Shown here piece by piece: positions 1-64,000 of a stretch of DNA of 64,000 nucleotides (positions within the stretch are counted from its first letter, which is position 1; each line of letters begins with the position of its first letter). Location: contig NW_026943822.1 of the NCBI RefSeq assembly GCF_035594765.1, forward strand, positions 8,331,769-8,395,768, given 5' to 3'. Made by a program: the position numbers and the translations under genes. The stretch is from Anolis carolinensis. Taxonomy: Eukaryota. The notes under the pieces were generated by a model, which did not search any database, was not told the origin of the DNA, and saw only the letters and a program-made list of their open reading frames with translations.

Positions 1-64
1 AAATCAAAATCAAATATATATTATGCATATAATATATAAAATATAAGTGTCTTATAACCTTTAC

Positions 65-367
65 TGTCAGAACCCTGCTACTAGAGCCTGGATGTGGCTC
101 TGAGTTTCAGGGTCACTGACATTGATAAGACACCTGCGTCCCAGGACTCGGAGGAGAAACGGCTGATGGACTTGGCGGGGAATTTGCGCGGGGTTTTACT
201 GAGCGGGAAGAGACTGTTCAAATGAGGGGGAGGGTATATAAAGGAGGGTTGGCCGGAGCCTCCCATTCTTGGCTTTTCTGATGTTCATGTTTCCTACAGT
301 AAAAGTTCCTGGTGATACCACAAAGAGTCTCGTGTGTTCATTCAGGAGCGGCTGTGGTGAGCTGACA
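65..367 (+). repeat. 5' LTR (TATA 235-242, Inr CCATTCT with +1 near 265, AGTAAA polyA-like signal 298-303)
   Basis: No difference from 5079-5381 found by eye; TG...CA ends with 6-bp terminal inverted repeats. Confidence 0.96.
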
Positions 368-369
368 CT

Positions 370-380
370 AAGCCAAGAAT
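370..380 (+). promoter_or_regulatory. Primer-binding site of self-priming type (AAGCCAAGAAT)
   Basis: Lies 2 nt after the LTR, has no TGG start, and is the exact reverse complement of 265-275. Confidence 0.8.
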
Positions 381-415
381 TCGGACACCATCCCGCTGTA
401 GCGGTGAGGTGTAAC

Positions 416-3400
416 ATGCAAGTGGAGGATGAAGAGCTCTTGGGCGCCGGAGGAGGAAGGTCGGAAAGGGCCACTCCCGAGACGGACGCTGAGTTCCACC
501 AGCTGGCGGCCCTGGCGTCATCCACCGCTTATGCCCAGCCAAATGGGGTAACCCAGAGGCGCGGAGTGGTGCGGGGAGATAGCACCGGAGGAGAGGAAGG
601 TTCACCTTCCCCAGGCCCGCAAAAGATGGTGTTTCTGGAGGAGAGGATGTCGGCGATGGAGACCACCCTGGCAGTGATGTCGAGGGCGATGGAGCGCCTG
701 GCGGTTTTGGCGGAGCCGGAGCGAGGAAGGGAACTCAGGGCTAGCTCAATGTGGGACGTGAGCATGGGAAGCAGCCAGGGCTTTGCAGACCTCCCAGCAC
801 CGAAGGGAAGGGAAATGCGAAAGGAGCCCGGTGCCCGGCCCAAGATCCAAACGAGCCTGACGCGGGTGGAGGAGAGTGACGACGAAGGGGAAAAGCCTCC
901 GAGAATCCCGGCTACGCTCCCAACTGAGACCCTGGTGCCCCTGGCGAATGCCGGGCGTGGCACAGGACAAAGGGAAGCAGCAGCGGGGCCCACTGGCCCG
1001 CAAGGGGGCTTGCGACGGGCGGAGGATTGGGGATTGCCACCACAGGGACCCCTACCGAGACGAGAGGAACTAAGGATCGAGTTTGGGGGAGAGTCCTCTG
1101 AACTGGATTTTTTCCTGACCACGGTGAGGGGCTATATGGAGGACAATGCCCACACTTTTAGAACGGAATCCAGCCGGGTACGGGCCATTGGTGCAGTGTT
1201 GAAGAGGGGAGCGGCCAGCTGGTACGTTCAACTACATGCGCGGCGCGACCCATGTCTGGGGTCACTCCGACGCTTTATGGGGGCCCTGGAGACCCGTTTC
1301 CGAGATCCACTGGAGCAGATCCGGGCGAGGGAGGAGTTGAAGACCGTCTCCCAGGGGCAGAGGTCGGTATCTGAGTATGCGGAGGAGTTCCAATGCCTCG
1401 CTGAAAAGGTGCCGGAATGGTCTGCAGTGACAAAGATAGAACTCTTCAAAGAGGGTCTCAGGCGGGAGATCCTCTCCTGGGCGGTGCATCGTGATGAGCC
1501 TGACACACTGCGCGGATGGATTCAGCTGGCGGGGCGCATCGAGACATCGCTGGCCCAGGCGAGGAGGCACCGAGGAGGGCTACAGCAGCGGCCGCAGATG
1601 AAAGAGGGGAGCCGGAAGGAGGGATCAACCCCAGCCGGGAGGAGAACGGAGCCGACAGGGAACGTGAGCACCAGCAGGAGGGGCTGCTTCGTGTGCGGCC
1701 GTTTGGGCCACAGGGCTGCCGAGTGCTGGCAGAGAAAAGGGGAAGGCGGAGGCCCGCCCAAACCAAGAGCCGTGGCAGGGAAACGCGCCGAGGAAGAACC
1801 ACCGATGAGGCACCACTCGGGGGGGTTGGTAAGTCAGGACAAAGCCATGATAGTGGTCCCCATTCAGCTGGAAAGTGGCAGCAAACAAGCAACCTGCAAA
1901 GCATTTGTGGATTGTGGATGTTCCAGGAACATCATCTCCCCTGAATTAGCCGAGGGATTGGGATGCGAAAGAACGAACCTAGAATCCCCAATAGCTTTCT
2001 CGCAGTTGGACGGATCCACAGCATCGGGATCATTAGCTAAGTACAGTGCCGAAGATGTAAAGTGTAAGATAGGGAGTTGGGAAGGAAAGGTGTCATTTGT
2101 GATATCACAAATAGCCAGCTATAATGTTATACTAGGCATGCCATGGCTGGGGCAGGCCAACCCGCAAATCAACTGGGAGGATAAGAGCATGATTTTCAGG
2201 ATGAAGTTGGAAGGAGGGAGCCAGGAAGTGGAAAGGGAGCCGGGGAAAAGGGGGGAGGAAGACTCTATCAGGATAGCAGAACTGGCAGATAAATTACCCC
2301 CAGAGTATCGGGATTTTGTGGACGTATTTGATGAGAAGGAAGCAGACAGTTTCCCGCCGAAGCGGAGAGTTGAAGTGAAGATAGAGCTAGTCCCAGGAGC
2401 AGAGCTTCCTAAGGCAAAAATATACCCAATGTCGGCTAGGGAAAAGGAGGAACTGAGAAAATACATTGATAAAAACCTAGCGAGGGGTTTCATAGAGCCC
2501 TCAAATTCCCCTCTAGGGGCGCCTGTGTTATTCAGGCGCAAAAAGGACCAAACGCTGAGGCTCTGCATTGACTACAGGGGCCTGAATGCAATTAGTTCTG
2601 GAAATAAATACCCCCTACCTTTAGTGAAGGACTTGATCGCCCAGTTATCGGAGGGACAGATATTCACTAAATTGGACTTAATTGAAGCGTACCATAAATT
2701 GCAGATTAAACCAGAGGACAGGTGGAAGACGGCCTTTTCCTGTGCATTCGGATTATTCAATTATCGTGTGCTCCCTTTCGGTTTGTGCGGCGGAGGCGCC
2801 GCGTTCATGCAATTAATCAACGAAGTGTTGCATCCATTGTTGTACAAGGGAGTCTTTGTTTTTTTAGATGACATATTGTTAGTATCTCGGACTAAGGAGC
2901 AACATATAGAACTAGTCAGGGAAGTCCTGCAAAAGTTGAGAGAAGCAAAACTGTATGCGAAGCTTGCCAAGTGCGAGTTCAATAAAGACCAGATAGACTT
3001 TCTGGGGTATAGGATTTCATCCCAGGGAGTGGCGATGGACCCTGCGAAGGTAGAAGACGTGAGGGGGTGGGAAGCCCCCAAAACACGGAAGCAGCTGCAA
3101 TCCTTCCTAGGGTTCGCAAACTTCTATAGAACATTTATCAAGGACTTTGCGCGCCTCACTTTGCCATTAACGGATTTGTTAAAGACTAAAGGCAGGGGAG
3201 AAACAGCCAAAGTGAAGGCCCCAGGGGCCAAACTGACCTGGACAATAGAATGCCAGGAAGCTTTCGAAGCCCTTAAAAAGCGTTTTACGGAGGAGCCTGT
3301 CCTACAGCACCCTGATATGTCGAAAGCCTTTGTATTACATTGCGATGCGTCAGACCGGGCATATGGGGCAGTTCTGCTACAGAAAGACGAGGGGGGGAAC

Positions 3401-5032
3401 CTGAAGCCATGTGGCTATCTGTCAAAAAAGTTTAGCGATACAGAAAAAAACTGGCCGATTTGGGAGAGAGAAGCCTTAGCGATTCTAAAAGCACTAGAGT
3501 GCTGGAGACACTTCCTGGAAGGAAGTGGAACACCGTTTGAGGTGTGGACTGACCATAGAAATTTACAGTATCTAAGATCCCCTCGTAAACTATCAGCGAA
3601 GCAAATTAGATGGGCCCAATATTTCAGCCGTTTTGATTTCAAACTCAGATTCTTCCAGGGGAAACATAATATACTCGCTGACGCTCTCTCTCGAATGCCT
3701 CAGCACGGGGGAGGAATTCAGGAATCTGAAGGGAGTATTTTTCTTGATAAGCAATGGGGCCTGGCAGTACTAACTCGAGCACAAGCGGCCAAAGAAAACA
3801 AACGTACTGCCATTTCCACGGGGGGAGGAGAAATATGGGAGGAAGAGTTGAAGCGAGCGTATGGAATGGACAAATGGTTACAAACAAACAAAGAAAAGGG
3901 AGAATTGTGTGGGGATTTGGTGTTTGTAAATAAGAAATTGTATATTCCTGAATGTTTAAGACGAGAAATGTTAAGGAAGTACCATGATAACAAGGGTGCG
4001 GGTCATCTAGGCCCCACCAGGACTATTAAACTGTTGGCCAAACAATGCTGGTGGCCCGGAATGAGGAAAGACGCCAGGGGGTACGTCACGCAGTGTGAAT
4101 TATGTGCAGAGGGAAAAACACCACCGGGGAAGCCCCAGGGGCTATTGCAGAAGGTGGTGGAGCCCATGAGGCCATGGGAATGCGTAGCCATGGATTTTGT
4201 AGGCGAACTACCCCCCAGCAGAGGCCACAGATACATTTGGACAATATTGGACCTATTCTCAAAACAGGCACACTTTGTGGCTCTGCCAAAACTTCCTTCA
4301 GCTGAAAAACTTGCTGATTTGTATGTGAAGCATGTATATCGCCTACATGGGTGTCCCGACAAGATAATTAGTGACCGGGGAGTCCAATTTACTGCAAAAT
4401 TTTGGGGAAAATTCTTACAGCTGTTAGGAGCAGAAAGGAACCTGAGCTCGGCCTTTCATCCCGCGACCAACGGGGGGGTCGAACGTACCCAACAGACACT
4501 GTGCCAATTCTTAAGGATGTACACCAATTATAGACAGGATGATTGGGCGGACCTTCTTCCGTTTGCTGAGATGGCTTTTAACGGGGCCGTACATTCGGCC
4601 ACAGGTCGTGCCCCATTCGAAATAGTATACGGACAGGAGGTGGCACCTTTCCCCAGGCTACCAGAGTGGAAGGAAGGGGAGGGCCAGACCGACGAGGAAT
4701 GGCCGGCCAAAATCAAGCAAGGGTGGCAAACCGTGGTAGAGGCATTGCGGGAAACACAAAAGAAGTACAAGCTCTTTGCGGATCGTAGGCGCCGAGAGGG
4801 GGACAAATTGGGCGAAGGAGATCTGGTTTGGCTGAGCACAAAAAACCTGAAATTGGGGTTCCCATCCAAGAAATTGGCTCCACGCTATATAGGACCATTC
4901 AGGGTAGCAAAAAGAATAAACGAAGTGACCTATGAGCTGAGGCTACCAAAGGACCTAGGAAAGGTACACCCGGTATTCCATTGCAGCCTGTTAAAAAAGT
5001 ATAAAGGAACTCTGGACAGCGGAGAACAATAG
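416..5032 (+). CDS. Gag-Pol polyprotein (capsid, CCHC knuckle, aspartic protease, RT, RNase H, integrase); the frame is open from 269
   Basis: Motifs CFVCGRLGHRAAEC, FVDCG, LPFGL...FLDD, CDAS, HHCC zinc finger, MDF...SDRG...E and YIGPF; no stop or frameshift. ATG 416 has A at -3. Confidence 0.95.
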   Translation: MQVEDEELLGAGGGRSERATPETDAEFHQLAALASSTAYAQPNGVTQRRGVVRGDSTGGEEGSPSPGPQKMVFLEERMSAMETTLAVMSRAMERLAVLAEPERGRELRASSMWDVSMGSSQGFADLPAPKGREMRKEPGARPKIQTSLTRVEESDDEGEKPPRIPATLPTETLVPLANAGRGTGQREAAAGPTGPQGGLRRAEDWGLPPQGPLPRREELRIEFGGESSELDFFLTTVRGYMEDNAHTFRTESSRVRAIGAVLKRGAASWYVQLHARRDPCLGSLRRFMGALETRFRDPLEQIRAREELKTVSQGQRSVSEYAEEFQCLAEKVPEWSAVTKIELFKEGLRREILSWAVHRDEPDTLRGWIQLAGRIETSLAQARRHRGGLQQRPQMKEGSRKEGSTPAGRRTEPTGNVSTSRRGCFVCGRLGHRAAECWQRKGEGGGPPKPRAVAGKRAEEEPPMRHHSGGLVSQDKAMIVVPIQLESGSKQATCKAFVDCGCSRNIISPELAEGLGCERTNLESPIAFSQLDGSTASGSLAKYSAEDVKCKIGSWEGKVSFVISQIASYNVILGMPWLGQANPQINWEDKSMIFRMKLEGGSQEVEREPGKRGEEDSIRIAELADKLPPEYRDFVDVFDEKEADSFPPKRRVEVKIELVPGAELPKAKIYPMSAREKEELRKYIDKNLARGFIEPSNSPLGAPVLFRRKKDQTLRLCIDYRGLNAISSGNKYPLPLVKDLIAQLSEGQIFTKLDLIEAYHKLQIKPEDRWKTAFSCAFGLFNYRVLPFGLCGGGAAFMQLINEVLHPLLYKGVFVFLDDILLVSRTKEQHIELVREVLQKLREAKLYAKLAKCEFNKDQIDFLGYRISSQGVAMDPAKVEDVRGWEAPKTRKQLQSFLGFANFYRTFIKDFARLTLPLTDLLKTKGRGETAKVKAPGAKLTWTIECQEAFEALKKRFTEEPVLQHPDMSKAFVLHCDASDRAYGAVLLQKDEGGNLKPCGYLSKKFSDTEKNWPIWEREALAILKALECWRHFLEGSGTPFEVWTDHRNLQYLRSPRKLSAKQIRWAQYFSRFDFKLRFFQGKHNILADALSRMPQHGGGIQESEGSIFLDKQWGLAVLTRAQAAKENKRTAISTGGGEIWEEELKRAYGMDKWLQTNKEKGELCGDLVFVNKKLYIPECLRREMLRKYHDNKGAGHLGPTRTIKLLAKQCWWPGMRKDARGYVTQCELCAEGKTPPGKPQGLLQKVVEPMRPWECVAMDFVGELPPSRGHRYIWTILDLFSKQAHFVALPKLPSAEKLADLYVKHVYRLHGCPDKIISDRGVQFTAKFWGKFLQLLGAERNLSSAFHPATNGGVERTQQTLCQFLRMYTNYRQDDWADLLPFAEMAFNGAVHSATGRAPFEIVYGQEVAPFPRLPEWKEGEGQTDEEWPAKIKQGWQTVVEALRETQKKYKLFADRRRREGDKLGEGDLVWLSTKNLKLGFPSKKLAPRYIGPFRVAKRINEVTYELRLPKDLGKVHPVFHCSLLKKYKGTLDSGEQ

Positions 5033-5059
5033 TTGTGTTTAATCTTTTCCTTCCAGGAC

Positions 5060-5073
5060 GAAGGGGAGGAGGA
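5060..5073 (+). promoter_or_regulatory. Polypurine tract
   Basis: GAAGGGGAGGAGGA, 5 nt upstream of the 3' LTR. Confidence 0.85.
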
Positions 5074-5078
5074 CGCCA

Positions 5079-5381
5079 TGTCAGAACCCTGCTACTAGAG
5101 CCTGGATGTGGCTCTGAGTTTCAGGGTCACTGACATTGATAAGACACCTGCGTCCCAGGACTCGGAGGAGAAACGGCTGATGGACTTGGCGGGGAATTTG
5201 CGCGGGGTTTTACTGAGCGGGAAGAGACTGTTCAAATGAGGGGGAGGGTATATAAAGGAGGGTTGGCCGGAGCCTCCCATTCTTGGCTTTTCTGATGTTC
5301 ATGTTTCCTACAGTAAAAGTTCCTGGTGATACCACAAAGAGTCTCGTGTGTTCATTCAGGAGCGGCTGTGGTGAGCTGACA
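5079..5381 (+). repeat. 3' LTR
   Basis: Direct repeat of 65-367 at offset 5014. Confidence 0.96.
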
Positions 5382-5575
5382 CTTTACTGTATAAAAAAGT
5401 GTGGATGTTTTTCCTTAACACCTCTTATGTCCTACAGTTGATTCTTGTGTTGTTTCCTCTACAGCCTCTCCACGGGGTTCATCACAAATCATTATCAACA
5501 AATGTTGTTTTCTTAATTAGAAACTTAATCTGTTTTAGTGGTAATGACTGCAACTTGTGCAAATTATAGGTAACA

Positions 5576-5875
5576 GTAAAAGTTTCCCCCTGACATTAAG
5601 TCTAGTCGGGTCCATCTTTAGGGGGTGGTGCTCATCTCCATTTCTAAGCCGAAGAGCCAGCATTGTCATGTGGCCAGCATGGCTGCATGGAGTGTCTTCC
5701 TGCCACAGTGGTACTTATTGATCTACTCACATTTGCGTGTTTTGGAACTGCTAAGTTGGCAGAAGCTGGGGCTAAGAGCGGGAGCTCACCCCGCTCCCCG
5801 GATTCGAACCACTGACCTTTCGGTCAGCAAGTTCAGCAGCTCAGTGGTTAAACCCCGTGCACAACCGGGGGCTCC
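5576..5875 (-). mobile_element. Sauria-type SINE (internally deleted)
   Basis: tRNA-like head and ACCTTT-like tail on the minus strand; matches other copies in the window. Confidence 0.85.
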
Positions 5876-6098
5876 TGCAAATTATAAGAGTTATAATTTA
5901 AACACTTGAACAACACTCTGGAATTTTGGCCATTGGTACTTTGGACCCATCTGATGGAATAGAAGAAAGCTGGATTTTAATTTTTATGATTTTAGCAGGA
6001 CTGTATGTTTTGTTTTCTGATGTCTATCTTGTATGGTTTTCTACTGGCAATTGAATGTTTTGTTCATGTTGGAAACTGCTTTGAGTCCTCTTGGGGAG

Positions 6099-6099
6099 A

Positions 6100-6137
<38 letters not shown>

Positions 6138-6170
6138 GAAGAAGAAGAAGAAGACGACGACGACGACGAC
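6099..6170. repeat. Compound microsatellite (AAT)n(AAG)n(ACG)n
   Basis: Visible in the sequence. Confidence 0.95.
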
Positions 6171-6426
6171 AACTCTGGCAGAAACCAGTGCAGGTGGTCC
6201 CGGTGGTGATGGGCACACTGGGTGCCGTGCCAAAAGATCTCAGCCAGCATTTGGAAACAATAGACATTGACAAAATTATGATCTGCCAACTGCAAAAGGC
6301 CTCCCTACTGGGATATGCGCGCATCATCTGAAAATACATCACACAGTCCTAGACACTTGGGAAGTGTTTGACTTGTGATTTTGTGATATGAAATCCAGCA
6401 TATCTATCTTATTTGCTGTATCATAC
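6171..6426 (+). mobile_element. 5'-truncated R4/Dong-clade non-LTR retrotransposon 3' end
   Basis: Translates to LWQKPVQVVPVVMGTLGAVP...LQKASLLGYARII, the C-terminus of a restriction-like endonuclease LINE. Followed by (AAT)n at 6428-6480. Confidence 0.7.
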
Positions 6427-6480
<54 letters not shown>

Positions 6481-6974
6481 CACCAGCACTCCACTTCTGT
6501 AGTAATTAAATCTTTCTGGATGTTTTTAAATGAAGGCTGTATGGCCATCTGTTGGGAGGGCTTTGACAGTGCATTCTTGTCTAGCTTATGGTGGCTGGAC
6601 TAGATGCTCTTTGGGGATCCCTTCCCACTCTAGTTAAGTACAGACTTCCTGGGAGACCAGTGGAGTCTCGTTCTCTGGAGCTTTTGAACTGAGGCTGGAT
6701 GGCTATCTGTTGGGAAGGCTTTGACTCTGTCTTCCTTCCAAATAGCTATTGTTTGTGGGGAGCATTTTTCATGCGACACACTCCTGTTAGGAAAGACTCT
6801 CCCAGAACAACAAAACCCAACCCTAGTTAAAATCAGCTGTGACGTCTGCATCTGGATAAACGAGACAGAGTGGTCTGCCAGATGTTGGGAGAGATTTGAC
6901 CCACGTCATCTCAAACTGTTTTCAATAAGAAGGAACTCAGAAGGAAAAGGTTGAACAAAGCAATGAAACGTTAC

Positions 6975-7031
6975 CTAGGTTGGGATCATATTCGCTTATA
7001 AACCTCTTGGTTAGAAACTTCACTGTGAGCG
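6975..7031 (-). CDS. RASL12: RAS-like family 12, coding exon 2 ((A)LTVKFLTKRFISEYDPNL)
   Basis: 57-nt exon with CAG/GT boundaries, phase 1-1; Ras G1-G2 region. Confidence 0.93.
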
Positions 7032-7898
7032 CTGCAAGAAAGAAAGCGTAAAGAGCATGGATCAGTTACTCTTGGTGAAACCTTATGCAAGGACAAGACA
7101 TTAAACTTAAGGCTAAGCTAATGCTATAGGATCTTGGGAGATGTAGTTTTACTAAAAGTCCCCCTACACTCTAGAATGAATGCAGTTTGACACCACTTTA
7201 TCTGTCATGGCTCAATGCTGTGGAATCCTTGGATGTGCAGTTTAGCAAAAGACCTTGTAAAACTACAGCTCCCTCATTTTTTATGTCTGTCCTGCATAAT
7301 TTCTATTTCTCTTATTCTCTTATCTTTTTTACTCCTCACTTTTTCCCATCTTCCCTCTGTGTCCCTTCTTACATTTACTATTTGGAGGTTTATCATATTT
7401 CTAATTCAAATTCACCACACCCCATGCATTATTTGTACCTCTTGTTTCAAATATATGTTCCCACATCCTATCATCGAATAATGGGGGTATTATCCTTCCT
7501 CTTATGACTTTCCTGAAAGCATAAGATGTCAACCTTATTGTCTTTAACCACTTTCGTTACTCTCGCCCTTCATTGTGGAGTGATAAACCATTAACATTAT
7601 ATGACTTTATTATTAATTTCCCCATAATAAGATATTTTTTAGATAACTACAGCTCCCAGGATTCCATAGCATTGAGTTGTGGCTGTTGAAGTGGTGTCAA
7701 ACTGCAGTTATTCTGCAGTATAGATGCACCGAGGACATTTCTAAAACAGCTGGAAAAGTGGGAGAAATGTAATGTCCTCAGGGCTGAAAACAGGGATGGT
7801 TGGAAGCTACAGGTATATCTCTGCAAACCGTCTCCAAAGTCCCATAGGCACCCCATAGAAACATGCATGCAGACATACACAAATGCACATCTCCTGAC

Positions 7899-8016
7899 CT
7901 GATTTTCCCGACCCTCGGCATCCTAAGATGGCCACATTGCATTCTGGGACCAGGCTGGAGAGATGGCGGTCATGAACACATGGAGCCGGCCGAGATTTGC
8001 CGAACATGGAGGACAT
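7899..8016 (-). CDS. RASL12: RAS-like family 12, coding exon 1 (MSSMFGK...AILGCRGSGKS)
   Basis: RASL12-type N-terminus with P-loop GxxxxGKS; GT donor at 7898; synteny with KBTBD13. Confidence 0.92.
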
Positions 8017-8187
8017 CTTCACACTAAGTGAATATAAACACACTGGTAAACATAAATCAATGTGAACACGTTCACCATTCACTGTTTGCTTGTCTTGGGG
8101 TTTTCAATGGCTGAATCCACATAGCAAAGTTACAGCCAGTTGACATCAATGCCTTATGGCAAAATGATGAATTTCAGGGTCAATGAT

Positions 8188-8264
8188 GGTCTCCCATCCA
8201 GGTACTAACCAGGGCTGACCCTGTTTAGCTTCCAAGTTCAGAAGGGATCTAATGCATTTAGGGT
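8188..8264 (-). pseudogene. 5S rRNA-derived fragment (5S pseudogene or 5S-SINE head)
   Basis: Minus strand reads GGAAGCTAAACAGGGTCAGCCCTGGTTAGTACCTGGATGGGAGACC, a degenerate 5S internal control region. Confidence 0.8.
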
Positions 8265-8920
8265 TTTTGAGTCCTACACAGGTATTTGGCTAAAGCTTCC
8301 TTGTGTTTATGTGCGTTTACGTGTCCTTTTGACATAAAGTGGCCCCATGGATTGTATAGGGTTATCTTAGGCAAGGAATGCTTTTTATCGGTTTCTTCCT
8401 CTAAAATAGAGTCTATCATTTTGTATGGATAAACCAAGAACCTGACTCAAGACACATAGATAAATAGATGGATAATCTGCTTTTTGATTTATATTTTATA
8501 TACATTTGGCCACAGAGTTGCATCCCAGTTGGAGACAGGATTCTGCACATCTCCAGTAACACTCTAAACCGACAAAATCAATACTCTTGAATCAATCAAA
8601 TCAATCAATCTCTATCTGGTTAGTCCCCATTCCCCATAGGCTGGCAATGCTTCCTGAGAACCAGAATAGAGACAACAAAGAGACAAAATCAATGAGAAAG
8701 AGCCCAGAAACCACAACCATTGGGTCTTTGGCCACCTTCTTCACCTCTCCAAAAACTCCCTTTTGCTTTCAGATTCAAATAATTGGGAACCATAGATTCT
8801 GTCGCATTTCTGCACCTACTTTTGGACTCTTGTGTGCATCAAGATTTTCCCTTTCTCCAAGTCAGTGGGGCACACGGACCAGTTCCTGTGCCAAAGAGTT
8901 TATATCTATATCTATATCTA

Positions 8921-9922
8921 TCTATATCCACATAATAAAAGTGAAAATCTGTATGTGTGTATGTGGCACGGGTGTCTGCTCACATAAACAGCCTCTGGCC
9001 TCCACAAACAGGCTATAGTTCCAAGTGCTGAGGTCACTCCCTCCCATGACATTGCAGGTTATAGCGGGCACATCCCAGCGTTCCTTTCTCTCTCCATTTG
9101 CATGACCCTGCCCATTGCCTCTCTCTTAACCTTTCCCTACCCTTTTCTATGGCACACAGCAAACAGAGGACTTGATCAGCAAATGAACATACTGGAGAGG
9201 GTTGGAGAGAATTCACCATGATTTCTAGGAGGTGTAGGGACTGGGATGTATAGATTGCCTGCAATCTAAGATCACTCTGAACCCCACCAACGATACACCT
9301 GGAACTCACTTGGCACACAGACCCAACATGATTGACCTTGACATCCTGGAGTTATAGTTCACCTGTATTCAGAGAACTCTGAACCCCTCTAATGACGGAT
9401 CTGGACCAAACTTGGCACCCAAATTCATGGCCAAGAGGGAATACTGGTGGACTTTGGGAGTGATTGACTTTTAACTCTGGGAGTATTCCGTAAAGTCCTC
9501 TGAACCCCATCAATGATGGATCTGGACCAAACTTGGCACACAGACCCAGCATGGCCAACTGTGAATACTGGCGCAGTTTTGGGGTGATTGCCCTGGGAAT
9601 TTGGGAATTGTAGTTCACCTTTATCCAGAGAATATTGAACCAAGCAGATGACAGATCTGGAGCACATTTGGCACACAGACCCAACATGGCCAACTGAGAA
9701 TACTGGGGGAGTATTAGGAGGGATGACCCAAGATTTTGAGTGATTGTAGTTCACCCATATCCTTATGCATTTTCTAATGGGATCATTCATAATAAACAAA
9801 AGCAAAGACTGATCTCCCCCTAAGAAATGGCATAACATTTGATCAAACTGAAATGGCCTAACATCCCAAAACAAACAAGGCCTTTTTCAAATAACCCGAG
9901 CATCACCAGGTACCCAAGCTAA
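8921..9922 (+). mobile_element. Non-autonomous Helitron, family B
   Basis: 5' TC, degenerate 3' hairpin plus CTAA, internal subrepeats; homologous to 58932-60102. Confidence 0.7.
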
Positions 9923-10734
9923 TTTTATATAAAAAAGGAAGGCCATGTTAGGTTTTTACTCTTGAAGTACAAAGCAGCTTTGGCAAGGTTTTAGCCTGAA
10001 CTTTAACAGAGCTCTCCAAGGTGCTGAACCAGCTCCGTTTGCCAAGGTTTGGCACCTTGGATAACACCTTTAAAGTTTGGGGTTGGATTGAAATCTGATT
10101 CCTGGTCCAGCAACATGGGAAAGAAAGCACCATAACTTTTAGATTTTGATCCAATTTGTCAAAGTTTTGCCAACGGGAAAGAGATCACATAAGATATCTA
10201 CTCACCTTTAAATCAGCGTTGAAGCGAGGACTAGAATGGCCTGAGAGAGGAAGGCAGCAGGAATGTTTTTTGCAATGCCTTTAAAAACCTTTAGAACCCC
10301 ATGTCCCAGTCTTGTCCTCCTTCCGCTCAGTCTCCCAAAATGTTGCAGCAGGGAAGGAGACAGCAAAGCAAATGAAGGAGTTTTCGGTGTCTCTTGGGCG
10401 CTTCCCCCCCCCCCCCCCCGCTGCGTCATTGCAGGTCCCTTGAATGAATGAGGCACAGAGGAAGGCTCCCTTTTGCCAGCTGAGCCTTTGCCAAGCGCCT
10501 TGTAAGGAAAGCTCCCAATGCCGCTCCTGCCTCTCGCTTGGCCTCCGATGGACAGAGTTTTCCATCAGCAAAGGGCAGCGGGGAGGGAGAGGCCTTGCCT
10601 TCGGGACAAGGGACAAAAACATATGCCACAATGCTCTGAGGAGAGGAAATCATTTTTCTTGGCATCTTTCTGAAACCAAAATAACCACAGAAGAGCCGTT
10701 GCATGGCTCTTTTTGCAACCTGATGCAAGACAGA

Positions 10735-10972
10735 AGTGGGGTGCCATACGGTTAGATCCTGGGCCCAGTGCTGTTCAGCATCTTTATTAATGACTTGGAG
10801 GAAGGTTTAGAGGGTGGGCAGATCAAGTTTGCAGATGACAACAAATTAGGGAGAGAGCAAATACTCCAGGAGACAGGATCAGGATCCAAAATGAGCTTCA
10901 CAGATTAGAGAGCTGAATGGCCAAAACTAACAAAGTGAATCCCAACAAGGAGAAATGTAAGATACTTCACAT
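10735..10972 (+). mobile_element. CR1 LINE RT fragment
   Basis: Degenerate SGVP..LGPVLFSIFINDL...KFADD motif. Confidence 0.85.
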
Positions 10973-11300
10973 AGTAAAGATAAAGGTTTCCCCTGACGTT
11001 AAGTCCAGTCGTGACTGACTCTGGGGGTTGGTGCTCATCTCCATTTCTAAGCCAAAGAGCCGGAGTTGTTCATAGACACCTCCAAGGTCATGTGGCCGGC
11101 ATGACTGCATGGAGCGCTGTTACCTTCCCACAGGAGCCGTACCTATTGATCTACTCACATTTGCATGTTTTCGAACTGCTAGGTTGGCAGGAGCTGGAGC
11201 TAACAGCAGGCGCTCATTCTGCTCCTGGGATTTGAACCTGGGACCTTTTGGTCTGCAAGTTCAGCAGCTCAGTGCTTTTAACACACTTCATCACCGGGGC
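10973..11300 (-). mobile_element. Sauria-type SINE (copy A), with (TAT)n at 11304-11352
   Basis: Full-length family match. Confidence 0.9.
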
Positions 11301-11303
11301 TGC

Positions 11304-11354
<51 letters not shown>

Positions 11355-11983
11355 ATAGAGGTGCAATTCTATGCTTGTTTTGTTCTCATTGATAGCCGTT
11401 CTATTCCTAATATTTGAAAACTGTGCCTTTCAGTTTTGTGCAGAATTTAGATATTATGGGGTTGTGTTGCACAGAAAGAAGCATTTTTCTGCCCAGAAAG
11501 CAATATTTCTAATGCAGTGACTTTGCATATCAAAGGTCCCAGGTTGAGCCTTCAGATCATCTTTTCCCCCATCTAGATGCTTCTCCAGTAAGTTGGACTT
11601 TAAACCCACCATCCTTTCCCCTCCAAATCCAAACAGGAAGGCTTGATTCCAAAGCAGTGAAAGCATATCGCCCACAGAGGGATAAGACCGCTCTGCTATC
11701 TCTATGCTTACGCAAATAGTATTTGGCGTCCTACATCTTGTCACTTTGTTTTTCACCAACAGAAAGAAGGATTATGTTCATTTAATGCCGTGAACAATGA
11801 GGTGTTGTCAAAATGGTGACTCTGAAGAGATAAAACAAGGAGGCAGATCCCAAACTGAAACACTTGTGACTTGGAATAAATCTCAGCAGGGCAGGCAAAA
11901 GAAAAGACATAATCTCCAAACACACTATTAATTTGAGAGTCTTGTGACCACAAGTTGCTGGATCTGAGAACTCTCCATTAAAG

Positions 11984-12312
11984 AAAAGGTAAAGCTTTTC
12001 CCCTGACATTAAGTCTAGTCATGTCCGACTCTGGGAGTTGGTGCTTATCTCCATGTCTAAGCCAAAGAGCCGGCATTGTCCATAGACACCTCCAAGGTCA
12101 TGTGGCCAGCATGACTGCATGGAGTGCTGTTACCTTCCCGCAGAAGAGGTACCTATTGATCTACTCACATTTGGATGTTTTCGAACTGCTAGGTTGGCAG
12201 AAGCTGGGGCTAATAGTGGGAGCTCACTCTGCTCCCTGGATTCAAACCACCAACCGTTCAGTCAGCAAGTTCAGCAGCTCAGCGGTTTAATCCGCTGCAC
12301 CACTGAGGGCTC
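11984..12312 (-). mobile_element. Sauria-type SINE
   Basis: Family match. Confidence 0.88.
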
Positions 12313-13018
12313 CGTTAGGTCACTTATAATGAAAAGAAAGGGCATCGCAAGCAAAGGTTTGCCTTTGCCTTCCTCTGAGGCTGAGAGAGTGTGACTTGCC
12401 CAAGGTTGCCGAACAGATTTTTATGGCTGAGCAGAGGTTCGAACTCAGGCCTCGCAGTCCAACATTGAAAGCATAAAAACACACTGTCTCTAGGACTCAT
12501 TTATTTGGCCATTTGGAAAGTACAGAGCATTCAGAGAAATATCCCTTTTCTCTTGCAATGGGGGAAAAATGCTGTTTTAGTTTTCCATCCTTGCAAACCA
12601 GGACAGTTGTATGGAGAGGGTGCATAATATGACAAGGCAAGCAAGGAAGAGACACGGCAGGACCCGCCTTATGATATTCTGAGATTTGCAGATTAGGGAA
12701 TCGTATTTTGACTTCTCCGCAGAGAACTGCAAATCCCAGCGTTCCATGAGACAAAGCAGCCAAGTGGAGCCCATGTGCTTTCACCGGGCAACATGTTGAA
12801 GCCCATTTCCCAGCTGTAACACGCAGATGCACATTCTGTACTTTGCCCCCATCCCTTGGGACTCGACAGGATGTGAGCAACACATACTTGGACGCTTTGG
12901 CTCCTTGTGCTGTGTTTATTTCGGCTTTCGCTGCACCACAATGTGCTTCGGGCAGCTCTATGGAGGCATAGACACGAGCATTACTTGAGCAAAGGCTTAC
13001 CATACCCAGAGTTGGATT

Positions 13019-13490
13019 ATCAGGGTTCAATCAGTGGTGATGTGCTCATCACAGTTGCAGACGACATTACATTAAGAGGGATGGCTAACACCCTGAAGGA
13101 CAGGATCAGGAATTAAAGCGAGCTTCACAGATGACAGAGCTGAATGGCCAAAACTAACAATATTAATTTCAACATTTTAGACAGTGCTACACTTTGGCAA
13201 TACAAATGAAGCACACAGGTATAGGATGGGGTCTGGCTTGGCAAACAGTATATGCAAAAGGAGTCTAAAAACCACAAATCCCTTAAGTCGATGTTTAGCT
13301 TGGAGAAGAGTAGGATATGTTAGACATGTTTATGAAAGGATGTCGTATCAAAGATGGAGAAGGTCTGTGCTGGTCTAGAGACTAGGATACAATGAAGCAA
13401 TGGATTCAAACTGCAGGAAAAGAGATTCCACCTAAATGTTAGGAAGGACTAGACGCCCTTTGAGGTTCCCTTCCAACTCTATGATTCTAG
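13019..13490 (+). mobile_element. Degenerate CR1 LINE fragments including the 3' end
   Basis: Similar to 10800-10950; ends in CCCTTCCAACTCTATGATTCTA, the CR1 tail. Confidence 0.7.
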
Positions 13491-13591
13491 GAACGTATGC
13501 AAAATTGTTCCTCTCATTGCCATTTGTGACCCATCTCTGCACATGCCACTCTTGAATATGCGTGATGCTCCTGTGCGCGCGCTCATATGTA

Positions 13592-13915
13592 TGGTAGAGT
13601 CTCACTTATCCAACACTCACTTATCCAACGTTCTGGATTATCCAACACATTTTTTGTAGTCAATGTTTTCAATATATTGTGATATTTTGGTGCTAAATTC
13701 GTAAATACAGTAATTACTACATAACATTACTGCGTATTGAACTACTATTTCTGTCAAATTTGTTGTGTAACATGATGTTTTGGAGCTGAATTTGTAAAAT
13801 CATAACCTAATTTGATGTTTAATAGGCTTTTCCTTAATGCCTCCTTATTATCCAACATATTCGCTTATCCAACGTTCTGCCGGCCCATTTATGTTAGATA
13901 AGTGAGACTCTACTG
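13592..13915. mobile_element. Tc1/mariner-type MITE (CAGTAGAGTCTCACTTATCCAA TIRs)
   Basis: Terminal inverted repeats with TA flanks. Confidence 0.85.
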
Positions 13916-14167
13916 TATTCATGCAGTTGCATCTTATAGATTCATAGCATGGGAAGGCACTCTGATACTCATTTGGGGAAAGACAAAGAGGTGACTTGCT
14001 TCCTTTTCTTCCACAATGATATTATGAATATTCTGTTTTTTTATTTTTTACTGTCAACCTTTTGTATGTTTCCTGAGCAAGTGAGTAAAAATGCAAGAGA
14101 TCGTGTTGCAGTGATATTTTAGGGTTGAATAGACTTCCATCTTTTGGAGGTCTTTAAACACTTGTTG

Positions 14168-14474
14168 TGGCCCCTGGTGGCTCAGTGTGTTAAAGCACTG
14201 AGCTGCTGAACTTGTGGACCAAAAGGTCCCAGGTTCAAATCCCAGGAGCGGAATGAGTGCCCGCTGTTAGCCTCAGCTCCTGCCAACCTAGCAGTTCGAA
14301 AATAGGCAAATGTGAGGAGATCAATAGGTACCACTCTGGCGGAAATGCTTTTTTCTGTGCAACACAACCCCATAATATCTAAATTCTGCACAAAACTGAA
14401 AGGCACAGTTTTCAAATATTAGGAATAGAACGGCTATCAATGAGAACAAAACAAGCATAGAATTGCACCTCTAT

Positions 14475-14528
<54 letters not shown>

Positions 14529-14860
14529 GCAGCCCCGGTGATGAAGTGTGTTAAAAGCACTGAGCTGCTGAACTTGCAGACCAAAAGGTCCCAGGTTCAA
14601 ATCCCAGGAGCAGAATGAGCGCCTGCTGTTAGCTCCAGCTCCTGCCAACCTAGCAGTTCGAAAACATGCAAATGTGAGTAGATCAATAGGTACGGCTCCT
14701 GTGGGAAGGTAACAGCGCTCCATGCAGTCATGCCGGCCACATGACCTTGGAGGTGTCTATGGACAACTCCGGCTCTTCGGCTTAGAAATTGAGATGAGCA
14801 CCAACCCCCAGAGTCGGTCACGACTGGACTTAACGTCAGGGGAAAACCTTTACATTTACC
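14168..14860 (+). mobile_element. Chimeric Sauria SINE locus: 5' half SINE, inverted copy of the 11301-11486 flank, then a full SINE
   Basis: 14343-14852 is the reverse complement of 10981-11486. Confidence 0.88.
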
Positions 14861-15343
14861 TAAACAGAAGTTAGAAGGTCCTCTTTCGGGAGGGCTTTAG
14901 TCATATATCCTGGGCGAGATGACCCTTGGTCCAATCAGAGCATCCTTTACATCTATGTCCTACAGCGCCCCCTAGAGGGTGAGAAGGGCGTCTTCCTCTC
15001 CTCACCTCCGGCTGAAAGCGACCTCCCTTGACCTCCCTCGTCCTGTCCAGACACTTCTTTATTTAAGCTGTAGTTCTGCACTGAAGCCCAGCAATGCTGC
15101 CGATATCAGTTTGCAAATTGCCTTTGGAGAGCGACTGCTCTCATTGCCGGCTGCCCTGGTCACATGGACCCCCGCTATCTTTAGAAGCAGGCATTTATAT
15201 TGCAGAGTTTGCAGCTTCTGGGCAGCTCTTGGGCAGATAGAGAAAAGAAACCATGCTGACACATCTCAAGGGTCTTGCTACTCACAGGTGATTGAAAGAC
15301 AACGAAGATGTCCTCGCAATGAGAGGCCGCCCTTGACTCCACC

Positions 15344-16708
15344 ATGCAGTCCAAACAGCTTGACGAAAGAGTCCGGATCCACTTGGAAGAGGAGTATTTC
15401 TCCGTGGACAAGGCCCTTCTGGTGGATCACAGTGAATACTTCCGGGCACTCTTCCAATCGGGCATGAGGGAGAGCAACCAGAAAGAGATCCAGATCCGAG
15501 ATCTAAGCGCCACGGGGTTTTCCATCATGTTGAAGATCCTGGAGGGAGGTTTTCCAGTGCTGAGCTGCGAAGAGAACCTCAAGGCGGTGGAGTGTGCCTC
15601 CTTCCTACAGGTCAAAGCCATGGCCAAGTACTTGATTGCCTCCATCAATTCTGACAACTGCATCATTCTCTACCAAGCCGCGGCCATGTTCGGCCTCCTG
15701 GACCTCTTCCACAGCGCGGCGCTGTACATCAGAGACAGTTATGCAGACCTGGAGGAGTATCTGGACTGCCTCTCTCCAGATCTTCTTGATTACATCGAGT
15801 CCCTGGTGCCCAGCACATTTGTGGCAGTGGGAGCGCACACTCCCACCTTTGAGTTCTTGGAGGACCTCTCTCGAACCATCTGCTACCTGAATGAGGAGGA
15901 CAACACCTGGAGGACCCTTTCCTGCATGCCGCTGCATGCCAGCACATTCCTGGCTGGCATGGCCACCTTGGACAACAAGATTTACATTGTGGGAGGTGTC
16001 TATGGCTACAACAAGCAGGTGGTGGACCAAAGCTTTTGGTATGACCCTGTGACTGATGTCTGGAGTGAGTTCCCCAGCCCTCAGCAGCTCCGCTACGACG
16101 TCACATTGACAGCCCAAGAGGACCATCTCTATGCCATTGGCGGGGAGTTTGAGAAGATGCCACTCAAATCCGTGGAGAAGTTCAATGTGTCCACGAACAC
16201 GTGGAGCTTCGTCTCGGACCTGCCCCAGCCAGCAACTGCAGTCCCGTGTGCCCAAGCCATGGGGCGCATCTTTGTTTGCTTGTGGCAGCCGCTAGACACC
16301 ACCATCATCTATGAATACGAGACACAGAAGGACGAATGGCTTCCCATCTCAACCCTCAACAGGTCTCAGAGTTATGGCCACTGCATGGTGGCCCACCGGG
16401 ACAACCTCTACATCATGCGCAATGGGCCTTTTGATGACTTCCTGCGCTGCGTGATGGATTGCTACAACCTGAGCACCAAGCAGTGGTCCTCCTTGCCTGG
16501 CCAGTACGTGAACAGCAAGGGGGCCCTCTTCACGGCGGTCATCAAAGGGGACATTGTTTACACGGTCAACAAGATGGTCACTCTGATCTACACAATAGAG
16601 GACAACACATGGAAATTCAAAAAGGAGAGAGCGGGTTTTCCAAGAAGTGGTTCTTTGCAAACTTTCCTTCTCCGGCTTCCAAGAACAGGTCACAGCATTG
16701 CAACGTAG
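15344..16708 (+). CDS. KBTBD13: Kelch repeat and BTB domain-containing protein 13 (single exon, 454 aa)
   Basis: BTB (HSEYFRALFQSGMRES), kelch GG repeats and the C-terminal LQTFLLRLP; intronless and syntenic between RASL12 and UBAP1L. Confidence 0.96.
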   Translation: MQSKQLDERVRIHLEEEYFSVDKALLVDHSEYFRALFQSGMRESNQKEIQIRDLSATGFSIMLKILEGGFPVLSCEENLKAVECASFLQVKAMAKYLIASINSDNCIILYQAAAMFGLLDLFHSAALYIRDSYADLEEYLDCLSPDLLDYIESLVPSTFVAVGAHTPTFEFLEDLSRTICYLNEEDNTWRTLSCMPLHASTFLAGMATLDNKIYIVGGVYGYNKQVVDQSFWYDPVTDVWSEFPSPQQLRYDVTLTAQEDHLYAIGGEFEKMPLKSVEKFNVSTNTWSFVSDLPQPATAVPCAQAMGRIFVCLWQPLDTTIIYEYETQKDEWLPISTLNRSQSYGHCMVAHRDNLYIMRNGPFDDFLRCVMDCYNLSTKQWSSLPGQYVNSKGALFTAVIKGDIVYTVNKMVTLIYTIEDNTWKFKKERAGFPRSGSLQTFLLRLPRTGHSIAT

Positions 16709-17520
16709 ATCACCTCCGATCTCCTATGGGTTGCTGAGGTGGCCACATCTCTGGATTCTGGCTATTTCACTTTTGTTGATTCTTTTGGAAGGCCTTGGAG
16801 ATTACAGCCCAAGTGGGCCCAGGATTGTGAAATTCCCTTAGTTCAAATGCTCCTTGTACCTTTTGAAGCAACAGAACCTAGTTTTATGTTGTAGGCCATC
16901 ATAGAGTGATGTTGGAGGCCATCATAGAATAGCTCTTGTAGCTGGTTTTGTAGGCCTTGAGCTATGGAGTTGTCATATAATCCATTTGCTACAACCAAAT
17001 ATGTCCTTCAAATGCAGTAGGCTGTCCACTTTCATTAGGATTAGGTCCTCCAAAAAGGTTGGAAAACTGCAGATAAAAATACTATTTTTTAACCTGTTAG
17101 AACAACAAATCTCTCTAACAAATCTCTAAGGGTGACTCTGGTCAATGTGATAAGCAGAGTAAGGAACAATGGAAGTTGTAATCCGTCAGGGTCTGTTGGG
17201 TCTGATATTCACATGCCTGGTTTAGGTTCATCCATAGGTGAACAGAAGGATGTTCCTTCCTCCTCACCCAGCTTGATGGCAACATAAGTAGTTTTATATT
17301 AAGTGGATCTTTGGTCTGTTAATATTGTCCACACAGACCACTAGTAGATCTTTCTGGTTTCAGAAGAAAAGTATATCCAGCTCTACTTGAAATGCCGGGG
17401 GTTTCTTTTTGGAGAATCAATGTTGGGACTCAGCCATACAATACTGGAGTCTCTCCAGATCTCCTATGCTGAATATTCTAAAGATTAAGTGCCCTTTAAT
17501 TCTGAACTGGCATTAATGTA

Positions 17521-18086
17521 CAGGCAGTGCCCGAGTTAAAAACATCCAACTTACAAATGACTCCTAGTTCAGAATGGGGATGAGACAATAGGAAGTAAGA
17601 AAATTCACTTTTAGGAAGGGAAATACACTCTTGGAAGAGTTATTATCATGGGGGAAACTGGTCTCCACTTTTTTTTCAGATCAGGAGCAACTTGAGAAAC
17701 TGCAAGTTGCTTCTGGTGTGAGAGAATTGGCTGTCTGCAAGGATGTTGCCCGGATTTTTTTGATGTTTGCCATCCTTGTAGGAGGCTTCTCTCATGTCCC
17801 CGCATGGGGAGCTGGAGCTGACAGAAGGAGCTCATCTACGCTCTCCCCGGATTCAACCCAGCAACTTTGAAGTCAGCAACCCAACCTTTAGGTCAGCAAT
17901 CCTGCCGGCACAAGGGTTTAACCCATTGTGCCACTAGGGGCTCCTGCGGTCTCCACTGAAGCTTTAGCACCAATCCTTGTTTCATAGCAAGCTAGATTTT
18001 TCAAAATCCCATTTTCACAGGAACAGAAAGTGAGGTGAAGCCTTCTGAATAGGGGTGTTCACCCTTCCCTATGCTATCCAAAGAGC

Positions 18087-18139
<53 letters not shown>

Positions 18140-18249
18140 GATATATAGATATATATTTGTATATTTGACTGGACTTATACTTTTAAAACAAATTCAGCTT
18201 AAAAACAAACCTACAGAACCTATCTTGTTCGTAACTTGGGGACTGCTTG
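17521..18249. mobile_element. Tigger/pogo-like non-autonomous DNA transposon with a nested SINE and (AGAT)n
   Basis: TIRs CAGGCAGTGCCCGAGTTA / TAACTTGGGGACTGCTTG; related fragment at about 29400-29700. Confidence 0.65.
17683..17944 (-). mobile_element. tRNA-derived SINE, second family
   Basis: A/B-box head on the minus strand; homologous to 22926-23128. Confidence 0.75.
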
Positions 18250-18439
18250 TTTACTGTTTTTGGAAAAGAGAATATTTAATGCCAGTAGATATGTGATAGA
18301 CAGGCATGTGATGTGTTTAAAGCAAACCTACAAACTGAGTGCATTTTGATCATTTATACATTTTTGTCCCAAAATGACCCACAAATTCAGCAAGTATGTG
18401 TCCTGCTGAGCCAAAAGAGACTGAGATCTGGCCTGAAGA

Positions 18440-18760
18440 TAAAGGTTTTCCCCTGACATTAAGTCCAGTCATGTCCAACTGAGGGTTGGTGCTCATCTCC
18501 ATTTCTAAGCTGAAGAGCCGGCTTTGTCCGTGGACACCTCATAAGTCATGTGGCCGGCATTACTGCATGGAGTGCTATTACCTTCCTGCCGAACCGGTAC
18601 CTATTGATCTACTCACATTTGCATGTTTTCAAATTGCTAGGTTGGCAGAAGCTGGAGCTAACAGGGGAGCTCACCACGCTCCCTGGATTCAAACCGCTAA
18701 CCTTTCGGTCAGCAAGTTCAGCAGCTCAGTGGTGTACTCTGCTGCATCAGTGGGGGCTCC
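18440..18760 (-). mobile_element. Sauria-type SINE
   Basis: Family match. Confidence 0.87.
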
Positions 18761-19370
18761 TGGCCTGAAGGTACCTGAGCAATATTGTTTCTGATACAAA
18801 TAAATGCTTTTCCATGCAACCTATTTGGGGTCGCCTCCTTGCATTTGAACCTTAGTGTATTTGAATAGTTTGAACAAGGAGGGTGCCTGTTCATAGGTTT
18901 TATATTCCCAGCAATTCTGTTTGAGACTGGCTATAAATAGTCAGGGAATTTGTGGCTACATAACAAACATGGGCTGACTCAGATCCTAGGCTGCGTTTGC
19001 TGGGATAGAATTGAAGAAAACATTTATTTTTCTGCATTAAACGATGCTGATCTCATCCCAGATGGTGCCGTTTTAATGCCGATGGTTAATTCTTCCCAGC
19101 CGCAAACCAAACAGCAAAACGCAAGCCCTGCTTTTTTTGGATTTGTAACTTTATCTCCATTACACTAGCATTCATTCCACGATTCCATAGCATTGAGTAG
19201 TGTCAGTTCTAGCAGTGTCAAACTGCATTAATTCTACTGTTTAGATGCATCGTAAGTTTGCAGTCAGTATTTGGAAGCATGCCTTGAAAAACTGCATATG
19301 GCATTTACTGCTTAGAACTGGCCAAATACTGTATATGTTTGGTTCATGACACACACAAAAAAGGTGACGT

Positions 19371-19595
<225 letters not shown>

Positions 19596-19603
19596 TCATA
19601 GAA

Positions 19604-19861
19604 CAGTGATCCCCAAACTACGGCCCACAGTCCGGATGTGGCCCTGCAAGGTCCTTTCCACAGCCCTGCCCTAAACTTTAGACTTAGGTTTGCCCTAACT
19701 CTGAAAGGTACACAACAACAACAATCCTAATGAACTTGACTCTCATCAACCAAACAAAAGGCCTACATTTCCAACTAAAATACTGGTAAGTGTATGTTGG
19801 TTATAATGGTTTATGTTGGTTCAAATTCTAGACCTTGGCTTGAAAAGTTTGAGGACCCTTG
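19604..19861. mobile_element. hAT-type MITE
   Basis: CAGTGATCCCCAAACT / AGTTTGAGGACCCTTG ends; 8-bp TSD TCATAGAA/TCATAGAC. Confidence 0.7.
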
Positions 19862-20411
19862 TCATAGACGTTCCCTTATGGAAATGGTGAGGCTGGATCT
19901 ACACTGCCCTGTAATCCAGTTTCTGAATCCTTTCTTTGAACAAGGTTATATGAGTCAAAGCAGATGATCTGGATTCAGGAGCTGGATTATATGACAGTGT
20001 AGATGAGACATTTGTCTCATCCTGAGACATTTGTATCCTACGCAAATGGCCTGAGACATTTGTATCCAACGCAAAACCTTCCAGGTTTGTGGAAAGAGTT
20101 ATGCAACATGCATGCGGTCCCGTTGGTTGTATGGTGTCCATCCTTGCTTTCAAGGCTCATTGACAGAAAGCCATCCTTGGCTTCTGTCCACTCTGAGTAA
20201 CTCTGTGGTCAAGCAGAATTGCAGAGTGCAGAAATATTCCTCATCAATATATTCACACTGCACATTGAGAGCAGCGACCTGTCTAGAGATTAGAACATTT
20301 GCCCTTCAAATCGGTATCTCCTAGAGTTGCCCAGTTGGAGATAGGATTTGAGAGCCGGAGTCCAAAAGGGTAATTTCCCAAGCTTTGGCCCCTTTCCTCC
20401 CTTCTCCTTCA

Positions 20412-20636
<225 letters not shown>

Positions 20637-21600
20637 TCAGGAATCATAGGATACGTCTGCACTGCAGAATGGGTGAACGGCCCTGGCTCAATGCTACGAG
20701 ATCCTATGTAATTTGGTGAGGCACTATCGCTTCTGGATAGAAAACTGCACAACAAAAAGCCCTTGATTATTATCTTATTATAAGAGATGCTATTTGATTA
20801 CATTATTGTCTAGACAAGACAACTTGAACATTGACAGATTTTGGAATCCGTGGATTGTTAACACAACACAGCTCCATCAGGAATCATGGAGTACATCTAC
20901 ACTGCGGAATGGATGCAGTTTGACACCACATTAACTGTCCTGGCTCAAGGCAATGGAACCATAGGAGCCTTAGTTTGGTGAGACACCCCAGCACTCTTTG
21001 GCAGTGAGGGCTAAATAACAACAACAATAATAATAACAACAACCACTTTCTCAAACTACAATTTCCTTGGTTCCATATAATTGAGCCAAGGCAGACAAGT
21101 GGTGTCAAAGTGCATTAATTCGACAGTGTAGATGAACCTCTTGAAAAGTCAGTGATAGTATTACAAGTTCTTTAGTAGGGTTATGTGATCGATGAAAAAA
21201 ATGTTTCAAAGCTCCTTACAAAACTAGGGGCAGCATTTAATTTCTAAAGTGTTTCTAAAGTATCGTTAAGGAAAACTTTGTTACTATTATGAGAGTAACG
21301 AAATTTTGTCACTTTTTTGTTATAGCAACTGCGCAAGTGGGGAAAATTCAGGGACTCCTTTCTCTCTTGTTTTTATAGCTTTTGTGGTGAAACTTGCTAC
21401 AATGATAGAACACATTTAGCACTGTTTTCCCATCAAGTTTCAAAATGTTTCACTCATTTATGGATTTTTAGGGCATTTTCAAAGTTTATAAACATTTTTA
21501 TAACGTGCTCTCTGCCACTGTGTGTCTCACCCCCCTCCCGGCATAAGGACGAGACCAACTTGATGGGGCCATTGCACTCGCCTGGATTTCCCTGATATTA

Positions 21601-21912
<312 letters not shown>

Positions 21913-22925
21913 TCATTCTGCTCTGTAGGAACATCAAGCAACTATAGACAACAAACTGAGAATAATCATGGCAGGGCTCAAGCTCAAATGGAAAGCAGCC
22001 TCTCAGAAATCCAACTTCGAATTTAGCCAAAGTTTCCAGCTTTTGTAATGTCTTGAAGAACATAGGTCACGATGCTCAAAAGCAACGCTTCCTTATCTTT
22101 GCAATGGCAAAACCAATTTAGAAAAACTGCAGAATGAGCCAAGCAAATTCCCTTACATGAGACTGTTCCCATTTGGGCTTCTGACTTTCAACATCATGTT
22201 TTAATCTCGTCCCGGATCATTATTTCAAACATGGAGTGACCCTGGCTTGAGAAACAAATGCTTGGAAGCCTTATTATGTTTCCAGGGAGATGACAAAGGG
22301 TGATATAACAATGGACAACAACAGCAACGGGAACCGGAAACACATGTGTGTGTGTGTGTGTGTGTGTGTTATATATATATATATATATTTAAAGACAAGT
22401 TTAATAAACAAATCAAAGCAATCTCATATTACTGTCATCGTGGGATAGATGGTTGAAGTGCTATTGGGGACATGCTTCCCTGTGCATAGTTTTTTAAATG
22501 CAGTGATGTGCTTGAGTAGGGTTTTTTTCATCCAAGGTTTCAAAGTCCTGGGATTCAACTTCAGCTTAAACATATATTTTGAGAACTTATTATACTTCCT
22601 TTAAATCTATATTGCAATGGAGGTAATGCTGCTCATATGATCCATGTTTTTCAAGGCAGTGCAAAGGTTAGAAATGTTTTAGCCTGAGCACGAAATCTGA
22701 AATTGAATTTTCGTGTTTGAGCATGAACCCTGCCATGTTTCGTCTCATATTTATTCTCCATTTGTTGTATTTGTGCTGGCTATGTATTATATGCACTGGA
22801 TGGTGGGTATTAGCATGCTTTAACCATGCTGCAATTTGCCATTGTACTTCATTAGCTAGGAAAGGATTTATCTTTGCCTGGTAGATGCCTGCAGCTGCAA
22901 AAGGAAGTAGTAACTGGCAAAGTAG

Positions 22926-23128
22926 GAACCCCCGGTGACGCAATGGGTTACACCCTTGTGCCGGCAGGACTGACGGAAAGGTCAGCGGGTCGAATCCAGG
23001 GAGCGGGGTGAGCTCCCATCTGTCAGCTCCAACTTCCCATGCGGGGACATGAGAGAAGCCTTCCACAGGATAGCCAAACATCTAGGCATCCCCTGGGCAA
23101 CATCCTTCTAGAAGGCCAATTCTCTCAA
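22926..23128 (+). mobile_element. tRNA-derived SINE, second family
   Basis: GGTGACGCAATGG A box and GGTCGAATCC B box. Confidence 0.75.
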
Positions 23129-23266
23129 CAACCACAACAACAACAAACTTTATTTATACAGTGTTCCCTCACTTATCGCTGGGTTTTTATAGCTTTTATG
23201 GTGAAACTTGCTACAATGATAGCAAGTTTGACAGGAGAAAGACAAGCAAGGTAAGCGGCTCCTTAC

Positions 23267-24052
23267 TGGAACTGTGGGCTTGTGCCTTTGGACTGGAGGG
23301 ACCCCGCCTGCAGCCGTCAGGGGCCTTGGACCACAGCGTGGAGTCAATGGTGGTGTGGGTGTCAGGGTCCCCACCAGGGATAAGTCTGAGGATGTCCCGT
23401 ATCGGAGGCTCCTACTGCTCCGGGAGCGCTGGTGGAGGGAGAAAGCCCTAGAGGCCAAGGTGGGCTCTGCCGACGTCTGGTTCAGAGGATGCATGAAGGC
23501 AGCCAGCTTCTTTTTGGCTCCTTCCAACTCGTTCTTCATGCTGCTGAACAAAAACATGGAGCGCCTCTGTTTCAGAGGAGGAGGCTTTGAGCAAGCGCTC
23601 TCTATCGGGGTCTCCATGGGCCCTGGGGAGGTCTTCGGTCTGCATTGCGGAAGGCTTAGGAATTGAGGCAAGGTGCTGGGAACGCTGTCAATCTTGTCGG
23701 ATGAAGGCCCCTCTTCTCCATAGCTTTTGACACAGTTCGTTGAGGAAGACTCTTCACCATCTGAACACTCCTCAGAATGGAGGTCCTCTTTCTCTTGATT
23801 TTTGTTCCTGGCATAGCTAAAGGTCTCGGCTGCCATGACCAGCCGCACACACCTCTGAACCGGTGTTATGTCCTTGACTTTGCTGCCAGTCATTTCGTTG
23901 TCATCAGCCAAGTACTCTTTCGAGTCCACCAGTAGCAGCCAACACGGGGGAGCTGTCGGGACCACATCAGTGGTCACTTGGTACCAGGGAATGTCTTCCC
24001 GAGAGGCAGAAGCTATCCAATACAGAACCTTCTTCTCAAGGGAGAAATCATG
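23267..24052 (-). CDS. UBAP1L: UBAP1L coding exon 2
   Basis: HDFSLEKKVL (end of the UMA domain), PTAPPCWLLLV; 786 nt, phase 0-0. Confidence 0.9.
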
Positions 24053-24248
24053 CTGTTGGGATAGAAGAAGAATGATCAATATGGCTTTATTTACAGATTT
24101 GATTAAAATGTTCTTTGTAAGAATCTCAAAATCCTCCAGCATGATCTTATGGTCAATGTTTGACCATAAATGGAACTAGAAACAAAAGGAGAACTCTGGG
24201 AGAAGCCATATTATTACTAATGCTCTTGTTCCTGTAATATCAATACAG

Positions 24249-24281
<33 letters not shown>

Positions 24282-24413
24282 CATTGTGCACATCAGGATG
24301 TCAGTACAGTTGGGCATCTCGAATTCAGGTGCAGACACGAAGTTCTCCTCACCCATGGAAGCATCGACAAAATCTATGGTCATTCGGAAAGGGACGTCTT
24401 CCAGGCAATTCAT
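24282..24413 (-). CDS. UBAP1L: UBAP1L coding exon 1 (UMA domain start)
   Basis: MNCLEDVPFRM...ILMCTM|GTAAGT; upstream acceptor at 24435. The joined CDS is 1356 nt (451 aa). Confidence 0.9.
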
Positions 24414-27400
24414 GATTTTGCTTGTTATATCACACTGTAATAAAAGGTAGTAACACAAATAAGAAGGGATTGATTTGATGATGTATTAAATTGTATATGG
24501 AAGACTTTGGACTGGGTTACTGAGCTTAAAAGATAAAACTCTTTGTCCATAATCCACTGCAAAATCTGCAGAAACAACGCCAAATTGTTGCAGCATCTGT
24601 CTTCCTGTTCCTTCACAAAAGGGAGTAAAATACTTCCCTGACTGGAGGCTAAAGATAATATTCGCAGAACTAGAGCTCCTTGCCCGATATTCCTTCTACA
24701 GAAAGTTTGGTAGAGTTCAAAAGCTACCAAACTGGGACATAAAAGGAATATTCCCTCTTCTTTGGACTTTAATCCCAGGGCGCATCTATACAGAAGAATA
24801 AGCGCAGTTTACACCACTTTAACTGCTGTGGCTCAATGCTATTGGATCCAGGGAACTGAAGATTTTCAAGGTCTTTAGCTGGTGCCTCACCAAACTACAA
24901 ATCCCAGGATTACGTAGCATAGCACCATGGTAGTTATAGTGTATCAAGAGTACATTAATCCTACAGTGTAAATGAACCCTACGTGTTGAATCTAACACCA
25001 TTCACTCCAAACCCTAGATTTAACCAAAGTGAAACACCGATATGTGTCTGTCTCTATTTATCTGTCTGTCTACCTATCTTTCTCCAAAATGTAGCCGGCT
25101 AAGTGTTTATTAATTCAACAATTGTCAAAAGGCTACTGCCGGGACTAGTTCTCCTGTTGCTTTAGAAGGGGAGAGGTGGACAGAGAGGCACCGGCTTGAC
25201 CGTCTGGCACGTGGACGTCCCTTAATGCCTTCCACATGCCGTATTTTTGGGAAGCTTGCCCAGGCGAAGGCCATCTGTCGCTATGAGGTGAAAGGCACGT
25301 CTTCCTCGCCAGTCAAGACGTACACAGCTGTCACGATGAGTAGCACAAAGGAGGGAGGGAGGGAGAGGACCTGACAGAAGCAAGAAAGAGACACGGGAAT
25401 GCTTTTCTGTTTCACTTGTCCTGTGAGCAACTACATTTGGCAAAAAGAGATGCTACCTATCTGCATCCTTTTATTACTGTCATGACTTATTGGAGAGCTG
25501 GCTTGGCAGTTTTGAGTCTTGGGCTGTGACTCTGAAGACCAGGGTTCAAATCTGCTGCTTTCAGCCATGGAAAACCACTGGGTGACCTGGGTTGAGACAC
25601 ACTCTCTCAACCTTTAGTTGGTCAAAGGTCAACCCCAGTGGTTTAAATTTTGCCAAGGAATGAGAAGACAAAATGCTAGTTGGAAGAGAACAAAAGAGCT
25701 GCCTAGGCTAGCCCCATTTGGCCATGCAAGAAGACACAATCAAAGCACTCCTGACAGATGACCAACCATTCAGCCACTGCTGAAACAACTTCACCAGACT
25801 CCCAGGTATTCTATATTCCACTGACAAAGAGCTCTTAACTGTTAGCAATTTCTTCCTAATGTGGAGGTGGAATCTCTTTTCCTGAAATTTGAACCCAATT
25901 GCTCCATTGTATCCGAGTCTCCGGAGCAGCAGAAAGAAAGCTTGCCCATCAATAGGATTGGTTTGCTGTTAAGTCAGAAATTACTTGAAGGCACACGACA
26001 AGAAGAAAGCTTGCTCTCGGGTTATGTTGTGCTTATTATGTTAAAAAAAGAAGCACACTGCCTATGGGCACATTTCTAGTTCTGGATATTAACAAGAACA
26101 GTTCAGAAGGGAAATGTTTTGCAGCTGTTCTATTTCTATCAGACTATTTCTCTCGCTAACAGACTTTATTCCTCGCTCTTCATTAACAACTTACCCCTCC
26201 AGCTTCGACAGATATACACAGTCATCCAGTCCAATACAGGATATATTACTCCTTTATTCCCCACATTAGGCTCTGTAATGAACAAAGGGATACATTTATG
26301 TCAAGATATTTTACCGTGCCTCCCTATTGCTTTTATGTTTATAAAAAAAGCTATGCAACAATCTCTGTTGCGCTTTAATGAAAGCAATGGACAAACCCAA
26401 GTTGGGACCAAAATGGCAAGGGACTGACAAACGATGACTCCTAGAAAGATTTCTATCATGGCAACTGGGATGGGGGCTTAGTAATAGATAATCTGAGTCA
26501 TGAAGAACTTAGTCAACAAATATTCATAATCCGGGAACTAGAAAAAGATATTAGGTTGCTATAAAAATGGTTTGATTGGCTGGAATTGACTGTTCCTATA
26601 AAAGCTGAAGTTCCTTACCAAAGTTGACAGCAAACATTTTAATACTATCCAGAATTTTAGGTGGCACATATCCAGTCTTGGTAGAAGTCTGACTCTATGC
26701 ACATTTGAATTAAACACGACAGAGCTATGCAACACTATGCTTTTGGGTTTCGAAGAAAGCACCACTAAAATTTAACACATTTCCACAGTATGTATAAGGC
26801 AAAAAGATTAGGACTTCATAAATAAATCTGTCTTAAAATTATTCTTTTACATCTTAGTACTCCATATATATAAACACATACATGACCTATACAGTGTTAG
26901 CTTTACCTTAGAAAGGAACCATCCAGCGGCTTGTTGGGCAGAAGGCGGAGGAGTCTTGTTGACGATCTGCTTATAATGTTTTTTTGAATGTTTACAAAGG
27001 AAGTCAGGGGAATGTAGGGCTCACTTTTCCAAAGCGGATTATCAGAGTTACTTAAGAGGTTAATCTTGTATCACCTTCGAACGAATAAGGAGCCTAACCA
27101 CTGACGGTGAAAGAAGCCATTTTTATCAATAGGCTTTGCTGTCAGATGTTAAACTCAATGTAGATTTTTTTAACTGGATGGAGAATCCTTTTATACTTGC
27201 TTTTATCTATATGTTTGCAAAGGAGGGATTTCCTGGTAGAACTCCACCTTTGTATCTGTTCTATGGCATCATCACAACTCTAAAAGTTTGTTTCAACTTT
27301 TACAGTTAGAAGAATAATTAAGAAAACGCCAGAACAACTCAGCAATGTGAAATGTTCTTTATTGTTTCAAGTATAAAAATATTAAATAGCGCAACTTGAC

Positions 27401-28405
27401 AATGTGTCAAACCAAACCATCAACAATTGATGTTTATCAAATTACATGACAACAATTTTGTTTCAAAGGAGAAAAGTAAATACATTTACAAGCTGTATCT
27501 CTTCCCATTCAGGCATTTGTACTTTCGATTTTCATAGGGCTTCACAAGCCATTCTTCCCAGTGTTCTGAGCTGCATAGTTTGCATTAAATTCAAAACACA
27601 ATATTAAACTATCTTTAATGAAATCCTGTTGGTCATTGGTAAAAACTGAAATGGTATAGCTTCCATTTCCATTCCAAACTAGGTCTGAAAATCAGTTGGA
27701 TCTTGATTTACATGGTTCTCCCAAATTATAATTTGTTCCTCTGCAAATTGGGTTGCCACAATTTTTTAAAATTAAAAGTGATATTGAATGCAACCAAAGG
27801 AAAGCAAACTCAAACACAAAGCTTTTTTACTGAATGCCAACCAGGCTTTGACAATGCACTTTTGAACTGACAGAGGTATTGTCAGCTCTCTATTATTCTT
27901 CAGTACTTTTATATGTACATCATTCAACCATCTAAATGCAATTTGTGCCAACAAATTGGCAATGCGACTGTTAATTCTCTCCATTGCTCTAACTTAGAGC
28001 TTTAGCTAAAAATCCACGTCTCTGCTCTTGGAACTGTAATGTTGACAGTGCATTCAGGACATGCCATTTCCTGACACTTTAAAAGAAAAGGGTGAAAATA
28101 TTTCACTTCTGGGGGAAAGGTGTGTTTACACTGAAACGCACAGCTGCATCACAGACAGCAACACATTCACAACAGCCGATAGTTTACAATACTGCCATGA
28201 ATGAGAAATTAAAACAGCTCTTTTAAACTATCAGCATCTTACTTCTTGAAAACAATGTCTTACTTCTGGACAAAGTATTTTATATCCTCCAGGTGTCAGC
28301 TGGGTCTGATTTGCAAGAAAAAAAAATGCAACAGACTTTTAGACTAAAGGCTTTTGCGGAATGTGTTGAACCCCTTCTGAGTTACGGAGTGGAGCTTCAA
28401 AGACA

Positions 28406-28523
28406 TCATCTGACAGCCGTGGCCCAGATATCGCTGGAAGGTGGACTGGGGAGGACCCACCCTGGAGGGACGCCTTGTCCTTCTGGGTGATCCGCCAGCA
28501 CCAAGAACCGATCCCATTCGTGC
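28406..28523 (-). CDS. PDCD7: PDCD7 (U11/U12-59K) exon 5
   Basis: HEWDRFLV...PPGWVLPSPPSSDIWATAVR*. Confidence 0.93.
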
Positions 28524-29172
28524 CTTTAGAACAGAAAAGCAATAGGTGATATATCCAGCATTGTGTCTGAAATCTATACTCTGAAAACTCAGAAATTCCC
28601 AGGTACAAGCACATTCTGGTATTTCAAAAATACCCAAATCCAGGGAATTCCTGGTATTTCAAAAACTTGGTTGGCGGCAGAGTAATTGCAGCTGGATTTG
28701 TAGACATAGTGCTTTGTTCTGTTGGAAAACAATAGCATCCTCTGCTTTACAGAAAAGAAAACAAGGAAATGGAAGAGAAGGGAGGCCCCAGCAGAACGTT
28801 CCCTTGATCCTATTTCATAGAAATATTTTAATATATATATATTACTGACTGTTTTATGATGATGTGTTTTTAACTATGCCCTGTCGTGAGGAGAGGCAGG
28901 CAAGAAATACAAATATTACTATTATTACTATCCTTATTCTTATTATTGATCTGTGACTCCAAAGTAAGGTGCAATGAATGGTTTTACTAACTGGATGCTG
29001 TTTCCATTAGAGGACTAACTACTGTAATAAGATTCTGATTAAAATTCATCTAAATAAAGGCAGGGAATAAATGTCAAAATGTGGAATTACTGCTTCCAAA
29101 CCCTGCCCACCCCCCCCCCACCCCCCCTATAATCCAAACTAATTTCCTTGCTGTAGTGCTGCTGATTCTTAC

Positions 29173-29260
29173 CTGATCTGGATGAGAGCTGGCACAGAAT
29201 ATTCAGCTTGCAAATAATATTGGGTAAAGGGTTCCAAAATGTGAGTGAGGGGGAATTCAT
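29173..29260 (-). CDS. PDCD7: PDCD7 exon 4
   Basis: DEFPLTHILEPFTQYYLQAEYSVPALIQIR; 88 nt. Confidence 0.93.
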
Positions 29261-29791
29261 CTGCAAAACATAAGACCACACCCCCAGAATCAGAATAGGA
29301 AATTATTCCAAAAAGATAGAAGTCATAAGTTATCAAACCTGCTTTTAAGCAGTTATTGACTAACATTTTAATCTAGATGTCTTTGAAATACAAATAAACC
29401 ATATATATTGATTAGCTTTGGATAGCATTGGGAAGGGTTAACACCCCTGTGGAGTTTATTTTGCTATCTGTGACCCTGTTCAGAAGATCCCACCTCACTT
29501 TCTGTCCCTGTGAGAACTGGATTTTGAACAATTTGGCTTGTTGTGGAAACAAGGATTGGGGATAAGGCTTAACTGGAGACACATTTTCCCCATAATAACA
29601 ACTCTTCCAGGAGTAAATTTTCCTTTCTAAAGTAGATTTCTCTCACTTCCTGTTGTCTCAACCCCTTTCTTAACTATGAGTTGTTTGTAAGTCAAATGTT
29701 TGCTTACTTTTACAAAGACTGCTTACAGCCTCACATTTCAAATGTATCCTCTCCTGCCCCAGGGACTTCAGCAAAAGGCTACAAAAACTAC

Positions 29792-30028
29792 CTGGGTCTC
29801 CAAAGAGTTTGGAATTCATCTCGCGCTTCTGCTGCATAAGTTTTTCTCTCTCCTTCCTCTGTTTCCTCTCCAGGTCTCTCTTTCTCTCCTCCTCCTGCTC
29901 CCCTTCCAGCATCACACGCAGAGCGCGCTCTTCAGCGTCGTAGAGCTCTGTGCGCTTCTTGATGGAAGCTCTTAAACTCTGGACTTCATTTTCAAAGGCC
30001 TCGTCTGCAGCAGCGGGTGGACAAACAC
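29792..30028 (-). CDS. PDCD7: PDCD7 exon 3
   Basis: VCPPAAADEAF...YDAEERALRVMLEGEQEEE...LFGDP; 237 nt. Confidence 0.94.
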
Positions 30029-30072
30029 CTGTACCCCAAAAGAAATGAAACAAACCAACAAAAGTATGACCC

Positions 30073-30902
30073 TGTGATGTCTCATGGGCCTTGTAGTCCC
30101 GTTCCTAGTACCATTGTGGCAGACGAAGAGGAAAACATGGGATTTACACCGTTTCAGCCAGAAACGGAGCCCCTGCACCTGCAGGATGTTTGCCCTCAAG
30201 TCAAACAAGCCTTGGGCAGAATTCTCCCCCGTTTTCTAGAAAGGACAATTATAATAAAGATAGAGGCGCTAGGGAGGCGAATCGCCGAAGCGCCAGGATC
30301 GCAGCCAAACAATTAGCTGATTAGGTCTGCTTCCCTTGGGAAATTCTAAGGAGTCTTGCATCTGGACAGAGTTGAGTTTCATTTCTAGTTCTCCAGGGAA
30401 AATGTTATTCTGGTGGGAAGCGAGACCCTATTTAGGTGTTTTCCCGCGAAGGAAACCTTGCGGAGTCAATTCGTCAGCTTGAGGAGTGAGATCGTGTGTA
30501 GACTTCGTACTCCAGTTCCAAGTTTCAAGCCGCCTTGTTTCACGGACCTTGCCACGGACCTAGTTCTTGTTCTTTGTTGCCTCGTATCAAGTCTTGCTTA
30601 GCCAAGTATCCAGTTGTTTTCCAGCCTTGTTGTCAAGCCTCCAAGGACTAAAGACCTTGTCATCTCCCCACACTTTGCTTGGCAAAGTGTGTGTTTCGGT
30701 TATTGGATTATAACTTTGGACTCTAATATCTCATATTGTACATTGTTTTCTTGGACTATATTTGACCTTTCCTGAAAGGTCTACTTCTGAACTATATTCT
30801 TCACTTGTTTTTATTGACTTTATATATTTCCTTAATAAAGATATTAGATAGGTTCTGGTCTCTGCGCACGGTTATTGGTGCTCCGCAGCCTGGGTCCTGA
30901 CA
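30073..30902 (+). mobile_element. Solo LTR (830 bp) of a second LTR family
   Basis: TG...CA ends, 5-bp TSD GACCC (30068-30072 / 30903-30907) and AATAAA at 30834. Confidence 0.88.
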
Positions 30903-31764
30903 GACCCACAGCAAGTCAGAGGAGGAACCAATTCATTTTTTACTTTCTCTTCACTTCTGAGGAGCTTTCTGGGTTCTTTCTAAGATGCTAATTATTTCAC
31001 AAAATATTTAAATACAAGTAAAAGAAATCAGAATATGAACATCTTTTAGAACAAATAAATATCTCATTTTCTTGACTGCTTGCAAAAAGGTGGTCCCTTG
31101 CCCAGCTATTTACGCAGCTAGAATTTAAAACACAATTAAAGACCCATCTCTTCTGGCAGGCCTATCTAGTTAACTTTCAATTATGAGTTTTGATTTACAT
31201 TCTATTGCTACTATATGGCAATTCTCTATCTGTGTTTGGTGCATGTTTTTTTTTTATATTTTTGTGTTTTTATCTATGTAATTTATTGTAAGCATTTTAT
31301 GCTCAGATTTTTTGGCTTTGTTGTACTCCGCCACAAGCTGTCAGGAGAGATGGATAATAAATAAAACATATTATTACTATTATTATTATTACTTTCTCTC
31401 TCTGCCCAAGACTGCAAATCCCTTTTTGTTGTCCTGTCCAACCAGTTATAGGAATTACACAAACATCAATGCTTTAAAAAACAACAACTAAAACACAACA
31501 ATTGTCCAACAGTTTGGAAGATATCTCCTTAGGCCATGATGGTCCCCAATATTTTTTTAACCATACAAGTCTTCTAGGATTTACATTTGCCACAGATCGT
31601 TAAGTCACATTTTCCTGGATAAAGTGAGGAACAGCTAATACAGAAGCAATACAAGACGCATTAATCTGAAACATTACAGCTGTAACATCAATAGCTTTAG
31701 AGGCATCCTTCAACATAGGTGGAAGTATATATAGTATTCATTTGAAATCCAAATCTTAGCTTAC

Positions 31765-31903
31765 CTTTCCTTCCTGCTGCTTCTTTCCTCAGTTTCCTCA
31801 GCTTTTCTAAACCCCTCAAAATTTCAGCCATGCGCTTGGTGTCCGCTTGCTTCTTCCTGACTTCGGACAAGACGCTGTCTGCAGCAGCTTTCAGTTCCTT
31901 TTC
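31765..31903 (-). CDS. PDCD7: PDCD7 exon 2
   Basis: EKELKAAADSVLSEVRKKQADTKRM...LRKLRKEAAGRK; 139 nt. Confidence 0.94.
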
Positions 31904-33235
31904 CTAAATGGGAGGAAAAGAAAAACCATTTATGAAGAGAAACCCCATGGACCCTTATCATCAACAGAGCTGCTGGAATATATTCTGCATAGAGACAAGC
32001 CTAATTTGTGCACAGACACACACATAGGATTTTTAAATGTTTTTATTATAGGAAACAAATCAGGATTCTAAGCCTGAAAAACCAAGCACTTTGAATTCAC
32101 ACCGTCTTTGTGAGATGAAGTCGCCTGGATGGCAACAATCAATGACAGGTCTTAAGAATACTCCTGCCACAATGGCCAATAGAGATTCTGGGATTTCTAG
32201 TCCCCCAAGTGGAAGAATGTGTTACAAGTGAGTGGAGTCAATTTTTTAAAAATATTTTTTTATTTGATTAAATGTAATTAATTTGAAACATTGTCACAAT
32301 TTTTATACATACAATGATATATTATTTTTACCCCATATGACCCATTCTATTGATTATATTCCTTTGCAATCCTATATATCTATTAATACCTATCAATTTC
32401 CCCCTCTCTCTTCCTCCCTCAGCTCCTGGTGACTGGCTCCTTACAGACTCAGGCCCTGATGGCCTGGCTGAAGCAAGGTCCAGAAGAAACACCTGCTGCC
32501 TCCAGAGGCTGGGGCATTAAAAGGAAGATGGCAGCAGAGTCCCAGTCACACAGCACCATCCAAGAGAGCCAAAGAACATCAGCAACAGCAAGCTTGGAGG
32601 AAAAGGCAGTTTTTGTCTGCTGCAGGCTGCCTTTAACCTCAGCTCCTGGTGACTGGCTCCTCACAGACTCAGGCCCTGACTGCCTGGCTGAAGCAAGGCT
32701 TAGCAGAAACATCTGTTGCCTCAAGAGGCTGGGGAATAAAAGGAGGATGCCAGCAAGGGCCCAGATCATGACAGGGGGAGGGGGGCGGGCATAGGGTGCA
32801 TCTAGATGCCATCTTTATGTTTAAATATGTTAATGATTTCAAATTGTATATATATGTTAATTGTGTCTAGTGATTTTATGTTATGTTTTGTTTGTATAAT
32901 GAGGGATTGAATTTTTGCCTAGATGTATGTTGTACTGCGCTCTGAGTCCCCTGCGGGGTGATAAGAAGCGGGATAATAATAATAAAACTTTATTTATATA
33001 CCACCCTATCTCCTCAAGGGACTCAGGGCAGTTTCCAATACAACAAAAAACATACGAAAAGTTAAAAACCATACAGCAATTAGGACACAATACCCCATGA
33101 ACATAAACGTACATGACATATAATCAATTAACAAAGGACTAACACTTAATAACAAAATTCCATTCATAAACCCAGATACAGTGTCCAGGATTCAACCCTG
33201 GAGTGGCTAAAGGTGCTAGACATGTCAACTACACT

Positions 33236-33464
33236 ACAGGAAAGGAGATTCCACCTGAACATCAGGAAGAACTTCCTCACTGTGAGAGCTGTTTGGCAGT
33301 GGAACTCTCTGCCCCGGAGTGTGGTGGAGGCTCCTTCTTTGGAGGCTTTTAAGCAGAGGCTGGATGGCCATCTGTCGAGGGGGCTTTGAATGTGATTTTC
33401 CTGCTTCTTGGCAGGGGGTTGGACTGGATGGCCTGTAAGTTCTCTTCCAACTCTATGATTCTAT
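33236..33464 (+). mobile_element. CR1 LINE 3' end
   Basis: FHLNIRKNFLTVRAV..WNSLP..VVEAPSLEAFKQRLD followed by an ATTCTAT tail. Confidence 0.88.
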
Positions 33465-34063
33465 GTGTCAGAGCTACAGTACAGAGTGGGCAAGGAAGTG
33501 GGTAAAGTGCTAAGCGAGAGCATAGCCGCGAGGGCTAAGGGAGCTCTATTCAAAGGTCTGCTGAAACCACTAGGTTTTCAGATCCTTACGAAACGAGGAT
33601 AGAGTGGGAGCTTGTCTGATCTCTCTGGGAAGGGCATTCTAGAGCTGGGGAGCCACCACCGAGAAGGCCCTCCTGGGAAGACCTTCGAGCACACATCGGT
33701 TCATAGGGGGAGATGCAATCACGGAGGTAGGCTGGAACAGAAATGAAGTAAAATTATTTATTTATTTGCGACATTTATATTATGCCCCTTCTCACCCCAA
33801 AGGGGACTCAGGGCAGCTCTCAAGTCATATGTACATAAATCTATATATATAAATGAGCTCTGACATCAAGGCGATGCATAAAACAGCATAACGACACACA
33901 CCCCAACCTCGAAAACTTTGTCTTCAATGTTGTAATTGGTCCACTTGATTAGCATTGAATACCCTTCCAGCTTCAAAGCCTGGCTGCATCCTGCCTGGGA
34001 AATCCTTTGTGGGGAGATGTAAGCTGGCCCTATGATTCTCTCCTCACGTTTCACCCACATCTA

Positions 34064-34458
34064 CCGTGTTTCCCCGAAAATAAGAAAGTCTTAATTTAAT
34101 TTTTGCCCCCAAAGATGCTCTAGGTCTTATTTTCAGGGGATGTCTTATTTTTCCATTAAGAAGAATTCACATTTATTGTTGAACCAAAAAAAATTATATA
34201 CTGTATAGTAGTTGTCATCACAAACCAGCATAACCAGACAAACTGTGAATCCTATCAAGAATTTCTTCTTACTACCATTATTTCCATGGTACATTCATTT
34301 ATCGATCCTGCATGTTCTGGTGTTCTGTTTGGCAGGCATGCTTCCAAACAAAACCTTTGCTAGGTCTTACTTTTGGGGGAGGCCTTATATTTAGCAACTC
34401 AGCAAAACTTCTACTAGGTCTTATTTTCTGTGGATGTCTTATTTTAGGGGAAACAGGG
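34064..34458. mobile_element. Tc2/pogo-like MITE
   Basis: TIRs CCGTGTTTCCCCGAAAATAAG / CTTATTTTAGGGGAAACAGGG with TA flanks. It sits within a probable composite Helitron at 33840-35110. Confidence 0.8.
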
Positions 34459-35659
34459 TATGTCAGGTATCCAGAGGTTATGAGGTCTATTGGAAACTAG
34501 GCAAGTAGGGGTTTATACATATGTGCAATAATGTCCAGGGTGGAGGAAACCGCTTTTGTCTTCAATGATATAATTGGTCACCTTGATTACAATTGAATAG
34601 CCTTACAGCTTCAAAGCCTAGCTGCATCCTACCTGGGGAAATCCTTTCTTGGGAGATGTAAGCTGGCCCTATGGAACCCCCCGGTGGCATAATGGGTTAA
34701 ACCCTTATGACTTGAAGGTTAGCTTCCTCTTCCCACGAATCCAACCCAAGAGGACTGCAGATAAGCTCCTTCTATCACCTCCACCTCCATGCGGGGACAT
34801 TTATTTATTTATTTATTTATTTTTCAAACTTATATGCCGCCACTCCCCTAGGGCTCGGAGCGGCTTACAAGAACCGGCTAAAATCAACAATTTAAAAACA
34901 TCTTAAAAACATCTTTAAAAAACATCTTAAAAATATCTTTAAAAACATCCTAAAAGCACCTTTTAAAACATCAACAACAGAACTCAAAAGCCTGTCGAGA
35001 AAACCCTCCCACAAAGATGGTAAAAAACATTCAAGCAACGTCCCCCCAGGCAACGTCCTTCCAGATGGCCAATTCTCTGCCCAACAAAACATTCTTACAG
35101 CCACAGCTAGTATATTATATTATTCGTATAGCACAAAAATAAGCATTATATATTACTATATTGTACTATAACACTATATTGTAATATAAAGATACCATTA
35201 TAATAGTGTATTATTATTATATTGCATTACATTATTATATTATATATACTATATGCGTAGGAAGGTTAAAACTTGGTTGTGGGGCCAGGCTTTCAAATAA
35301 CAACTAGCAGCGCTAATTATTATTATGTACGCCAGAACTTAATCGACAGACCCAGTCTTTTGAACTTGAAAACGGCCACCTGTATTTTAGAATGTGCTTA
35401 TGAATGTTGATGTAAGCTAATAATTTTTAATCTGATTTATAATGTACTGTAGTTTTTATATGTGTGTTTTATTGTAAGCCGCCCTGAGTCCTCTGTTGGG
35501 TGAGAAGGGCGGGATATAAATGTTGTAATAAATAAATAAATATTGTATTACATTAAATAAATATACAAATTATTGGAGTTGAAGTCCAAAACACCTGGAG
35601 GGCTGAAGTTTGCCCATGGCTGTTATATAAGATGGGATGCCTACAATGAAGGGAAGGGG

Positions 35660-36600
35660 AGCCGGGGAAGTCGTCCCCCCCCCCCCCCCAATAATGGGCC
35701 GGGCAGAAAGCCTCACCCGTCGCCGCTGCTCGTCCTCCTGGGCCCGGCGCGCCCTCCACCGCTCGATGCGGGCCTCCTCCTCCTCCACCTGTCGGGCCTG
35801 CTCCTCCTCGCCGGCGGCGCGGTTTTCCTGCCTCTGCCTGCGGCGCCGCAGTCGCTTCTTGCGGCTCCTCTCCCGGGCCGAGGCCTCCCCGCTTCCCTCC
35901 TCTTTTCCTTGCAGCTCTTTTTCCCCCGCCGAGGCTCGAGCTGCGCTAAGCAGCGCCTCGAAGGCTGGGAGGCCTAAATCGACCGGTGGTGGTTCGGGAA
36001 ACTTTTTCTTCTCCGGTTCTGAACGGGCCTGGGAAACGAAGCGGAGCAGCCAGGCCTCCTCCTCTGTCTCCTTCTCCGTCTCCAAGCCACTACTCGAGCC
36101 CGGCGCCGGACTAGGCCTCTCTGCGGCCTGCAACGGTCGCCATGGCAACGGAGCCTGCTGTGGCGGTTGTTGCCAAGGAGGAGGAGGAGGAAAGGCAGAG
36201 GGAAACGGAGGGAACGCGGAAGGAGGAGGAGGAAGGCCACGGAAGGGCCCCGGCTGGAAGCCGTGCGGCAGCGGGGGCCCGCCGAAGCGAGGCGGGAACG
36301 GAGGCGGCATCGTCCTCGCCGAAAGGAAGGCTCCTCTTCTCTACGCTAGGCCTCACTTCCGGTCCGCTAGCGGAAGTCCCCCGCGCCCTCTAGAGCATGG
36401 AAAGATTCTCTCCGCCTTCGAGTCTCCAGGGTTTTGTGTTGGAGGACTTCAACTCCCAGAAGCCCAAGCGAGGTTGCTCAACAAGCAGGGATGCTGGGAG
36501 CCGAAGTCCACAAGGCCCTGGGAGCACGAAGGCGTTTTCCAAGCTCGGGGGAGTCTCCAGTTTTGGGGCTTCAACTCCCAAGGCAGCCGAGCGCAAAACA
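35660..36600. promoter_or_regulatory. CpG-island promoter of PDCD7 with two inverted ETS/GABP-type sites (36355-36377)
   Basis: High GC and CpG content; ACTTCCGG...GCGGAAGT lies about 50 nt upstream of the ATG. Confidence 0.75.
35717..36310 (-). CDS. PDCD7: PDCD7 exon 1 (proline-rich N-terminus)
   Basis: MPPPFPP...EEEAWLLRF...ARIERWRARR; GTGAG donor, phase 0. The joined CDS is 1176 nt (391 aa). Confidence 0.9.
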
Positions 36601-36664
36601 CCTGGAGGGGGGCTTGGAGATTCAGAAAATTGGGGTTTCAGGGAGATGGAGGATCCCTGGCTGC

Positions 36665-37050
36665 GACTCCTACTTTCTTTTCCCCTTCTTTCTCCTCTTC
36701 CTCTTTTCTTCTTTCTCTTCTTCTATTCCTCTTTTCTGTTCCTCCTCTTCTTTCTCTTCCTCCTCCTCTTTCTTCTTTCTCCACCTCTTCTATTCCTTTT
36801 ACTTCCTCCTCATTGGTTTCCTCCTTTACTTTCTCTTCTCTTTTCTCTCTTCCTGCTTCTCCTTTTTCTTTTTCTTCCTCATTTTCTTCCTAGTCCTTTC
36901 TTTCTCCTTTACTTCTTCCTCTTCTCGTCTTCCTCCCCCTTCCTCTTCCTCTTTTTTCTCTTCTTTCTCTTTATTTTTCTTCTCTCGTCCTCCTCTTCCT
37001 TTCTCCTTCCTCCATCTCTTCTCTCGTCATGCTCTTCTTCCTTCTCTTCT
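36665..37050. repeat. CT-rich low-complexity polypyrimidine tract
   Basis: Nearly pure C/T on the + strand. Confidence 0.9.
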
Positions 37051-37200
37051 ATTTATGTGCTACTTTCCCCCTTAAAGCGACTCAAAGCAGTGACCACAGT
37101 GGTCAAACCAACACAGCATACAATTTAAAACCTAAAATAGAATTAAACCTAGAACTATCCTGAACAACGAAGCATTAAAGCTGACGTAAAATAACATTTA

Positions 37201-37510
37201 GGTAAAGGTTTCCCCTGACGTTAAGTCCAGTCATGTTTGACTCTGGGGGTTGGTGCTCATCTCCATTTCTAAGCCGAAGAGCTGTCCATAGACACCTCCA
37301 AGGTCATGTGGCTGGCATGACTGCATGGAGCACCATTACCTTTCCGCCGGAACGGTACCTATTGATCTACTCACGTTGGCATGTTTTCGAACTGCTAGGT
37401 TGGCAGGAGCTGGAGCAACAGTGGGCGCTCATTCCGCTCCTGGGATTTGAACCTGGGACCTTTTGGTCTGCAAGTTCAGCAGCTCAGTGCTTTAACACAC
37501 TTCGCCACTG
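37201..37510 (-). mobile_element. Sauria-type SINE
   Basis: Family match. Confidence 0.87.
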
Positions 37511-40108
37511 AATGCTCAATCCCAATTTTCCTGTCAGAATCCTAAACATGAAAACAGAATTAAACCTAGTAAAGGTAAAAGTGTCCCCTGACGTTAAGTC
37601 CAGTCGTGTCCGACTCTGGGGTTAAACCTAGAACTATTTAAAAGGAATAATTAAAATCAATTTAAAAATAACAATTACTGAATGTTAAAGAGCATCTTAC
37701 AGGCTTGTGCTTCTAATCCCTGCAGGGAAGGTAGTAATGTGACTTATATTTGGGGAAGTTAAGATTTTTTTATTGGGGAGGTAAATTCTAAATATGAAGC
37801 TTTGAATCTCCTTCGGGAGAGATAAAGTGGGTATAAATATGTATAATAATGTGTTGTCGATGGCTTTCATGGCAGGAATTACTGGGTTGCTGAGTTTTCC
37901 GGGCTATATGGCCATGTTCCAGAAGCATTTCGCCCACATCTATGACAGGCATCCTTAGAAATTGTGAGGTATATACATCAGAATGTCATACAGCCTGGAA
38001 AACTCACAGCATCCCAATAATAATGATGATAATGACGATGATGATGCATGGGGGAAAAGATCAGTTTTGAGGAAAGATATTTGCAGCTATTAAGACCAAT
38101 TCCCATTTCAGATTTTCCACTGCCTAAACATTCTTAATTTGACGCAAATTAAAAATCTCAAAGGATCATGTGTAACTGGCTTGGAATAAAATAAAAACCC
38201 AAGTAGCACAACTATTTCACACTCCCACCAATTTGTAATTATTATATTTACAATGTATTATTTGCAATTTACTATTATTTATAATTTATTGTTATTATTG
38301 AAAGCCATGTTGTTTCTGTAGATTAAAACAGTCGTCCTAAATCCAAATGTGGGAACCAAATGTAATAAACCCCAAACACATCTCAACACAAAGGAAACAT
38401 TATACTTTTATGTACAGAGTTTAATTTTGGAAATCAAAAACATACAAGTCCTTTTTTTTTTTTTTACAAATATTGTACTAAAGGATCAGAGGATTTGTAA
38501 AACAAAGCAATCTTCGCTTCGCTAAAAGATTTAAAATGAACAAGATGCAGGGTCTGGTGTCTAAATCTTATAATTTAAATTAGGATTTTATGCAAACGCT
38601 GACAAGTGATGACAAGGAAAAAAAGTATTATACAATTATATGTTAACTTTCTTGGACTTCTTGTTATAAGAAGGTTGCCTGGGAGGGAGGGCTATCTGGC
38701 ACCAAAAAATTGATGCAGGAGGGTTTCCAGTACATTCAGTAAAAAGTACTATATTAAAATGGTATTTAAATATTCTATGGTTTGGTTTTTTCCTGTAAAC
38801 CTTTATCCCCTCAGAGAAAGGTGCGACGAATTCCGGATTCACCTGTTCTCATAACACCCATGTTTTTTCCTCTTCAAAACCTACATATAATTAAAATGAA
38901 ACCTTTAGTAATATACCCAATTATTCAATGCAGTTCTAGGAAAGTGATGCAAAAATGCTCTAGAACCAGGTTGTAATTCAAGAGCAGCTCTGCTTGCTAT
39001 GGAGCTAGTGAACCTGACAGCACGCTCCTCGCCTTAAGCCTCCGACATCCAGTTTCCATAATAAATGTAACAGTCTCCCTCTAGCACCCACTGCATTTTA
39101 AACAGAAGATATTTTATGATATTCAAACTGAAAAAGAGACACCCCCCCCAAAAATACCTTTGAATCTTTATTTCTTTATATATGTTAGCTTCCAAGGCCC
39201 GGTTTGTAGGGCTAAAGTTCTTAAGTTCAGTACTGAGGAAGGACAGTGGCACTCCATTCTAGAACTGAAAAAGCTTGGGTCGAACGAAAGGACTTTCAGT
39301 CTCTATTCAAGTGCAAAAAAAGAAGGGGGACTTCAGCAAAGCCTAATATCTTTCCCAAAGACCCTCCCATATTTACTTTTGCTCCGTTTACAGCCCTGGC
39401 ACCATCTTTGGCTCAAAAGGTCCCATTACTGCCCCTTTTATTTCAGGAAGGCAATCAGATTTTTGTCACATTGAACAAAGAAGTTCAACAGCCTCCTTAA
39501 CAGGATTTAATCATTGTCGAAGACTATTTGTACTTAACCAAATCTAACTGGCTTCGTAACTACGTCATTGCTATCAGAAGGGTCTATTCCGAAGCCAAAG
39601 TTGGCCGAGGATGAGAAATTCCCAAACGGAGACTTGTTGCAATCAACTATCTTCTATAATGGAGGAGGAACGTTTTGCAGGTTACACACACACATCTAAG
39701 TGTGCTAAGTGCTCTATCTCTGCAGTGTCCCTAAATGAGTAAAAGGGGGGGAAATCCCCAATGTTCCGCTTTGTAGATCGCCAAGCGGAAGGAGAGAAAG
39801 GGTTGATCCAATGTCCCCCCAAAACCCACTGGCATTTTGGCTCAGCAGGATTAAATGAAAAACATACTTTGTGTGTGTTTTTTAAAAAAAACTAGTACAC
39901 AATTCATTTCTGAATACTATGACGCCGACGTCCAAGTGTCCTCTGGGGGAAAAAAATTAATGTGATGTTACAAGAAAGACATGATCGGCTTCCCGTTAGC
40001 GTTATCAAGGGTTTTCCTGACCATGTATTATATTCGGGAGAGGTCCAATGTTAAAGAATCAAACTAAAACATTTAAGTGCGTTTCCTGCAGGACATTCCA
40101 ACAGGGTT

Positions 40109-40199
40109 TTAATTGTTTGCAGCGTCGGCTTGGCGAGCCCAGCTTTCCTCTTCCACTCCCGAGTCGTAGTCTTCTTCCGCAGAATCTTTAGCTGGAGCC
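40109..40199 (-). CDS. CLPX: CLPX exon 14 (last)
   Basis: [29 protein letters not shown]. Confidence 0.93.
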
Positions 40200-40693
40200 C
40201 TATGATAAAATGTAGGTACGGGTCAATCCTCTGAAGTAAACGGAAAAGACATTTCAGAAAGGATTTCCCACAAATGATGGAATTGCAGATGTGGGACATC
40301 TGGACTGGGATCCAAAGAGAGACGTAGGCCCAAGCATGCTGATCTCTGTACCATTTTGCTTTTTAAAAATCACAGCTAATATTAAATAGTTCTAGGATAA
40401 CACCATATATAAAGGTAGGCTGCTTTTTGAAGGCTTTAAAACAAATTGCTAGGTGTGTTGGTCAAAAATAATTTCAGTACAAACACAGGGCTCGTTCATT
40501 TGGAAGGGACCTCATCAGAAAAAGAGCAATTTGTGCCGAAATTGCTCTTTCTTCTGATGAGGTCCATTCCAAATGAAGAAACCCTGTTTTTGATGTTTAC
40601 ATTCTTTTATAGAAGCAAATATACCCCCCCCCCCCTTAAAAAAAAAAGGCAACACAGTTAAAAATACAATCTAGTGCTGGCATTTGAAAATTA

Positions 40694-40801
<108 letters not shown>

Positions 40802-40929
40802 CTAAGGAAGGAGAAAATTAAAGGCATCAAAATTTTCTTCATAGAGGTTTGCACATCACCTAGTATAACATATTTGCCAAGGGATTAATTTAACAGGGTA
40901 AATGCATCCTTAAAAGTTTTATTTATTTA

Positions 40930-41925
40930 CTAGCTGTGCCTGGCCAGGTGTTGCTGTGGCGTCTGGTGGTGTTGGTGAGTTAGTGGTGGTATTGAATGTC
41001 TGTTGTATGGTTGTCTTTATGTTTTTTATGTACAGTAGAGTCTCACTTATCCAAGCCTCGCTTATCCAAGCTTCTGGATAATCCAAGCCATTTTTGTAGT
41101 CAATGTTTTCAATATATCATGATATTTTGGTGCTAAAGTCATAAATACAGTAATTACAAAATAACATTAGTGCGTATTGAACTACTTTTTCTGTCAAATT
41201 TGTTGTATAACATGATGTTTTGGTGCTTAATTTGTAAAATCATAACCTAATTTGATATTTAATAGGCTTTTCCTTAATCCCTCCTTATTATCCAAGATAT
41301 TCGCTTATCCAAGCTTCTGCTGGCCCGTTTAGCTTAGATAAGTGAGACTCTACTGTATTTGGTTGTTTGTGTAATGTGAAAGTGGTGAGAGTAGAGGGGG
41401 TCTTTGTCGCTGTGTAGTATTGTATAGTATGCATACGTTGTCCAAGTGTTGTGAATGGTTAGATTGTGTCTTGGTGCATAGTAGAAAGGGTTGGGGTGGA
41501 TGGCCGTTAGGGGTGTCTCCAAATTATTGGATGGTATAGTTCTATGATTATTATTATTATTGTTGTTGCTGTTATCATCACGATTATTATCTTTATTATC
41601 ATCATTATTATTATATAGTGGATGGATGGCCATCTGTCAGGAGTGTTTGGATTGTGTGGTCTTGCATGGTCGAAGGAGGTTGTACTGGATGATTCTTAGG
41701 GCTGTCTGCAAACATAAGGATTCCGTGATATTGTTATTAGTATTATTATTATCAAGAGGCTGTATGGCCATCTGTTGGGAATGTTTGGATTGTGTTCTCC
41801 ATGGCAGGAAGGGGTTGGACTGGATGGGCTTTAGGAGTGTCTCCTATCTCTGTGACTGTAGGATTCTATTATTATTTTTATGGTGGAGATTGTGGAGATA
41901 TTGGCTGGCCATCTGTCAGGAGTTT
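40930..41925 (-). mobile_element. Partial non-autonomous Helitron (family A) with a nested MITE at 41033-41355
   Basis: CACAGCTAG 3' end; body homologous to 44401-45600. Confidence 0.7.
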
Positions 41926-41932
41926 GTCGAAG

Positions 41933-42192
41933 AGATAAGCAAACACTCTAAAGGTTCAAAACATAAAAAGAGATGTGACATGTAAGGACCACAGAAATAG
42001 GCAGGCCTCTCTGAGTATAGAGCTATCTTCTTTCTATGTGAAAAAGATAAGCAAACACTCTAAAGGTTCAAAACATAAAAAGAGATGTGACATGTAAGGG
42101 CCACAGAAATAGTTAGGCCTCTCTGATTATAGAGCTATCTTGTTTCAATGTGAAAAAGATAAGCAAATACTATAAAGATTCAAAACATAAAA
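41933..42192. repeat. 112-bp tandem repeat, about 2.3 copies
   Basis: AGATAAGCAAA recurs at 41933, 42045 and 42157. Confidence 0.9.
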
Positions 42193-42617
42193 TGCACTAT
42201 GTTATTTAGAGCATCATGTACAAACATTATTACCTGAGAGTTAACAACAATAATGAAAATAATAAGTACAGTATTATCACAGTAGTATCTTCCAGACTGT
42301 AATGTTTAAAGGAAACTGTAAGGGTTGCCAAATCCAATAGGAGTCTTCAGAAATTGTTGAAATAGTGGAGACTACTTGATATGTTTTGACTTTAGTCCAC
42401 ATTTAAGCCTTGATAATTACAGTTTCTAGATAGGAAAAAAGTATATTTTCTGCAGACAGAACCACTGAGGCTAAAAGTTCTCTCTTGCCACTAGAAAACT
42501 TCTTAAGCTTGCTTTCTTTTTTGCTTTCTTTCGTTTTACAAAGTTGACTACTGTGGTAATTTAATTTCCAAAATTCTGCAGTATCCAGAAACAAAGATTT
42601 TTTAAAGCAACTTGTTA

Positions 42618-42788
<171 letters not shown>

Positions 42789-43541
42789 TTATGTGGTCCG
42801 TTTCCAAGTAGTGTTGCTTTTCTTCTGTGGAAATTCATTTAGACAAACTGATCGAGTCAGGGGGTGCTGTGGTTTTAGCTATAGGAATAGCCTTTTAGAT
42901 TGGTTTTTCATTGTTTATTTTTAATACTGTTCATATTTAATTCTATTTTAATGTTTGTATATTTTTAGGTTGTAAATGATATTGGTTTTATGATGAGTCG
43001 ATTTGACTCTCTTACTGATGGATAAACACTATGTAAAAAATTTTAAATGTTCTGTTTCTGGTTTGAAGGTGTTATTTCCTGTTTAATTGTGCAGTCCTTA
43101 GTTTGAAAGTAGTTGTTAAACTCCAGAAACTTCATTGTTGTGGCTGCCACAAACTAGGTAGAATTGGTTGAGAATCTGAGATATTCAAGGAAAAACTAGA
43201 ACAAAATATTATAGCAGGATGTCTTGCAAAAACAAAGTCTTTGCACTTTAATAAACTTCACCCGTGTTTTTATGATAGAACCAATTGCGAAATGGTATTT
43301 ATAACTCAGGAAAAATCATGTTATAATTATAACAACAACAACAACAACTGCAACAAGACTTTAGCATTCTGAAATAGCTCCTAGTGTTCTTAATCCATCT
43401 GATGCAGGGGACCAGCACCAGGCTACAAGTAAGAGTCAAAAGGCTTTATTTTTTCAGAATTCCCATTGGCTACAATTGTTCTACTCTTTCTTGGAAACTC
43501 TCCAGCTCCGGCAGCACTGTTCTAAACCAATACTGATTTCA

Positions 43542-43913
<372 letters not shown>

Positions 43914-44400
43914 TCAGAAAGGAAGCCAGGACGGACTCTTCGGCTTTAAAGATGTGAGTGCAGTTACACATTATAGATGTCCAATTTCTTGAGCAGCTTA
44001 TTACACCAAGATACAAATATCTGTCAATCCATCCATCCATGTATATAATACCAGTCAAAATGTCTATCTATCTATCTATTATGTATGTATGTATTTTCCA
44101 AGATGACTTCTACACCCAGAGAACTCTGTGAACTCCAGTGCCAATGGATCTGGACCAAACTTGGCATACAGACCCGTCATGACCAACTTTAACTACCGGT
44201 GCAGTTTGGGGCCAATGAGAGATGATGATGGGAGTTTTAATTTATGCGTTTTCTAATGGGACCATTCATAAAATCCAAAAATCAAACAATAATAGTGACA
44301 TTTATATCCTGCCCTTCTCACCCCGAAGGGGACTCATAGTGGCTTACAAGTTATATTATAGCACAATAGTATAGCACAATATAAGCATTATATATTATTA

Positions 44401-45032
44401 CTAGCTGTGCCCGGCCACGCGTTGCTGTGGCGTTGTCTGGTGGTGTTGGTGAGAACCCGTTGAGGTAGTGATGGTATTGAATGTCTGTTGTATGGTTGTC
44501 TTTATGTTTAGTATGCATTTGGTTATTTGTGTACTGTGAAAGTGGTGAGGATAGAGGGGGTCTTTGTCCCTGTGTAGTATTGTATAAGGAGCCCCGGTGG
44601 CGAAGTGTGTTAAAGCACTGAGCTGGAGACCAAAAGGTCCCTGGTTCAAACCCCGGGAGCGGCGTGAGCGGCTGCTGTTAGCTCCAGCTCCTGCCAACCT
44701 AACAGTTCAAAAACATGCAAATGTGAGTAGATTAATAGGTACCGCTCTGGTGGGAAAGTAAGGGCGCTCCATGCAGTCATGCCGGCCACATGACCTTAGA
44801 GGTGTCTATGGACAATGCCGGCTCTTCGGCTTAGAAATGGAGATGAGCACCAACCCCCAGAGTTGGACACGACTGGACTTAACGTCAGAGGAAACCTTTA
44901 CCTTTAGTATTGTATAGTATTTATACGTTGTCCATGTGTTGTGAAAGCTTGGGTTGTGTCCAGCTGCATAGTAGAAAGGGTTGGGCTGGATGGCCCCTAG
45001 GAGTCTCTCCAAACTCTTGGATTCTATGCTTC

Positions 45033-45080
<48 letters not shown>

Positions 45081-46455
45081 CATCTTCTTCATCATCATTA
45101 TTATGTAGAGGCTGGATGGCCATCTGTCAGGAGCGCTTGGATTGTGTCCTCCTGCATGGTAGAAGGAAATTGATCTGGATGACCCTTAGGGGTAACTCCA
45201 AACCTTAGGATTGTATGATGTTGTTATTATTATTATTATTAGTAGTAGTATTAGTATTGAGAGGCTGGGTGGCCATCTGTTGGGAGTGCTTGGATTGTGT
45301 CCTCCATGGCAGAGTTGAGTTGGAGTGGATGGCCTTTAGGGGTGTCTCCTAACTGTCTGATGCTATGATTCAATGTGTGTTATTATTGTGCAGATATTGG
45401 ATGGCCATCTGTCAGGAGTGGTTGGATTATGTCCTCCTGCATGATATAAGGAAGTTGAACTGGATGATCCTTAGGGGTATCTGCTAACCTTAGGATTGTA
45501 CAATATTCTTATTCTTATTATTATTGAGAGGCTGGGTGGCCATCTGTTGGGCGTGCTTGGATTGTGTCCTCCATGGCAGAATTGGGTTGTTCTGGATTAC
45601 CACAGTAATTATTTCATATTACAGTAGAATCTCACTTATCCAACATTCGCTTATCCAAAGTTCTGGATTATCCAACGCAGTCTGCCTTTTAGTAGTCAAT
45701 GTTTTGTAGTCAGTGTTTTAAATTCATTGTGATATTTTGGTGCTAAATTTGTAAATCCAGTAATTACAACATAGCATTACTGAGTATTGAATACATTTTC
45801 TGTCAGATTTGTTGTATAACATGATATTTGGTGCTTAATTTGTATAATCATTACCTAATTTGATGTTTAATAGGCTTTTTCTGAATCTCTTCTTATTATC
45901 CAACATATTCACTTATCCAACGTTCTGCCGGCCTGTTTATGTTGGATAAGTGAGACTCTACTGTATATTTATAATCTTATATCTGCTTAGAACTGGATTA
46001 TATGAGGCCCCTTCTACACAGCTGTATAAAATGCACACTGAAGTGAATTATCTGGCAGTGTGGACTCAAGATAATCCAGTTCAAAGCAGATAATATAAGA
46101 TTATAAATGGGTAATATAGCTGTGTGGAAGGGCCTTGAGTCTACACTGCCATTTAATCCAGTTAAAATCAGATAATCTATGGAAAATGCCTAAGTGAGGC
46201 CTAACTGTGCCTGTCCCGTGAGCTGAGTAGGTTGCTAGGAAACCAAGTGGGCGGAGCTTTGCACTCTAACTGGCAGCAATTGGATAAAAACAATTATTAC
46301 TCTCTCTCTAATTAGGACTTTATTTTTCTTTTCTTTTTGTTGTATCAACCTAGTGCCGTGGATGATGGGTTGTGTTGTCAAATTTTGAGGTTGGGGGGCC
46401 TGTACTTTTGTTGTTTTGTCCACTGCCCTGATGCCATTACTCTTTTATATATATA
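44401..46455 (-). mobile_element. Composite non-autonomous Helitron (family A1) containing a SINE (44588-44903, +), CR1-tail repeats and a MITE (45622-45963)
   Basis: 3' end CCACAGCAACGCGTGGCCGGGCACAGCTAG; 5' end TATATATATAAAAGAG. Confidence 0.75.
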
Positions 46456-48184
46456 CTAGCTGTGCCCGGCCACGCGTTGCTGTGGTGAAGTATGGTGGTA
46501 TGGGAAATAAAGTATTGAGGAATTGGTGGTAGTTAAGGTCAAGGGTAAAGGTTTTCCCCAGACATTAAGTCCAGTCATGTCTAATTCTGGGGGTTGGTGC
46601 TCATCTCCATTTCTACGCCGAAGAGCCGGCGTTGTCCGTAGACTCCTCCAAGGTCATGTGGGATGACTACATGGAGCGCCGTTACCTTCCCGCCGGAGCA
46701 GTACCTATTGATGCACTCACATTTGCATGTTTTCGAACTTCTGGGTTGGCAGAAGCTGAGGCTAACAGTGGGGGCTCTCTCCGCTCCCCCAATTCAAACC
46801 TGTGGCCTTTCGGTCCAGAAGTTCAGCAGCTCAGCGCTTTAACACGCTGCGCCATCAGGGGATATTATTTCCTAAAGGTTGTGAATATACTTTGTTGGGA
46901 GGTGTTAGCTGGCCCTGATTGTTTCCTGTGTGGGATTCCCCTGTTTATTTACTGTCCTGGTTTTAGAGATTATATTGTTCTGCATTATTCTATCCCAGTA
47001 ATTATTTCATATTAAAGAAGAATCTCACTTATCCAACATTCGCTTATACAATGTTCTGGATTATCCAACGCAGTCTGCCTTTTCATAATCAATGTTTTTG
47101 CAGTCAGTGTTTTAAATTCATTGTGATATTTTAGTGGTAAATTTGTAAATACAGTACAGTAGAGTCTCACTTATCCAACATAAACAGGCCGGCAGAACGT
47201 TGGATAAGCGAATATGTTGGATAATGAGGAATTAAGGATAACCCTATTAAACATCAAATTAAGTTATGATTTTACAAATTAAGCACCAAAACATCATGTT
47301 AGACAACAAATTTGTCAGAAAAAGTAGTTCAGTACACAGTAATGCTATATAGTAATTACTGTATTTATGAATTTAGCACCAAAATATCACGATATATTGA
47401 AAGCATTGACTACAAAAATGCGTTGGATAATCCAGAACGTTGGATAAGCAAGTGTTGGATAAGTGAGACTCTACTGTAATTACAACATAGCATTACTGCG
47501 CATGGAACTACTTTTTCTGTCAAATTTGTTGTATAATATGATGTTTTGGTGCTTAATTTGTATAACGATTACCTAATTTGATGTTTAATTGGCTTTTCCT
47601 GAATCCCTTCTTATTATCCAACATATTCACTTATCCTGCCGGCCTGTTTACATTGGATAAGTGAGACTGTACTGTATATTTCTAATCTTATATTATCTGC
47701 TCAGAACTGGATTATATGAGGCTCCTTCTACACAGTTGTATAAAATGCACACTGAAGTGGATTATATGGTAGTGCGGAGTCAAGATAATCCAGTGCAAAG
47801 CAGATAATATAAGATTATAAATGGGTAATATAGCTGTGTGGAAGGGCCTTGAGTCTACACTGCCATATAATCCAGTGCAAATTAGATAATCTGTGGAAGA
47901 AGCCTAAGTGAGGCCTAAATCTGCCTGTCCCCTAACTGAATCCTGGCTGTCCCATGGTTGCTAGGCAACCAAGTGGGCAGAGATTAGCCCTCTAAACTGG
48001 CCGCAATTGGATAAAAACAATTATTGCTCTCCCTCTAATTAGGACTTTATTTTTCTTTTCTTTTTGTTGTATCAACCTTGAGGCGTGGATGATGGGTTGT
48101 GTTGTCAAATTTTGGGGTTGGGGGGCCTGTACTTTTGTTGTTTTGTGAATTGCCGTGATGCCATCACTCTTTTATATATATAGA
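46456..48184 (-). mobile_element. Composite non-autonomous Helitron (family A2) containing a SINE (46543-46861) and nested MITEs (47157-47476)
   Basis: Same termini as the preceding element (TCTATATAT...CTAG), joined head-to-tail with it. Confidence 0.75.
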
Positions 48185-48679
48185 TAGATACTGTCAAACT
48201 GATAAAAGAGACATGGTGGAAAGATGTCTTCCTTGCCCTGCCTTCTTCATTCTGGCCCAGAATGGCAGTTAGACCTTTGGGGCGGGGTGTGTGTGCTCCC
48301 ATTTGATGATACAGGAGACATGGTGGAAAGATGTATTCCATTACAAAAGACCTAAACTGGGCATTGCCAGGTACTTATGCTAGTGTGGGCCTGTGTGTTA
48401 GTGTGTGTGTATTTCTTAGAGATTGGTCCTTCTACTGCATCAAAAAGCAACCTAAAGCTTGAATTTCTGCCATCATGTGCCCCCAATAAATGAAACAGGA
48501 AAGCACTTGATATTCTCCTGCTTCAAAGAAATGAAGCCATGTAGTCTGCCTTGGTGGTTGTCCCCATCTGCACTAACCTGGCATTGGCACACTGTGACAC
48601 TGTCCCTTTCCAAATCAGGCAACAGTTATATAAAAACACAAAGGGATCTTGTTCTGGTGTCAAAAAATGTTTCATTTTA

Positions 48680-48904
<225 letters not shown>

Positions 48905-49250
48905 TCAGAACATAAGAACCCTCACAGTTTATCTAATTCACAGCATCTTGTTCCCACAATTATCAAACAGATTATTAGGTTTCTTTGTATGAAGTGATGC
49001 ATAGGTAACACACCTAGGGTTCTGAAGAGCAATATAATCCCCTGCCCCAAATTATATTTTCCACCAAAAGAACTCCGCTAGAAATAAGTGAAGGGCTTCT
49101 ATTGCTTGTATCTTCCATGAAGAAGGCACATTACTCAGCTCCTGAAACACAATGCAATGTAGTGACCTTCACCAAAATCTGTTGTTAAGGTTGGAGTGCA
49201 CCAAGGCCAAACAAGCAACATATGTGTCATGTCAATTCCCGAGTCACTCA

Positions 49251-49622
<372 letters not shown>

Positions 49623-49718
49623 TTAAAAAGAGCAAGCTGCTATGGCAAGTGTTATGAAATACTCCGTGACATAAACCCTGAGGGAAAGAACAAATCAATA
49701 CTTGCAAGAAATAAATTA

Positions 49719-49985
<267 letters not shown>

Positions 49986-51108
49986 TTAAAACGGTCTGTT
50001 ACTAACAACCAGAAAATAAACATGCAATTTATTACATCCATATCCCAGAAAGATAGTCATTGATAAACTTTGTTTTGCTGGTCTTTTATTATACAGCTAG
50101 GAAGATCTTACGGAAGATTAGACATTAAATAGTTTTATTGGCATTTCTCATTTAATGTTCTGAATTGCCATGTTACCCTTGGTTACAACAATCTACTTAT
50201 TTACTTAGAGAATTGCATTATTTTAAACAAATGAAGTTGTGCATATTGAAAAGCTGCCTCGGTTACATTTCTGTTCTTAAGCTACTCCAATGCACTTCTT
50301 ATTATACTACAAACTGAAAAATATTCCTGAGGAATTTAATAATTTGCATTATAAAGCCTAAGTGACTGAGAATTAGAAGTCTGGACTGAAGCAAGGGACA
50401 TTTTAGGGAGGAATAAACACAAAACAAAAGAGAAGCTGCAATGGATGGTATATGAAACTTTTCAAGTTGTTACGGGAAGACAAGTAGGAAAAGGTAACAC
50501 AAACATGATGACAAAAAAGGGGGGGGAGGAAGAAAAGACTTTTTTATTATTATTTATACCTCACTTTTTTCTCCAACAAGGAGATCTTTCCCACAAGATC
50601 TGAGAAACCAAAGGGAATTTTAAACCAAGTGTCAGGGTGTTATAACTTGCATTCTTGACAAGAGGCTACCATCAGGGCAGAATATGGAGAAAACTCCCTG
50701 CTTTGGTCCCAAAAGAAATAAAAACCTGAAACCTGAAAAGATAGCTATCCTGCTCACAATTGCGGCATTTGGGAAGATGATGTTCCTATTTTTTTCTGCA
50801 ATTTGCCTCAAATTTTCCCAGAGGTCAAGAGAATGACACCCGCATGGGTTCAAATGTATCCCCCCCAACATTGTTTTAGCAAAATATACATTAGAAACAC
50901 AAGGTTTTGTAACAATTTGGAATCACCTTTTGGTCAGTTCTGTTTTGTCTACAAGGGCTGGCGACTCTTCAGTGCAGGAAAAATAATCCCCAGACTTTGT
51001 TTTTATCTCACTGGATTAACTCTGATACAATCCATGTGATCTGGCATCGTCTCATTTTTTGTTTTAAATCAAATTCACCTTATGCAAGGATTGCTGCGAC
51101 TGACCTAC

Positions 51109-51285
51109 CTGAGCCCGTTGGTCCAAGCAGCAAAATATTACTTTTCTCAAGCTTGATGTCATCGTGGTTTGAATCTAGTACTTCTCCTCCCCGCTTTTCC
51201 TGTGGCATCTGTTGATTCACTTGTTGTTGGACCGATGCTCCCAAAGCATTGCCATGGGGGCTGATGCCAGCGATCTGGAGCAGCT
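51109..51285 (-). CDS. CLPX: CLPX exon 7 (Walker A start)
   Basis: [11 protein letters not shown]...[13 protein letters not shown]; 177 nt. Confidence 0.95.
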
Positions 51286-52647
51286 CTGGAACGTGCAATG
51301 CATGATTGACCAAGAATGACATGGAGCTCTTGCAATAGGATTGAGATAGGCAGAAGAACATGCACAAGTGGACAGGTTTCTAAGCAGTTTCAAGTACTGT
51401 ACCTTCTACTGAAGAGATCAAAACACCTGAAGAAAAGACTATCCCAAATGTAACACAATTTTTGTTCCTGGGTTATAAATGTCATTTCCTAATTGGTTCT
51501 ATAATTAAAAACATGGGAAAATTTTATTAGATTGCAAAAACTTTTACGGGAGGGACACCCTGCTGCATTTTGCTATAGTTTTTCAATGAGTATCTCATCG
51601 GGTCTCAACTAATTTAACACTGTTTGTGTCAGCCACAAAAACAATTTTTCTGGAGTAACAACTACTTTCAGTGTAAGGATTGCACAATTAAATAGGAAAT
51701 CACACTTTCAAGCCAGGAACAGAATTTTTAAAAATAATTTGTTACATAGTGTAATCAATGTCACAGGAAGATTTGAGATTGAAAGATCAAGTTTTTCAAT
51801 AAACTTCTCAGTAAACACAGTGTTTAAAATGCAGAGGGAGATGTTTACATTTTGAGGTGCTGTTTTTATATGTTTATTGTTCAAGACAGATGACAGATTA
51901 ATTTCAAAAGCAATTAAAAGGGTTAATAGACTGATTGCTAATCAGAAGTAACTAATTAATTAATTTTTTTTTCACTGAGTCCCACTAAGGGGGGGAAATA
52001 GCCTGCTTTTCAGAGGCATTTCTGCCTCTAAAATCGTGTTATTTTTCCCCTTGGTGGGACTCGGTGCAACCAAAGGCAGACTCAATACCACGTAAGTAAT
52101 AATTTGAATGTAATATGTAGTTATCTTTAATCATTACTGTGATTTTATAGTTTCAATACTAACAGATTATATTATAATAATGAAATGAGTGGATTAGGGG
52201 GAAATTTGGTATTTTCTTAAAAATAAAAATCCTGATTTTTAACAAAATGAAAATAGGCTGGATGTGAGAAGTGGGACATTTCGGGGATTTTTAACTAATT
52301 TTAACTAAAGAAAGTTAAAAAGTTAAAATCAAGGATCTCTTCTATTGTTGGGATTGTTGTGTCCAAACAAGGCCATGGTATCAAAGAGAAGCATTCTAGC
52401 CTTGCTTCCTCATCTTGTAGGGATTTTCTTTATTAGACACTTTAACAAAAGAATATGTACCTTCAGCCGCAACTGGTCCTGCCTGAGTAATACCAGTTTA
52501 ACCAGTTTAGCTAGGCCCAGCATGTCATTTATGAAATGAACATAGGCTGGCTTTTTCCCATTTCTAAAGTCATAATTAAAATGCTGCTCATGGTTAAGTT
52601 CGGAAAAGAAAATATTGCAGAGGAGGACATGAGGAGAGAACACTTAC

Positions 52648-52689
52648 TTGTAAATCTGTACTCATCCTCCCGTCTTCTTATTTCTAAGT
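52648..52689 (-). CDS. CLPX: CLPX exon 6
   Basis: LEIRRREDEYRFT; 42 nt. Confidence 0.92.
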
Positions 52690-53274
52690 CTAAGAGAGAG
52701 GATGAAAACAGTAATACAATATATAGATATAGATATATTTTAAAAAGCACTGCATTTTCTTCACCTCTTGCCCTCTTCTGAATACAGCTTTAGGGGATGA
52801 GGGATTTCATATACAAGGAAAAAAAACACACCAGGAAATTATCATAACTGTGGCCCAATCTACACCGCCATATAAACAAGTTTCTGAATCCAGATTATCT
52901 CCTTTGAACTGGATTATATAACAGTGTAGACTCACATAATCCAGTTCAAAGCAAAATAAACTGGATTCAGAAACTGGGTTATATGGCAGTGCAGATCCAG
53001 CCTTAGTAACCTCACTCCATAGTGAGCTTTTCATGCACATCTAAACTAGTACTTTAAAAAGTTATGCCAAAGGAAGAGTAATTGGCATGTTTTATATTTC
53101 CAAAATGAAGATGGAAACATTAAAAGCAAATTAGACCAAAAGGGAAAGCATATCAATTTGGAAGCAAGGCCCATTCGGTTTAATGTGATTTTCTGTCACA
53201 CAGATGAGAACAGGATTGTAACTTTTCTTTTAGAAAGACAAAATTTATGAATGCTAAGATGGATTTACTCAATG

Positions 53275-53548
53275 GTCAAACTGCTGAGCTGCTGAACTTG
53301 CTGACCGAAAGGTCAGCGGTTCAAATCTGGGGAGCGGGGTGAGCTCCCACTGTTATCCCCAGCTTCTGCCAACCTAGCAGTTCGAAAACATGCAAATGTC
53401 TGGCAGGAAGGTAACGGCACTCCATGCAGTCATGCCAGCTACATGACCTTGGAGGTGTCTATGGACAATGCCGGCTCTTTGGCTTAGAAATGGAGATGAG
53501 CACCAATCCCCAGAGTCGGACTTAATGTCAGTGGAAAACCTTTATCTT
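53275..53548 (+). mobile_element. Sauria-type SINE
   Basis: Family match. Confidence 0.85.
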
Positions 53549-54599
53549 TACTTTTACCCTAAAAAGAGTTTAGCCCTGATTCAAAGAGGATTAAACACCA
53601 CTCCTCTCTAGAAAGGATCTCTTCTAAGAAAGTAGCGATGAAATCCTCTTGCTAAAATGTAACAGCTTTCAATGTTTTGGGCAACAAGAAATGATCTTTT
53701 AGAAGAAAACCAGAAACATTCTCCACCTTGCAACTGTTTTTCAAACTTTGTTGGGTTTCAAAACACTTTGTAGCATAGCCTCAGAGCATCATTTGGAGGG
53801 CTTCCTATTTTACCATTTCCTTTAAAGTGGATTAGAATTATTTTCCTTAAGCACAGGACTGAATTAGTAAATTTGCTCCATTCATATTATTAATGCATTC
53901 TATTTTTGTTATTCCTTGTAGTCGAAATCACAATTTAATTGCTCTATATTTATTTGCTTTAAACAGGAGGTAGAATGTGCTGATCATGGCTTCTTTGGCC
54001 TCAATAGTGTGTTTTTGTGATGGCTTCATAAAACCTGCATTGAAATGTTGGGCTAGTAAGAGTGCCCTATGCCATTTAATATTATATCTCAAAGATACTT
54101 TAGTAGTAGTAGTAGTAATAGTAATAATAAATTGATAATTTGTTGAAACATCATTTGAAAGAAATGTACCTTTTGCCTGCAATGAAGGGGAATAGTGATG
54201 CAGTATGTTCATCATAAAGAAAACATTGTTTCTTCAAAGTGAGGGAAAATGTAATTCATTGAAGTGGAAGCAGCAAGAGAGGGAACACATAGCTACTTCC
54301 ATCACCTCCAATGGACTTCTATGGACTCTTCCTCTCTGAATGTTTCCAGCAGTCACTACAGGAATTACTATTTCATGCTAATGGAATAATAAACTTTACC
54401 ATCTTCTCTTTTTTCCCTCTCAATGATTTTGGCTGTCTTGTTATATTAATCATACACAACCTGGTCTGAGATCATTCCCGCTGCTTTAAACACATTTAAA
54501 TCATGGGTTTTCCCCCCAGAAACTCTACTGTTTAGCTCCCATTTGGACCAGGATTAGACAAAAAGGGACAACGGCTCAAATGACAGTCCCAGGCCATCA

Positions 54600-54812
<213 letters not shown>

Positions 54813-55762
54813 CTAATTGATGCCTCACATTTTAAAAAATTCTACTTAATACAGAAAACCAACGAAACTTGTATTCTCTATGTAACTGTGGAAAATCCCA
54901 GTTAAAGGGTCACTATGGGTTGTGCAGGTGGGTTTCTATTATAAAATACCTTCTTTACTCAAATGTAATGCTCACCTTTTTTGACTAAGTGGCCTTGCCA
55001 AAATTAGGGTATGCATTAGATTCATGTAATATATCTTAGGGCTGAACCAAAGCCAAAGGGGAAGCTGCTTCAGGAGCTTCTGGAGATCCAATTTGAGAGA
55101 CATCATATGTAACTGCCCTGGCTCAATGCTATGTAATCCTGGGATTTGTAGTGTGGTGAGGCATCAGCATCCTTTGGCAGAGAAGGCTCAAGATGTTGCA
55201 AAACTACAGCCCCCATGAGTCCATAGAATTGGCCAAAGGTAGTAGTTAAAGTGGACTCATTCTACAGCATAGATACACCCCATGGTTTTCTTTTCTACTG
55301 CTGGAAGCTTTGATGTCCTAACACTTTTATTTTTAAAGAAGGGATTCTAAGCAGACAGCAACTGTAATGCACACTTTTCTTGACCAAATGACAAAGAGCA
55401 CACTTTCTGCCACTGCACATTACATTTGGAAGCAAATACTTTTTTTGGTTTTAGGGTTTTGGAAATTGTAGTGTTTTAGATTCGACTATGGACTTGCGTA
55501 CATACGGTGTTTCCCCTTTCTCCACTCACTTTGAAGTAGTGAGGCCTGAGAATTCCTCTCCTCATCTAGTAAGTAACTTGCTCCCAAGAGCTGCTGAGCT
55601 CATCATCTTAATCAATGATGAACCACTCACATTTGAGAATGGCCCTAATGGACCCTGGTGCTTTCTAAAGGCTTTCTTCCCTACAGAGCAAGTGGGAAAT
55701 CTAGCCCTTCAGGCTGCTCTCAGATTTCAACTTCCTTCATCCCTAGCCAGCATCGGGGCTTA

Positions 55763-56101
<339 letters not shown>

Positions 56102-58931
56102 TTAATATTAGCCCAACTGATAAAATGACACTTTGAACAGCAAAGCTTCTGAAATTGTGGGGCTGACCCCAAATGGGATCCCCCTAAGCAAAATGTTGGG
56201 GTAATGAAAAATTTAGCAATAGTCAAAGGTTTCTGAATGTCACAATTGATGCAAATCTGTTAGCAACAACGTGCCGCGTTTACAATGGTCTCTGCAGAAA
56301 ATGCTTCTGCTGTACTCCACAAAAAGCAAGATCACCTTGTTTAGCAAGCCTTGTAAATTCTGATCCATGATCAGTAAATGTTTGATTTGTATATTTATTT
56401 TATATAGTTATATTCCCAGGGTCGCATACAAAATTCCTCAGGGGGAAAGGGGTTATGAGCAGGAAAAGCTTAAGAAAAAGCCCTGGTTGAGAGCAGCTGC
56501 GGGGAATCTGACTTCCAGACATTATGGACTATACCTCCCCTCTAATCACCTCTTGGACATTTCTAACTACAACTCCTCCATTTCCTAACTCCCAGCTAAA
56601 AGATTAGGGGGTTAAAGTGCCAAACAATCTAGAGGACCAATACTCCCTGATCTTGGTTTAAGCATGTATTTCTGTACTTTGATTGATACTCTAAGGGACA
56701 GTAGGTATCATCCCATTCTTTTATAACAGTAATGAGCAAAGTGCAGTCTTCCACAGCGTTCCCTGCATTCCAAACCCTTGACTGTGGGCTACAGTTCAAC
56801 CTGGAAGGTGTGCTTTGCTCTACTTTACAGCACAATATACTTTCAACAAAACAACAAGAGAGTTCCACAATCTCTTAAAATTTCATGCACAATTTACAGT
56901 TTTGAAATCACCGGTCAAAATTTCTCTTTCTACTTTCAAATCACATTTATACCAAAAGCTTAATATCAGCTATTTCTTCTACATGCATAAGAGTCCTTTC
57001 ATAAAGAAAAAAAAACATAGATGGGAAAATGTTAAACAAATACAACACTGAGTTTAGCTTTGAGAACAAATGCCTGATTTGTGTACATTCCATTCTCAGT
57101 TCAAAAGGGAAAAATCCCACCACCTAGGACCTCTCCTACCTACTCAGTATTAAATATTCCGATAATCCTTCATGACAGATTTCAAACAGGGAATATGAGC
57201 TGGGCTCATAGATTCCAGGGCACTAATAAGGTGGAAGATGTTCTGGGCAGATGAACTGTAACTATATCAAGGAGCCCTAAGCCTCCAAAAGGAGAAAAAC
57301 AACAGCAACTGCTTCCTTTTTTCCCAGGGAAAAAATTGCCCTTTACATTGTCCAACACTAAATTAAATCTGAAGGTATTTACTGCGACCAAGGAAAATTT
57401 CCTTAGGACAGATCATTTATTGTGTGTTCACCCTTCCCTTGATATCAGGTCATATTTCTAAGACTATTTTTAGTGTGTTGAACAAGGCAAATCAACAACA
57501 CTTCAGCATTGCTATTGTGCAACATATATTCTAGCCACATTTTTGAGTTCCAAAGGTAGAAGAAAAACTGCAACAGAAACTGTTATTTTTTGTTTAAGAC
57601 ACAAGGTTCTTCCTTTGAAAACAATGTTTTCTCTCTCAACTTCTGAGAATGAACAGCAACTTGTAAGCCTTAACAATTCAACAGATGAAAAAGAACGTTG
57701 ATTTGAAGGAGTACCAAAACAAAATAACAAAACTGGTTTTTGTCCTACAGAAGTAATATAAAGCAACACTTTGACTTTAAATGTTCAACCACTACCAGTT
57801 TAAGTGTAGTAGGTATACCCCTAGTGAACAGTATAATGATCAGATAAGGACAGTTATCTGTTGCATTTGTCCACCCTATTCACAAAAACAGTAGCATTGA
57901 ATTTTTGCTGAACTCTGCATCAACTTTTAAGTGCAATCTGGTTCTGTTTTCAAAATATCCAACTGGTCTGGCTTGTCTCATTTGTCAAGGAAAGTGTGGA
58001 AAGCCCTCCTCTAAAATAATTTCAGGCATGTTACTTTTACATGAGAAATGGAAAATGTTTCACCACAAAGGCTGCACTGGTTAGGGGCCTGGCTCTCACC
58101 GGTCTCAAATAGAGGTAGTAGCAGACATGCTGTTAAATAGACGGTAAAGAGTAGGGCTTTTCTAAGAAGAATCAAAAGAATCTTTGGAGACAAAGGATAA
58201 ACAAACCAAAACTAATACTACACCTATCATTCTTTCCTTTAGAATAAACGTGATCATATCTCTTATACAGTATAGTACAAATACAGAAGGATAAATTCTC
58301 ATCCCACTGTTTCAGTTTTTGCCAATGTCCTAGAATGCCCTCAGGCTCATGTAGGTGCTGCATGACTTACTCCACATAAAAGATTAGTCACATGTAAAAC
58401 GCTGTTTCAGACCTTTGCACTGTTAGAGGCTTTTCGACAACTGAGATGCAATGGCAAACAAACGTGCATTTGCCCAATGGAAACTCAAATACCTATTTAT
58501 TATTTTCATGCCTATTGTGCCATGCAGGAACCAGGAGATTATCAGGTAATGGGGAAACACCTAATTTATACTTCATAGAATTCAGCTACTGTAGAGCAGC
58601 TTTGCCTATACATGTACAACCAAAAATACTATCTTAGACATGAGCAGAAGCTAGTGGAAGCAACTAATTTTCACATACAGACTGAGTCGATTCACGAGGC
58701 TCTTTGGAAAATAAAATGGAATATCTATCTTAAATTTCATGTAGGAGACTGAATATAAATGTGAGAAATAAAACTGAAGCAACTGTCATACTGGAACTAA
58801 ACCATCAAGCCTTTTAAATTCCCCTACAAGTAGGTGGCTCTCAGACTGGTTTCTTCCAATAACTGAAATGATCTATTTCCAACTATTTTGATTGCAAAGG
58901 GGAAGCACAGTCATATCTGTGATGCAATATA

Positions 58932-60102
58932 TCTATATCTAAATCCATAATAAAAACAAAAACACGTATGTGTGTATGTGGCACGGATGTCTGCTCACAC
59001 AGCCAGCCTCCGGCCTCCACAAACAGGCTATACTTCCTAGGGTTAAAAATCTAGGAAATCACTCTTTTCCACTGACATTGCGGTTACAGCGAGCGCCATG
59101 AACATGCAGCCCAGCCTCTGCCAATGTCCTTCCCAAACACTACAACCCACCACACAAGGAATGCTTTCATTTGGGGACCATTTCCTCCTAGATTTTGCTT
59201 TTTCTTCCACCACAGGCAGGCATCCCAGGGTTCTCCATTGCTGTGGAATTTGCATGTCCCCGCCCACTGCCCTTTCCTTTCCAATCTCTCTGCATAACAA
59301 ACAGAGCAGAACTGACCTGCAACTAAACTTACTGGAGGAGTTTAGGGATTGACTCCACATGGTGAAAGTTGTAGTTCACCCTGCATCAAGTCAGAGCACT
59401 GTCACTCCTACTGGGGAATATAGAGGAGTTGTAGTTCACCTACACCCAGAACACTACGAACCCAAATAATGATGGCTCTCGGCCAAACTTGCCATGCAGA
59501 CCCGATATGCCCAGATTTGACTACTGGTGGATTTGGAGGGGAACTGGACTGGAAGTTCACGAGTAGTTGGTACTAGGATTTATAGTTCACCTGCAATCAA
59601 TGAGCATCACACTTGGCACACAGAGCCCCCATAACCAATACAACATATTGGACAAGTTTGGGGGAAAGGGAGTTATAGTTCACCTGCAGCCAGATAAACA
59701 CTGACCCCCACCGACAATGCACTCGGACTACACTTCACACAGAGAAGCCTCATGACCTACTAAACATACTGCAGGTATTTGTGGGAAGGGGCCTTAATTT
59801 TGAGAGTTGTAGTTCACCTCCATCCAAAGACCACTGAACCCAGCCAATGACGAATCTAGACTTGGCACACAGACTGAACTTGGCCCACAGACTGAATATT
59901 GCCTGCTGTGAATACTGATAGATATTTCAGGACAATTACCCCAGGAAATCTGGAAATTGCAGTCATTCACCCCCATCCACAGAGTACTACACGACACAAT
60001 TCTGGGAATTGTAGTTCACCCACTCCAAACAGAATACATAACATTAAAAGACAAATAATACCATTTTCAAATGACCCGGGCATCGCCGGGTCCCCAAGCT
60101 AG
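58932..60102 (+). mobile_element. Non-autonomous Helitron, family B
   Basis: A|TC start, hairpin CCCGGGCATCGCCGGG, CTAG|T end; no TSD. Confidence 0.8.
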
Positions 60103-60853
60103 TCAATAATAAAAGAAAGCCACATTCTGACCCTGCCTCCCAGGCATGTTGAAAGGTGCCTATTGCCAAAATAAATACTGAGTCAGGCTCTGCAATGATA
60201 AGGTGCAACTCTTGTCTCTAAAATCTACAGCGTCATTTTACATGTCCTGGTTCTTGGCTGAAAAACAACTGCCTATAAATCAACTGCTACATACAAAGAA
60301 CACTCTGAGGAAGAAAACAGTAGGAAGCCATTTATCTCCAAGAATTCAAAATCCTGCTCCTTATAACTTCACCTGACTAACAAGAAATGTGACACATACA
60401 ATATCCAGGAAGTAAAACAAAATACCTTCCAAATTAAGAAATTACATATCGCTTGGGAAGACCATGACTTTTATATACCACAAATGCTGCTTTATGGAGA
60501 GGCTTCTGGGATTCTAAATGTTGCAATGCCCTTAAAACCATCAAATTTGGCAATCAGATTGTTGGTCAACTGTGTTGCAAGCACTTTGAGAAGTGCAATC
60601 TGCTCACCATTTGCCTACCAGTTAAATCAGAAGGATCACAATGCCTGTGGGCAAAGCTTCCTAAGTACAGTACAATGATTCCACGTTGGATGTGGCTACA
60701 ATGTATTCATTCTATTTCTCAGATGTAACATCAAATTTACTCCAGAATAATGTCATGTTTATAAATTGTCAAACTTGCTGGCAACATCATATGTATCACT
60801 TAAAAAACAATAAGATCTTCTGATTCAAGTAAATGCAAACAGTGAAAACTTAC

Positions 60854-60971
60854 ACACAAAGGTCTCGACGTGTGTGCATAAGTCACCACACTTTGGGCAA
60901 CGCAACTGGTTTCCACCTTTCCCAGAGCTTCCAGAACCAGACTTTTTACTGTTGCCTTCACCAGCCGTTTT
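60854..60971 (-). CDS. CLPX: CLPX exon 3
   Basis: KTAGEG...[18 protein letters not shown] (zinc-binding domain); 118 nt. Confidence 0.95.
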
Positions 60972-61488
60972 CTAGTGGAATTAAATGAAATAGTATTTTG
61001 GTTATTTAGATCCGATCAGCACATTTATAACTGGTTATATTCTACATGATTCCCTACCACTACGAAAGGTCGCCTATCACAAACTGGGAACTTTCTACTT
61101 GCGCCTTGTCCGTTTTACTTCCCTTCAATTTTCCTTTATACTGTTTATTATCTAAACATGGCAGACAAATGTTTACAAAAAGGCTGTGATTCCCTGAAAC
61201 ACTTGTTAGGAATGGGCATGATCACTAGAGGATTAGTAGTGATCATTTATATTGAAGAAAATTTAATATTAATTAAAATGGATAAAGAAGAAAATAAGTT
61301 AGTTCTACCAGCTCCAGGTCTGCAAGGCAAATTGTTCTTGGGAATTGGGCCTCCCTTTCTCATTAGGCCAACATTCCTCTTCTCATTGGACCTAATGCCC
61401 AGAGGAAAAGTAGAAAACCAATGGAAGATTCTGCACTATCTCCACACTCTTGCAATTCACACAAACAGAGAATGCAGATAAACAGGTA

Positions 61489-61908
61489 CCCTGTTTCCCC
61501 TAAAATAAGACATTCCCAAAAAATAAGACCTAGTAGAAATTTTGTTGAATTGCTAAATATAAGGCCTCCCCCGAAAGTAAGACCTAGCAAAGTTTCTGTT
61601 TCAAAGCATGCCCAACGAACAGAACACCAGAGTATGTGGGATTGGTAAATGTACATACCATAGAGTGTTGTACATGGAAATAATGGTAGTAACAAGAAAT
61701 TCTTGATAGGATTCACAGTTTGTCTGGTTATGCTGGTTTGTGATGACAACTACTGTACAGTATATAATAAATGTTCTTTTTTTTTGTTCAACAATAAATG
61801 TGAATTCTTCTTCATGGAAAAATAAGACATCCCCTGAAAATAAGACCTAGCGCATCTTTGGGAGCAAAAATTAATATAAGACACTGTCTTATTTTCGGGG
61901 AAACACGG
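61489..61908. mobile_element. Tc2/pogo-like MITE, opposite orientation to 34064-34458
   Basis: Same TIRs, TA flanks. Confidence 0.82.
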
Positions 61909-62502
61909 TAGTGAGAGCTAGCGGAAGTTAGGCCAGGCTGCCCTATTAATTGGTAGCACACCCACAATAGGATTACAGGACAGGCAGAGGCCCAGTAAGG
62001 CTGATTAATGAAGCCAATCCCACCTATAAGCCAACCAACGATCTTTCTACAGAGAATCTCACACTAAGTTTTTCAACAAGTGAAACAGAAGCCCCGAATT
62101 GAAAGGTAACCAATTTTTGAGGCTTTTATAATGGCTCGATTAAGACATCACATTTGATTCTGGCTTACAGTTTAGATTTTGCTTAATGTGTTTCCAAGTA
62201 TTCAATCAGAAACTGAGTTCAGAGCAGCTTTTTACTTTTGCCTTCCACCAAGACAACTTCAAAAGTTCTCTCTTCTGTTTTGCATGGATATTGTTGCTCA
62301 GTTAAGACAAAGTCATCATGTTAATTCACAGTTTAAGTCTCCTTATCTATTGTCTGGTATGCTGTCTGACCTGAGTGTCTTAGTTTCTGTGCTTTCTGTA
62401 GTTATGGATACCCAAAATGGAAGTTTCCATTAAATATTTCACTGGGAAAGTAGAGCTAATTGCTCTCCCTCAAGCACAAGCTATATTTAAAATGTCACAT
62501 AC

Positions 62503-62663
62503 CTTAGTGCCATCTCCTGAACCATCTTTACTTGCACCATCTTTTGAAGCAAAGTATGTTGGTGTTTCTGAAAATGTTCTAAAGGGAACAGTCCTTAGAG
62601 ACTGAGTTTCAAAAGTCCCAATTATTCCTAAAACTGGAAAACAAGAACGGCCACACGTAATAC
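62503..62663 (-). CDS. CLPX: CLPX exon 2 (mitochondrial presequence region); exon 1 lies beyond the window
   Basis: ITCGRS...[21 protein letters not shown]; 161 nt, AG/GT boundaries. Confidence 0.93.
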
Positions 62664-64000
62664 CTGAAAAGAAAGAAGTCATTTTGCTTTAGATAATAAA
62701 CACTGCCAACCTACATTAAAAACAGTTTGCCAATGTTGCATATTTAGAACTTTGCTGCAATGAAGTAGTTTATTATTATTTCCATCAAGGACTGTGATCA
62801 AGGCCATACAAAAGGTTCTTGCAAACTCCACTAGAGAGCATATCTATTAGCAAGTGCCAACAAAGTTTCCTCAAAGAATGTTAATTACATCTTTTAGGAT
62901 CAGGCTGTCACACTATAAAGTCCCTTGTATTATGAAGGGAGACAATGTGTTCATCATGTTCCAAAATTAGATCACGAAACACTGCACTCGACTATAATTA
63001 TTGTACACCAGTGAAATAAACAGTGAAATAAACAGATCCATATATACAAGGCATTGATAAAACCATGTCCATGTGTGTCAAGGAATTCATAGTTTCTATT
63101 GAAATGAATGGAAGATTGCACAGCTGTTGCTTCCCTGCCCAAAGCAAGCTTTTGTATGAAGGAACCAAACTGTGAAGTGGGGCAGAGACATCAATAATGA
63201 AATTATCAAATTTCAATTTCTGAATTAGATTTTAAAGCAATCTTCTGATTAGGTCAAAAGACAACTGACTTTGAAAACATGTAATAATTAATAAATAATA
63301 ATAGCAGTAGTAATAATTTTATTTCTTACCCACCTCTCCTTGGTGGTTCACAGCACATAAATGTTAGAAGAGCATCAACTTTGACTCTCCTAAATGACAA
63401 CTACTCAAAAGAGTAATCTCATGACAACATTGAGGGTTCCCTCCCTAACTACACTCTGAAAGAGATAGTATGCCAAGTGTTATCCATTTTCACTGCCAGC
63501 CTAGCAATTGACACTGAAGCACTGCATACTAGAGGTTCAGATTATTTTAGTCCTAGTCCTAACATAATCTTAAACCAGTTAGTTGCATAACTTGATAAAG
63601 CCCTGGGTATAAAATCTACTGAAACATCAAAGAGAATGGTGGTATTGTGATGGGAAACTTTTTCAGTTCATGTACTGCGGAAGCAGGAATATTAATTAAT
63701 TGGGGCAGTAAGCCAAGAAAAAGCCCTTGGGTCACAGCTTTATTCTGCAGTTCAATTGTTTGAAGAACTAAATGATGGAAGGAGGACCAAGGTGAGAGCT
63801 CTTATAAGCAAGGACAGACTTCTCTTGTACTATCTTTTGAAAACAATCCCACAGGCAATTTGTCAGATAAGCAGTATTTGCAACTGCACACATATACACA
63901 CATTCTTTCACAGAGAAATCTTAAGCAACTGATGAAGAAAATTGAAGTATAGGAAAGAGCCAAAATGTTAAGAGACAGCTTTAGGAAGCTCTCTTTAACC

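What the first reader, a model, noticed from the sequence alone, without database searches (positions are those of the whole stretch)
235..412. tRNA-independent self-priming: the PBS is the exact 11-nt complement of the element's own predicted RNA 5' end
Seen: there is no TGG-type tRNA PBS after the 5' LTR. Instead AAGCCAAGAAT (370-380) is the perfect reverse complement of ATTCTTGGCTT (265-275). Position 265 is the A of an initiator-like CCATTCT, 30 nt downstream of TATATAAA (235), so it is the expected +1. U5 AGCGG..TGGTG (347-359) can also pair with leader CACCA..CCGCT (386-397), bracketing the PBS. The leader can alternatively fold on itself (ACACC/GGTGT and CCGCT/AGCGG, 385-412). Established: fission-yeast Tf1 primes with the first 11 nt of its own mRNA, and this has been proposed for the Tf1/sushi group. 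Inference: an intact amniote self-priming element with a possible two-state leader structure.
Basis: partly seen in the sequence, partly recalled or inferred. Interest (0 to 1): 0.75.

Follow-up and report, generated by a model that had tools for sequence, protein, structure and literature searches.

The report
Self-priming lizard retrotransposon with spliced Gag
A young, high-copy jumping gene of the green anole carries a primer site that matches the predicted first 11 letters of its own RNA instead of a tRNA, so it likely starts copying itself the way yeast Tf1 does (a known trick of its group), and it likely makes its coat protein by splicing out the whole enzyme region, which our literature searches found described only in the other (copia) superfamily.

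Summary
Confirmed. Window 65-5381 is an intact Ty3/gypsy LTR retrotransposon of Anolis carolinensis (identical 303-bp LTRs, one ORF, over 800 copies). Bases 370-380 perfectly complement 265-275; there is no TGG. Six related anole families keep the layout with different letters: site 2 nt after the LTR, 10-12 pairs, TATA-like box 30-31 nt upstream. New support: 130 of 827 copies vary at 380-381, the site's far edge, in many independent events, while the primer is invariant; this fits copying errors at the end of an 11-nt primer. The start site and the cleavage were not measured. The two-state leader is weak.

Self-priming is the known hallmark of the Tf1/sushi group, where the element falls, so that part is ordinary. 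More unusual, shared with two sister families: frameshift and chromodomain lost, mostly 6-bp target duplications, and a conserved donor (1829) and acceptor (5056) that would remove all of pol. RefSeq models use this junction; four transcript-contig sets did not list it. The scan noted self-priming before only in copia and BEL/Pao elements of other genomes.

The parts
59..64 (.). left target-site duplication CTTTAC (6 bp)
   Evidence: repeated at 5382-5387; 6 bp in 32 of 38 scorable full-length copies
65..367 (+). 5' LTR, 303 bp, TG...CA
   Evidence: no difference from the 3' LTR
235..242 (+). TATA box TATATAAA, at -30 from the predicted start
   Evidence: TATA-like motif at -30/-31 in all seven families (permissive motif list)
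265..275 (+). predicted first 11 nt of the RNA = self-primer
   Evidence: 262-276 identical in 145 of 145 copies
282..367 (+). predicted R-U5 hairpin that brings primer and primer site together
   Evidence: 276-369: z -2.06; 6 variant pair types keep pairing, 3 single-copy variants break it
298..303 (+). poly(A)-signal variant AGTAAA (would act in the 3' LTR, 5312-5317)
   Evidence: AATAAA at +32 to +39 in families B, C, F, G
347..359 (+).
   Evidence: weakly supported
370..380 (+). primer-binding site, 2 nt after the LTR, complement of 265-275
380..383 (+). variation hot spot at the 3' edge of the primer-binding site
   Evidence: (130 of 827 copies differ at 380 or 381)
385..412 (+). predicted leader hairpin just before the ATG at 416
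   Evidence: 381-415: z -2.78, 4 of 200 shuffles as good
416..5032 (+). single gag-pol ORF, 1538 aa from ATG 416: Gag, protease, RT, RNase H, integrase, SH3; no chromodomain, no env
1829..5056 (+). predicted intron covering all of pol (GTAAGT at 1829; pyrimidine tract and CAG ending at 5056)
   Evidence: RefSeq models end as this splice predicts; joint not listed
5057..5098 (+). predicted last coding piece of the spliced Gag (13 codons and TAG, running into the 3' LTR)
5060..5073 (+). polypurine tract
   Evidence: sequence
5079..5381 (+). 3' LTR
5382..5387 (.). right target-site duplication CTTTAC

Best explanation
This is an intact Tf1/sushi-group LTR retrotransposon whose primer site is the exact complement of bases 265-275; its RNA is predicted to start at A265, fold back so those 11 bases pair with the site, and likely be cut after base 11 by the element's RNase H so that the short piece primes reverse transcription without a tRNA. 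Shown: the complement, its position, its covariation in six other families, the hot spot at 380-381. Inferred: a long R-U5 hairpin holds the two halves together; during plus-strand synthesis RT copies the primer to its 5' end and there stops short, slips or adds untemplated bases, which become the 380-383 variants after strand transfer; the site is rewritten from the primer in each cycle, which would itself keep the two matched. [quoted passage not shown] Second, separate inference: the same RNA is spliced from 1828 to 5057 to give a Gag-only message, replacing the -1 frameshift that related families keep.
For: Complement and chance level. 17 of 20 loci of six other families show a 10-12 nt perfect match starting 2 nt after the LTR; 2 had no LTR pair and 1 was a nested copy that the script delimited wrongly. 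Six different primer sequences; all 11 positions show 2-4 pair types; +1 is always a purine after a pyrimidine; TATA-like motif at -30/-31 in 7 of 7. Hot spot: 80 copies differ at 380 and 50 more at 381, against 697 with the common TA; in 67 copies picked without regard to 375 onward, 380 is the most changeable of 1736 sites (5 changes, mean 0.29) and 375-379 never change; 20 alleles and about 51 changes among 145 copies. G at 381, expected if the RNA began upstream in CCC 262-264, occurs in 2 of 827. The base after the site is C in 6 of 7 families, as a copied cap G would give (inference). Fold of 265-412: z -4.03. Tree. Tf1 mechanism and untemplated additions by Tf1 RT: PMC7175516, PMC3185545 (passages). 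Splice: donor GTRAGT 25-30 codons before the protease aspartate in families A, B, C, D, F, G, in a different codon phase in C; 22 family-A, 41 family-B-type and 3 Anolis sagrei protein records of the 81 seen end as the splice predicts.
Against: No 5' end was mapped: only assembled contigs were available. The tRNA check covered 44 genes of 8 amino-acid classes only, and found a 9-nt internal match of tRNA-Thr(AGT) to 367-375. Parsimony counts are inflated by a poorly resolved tree and by recombination; 9 of 154 partial copies were dropped. Family B showed no edge variants in 19 of 19 copies, so the hot spot is not general. Family A itself has A, not C, after the site. The third duplex of the Tf1 'pretzel' is poorly supported. 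Splice: no 1828-5057 joint was listed in 4 contig sets, no pol-less genomic copy was found, and I could not see whether the RefSeq models rest on RNA reads.
Confidence: 0.88

Rival explanations
1. A host tRNA fragment is the primer, for example a 5' piece of tRNA-Thr(AGT) whose D-arm pairs with 367-375, and the match to the LTR serves another purpose.
For: 9 contiguous complementary bases in 4 tRNA-Thr(AGT) genes. Half-tRNA priming exists in copia lineages (PMC6317226, passages). Twelve amino-acid classes were not sampled.
Against: Shorter than the 11-nt self match; it covers the LTR's last base rather than starting after it; about 0.1 such matches are expected by chance (my estimate); six other families have unrelated sites that each match their own LTR; the hot spot sits at 380, the end of the self match, not at 375 or at the end of an 18-nt tRNA site.
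Confidence: 0.04
2. The primer is the element's own RNA 5' end but works in trans: it is cut from, or is the end of, another transcript (a co-packaged genome, the spliced Gag RNA, or a solo-LTR transcript) and no fold-back is needed.
For: Sequence cannot tell cis from trans; hundreds of identical LTRs can make the same 5' end; the third duplex is weak.
Against: The R-U5 hairpin that juxtaposes primer and site is predicted in A, B, C, G and less cleanly in D, F, and natural variants mostly keep it. Tf1 needs the folded structure (bioRxiv 2022.12.06.519325, passage).
Confidence: 0.06
3. The pairing is an RNA structure for translation or packaging, or a chance inverted repeat, and priming happens some other way.
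For: No start site or cDNA end was measured; an in-frame ATG at 281 lies inside the folded region.
Against: Fixed 2-nt spacing from the LTR end and fixed TATA distance in seven families, absence of any TGG site, and the edge hot spot are not predicted by this reading.
Confidence: 0.02

Closest known systems
Tf1/Tf2 of Schizosaccharomyces pombe, Tj1, Tosmo1-3
   Same: 11-nt primer at the RNA 5' end complementary to a site just after the 5' LTR; single ORF (Tf1); Ty3/gypsy domain order; Tf2-1-type SH3 domain (PMC7175516, PMC4600332, bioRxiv 2022.12.06.519325, passages).
   Different: No chromodomain; the LTR/leader duplex of the three-duplex 'pretzel' is weak here; Tf1 is described as getting excess Gag by loss of Pol proteins (PMC7175516, passage), whereas this element has a predicted pol-removing intron; target duplication mostly 6 bp (5 bp for Tf1, recalled).
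[quoted passage not shown]
   Same: Tree position among fish, amphibian and fungal chromodomain-bearing elements; self-priming proposed for the vertebrate members (Butler et al. 2001, seen only as cited in PMC6317226, PMC4600332 and the bioRxiv paper); active full-length chromoviruses reported in Anolis (PMC3670739, passage).
   Different: Families A, B, G form a 100/100 subclade with one ORF, no chromodomain and mostly 6-bp duplications; families C and D keep a GGGAAAC slippery site and a chromodomain (C below the Pfam cut-off), and C, D, E, F representatives have 5-bp duplications. No named reference element was in the tree.
Drosophila copia, Arabidopsis EVADE and barley BARE1 (Ty1/copia; Gag from a spliced RNA)
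   Same: Single-ORF element predicted to make a Gag-only RNA; in Drosophila copia the intron covers all of pol, about 3 kb, as here (3228 nt) (PMC5580714, passages).
   Different: Other superfamily; that paper reports no such conserved splicing in Arabidopsis Ty3/gypsy elements.

Membership tests
Ty3/gypsy (Metaviridae) | Gag, protease, RT, RNase H, integrase in that order between LTRs | tested here: met
   best solved-structure match is Ty3 Gag-Pol, E 7.7e-131
Tf1/sushi group (fungi/vertebrate chromovirus branch) | RT-RNase H groups with fungal and vertebrate chromovirus-type elements | tested here: met
   inside a 100/100 clade of fungal, fish, amphibian and squamate proteins, many with chromodomain; midpoint root; Tf1, sushi-ichi and Amn-ichi themselves were not available
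Tf1/sushi group (fungi/vertebrate chromovirus branch) | no tRNA-type primer site; site complementary to the LTR's R region | tested here: met
   tRNA sample partial (44 genes, 8 classes)
Tf1/sushi group (fungi/vertebrate chromovirus branch) | primer is the true 5' end of the RNA | not testable with these tools
   only contigs were laid; indirect support from TATA spacing and the edge hot spot
Tf1/sushi group (fungi/vertebrate chromovirus branch) | three-duplex 'pretzel' structure | tested here: inconclusive
   central duplex and R-U5 duplex supported; U5/leader duplex possible but broken in 21 copies by 3 variant types and kept by 3 types in 5 copies; p 0.05 and 0.16 in family A, mixed elsewhere
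Tf1/sushi group (fungi/vertebrate chromovirus branch) | RNase H cleavage after the last primer base | not testable with these tools
   RNase H domain present; activity not assayed
Chromovirus in the strict sense (chromodomain-bearing) | chromodomain at the integrase C-terminus | tested here: not met
   absent in A, B, G; present in D, E, and below cut-off in C. Not filed as a chromodomain-bearing member; read as a secondary loss
tRNA-primed LTR elements | TGG-starting site complementary to a tRNA 3' end | tested here: not met
   no TGG in 368-385
Elements making Gag from a spliced RNA (works-like comparison only) | spliced transcript lacking pol | tested here: inconclusive
   conserved signals and RefSeq models for; joint not listed; no genomic pol-less copy

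The most novel reading that the evidence does not exclude
A squamate lineage of self-priming gypsy elements replaced ribosomal frameshifting by copia-style splicing: an older donor, already sitting behind the gag stop in frameshifting relatives, was captured to end Gag when gag and pol fused, together with loss of the chromodomain and a switch from 5- to 6-bp target duplications. Its hundreds of near-identical copies also record the capped 5' end of the RNA primer as a mutation hot spot, giving a genome-only proof of self-priming and of the start site in a vertebrate.
Probability: 0.6. Interest if true: 0.62.

Novelty: new variant of a known kind. Interest (0 to 1): 0.45.

Why it matters
The priming signature alone is a new member of a known kind. 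Self-priming has been shown experimentally in fission yeast and only inferred elsewhere; this family adds two kinds of genomic evidence for a land vertebrate and is young and abundant enough for direct end-mapping in lizard tissue. The edge hot spot is a test that can be applied to any high-copy family with a disputed primer. If the pol-removing splice is real, a gypsy lineage has converged on the copia way of making excess Gag, and the frameshifting sister families preserve the earlier step. This is the lineage related to mammalian PEG10/RTL1-type genes (PMC3670739; database names). Dozens of RefSeq 'uncharacterized proteins' are this spliced Gag.

Tried and rejected
No RNA holder was on record (RNA status is a guess); contigs could not show a start, and the 1828-5057 joint was not listed. 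A contig break at 1830 in run X3 was considered as a splice trace and rejected, because a splice would branch after 1829. A search for pol-less retrocopies of family A gave 0. No Rfam family in 1-6000. Two-state leader: forcing the U5/leader pairs without pseudoknots gives -37.5 against -57.1 kcal/mol, but that comparison cannot include the crossing primer duplex, so it does not exclude it. No in-family compensatory change between primer and site exists among 145 copies because neither varies (370-374 fixed by the search anchor in most copies, 375-379 in the variant-enriched set). Primary papers on Tf1 priming and the Microbiology Spectrum review were not held; Butler 2001 and Piskurek 2009 were seen as citations only, so whether this family is already named, or whether Amn-ichi is family E, is unknown. 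Literature searches for prior reports: Anolis+gypsy+LTR retrotransposon+self-priming 0 papers; squamate+gypsy+splice donor+gag 0; searches listed nothing on point by title and abstract start. Repbase and subscription journals were not searchable. No supplements were read.

Full report
What the window holds. Bases 65-5381 are a complete LTR retrotransposon: two identical 303-bp LTRs (65-367, 5079-5381), a 6-bp duplication CTTTAC on both sides, and one open frame ending at 5032. Pfam finds Gag, aspartyl protease, RT, RNase H, integrase and a Tf2-type SH3 domain, with no chromodomain and no envelope. The nearest database proteins (98% and 95% identical over RT-RNase H) are from Anolis carolinensis. 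A 19-nt junction motif occurs 801 times in the genome. Of 40 consecutive copies fetched whole, 29 keep the 1596-codon frame, and 32 of 38 scorable ones have identical LTRs. The family is very young.

The observation. The 11-nt complement, the TATA box at -30 and the missing TGG are as described. Four of 5000 LTR shuffles reach 11 nt anywhere in the LTR, and 21 of 2316 control positions in the window do. Folding 265-412 gives the primer duplex, closed by a long R-U5 hairpin, followed by the leader hairpin (z -4.03, 0 of 200 shuffles).

Covariation. Using anole proteins as queries, I fetched 20 loci of six other families, B-G, at 48-80% RT-RNase H identity. Seventeen show a perfect 10-12 nt complement that starts 2 nt after the LTR's CA; two lacked an LTR pair and one nested copy was wrongly delimited. 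The primers are ATTCTTGGCTT (A), ATTCTCGACTTT (B), AGTAAAAGCTT (C), ATTCAGTACAA (D), GCGGAGTCAA (E), AGTAGTGTTAT (F) and ATTCTCGACTT (G). Every one of the 11 positions has two to four pair types. In each representative a TATA-like motif lies at -30 or -31, +1 is a purine after a pyrimidine, and R plus U5 is 99-108 nt except in E (the motif list was permissive). The pair table is perfect by construction; the informative part is that a match of this length exists at the same two places each time.

A footprint of the primer's end. Genome-wide, 697 copies read TA at 380-381, 80 differ at 380 (72 A, 7 G, 1 C, counted by hand) and 50 more differ at 381, with many one-base insertions and deletions. 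In 67 copies chosen without regard to 375 onward, 380 is the most changeable of 1736 sites and 375-379 do not change. Among 145 copies, enriched for variants, there are 20 alleles; the commonest variant has about 13 origins in 15 copies; the primer side 262-276 is identical in all 145 (9 partial copies of 154 dropped; counts are inflated by poor tree resolution). I read this as the place where plus-strand synthesis runs off the primer. Tf1 RT is known to add untemplated bases (PMC3185545, passage). An 18-nt tRNA site would put the edge near 387; an RNA starting upstream in CCC would put G at 381, seen in 2 of 827. The base after the site is C in six of seven families, which would fit a copied cap (inference). 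Against: family B showed no edge variant in 19 copies; family E showed variation a few bases further on in 4 of 10.

The tRNA rival. A mature tRNA end needs TGG, which is absent. Among 44 anole tRNA genes of 8 classes, the best contiguous match is 9 nt inside tRNA-Thr(AGT), to 367-375. It is shorter, misplaced and not shared by the other families. The sample is incomplete.

The two-state leader. It crosses the primer duplex, so the folding program cannot score both together. Natural variants keep the R-U5 hairpin in 6 pair types (141 occurrences) and break it in 3 single copies; they keep the U5/leader duplex in 3 types (5 occurrences) and break it in 3 types (21). Against shuffles the leader/U5 duplex scores p 0.05 and 0.16 in A, 0.01-0.03 in most C tests, 0.003-0.17 in E, and is not significant in B, D, F, G. 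I give a functional switch about 25%.

Family placement. On an RT-RNase H tree of 45 proteins, A groups with B and G (100/100), inside a squamate-only clade (100/100), inside a clade of fungal and vertebrate proteins (100/100), many with chromodomains. No named reference was available. Self-priming is the described common feature of this Tf1/sushi group in fungi and vertebrates (PMC6317226, PMC4600332, PMC7175516, bioRxiv 2022.12.06.519325; passages), and full-length chromoviruses are reported in Anolis (PMC3670739 passage; PMC2774666 passages on the V-clade).

What is less ordinary. A single-ORF element needs a way to make excess Gag. A GTAAGT lies at 1829, at the end of gag, and a pyrimidine tract with CAG ends at 5056, just after the pol stop. 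A GTRAGT sits at the same place in B, C, D, F and G but not E; in C it is in another codon phase, which argues for selection on the RNA. Acceptor-like tracts follow the pol stop in A, B, C, F, G. The window's frame before the donor ends HHSGGL and the frame after the acceptor reads DEGEEDAMSEPCY-stop; RefSeq protein XP_062825221.1, from a cluster of 89, ends in exactly these two pieces. Of 81 proteins seen, 22 have this tail, 41 the family-B equivalent and 3 an A. sagrei equivalent. Three contigs from two studies join foreign sequence at 5054-5056, as upstream exons spliced into this acceptor would (RNA status guessed). Against: the direct joint was not listed in four contig sets, no pol-less genomic copy exists by exact pattern, and the evidence behind the gene models is not visible. 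I put the splice at about 75%. In C and D a GGGAAAC slippery site precedes the gag stop, and in C, D and F the donor lies behind that stop, which suggests the donor is older than the gag-pol fusion (inference). The precedent I found is in copia elements (PMC5580714, passages). A, B and G also lack the chromodomain and mostly make 6-bp duplications: A 32 of 38, B 12 of 16, G representative 6 bp; C, D, E, F representatives 5 bp.

Earlier scan notes. None for this genome or for a spliced gypsy Gag; eight notes report self-priming in copia or BEL/Pao elements elsewhere. They did not change my reading.

Verdict. Observation confirmed; self-priming likely (0.88) and of a known kind; two-state leader weak; the lineage is a variant because of its likely spliced Gag, lost chromodomain and 6-bp duplications. 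Interest 0.45.

Noticed in passing
window 1829-5056: Predicted intron removing all of pol; donor conserved in six of seven families; RefSeq gene models use it.
   Followed up: partly
window 59-64 and 5382-5387; L061-L100; family B loci L102-L120: Target-site duplications are mostly 6 bp with a minority of 5 bp in the chromodomain-less families A, B, G, and 5 bp in representatives of C, D, E, F.
   Followed up: partly
window 5057: The acceptor before the 3' LTR appears to take upstream host exons (three contigs, two studies), so copies may act as gene traps; one RefSeq record in the family-B cluster is named as an RPA 32 kDa isoform.
   Followed up: no
L155 (G000:C2:241498840-241508839) against L153, L154, L156: One family-C copy has gag and pol in one 1662-codon frame through a one-base difference, while the others keep two frames: a natural instance of the fusion seen fixed in A, B, G.
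   Followed up: partly
window 281-283: An in-frame ATG only 16 nt after the predicted start, inside the R-U5 hairpin; many RefSeq models start there (529 aa), others at 416 (484 aa).
   Followed up: no
G000:C1:147249797 and 147254811; C1:187209022 and 187214036: Pairs of junction motifs exactly 5014 bases apart, suggesting tandem copies that share an LTR.
   Followed up: no
L160-L162 (family E): 975-bp LTR with a 545-nt R-U5, yet the same self-primer layout; no donor at the gag end. Possibly the described Amn-ichi; not tested.
   Followed up: partly
window 5579-5849, 10982-11277 and 9275-9741: A dispersed repeat present twice at about 82% identity, and a degenerate tandem array of about 121-135 nt units.
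   Followed up: no
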